Source of the DNA: Octopus sinensis
Lineage: Eukaryota
NCBI RefSeq assembly: GCF_006345805.1
Contig: NW_021824040.1
Coordinates: 1-20,163, forward strand
DNA length: 20,163 bases
Direction of reading: 5' to 3'
The position numbers and the translations under genes were made by a program. Below are positions 1 to 20,163 of this stretch, piece after piece (the first letter of the stretch is position 1; each line of letters opens with the position of its first letter). The notes beneath the pieces were generated by a model. It was not told where the DNA came from. It did no database searches and worked only from the letters and a program-made list of their open reading frames with translations.

Positions 1-278
1 AATCTTGTGAGTGGTTTTGGTAGACGGAAACTGAAATAACCCCCCCCCGTGTATATGTGTGTGTGTGTATCTTTGTATCTGCGTTTCCTCCACCACCCCA
101 CCACTTGACAGCCGATGTTGATGTATTTACGTCCCTGTAGCTTAGCAGTTCGACAAAAGATACTGATAGAATATGTACCAGGTTAAAAATAGTACTGGTG
201 TCGATTCATTCGACTAAAAGTTCCTCAGGGCGGTGCCCCAGCATGGTCGCAGTCTAAATGCCTGAAACAAGTAAAATA
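1..278 (+). mobile_element. SINE family A, 3' two-thirds (runs off the window start), diverged copy
   Basis: Colinear with 6135-6410: gtgagtgg..tttggtagacggaaactgaaa, internal (TG)n, cttgacagccgatg, cggtgccccagcatggtcgcagtc..aatgcctgaaacaagtaaaa tail. Confidence 0.85.
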
Positions 279-306
279 TAATATATATATATATATAGAT
301 ATATAT

Positions 307-756
307 ATAACAAAAGGGACATTAGCCATTTGAATGTGGCTAGGGACAGGGCAGGGCGGTGGGGGTGTTACTGTTGCATTTAGCCCCAGGCGAACATCAA
401 CGTCACCAGAAAGGCTTGACACCATCACGGCGTCCTCTATCCTGCAAAGGGAGATCATCCACCGAAGAAGCGGAAGCCACATACGACCAGGTTTTTCGAG
501 GTCCTTTGCCGCTCGTCAACGTATGGTAGGCATCGCCCTTCGATGAACGACTCTCCATGCAGGATATTTATATAAGATGTTCCGTAAAAACATTTACTGA
601 TTTCGAAATCTGTTCGACAGCAATAATAATTCTCTAAACGAGATATAGACAGTAACTGCTCCATAACAAAGGGACATTAGCCATTTGAATGTGGCTAGGG
701 ACAGGCAGTTATGGAGCAGTTACTGTCTATATCTCGTTTAGAGAATTATTATTGCT
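307..756 (-). mobile_element. Non-coding insert in (TA)n with terminal direct repeat and terminal inversion; candidate retrozyme-like or non-autonomous Penelope-type element
   Basis: Direct repeat 307-354 vs 663-708 (ataacaaa(a)gggacattagccatttgaatgtggctagggacagg(g)cag; period 356). Perfect 49-bp inverted repeat 619-667/708-756. (TA)n on both sides. Hammerhead-like motif on the minus strand at 480-525. The structure is seen directly; the class and strand are inferred. Confidence 0.55.
480..525 (-). ncRNA. Degenerate minimal type I hammerhead ribozyme-like motif
   Basis: Minus strand reads CAUAC-g-UUGACGA-GCGGCAAAGGACCUC-GAAA-aACCUGG-UC-GUAUG. Stem I CAUAC/GUAUG, near-CUGANGA core, GAAA, near-palindromic ACC(U)GGU stem III, GUC cleavage triplet. 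Core has C->U, extra bases and a weak stem II. Confidence 0.35.
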
Positions 757-777
757 ATATATATATTATAATATATA

Positions 778-808
<31 letters not shown>

Positions 809-880
809 TATATATATTTAACTGTGTGCTCGAGCGTGTATGTGTGAATGTATGTACATATGTATATGTGACAATATATA

Positions 881-1026
881 AATTTTTTTCTGTGTATCTT
901 TCTGTAGAAGAGCATAGGCTCGAAACGTAAAATACTTTTTCTATTCCTGAGCGCTATACTAATACATTTGTTTATTTGTACACCACCTGCCTTCGTCTTT
1001 TGTTTATTTTCGTAAACTTTCCCTTT
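881..1026 (+). mobile_element. Short T-rich repeat fragment between microsatellites carrying a hammerhead-like motif (Penelope pLTR-like remnant)
   Basis: 894-935: GUAUCUUU-CUGUAGA-a-GAGC(AUAG)GCUC-GAAA-CG-UA-AAAUAC. It has a 4-bp stem II, palindromic ACGU stem III and bulged stem I. Flanked by TA-rich repeats. Confidence 0.4.
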
Positions 1027-1049
1027 ATATATATATATATATATGTCAT

Positions 1050-1356
1050 GGAGGCGCAATCGCCCAGTGGTTAGGGCAGCGGACTCGCAGTCTTAGGATA
1101 GCGGTTTCAATTCCCAGACCGGGCGTTGTGTGTATTTATTGAGCGAAAACACCTGAATACTCCCCGATTTCAGGCAAGGGGTTGATGGCGATCCCTGTTA
1201 TACTCTTTCGACACAACTTTCTCTCACTCTTTCTTCTGTTGGCCTGCTCGCTTAGCCAGCGGGGTGGCGTCATTCGAAGGCTAAAACAATGAGAAGCGCA
1301 TTGTGACCAGTGAGTTGTAGCAACATCTGATGGTCTGGTCGGTCACGTGACGTGAC
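1050..1356 (+). mobile_element. tRNA-derived SINE family B, tail variant 1 (tRNA-Arg-like head; reminiscent of octopus OR-type SINEs)
   Basis: A-box-like tcgcccagtgg, B-box-like ggtttcaattcc, ggactcgc anticodon-arm-like segment. Head and body homologous to 11324-11490, different 3' tail. Confidence 0.8.
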
Positions 1357-1435
1357 CTATATCATATTACATTATATTTGACATTGTAGTTCTATTTATT
1401 CTTTTTAACTTTTTTATTTTATTGTTACTTTCTGT

Positions 1436-1483
<48 letters not shown>

Positions 1484-1491
1484 CAGGCAGG

Positions 1492-1551
<60 letters not shown>

Positions 1552-1555
1552 CAGG

Positions 1556-1604
<49 letters not shown>
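1436..1604. repeat. (AGAT)n tetranucleotide microsatellite with two AGAC/AGGT interruptions
   Basis: Direct reading. Confidence 0.97.
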
Positions 1605-1979
1605 GTGCACGCGTGTGTATGTGTTCAGACGACGTTGGATTTGTCCAGGTTGATGTATAAATTCGCACCTGTTTAAAATTTAATATAATCCACCAAAGAT
1701 GGTGGATTATGTGTTACGGTGTAATCCATGAATGCATCAATAAAATTCTATAAAAACAGCTGTCGTATACTTTAAACGTCATTTGTGTTCTCTTTTATAC
1801 CGACGCCACGCCAAGAACTAACCCGAGAGTCGGATCTAATGATTTAATTTGGATTTGGTACTTACATAATCTATAGCATCCTACCAACACTTGGTGTCTT
1901 CAGCGTTGTCCACCTAACTGTGAGCTCTTTGTTATTGTACTCAGACGTTTCTGGCGTCCTATTTAATGCTTAGCTTATA

Positions 1980-2043
1980 CAGCGTCGGGGACAAAAATAG
2001 CCAAGTTGAAGCGCACAAACTTCGGATATAGGACCGGGTCGAT
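1980..2043 (+). mobile_element. DNA-transposon-like terminus (TA|CAGCGTCGGGGACAAAAATAGC...), inverted homolog of 5787-5849
   Basis: Reverse complement aligns with 5787-5849 (atcga.ccggtcctatat..gaagtt...gctatttttgtccc.g.cgctg|tata). Confidence 0.55.
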
Positions 2044-2047
2044 CTTT

Positions 2048-2087
2048 TGCATGCATGTATGTATGTATGTATGTATGTATGTATGTA

Positions 2088-2141
<54 letters not shown>

Positions 2142-2212
2142 CATGTGTGTGTGGATATATATATGGATATGTGTGTATATATATATATGGATGGATGTGT
2201 GTGTGTGTATGG

Positions 2213-2250
<38 letters not shown>

Positions 2251-2332
2251 ATGATGGATGTGTGTGTATGTGTATGGATATGTTGTATATATAATATGGA
2301 TGGGTGTGTGTGTGTATGTATGTTGTATATAT

Positions 2333-2365
<33 letters not shown>
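2048..2365. repeat. Compound microsatellite (TATG)n/(TG)n/(TA)n
   Basis: Direct reading. Confidence 0.95.
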
Positions 2366-2375
2366 TACAAACAGT

Positions 2376-3345
2376 ATGATTCAAATTCATGGATACTCTC
2401 AAGAAGCGTACCCACCCACATAAGTCGGTCCTCTAATAGGGACGATGGCCTGACTATCTCAAGCCATAGGAACGGCCACAGCATGGACAGGTTCAGGAAG
2501 GACTTGAATGAAATATTCAAGGAGTTCGTCCTGTCCGTAACGGTTACCGCCAACCTGACTACGGTCGATTTCTTAGACGTAAATTTAAACCTGGATAAAG
2601 GCAAATATTACCCTACAGGAAGCCTAACGAGGAAACAGTATAAGAACACAAATCATTCCCCCGTTGTAATTAGAAATCTAATCTCTCGGCAAATAGAGAG
2701 ATCTTCAGCAGGGCTGCCCCCACTGCTTTGACTAGGAGCGGATTTACTGAGAAGCTCACGTATGTGGACAACGTCCAAACATCCTGTCCTCACCCCAAAA
2801 GGATTAGGAAAAGGAAAATTATATGATAAAACCCCATTTTAAAAACAGACGTTTCCACCAACACTTCCCCAGAGGCCACAAGTATTATAAACTCTTCAAT
2901 CCTCATGTCAAAATGAGCTACTCCTGCTTAGACAACATCATCCCAACCCCAACCTGCAACTCCCGAAACCCTGACAGGTGCCCTCTAGAAGGATCCTGCC
3001 TCTCAAGGGACGTAGTATACCCCATCCGATAGCATTACTAGGCACTATACGGATATGATAGCTAATACGGGTATGACAGCTAATTACTTCAAGAGAAGTT
3101 GCTCCCAGCATATGCACTCGTTCAGAAACAAGGACAGAAAAAAAAAACTGTACTTCCCTGTCTCTTTTTCTCTGGAGACTCCGTGACCTCCGAGACGAAA
3201 CACCCATCATCAAGTGGACTATTGTTGACGGAACACCACCATATTCACCCGGTGACCCCAACTGTCAGCTCTGCATATCCTCCAATAACCGGCAGTACCC
3301 ATCAATAAGAAATACGATTTATCTTATTGCTGTTGCCAGAGGTAT
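2376..3345 (+). mobile_element. Decayed, 5'-truncated Penelope-like retroelement: RT C-terminal/thumb region plus GIY-YIG endonuclease (pseudogenised; Naiad-like motifs)
   Basis: Translation across frameshifts: RDDGL (2438-2452)...MDRFRKDLNEIFKEF...VDFLDVNLNL..GKYYPYRKPN...NHSP; RKRKII**NP; HFPRGHKYYKLFN..VKMSYSCLDNI; CNSRNPDRCPLEGSCLSRDVVY; TGMTANYFKR; HMHSFRN; TSLSLFLWRLRD; IKWTIV...PY...NCQLC; NKKYDL..CC. Motif order matches PLE RT-linker-GIY-YIG proteins. Multiple stops, frameshifts and deletions. Confidence 0.9.
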
Positions 3346-3530
3346 GCCCTTCTGGAAAACCCTAACCTTAACCCTAATTTCAGGCCCCTGGCTGCCGACA
3401 ACTCGGATATATTACGCTGTATTGCCTACACCAACATCACCGCCACCAGCCAGCCCCATGAGCAGGACTGCTAATTACCAAGCCCAACACTTACCAACTC
3501 CGAACTCTTTCCAATTATGAACCCCAACAT

Positions 3531-3616
3531 TTGGCCAGGTACCACGCGGTAGGATTGAACCTGGAACCATGCAGTTTGGAAGCAAATTTCTTACCTCCAG
3601 GCCACGTTCTGCGCCT
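3531..3616 (-). mobile_element. SINE family A, 5' (tRNA-like head) fragment
   Basis: Matches the reverse complement of 6019-6102 (aggtaccacgc..ggattgaacctggaaccatg...cttacc...gccac..ctgcgcc). Confidence 0.75.
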
Positions 3617-3744
3617 ATATTATAGGCGGCGCTGTTTTGAAAGGATGTGGCGTATCCAGCGAGAAATGGCAATTTATAAATTAGTGATATTTTTTTTCCT
3701 TAAAAGAGCCAAGAGTCTGACTGTGATAAAAGAGAGTAAGAGAA

Positions 3745-3746
<2 letters not shown>

Positions 3747-3809
<63 letters not shown>
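3747..3809. repeat. (AG)n microsatellite
   Basis: Direct reading. Confidence 0.97.
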
Positions 3810-3817
<8 letters not shown>

Positions 3818-4126
3818 AAAAGAAGGAGAATGAGAAACAGAAAGAGAGAGAATGAGGGAGAGCGAGAAAGAAAACTACGTGGAATATTTGCGGTGCTAAG
3901 TCTGTGTGATATCAGTGAAAAAACAGCCAAGTCTATTGATGTGATTATAAAAGCCTAATTTTTCACTCGGTCGGATCAAAGACCCCCTATTGCTTCTAAT
4001 TTATGTTTAAATCTGGAAAGCAGAACTTCTCTCTCTTTCCCTTCTTTCTCTCTCTCTGCTCAACTTCCGGTCTAGTTTTCACTGCCTCAGAGACGCCGTG
4101 GTCTACTTTTCTTGGCAGCACGTAAT

Positions 4127-4182
4127 ATGTGTGCGTGTGTGTGTATGTAGTTAATGCTACTGCGTCTATATGTGTGGGTGTT

Positions 4183-4217
<35 letters not shown>

Positions 4218-4557
4218 TTATAAATATATATGTATGTATATGTATGTATGTATATGTATGTATGTATATGTATGTAAGTGTATGTAGGTACATGCATGTA
4301 TGTATGTATATGTATATGTGTATGCATGTATGTATGTATATGTATGTATGTATATGCATGTATGTGTATGTATATATAGGTATGTATGTATATATACGTG
4401 TATGTATGTACATGTATGTATGTATGTATGTATATGTATGTATGTATGTATGTATATGTATGCATGTATGTATATATGTATATGTATGTATGTATATGCA
4501 TATATATGTCTGTATATATGTATGTGTGCGTATATTATATATATATGCGTATATATC

Positions 4558-4588
<31 letters not shown>

Positions 4589-4676
4589 GTATGTATGTAT
4601 ATATATGGGTGTATATATATGTATGTATAAGTATATATGTGTGTGTATGTATCTATGTATAAATATGTGTATGTAT

Positions 4677-4729
<53 letters not shown>

Positions 4730-4826
4730 TGTGTGTGTATGTGTATATGTATATATTTGAATATGGTTTGTGTATGTGTATATGCATGTTTGCATGTGCA
4801 CGTATGCGTGTGTGCGTGCGTGTGTG
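4127..4826. repeat. Long degenerate compound microsatellite (TG/TA/TATG/TATATG/CA)
   Basis: Direct reading; explains the overlapping YI/HT/CV ORFs. Confidence 0.95.
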
Positions 4827-5168
4827 TCTTGTGTATGATGTCAGTATCAACCTGTTTGGTTATTCAACCAGAAACGGGTCCCCGTGGGGCGGGTTTAAGG
4901 AACCCACAAGCGAAACCTCCTCCTACCGCTGCTCACACTGCTCCACCTCCCCCAACCGCACACACGCACACACACACATACATACACATACACACACACC
5001 AAAGAACCACCATAGTGGGCAGTAAGTCGCTGGTTTTCTCATTACAGTTATTAAAAAAAAATTGAAGAGCAGCATGAAGGGAGAAAATTAGATGTAAAGA
5101 GGAGGGGTAGTCAGAGGTAGCCCGATGGTTACATGGTGTTGCTCTCCGCTAGAAATAGCAACCAAAAC

Positions 5169-5579
5169 GGATCTTTTCGGTTTGAACGGCAGTTTTTAAC
5201 ATAATTTCTAGGTAACTAAACACTTTTAAACTTCGTATACTGGTAGAATGTGTTTATAAAACATCTTTTTCTCTTGGCTTTATTGAGAAAATCCTATAGT
5301 TTGTAAGATATTTGTTGTTGTTTTTTTCAATTTCTGCAATTTCAACCAATCACTGACGTCTATTGAGGTAAAAAAAACATTCTGTGCCGTATGAATATGT
5401 CCCTCGTTTAAGAAACAGATTGGGTTTATTTACATTTGTGATGAAAAAAGATACCCTTTCCCCCACCCCTAACCCTAAAGCAGATTGAAATACAATAGAT
5501 CGATACTAGGGTCATAATTATGGGTGACAATTTCATATGACACCGCTAGAAAAAAGTGCCGTTCAAACCGAAAAGATCC
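5169..5579. mobile_element. 411-bp MITE with GG-starting TIRs and 8-bp TSD (Merlin-like non-autonomous DNA transposon)
   Basis: Perfect 23-bp TIR ggatcttttcggtttgaacggca (5169-5191)/tgccgttcaaaccgaaaagatcc (5557-5579), extending to 29 bp with one mismatch. TSD accaaaac at 5161-5168 and 5580-5587. Superfamily is inferred from GG termini plus the 8-bp TSD. Confidence 0.9.
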
Positions 5580-5786
5580 ACCAAAACTCTTTTATATCAC
5601 ACTAATTCGTCTTAAGAAGTAAACATCACGTTGGGTAATGCAAACTATGCATGGGGTGTGAAGACAAGATGGAATGCCTTTGATTAAGGGTACTATGTCG
5701 GCGCCGGATTTAAGCGTAAACAAAATGAGCTACTGCTTTTGATAGTATAAAAGACGTACTCCACCCCCACCCCAATGCCTCAGAAA

Positions 5787-5849
5787 ATCGACTCGGTCCT
5801 ATATGTGAAGTTGGGCCCTTCCTATAAGCTATTTTTGTCCCTGGCGCTG
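5787..5849 (-). mobile_element. DNA-transposon-like terminus (...GCTATTTTTGTCCCTGGCGCTG|TA), inverted homolog of 1980-2043
   Basis: Alignment by eye to 1980-2043; ends CTG followed by TATA. Confidence 0.55.
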
Positions 5850-5863
5850 TATATAAACAGCCA

Positions 5864-5958
5864 TGGCTGTGTGGTAAGAAGCAGCTGTCTTCTACTCTAG
5901 CCTCGGGCCAACCAAAGCCTTGTCAGTGGATTTGGTAAATGGAAACTGAAAGAAGCCT

Positions 5959-5962
<4 letters not shown>
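5864..5962 (+). mobile_element. SINE family A, internally deleted 5' fragment
   Basis: tggctgtgtggtaagaagc joined to tgtcttctact.tagcctcgggccaaccaaagccttgtcagtggatttggtaaatggaaactgaaagaagcct; homologous to 6028-6180. Confidence 0.8.
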
Positions 5963-5999
<37 letters not shown>

Positions 6000-6018
6000 T
6001 TATTATATATTATATATA

Positions 6019-6417
6019 GGCGCAGGAGTGGCTGTGTGGTAAGTAGCTTGCTAACAACCACATGGTTCCGGGTTCAGTCCCACTGCGTGGCATCTTGGGC
6101 AAGTGTCTTCTGCTATAGCCCCGGGCCGACCAATACTTGTGAGTGGATTTGGTTGACGGAAACTGAAAGAAGCCTGTCGTATATATGTATATATATGTAA
6201 TATTTGTATGTTGTGTGTGTGTTTGTCCCCCTAGCATTGCTTGACAACCGATGCTGGTGTATTTACGTCCCCGTCACTTAGCGGTTCGGCAAAAGAGACC
6301 GATAGAATAAGTACTGGGCTTACAAGGAATAAGTCCAGGGGTCAAGTTGCTCGACTAAAGGCAGTGCTCCAGCATGGCCGCAGTCAAATGACTGAAACAA
6401 GTAAAAAAGAGTAAAGA

Positions 6418-6420
<3 letters not shown>
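6019..6420 (+). mobile_element. tRNA-derived SINE family A, full-length copy
   Basis: A-box-like tggctgtgtggtaag, B-box-like gggttcagtccc, internal TA/TG microsatellite, A-rich tail gtaaaaaagagtaaagagta, flanked by (TA)n. Several further full and partial copies in the window. Confidence 0.92.
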
Positions 6421-6459
<39 letters not shown>

Positions 6460-6480
6460 GTAACTTATATATATATATAA

Positions 6481-6620
6481 CCGTAACTTCGCGGTTCGAC
6501 AAAAGAGGCCGATAGAATATGTACTCGGCTTACAAAGAATAAGTCCTGGGGGTCGATCTGCTCGACTAAAGGCGGTGCTCCAGCATGGCCGCCGCAGTCA
6601 AATGACTGAAACGAGTAAAA
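6481..6620 (+). mobile_element. SINE family A, 3' fragment (5'-truncated)
   Basis: Homologous to 6270-6408 (ccgt.actt.gcggttcg.caaaagag...cagtcaaatgactgaaac.agtaaaa). Confidence 0.88.
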
Positions 6621-6824
6621 CAGTTTCTCCAAATGTCTTTTCGCCTACCTTTCGTCTTCACCAGAACGAAAACCACCGAAAGTCACAAATACAGCCTCAA
6701 CTCTAATTCTCATTATTTTATTTCCAACATCCTCGGATTTTGACACATTATTTTAGACTATTTTTTCTTTCTCGTGCAAGTTTTGTACTTGGAAAGGATC
6801 GAGATGTTTGTCTCATTACAGAGA

Positions 6825-6944
6825 CTTCTTCTTCTTCTTCTTCTTCTTCTCCTTCTCCTTCTTCTTCTCCTTCTCCTTCTTCTTCTTCTTCTTCTTCTTC
6901 TTCTTCTTCTTCTTCTTCTTCTTCTTCTTCTTCTTCTTCTTCTT

Positions 6945-7017
<73 letters not shown>
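6825..7017. repeat. Compound trinucleotide repeat (CTT)n with CTC variants, then (ATT)n
   Basis: Direct reading; source of the poly-S/L/F/Y ORFs. Confidence 0.97.
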
Positions 7018-7023
<6 letters not shown>

Positions 7024-7585
7024 TGATTAGTTTTGTTTGTCCTGATGTGCCAGTGTTTGTTTTTTTATGTGTGTTTGTTTGTGTGAGTGTGTCTCCATGT
7101 TTGTACCTGTCTGTATGTCTGTCAGTATGTATGTCTGTATGTGTTTGCAAGACAAAACAAAAACAAAAATGGATCTCTTTATGTGTCTATTTACGTGTGT
7201 TTCCACATGTGTCTGTTTGTCTGAATGTATGTATGCATGTGTGTGTATGTATGTATGTGTGTGTGTGTGCGTGTGTGTGCGTGTGTGCGTGGAAGAAGTG
7301 AGATGAATAGATAAATAGGGAGGAGGGAGAGAGAGAGAGAGAGCGAAAGACACTGCGGAACAGAAAGATGAGGAGATAAGTACAGACAATAAAGAAACAG
7401 AGAGATGGAAGGAGAGAGAGAGAGAGGGAGAGAGACAGACAGACAGACAGAGAGACAGACAGAGAGACAGACAGATAAATGCAGAGAGACAGCTAGAAAG
7501 AAAAATAGGTAGAGAGAGAGAGAGAAAGAGAGGGAGAGCGGAGGGAGTGGCAGTGGCTGAGAGATGTCAAGAAACTGATGCAGTT

Positions 7586-7644
7586 AGAGAATGTGAGAGA
7601 GAGAGAAGGAGAGAGACAGACAGGTAGACATACAAATGCAGATG

Positions 7645-7677
<33 letters not shown>

Positions 7678-7973
7678 AGAGAGAGAGGGAAGGAAGGAGT
7701 GACTGACAGAGAAATAAATGGCGTTAGAGACAACGAGGGTTTCAGAGAATGTGAGAGAGAGAGAAGGAGAGAGACAGAGACAGACACGTAGACGTACAAA
7801 TGCAGATAGATAGATAGGTAGATAGAGAGAGAGAGAGAGGGTGGAGAGGAGGAGTGCCTGTGACAGAGAGATATAAAGAAATAAATGGAGTTAGAGACAG
7901 GGAGGGTTTCAGAGAATGTGAGAGAGAGAAGGAGAGAGACAGAGACAGACAGGTAGACATACAAATGCAGATG

Positions 7974-8022
<49 letters not shown>

Positions 8023-8176
8023 TAGGAATGGAAGGAGTGACTGTGGCAGAGAGATATAAAGAAATAAATAGCATTAGAGACAGGGATGGTTTCAGAGAAT
8101 GTTTGAGATAGTTTGTGGGAGATGGCTGCTATTTCTAGGATGTAGAGCATCTTCATGGAGGTTTCTCTGTTGGCTC

Positions 8177-8224
<48 letters not shown>

Positions 8225-8400
8225 GCCTTCTTTCTCTCATTCTCTCTCTTCCTTCACAGAGACAGACAGGTAGACATACAAATGCAGATGGATAGATAGA
8301 TTGATAGAGAGATAGATAGAGAGAGAGAGAGAGAGAGAGTGGGGATGGAAGGAGTGAGTGTGACAGAGAGATATAAAGAAACAAATGCAGTTAGAGAGAG
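7586..8400. repeat. Tandem ~160-185-bp composite repeat built from GA/GATA microsatellites, three full units plus an interrupted fourth
   Basis: Unit start agagaatgt at 7586, 7744, 7911, 8094. Shared aggtagacatacaaatgcagatggatag and gagatataaagaaataaatg. The fourth unit resumes near 8257 after a CT-rich interruption. Confidence 0.85.
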
Positions 8401-8427
8401 AAAGAGACTTAGAGAGAGAAAGAGTCT

Positions 8428-8428
<1 letters not shown>

Positions 8429-8495
<67 letters not shown>
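8429..8495. repeat. (AG)n microsatellite
   Basis: Direct reading. Confidence 0.95.

Positions 8496-8499
<4 letters not shown>

Positions 8500-20163: not shown

Follow-up and report, generated by a model that had tools for sequence, protein, structure and literature searches.

Metazoan non-LTR retrozymes are described, in the portions available of PMC7229834 and bioRxiv 10.64898/2026.07.22.740005, as tandem units of 150-450 bp with a type I hammerhead in each unit and a GC content below 50%, which generate target duplications of more than 4 bp and coexist with Penelope-like elements (PLEs). In the axolotl ribozymes, helix III is short and palindromic and helix II has a U·U base, and a link between retrozymes and PLEs has already been proposed in both sources. 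Insertions of endonuclease-bearing PLEs are partial tandems with an inverted, 5'-truncated copy, a preference for TA targets and a tail, a known PLE signature often found on one end (PMC8557442; PMC3846280, as far as available). Their target duplications are near 10 bp and the tail is bounded by two start sites of reverse transcription (PMC8557442; PMC11167929), which in vitro lie internally. The accessible part of the latter study further reports that both strands are nicked and extended in vitro by the PLE protein, for which a dimer is predicted, and that the start sites showed no difference between strands. MRC1 of Chlamys is non-coding and multicopy, with head-to-tail insertions that were attributed to a PLE (PMC8557442, in part). 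Neither the mobility of animal retrozymes nor the origin of the inverted, one-tailed insertions of Penelope elements is settled in the field.

The element analysed here lies at positions 307-756 of a 20,163-nucleotide stretch of Octopus sinensis DNA (the window), and its family shares with the retrozymes, the PLE insertions and MRC1 the features listed for each of them. It departs from the retrozymes in its inverted two-armed insertions, its tail and its two start sites, which are not described in the available portions of the retrozyme literature, and in a ribozyme core that is mostly U3·G8 or U3-A8, unlike that of the published families in those portions. A PLE with a similar end is reported for 24 of 57 Xenopus retrozyme families (bioRxiv 10.64898/2026.07.22.740005, in part) and none was found here; cleavage and circles have been demonstrated for published families, whereas the octopus family is known here from sequence. 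Compared with PLE insertions (PMC8557442; PMC3846280; PMC11167929, available text), it has no ORF and a tail of 44-46 nt instead of 30-40 nt. The published tail is called optional or often one-sided, whereas that of the octopus was counted as strictly one of each, with both arms from the same RNA variant, a rule that constrains the mechanism more than the published description does. Finally, Chlamys elements generally resemble an autonomous family at their 3' end and their clade is described without canonical hammerheads (PMC8557442, in part), while the octopus family has a hammerhead, and no similarity was detected between its 3' end and coding PLEs. Taken together, it is a new member of the known non-LTR retrozymes and is very likely moved by a PLE. 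The class itself is already known, so that the value of the family lies in mechanism rather than in a new kind of element.

The direct repeat, the inverted 49 bp and the (TA)n flanks of the original prediction were all recovered in the window. Positions 307-354 recur at 663-708 with two homopolymer indels and an exact core of 38 nt (313-350 and 668-705), and 619-667 and 708-756 form a 49-nt inverted repeat with 100% complementarity. The whole of 307-756 represents one insertion of a dispersed, non-coding tandem family with a unit of about 358 bp (Table 1). Arm A could be aligned to the unit over 307-705 (399 nt). Arm B stops 3 nt beyond site A, and we propose to read this copy as an event in which arm B halted at that site. 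The predicted unit size of 356 bp holds for this copy and not for the family, where units measure 356-361 bp (358 bp in the subfamily of the window). Compared with the family, this copy is damaged in stems II and III and in one C of the cut site. The copy carries 7 indels against a close relative, compared with 0-1 in six other copies, and the one contig covering 484-504 had the family sequence there in 4 of 4 public runs; the damage therefore probably reflects consensus errors of this unplaced contig. A TATA-like, AT-rich stretch at about 565-575 (minus strand), just before the ribozyme rod, is found at the same place in three families, and a promoter role would be a guess.

Table 1 Features of the insertion at 307-756 and of its flanks, in window coordinates
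Feature	Position	Strand
(TA)n target run, left flank	276-309	none
Arm A, 1.1 units with the outward 3' end at site A (307-309); the minus strand is the RNA sense	307-707	-
One full unit, 356 bp in this copy, 358 in its subfamily	309-664	-
Start of second unit (terminal redundancy of the original prediction); random 5' truncation point	665-707	-
Tail, 46 nt from start site A to start site B, inside arm A	619-664	-
Arm B, inverted, 49 nt, outward 3' end at site B (756)	708-756	+
(TA)n target run, right flank	756-817	none
Type I hammerhead fold, damaged in this copy	480-525	-
Hammerhead helix I	525-520 with 484-480	-
Hammerhead core	519-513	-
Hammerhead helix II	512-498	-
Hammerhead GAAA	497-494	-
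Hammerhead helix III	494-486	-
Predicted hammerhead cut	near 485/484	-
Long rod with hammerhead at its tip (model match)	443-561	-
Hairpin just upstream of start site A, kept in all aligned families	323-342	-
Predicted helix, 5' side (partner in tail, 650-656), enclosing start site A in tandem or circular RNA	367-373	-
Small predicted hairpin in tail, upstream of start site B	631-643	-

The unit is multicopy, as had been anticipated. At least 135 unit matches were found in the best 40 of 1,750 candidate regions, and an 18-nt core motif matched the genome 2,138 times, its reversed control once. At least 8 subfamilies can be told apart among full units, and the natural monomers compared were 78-93% identical. 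Three sister families share the layout, giving at least four families; the two that were aligned have units of 350-357 bp and are 53-66% identical to the window family and to each other. The tail motif is kept in all four families, and its degenerate form gave 5,824 matches against 0 in the control. No open frame beyond about 75 codons was present in the unit, unit lengths vary out of frame and the GC content is 43-49%. Judged by ORFs, lengths and GC, the units thus have the lack of coding capacity and of LTR structure and the GC below 50% of a retrozyme, and the 130 distinct insertions described below, together with the motif matches, show the dispersed tandem units of about 150-450 bp expected of one. 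With hammerheads in its units, tandem and TA-flanked copies and no tie to an ORF, the family bears out the predicted non-LTR retrozyme with a Penelope-type footprint. The suggestion that it is an undescribed cephalopod family holds for the literature searched, in which we found no description either of the family or of the strict pairing of its ends; supplements, Repbase and Dfam lay beyond that search, and the family may be catalogued there.

Folding four monomers as circles (40 shuffles each) gave z scores between −3.1 and −8.4 for the ribozyme strand; those of the opposite strand lay between −1.4 and −6.6. The family is present in contigs of four public runs. The contigs, guessed to be RNA and possibly of DNA origin, covered all 28 bins of the unit, and a 358-nt go-back joint, which is expected equally from a circle or a tandem, was seen in 3 of the 4 runs.

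To describe the insertions, we first discarded duplicates and loci truncated by an edge; of the remaining 135 clusters, 5 below 80% identity (sister families or old relatives) were excluded, leaving 130 distinct insertions. Their outward-facing 3' ends (n = 213) fall at site A in 100 cases and at site B, 46 nt further along the RNA and corresponding to 619/756 of the window, in 102. The predicted circular permutation of start points was thus not borne out, with 202 of 213 ends at two sites. All 74 of the 83 two-ended inversions in which both ends were on site paired A with B; A+A and B+B did not occur and 9 had an off-site end. Of these pairs, 26 came from loci picked by the B motif, which could therefore not be A+A, and 48 from loci picked otherwise. 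Inversions of sister families were A+B in 13/13 and 6/9, again with no like-with-like pair. Fixed ends abut a TA run in 176 of 202 cases. In the 47 insertions that lack TA on at least one side, direct repeats of at least 8 nt occur in 13 (4% in mismatched controls at this length), and 9 of these 13 are target duplications of 11-12 nt, longer than the 4 bp that published retrozymes exceed. Together with the inverted 5'-truncated arm, the one-sided tail and the AT-rich or TA target, this is the footprint of a PLE.

Inner ends, in contrast to the fixed outer ones, are spread over the unit. A arms have a median length of 327 nt and a maximum of 1,673 nt, and tandem arms reach about 5 units, so that tandem copies and TA-flanked insertion were found as foreseen. 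Because arm lengths vary so freely, the redundancy of one unit plus 46 nt loses the diagnostic value first given to it: the meaningful 46 nt are the tail that separates the two fixed start points, and the terminal redundancy is an accident of truncation. A predicted helix joins the tail to a segment lying 60 nt upstream of site A. Like two hairpins, it is kept in three families, where covariation is modest (5 cells, 2 pairs), the two pairs with double changes belonging to the helix of 367-373 with 650-656.

The predicted cut site is crossed by 117 of 202 arms, with neither a pile-up of arm ends at the site (2 seen, 1.5 expected) nor an excess of indels (2 seen, 3.6 expected). A pile-up of 5' ends at the cut site that had been suspected by eye, and would have pointed to cut linear monomers as templates, was discarded (8 seen, 7.0 expected at 173-186). 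Rare variants are common to units of one arm at 61 in 23,430 positions (2.6/kb) and to the two arms of an insertion at 75 in 27,625 (2.7/kb), about 30-fold above the 107 in 1,224,355 (0.09/kb) common to different insertions. Discordant rare variants exceed shared ones both within arms (336 vs 61) and between arms (417 vs 75), the sharing between arms is seen in 26 of 68 insertions alone, and gene conversion could be another source of it. Both arms belong to one subfamily in 66 of 68 insertions. At L030:1495-2223 and L031:1265-1995, on different contigs, the arm lengths and the junction are the same and the flanks differ, which suggests that a whole inverted insertion was once copied at the DNA level.

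The hammerhead-like motif predicted on the minus strand is present at about 480-525. A covariance model built from 42 other copies, with the window copy excluded, matched 443-561 on this strand with 100 bits (E 1e-26), and the next match in the window reached 10.7 bits. A search of the window against Rfam gave no hammerhead family up to E 10, and generic hairpins alone remained below threshold. The fold common to the family is that of a type I hammerhead: helix I has 6 bp plus an outer extension, helix II has 3-4 bp and helix III is very short. It is matched by 133 of 144 segments that span the ribozyme site. Over the 42 sequences, pairing is seen in 95% of cells and double changes in 29, where shuffling gave 9.5 ± 2.6 (0/500; relatedness uncorrected); the closing base pair of helix II is unpaired in 21 of 41. 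The minimal type known from PLEs, with 7-8 bp in helix II and 4-5 bp in helix I, had been expected, and the dimensions found instead identify the canonical metazoan type.

Helix III is self-complementary in 169 of 178 distinct contexts across families: 97 are perfect palindromes of five different sequences, 72 are palindromes with G·U pairs and 9 are neither. As a hairpin it would be unfavourable (computed at +2.9 to +6.0 kcal/mol), whereas a duplex between two copies was computed at −4.8 to −11.4 kcal/mol in six of seven tested copies and at −0.7 kcal/mol in a mutated one. A hammerhead with such a palindromic helix III is predicted to work as a dimer, which is how the canonical metazoan hammerhead acts according to the available portion of PMC4209133. 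At core positions 3-8, the 178 contexts have C-G in 29, U-A in 56, U·G in 93 and C-A in none; C3-G8 or U3-A8 is therefore found in 85, of which 22 have C at position 4. U3-A8 is a natural variant already known (PMC4209133, in part). The CUGANGA core of the original prediction was not found in the young subfamily of the window, which has UUGACGA and so belongs to the U3·G8 contexts. U3·G8 was not met among active variants in the available portions of the hammerhead literature searched, and from its sequence the activity of the ribozyme in this subfamily is therefore uncertain. Sister families at L250:1783-2098, L211:830-1225 and L340:1160-1570 each have a palindromic helix III of their own; one of the three has C at core position 4 and one U at position 17.

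The genome contains young coding PLE families with long ORFs. Their clades were assigned by motif, since a Pfam search of 4 PLE proteins returned 0 families. Family 1 carries RWK, DKT and CxCX5C, which are motifs of the Hydra clade (PMC8557442, available portion), and families 3 and 4 carry CxCX5C; family 6, with DKG and a CX2-5CxxC linker, is Neptune-like. Inverted copies of coding PLEs pair a short with a long end in 15/15 cases, 9/9 in families 1, 2 and 4 with tails of about 70-76 nt and 6/6 in family 6 with a tail of 41-43 nt. Family 6 also has a U3-A8 core and a CCGG loop as in two retrozyme subfamilies. We therefore regard family 6 as a lead, the best candidate partner, with a tail that fits better than those of the Hydra-like families. 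Beyond AT-rich noise, the unit showed no DNA similarity to the ends of families 1-5 (40 loci) or family 6 (30 loci), and the best 150 scored matches of a genome search with the covariance model were copies of the family, with no PLE partner among them. A GTAAC...TTAC helix that families 1 and 2, both Hydra-like, appeared by eye to share at the short end was a post hoc observation and was not seen in families 4 and 6. The PLE at 2366-3345 (plus strand) of the window, a decayed and 5'-truncated copy that starts in a TA run and retains a remnant of the Hydra-like CxCX5C linker, had been offered as a possible mobiliser. It is frameshifted, its closest relatives are at 67-73% amino acid identity and it has no DNA similarity to the unit, so this copy is not itself the mobiliser.

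Several single loci are of separate interest. L378 (G000:C12:43803300-43812700) represents a young Neptune-like PLE family with a tail of 41-43 nt and a U3-A8 hammerhead, whose 3' region is very long and of low complexity. The Hydra-like PLE at L121:2936-5450 is nearly full-length; its open frame has 717 codons, its hammerhead carries C at core position 4, and it gave no Pfam match. One block between TA runs at L138:5490-7930, the same locus as L007, combines a retrozyme A arm with a family-4 PLE and an inverted fragment of that PLE's 3' UTR. At L016:1144-2970, also between TA runs, a 2.3-unit A arm is joined to a 5'-truncated family-1 PLE that ends at its short end; the block could be either a hybrid insertion or a deletion between neighbours, and as a single event it would break the pairing rule.

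The explanation that we favour, and consider probable, is a non-coding, hammerhead-bearing tandem retroelement of the non-LTR retrozyme type, likely inserted by a PLE enzyme of the same genome that would copy one probably circular RNA from two fixed points into both strands of a cut, TA-rich target. The circular RNA and the partner enzyme are steps that we infer rather than observe. Transcripts of tandem arms would fold two hammerheads as a dimer, cut, and ligate to a circle of about 358 nt. The PLE protein, probably as a dimer, would bind the structure around the tail and make a staggered cut about 11 nt apart; one DNA end would prime at site A through 2-4 nt of ATA homology and the other at site B. 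Each cDNA would then run for a variable distance, sometimes for several laps, and the inner cDNA ends would be joined with little or no homology to give head-to-head arms, with each inverted insertion drawing on a single RNA variant and starting from a different site on each strand. Of the possible templates, a circle accounts best for arms of several units that have variants in common and for the clean read-through of the cut site. A more specific version, which we advance tentatively and hold to be somewhat doubtful, is that an asymmetric PLE dimer on a single circular ribozyme RNA of about 358 nt primes both strands of the 11-nt staggered cut simultaneously, with site A invariably serving one strand and site B the other, while rolling round the circle, that the helix and hairpins around the tail are a portable signal that recruits the PLE without homology, and that young subfamilies spread with a U3·G8 core. 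The lack of a strand difference reported in the available text of PMC11167929 counts against the favoured explanation, as do the U3·G8 core of the window's subfamily, the often unpaired closing pair of helix II, the failure to find a coding PLE with DNA similarity to the unit, the surplus of discordant rare variants and the junction at L016. With a non-coding substrate of 358 nt, sister families, fixed starts, target duplications and intact-looking PLEs, the system is small and suited to a direct test.

The same element and enzyme may instead take as template a linear multimer that stays uncut, or two RNAs together, the ribozyme being weak or irrelevant to transposition and multimers being renewed by template jumps or by expansion at the DNA level. 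The U3·G8 core of the window's young subfamily would fit this, as would the in vitro result that ribozyme mutants had no effect on insertion and that uncut RNA was the main substrate (PMC11167929, in part), and clean read-through of the cut site agrees with uncut RNA as well as with a circle. We nevertheless think it unlikely: the hammerhead fold, including the palindromic helix III, is kept across families that are only 53-66% identical, rare variants recur between consecutive units of an arm 30 times more often than in the background, and although linear arms could only become shorter on copying, 24 of the 77 arms sampled by the core motif are longer than one unit.

It is very improbable that a coding PLE yet unseen supplied the copies as its truncated pseudo-LTR ends. 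Coding PLEs do leave the same insertion footprint, the ORF screen was queried with four Hydra-like proteins and barely detects Neptune-like ORFs, and 2 of the 130 insertions abut PLE sequence. These two junctions, however, involve rearranged or truncated pieces of two different families, and no fixed junction of the unit to an ORF (RT plus GIY-YIG) recurs among the 130, against the alternative, considered at the outset, that all copies are the fixed end of a known coding PLE. The unit was present in 1 of 20 copies of PLE family 4, whose 3' end it had been a candidate to be. What precedes a unit on its 5' side is a further unit, in series of as many as five, and never a shared ORF-bearing sequence; no other recurrent sequence was found 5' of the unit in the 130 insertions, and inner and outer flanks differ from locus to locus. 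That the inversion and the repeat arose as an assembly artefact or by a DNA-level fold-back rearrangement of a satellite is scarcely credible. The unplaced contig of the window, the excess of indels in its copy and the identical junction of L030 and L031 in different flanks would speak for such an origin, but the same architecture occurs on many large contigs, with two fixed ends, strict A+B pairing and duplications of 11-12 nt, and the contigs of all four public runs contain the family. An artefact, named beforehand as grounds for rejecting the prediction, is thereby made very improbable as the source of the architecture.

TA runs of this genome collect stacks of hammerhead-bearing elements, and the flanks of L033, L043, L081, L098, L161, L193 and L236 hold at least 5 further, unrelated hammerhead-bearing repeats that end in TA runs. 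Elsewhere in the window, a repeat with a tRNA-like head, which may be SINE-like, lies between TA and TAGA runs at 1047-1345. A degenerate TTAGGG-containing array occupies 12375-12538, and beside it, at 12592-12969, is a 31-bp minisatellite of 12 copies.
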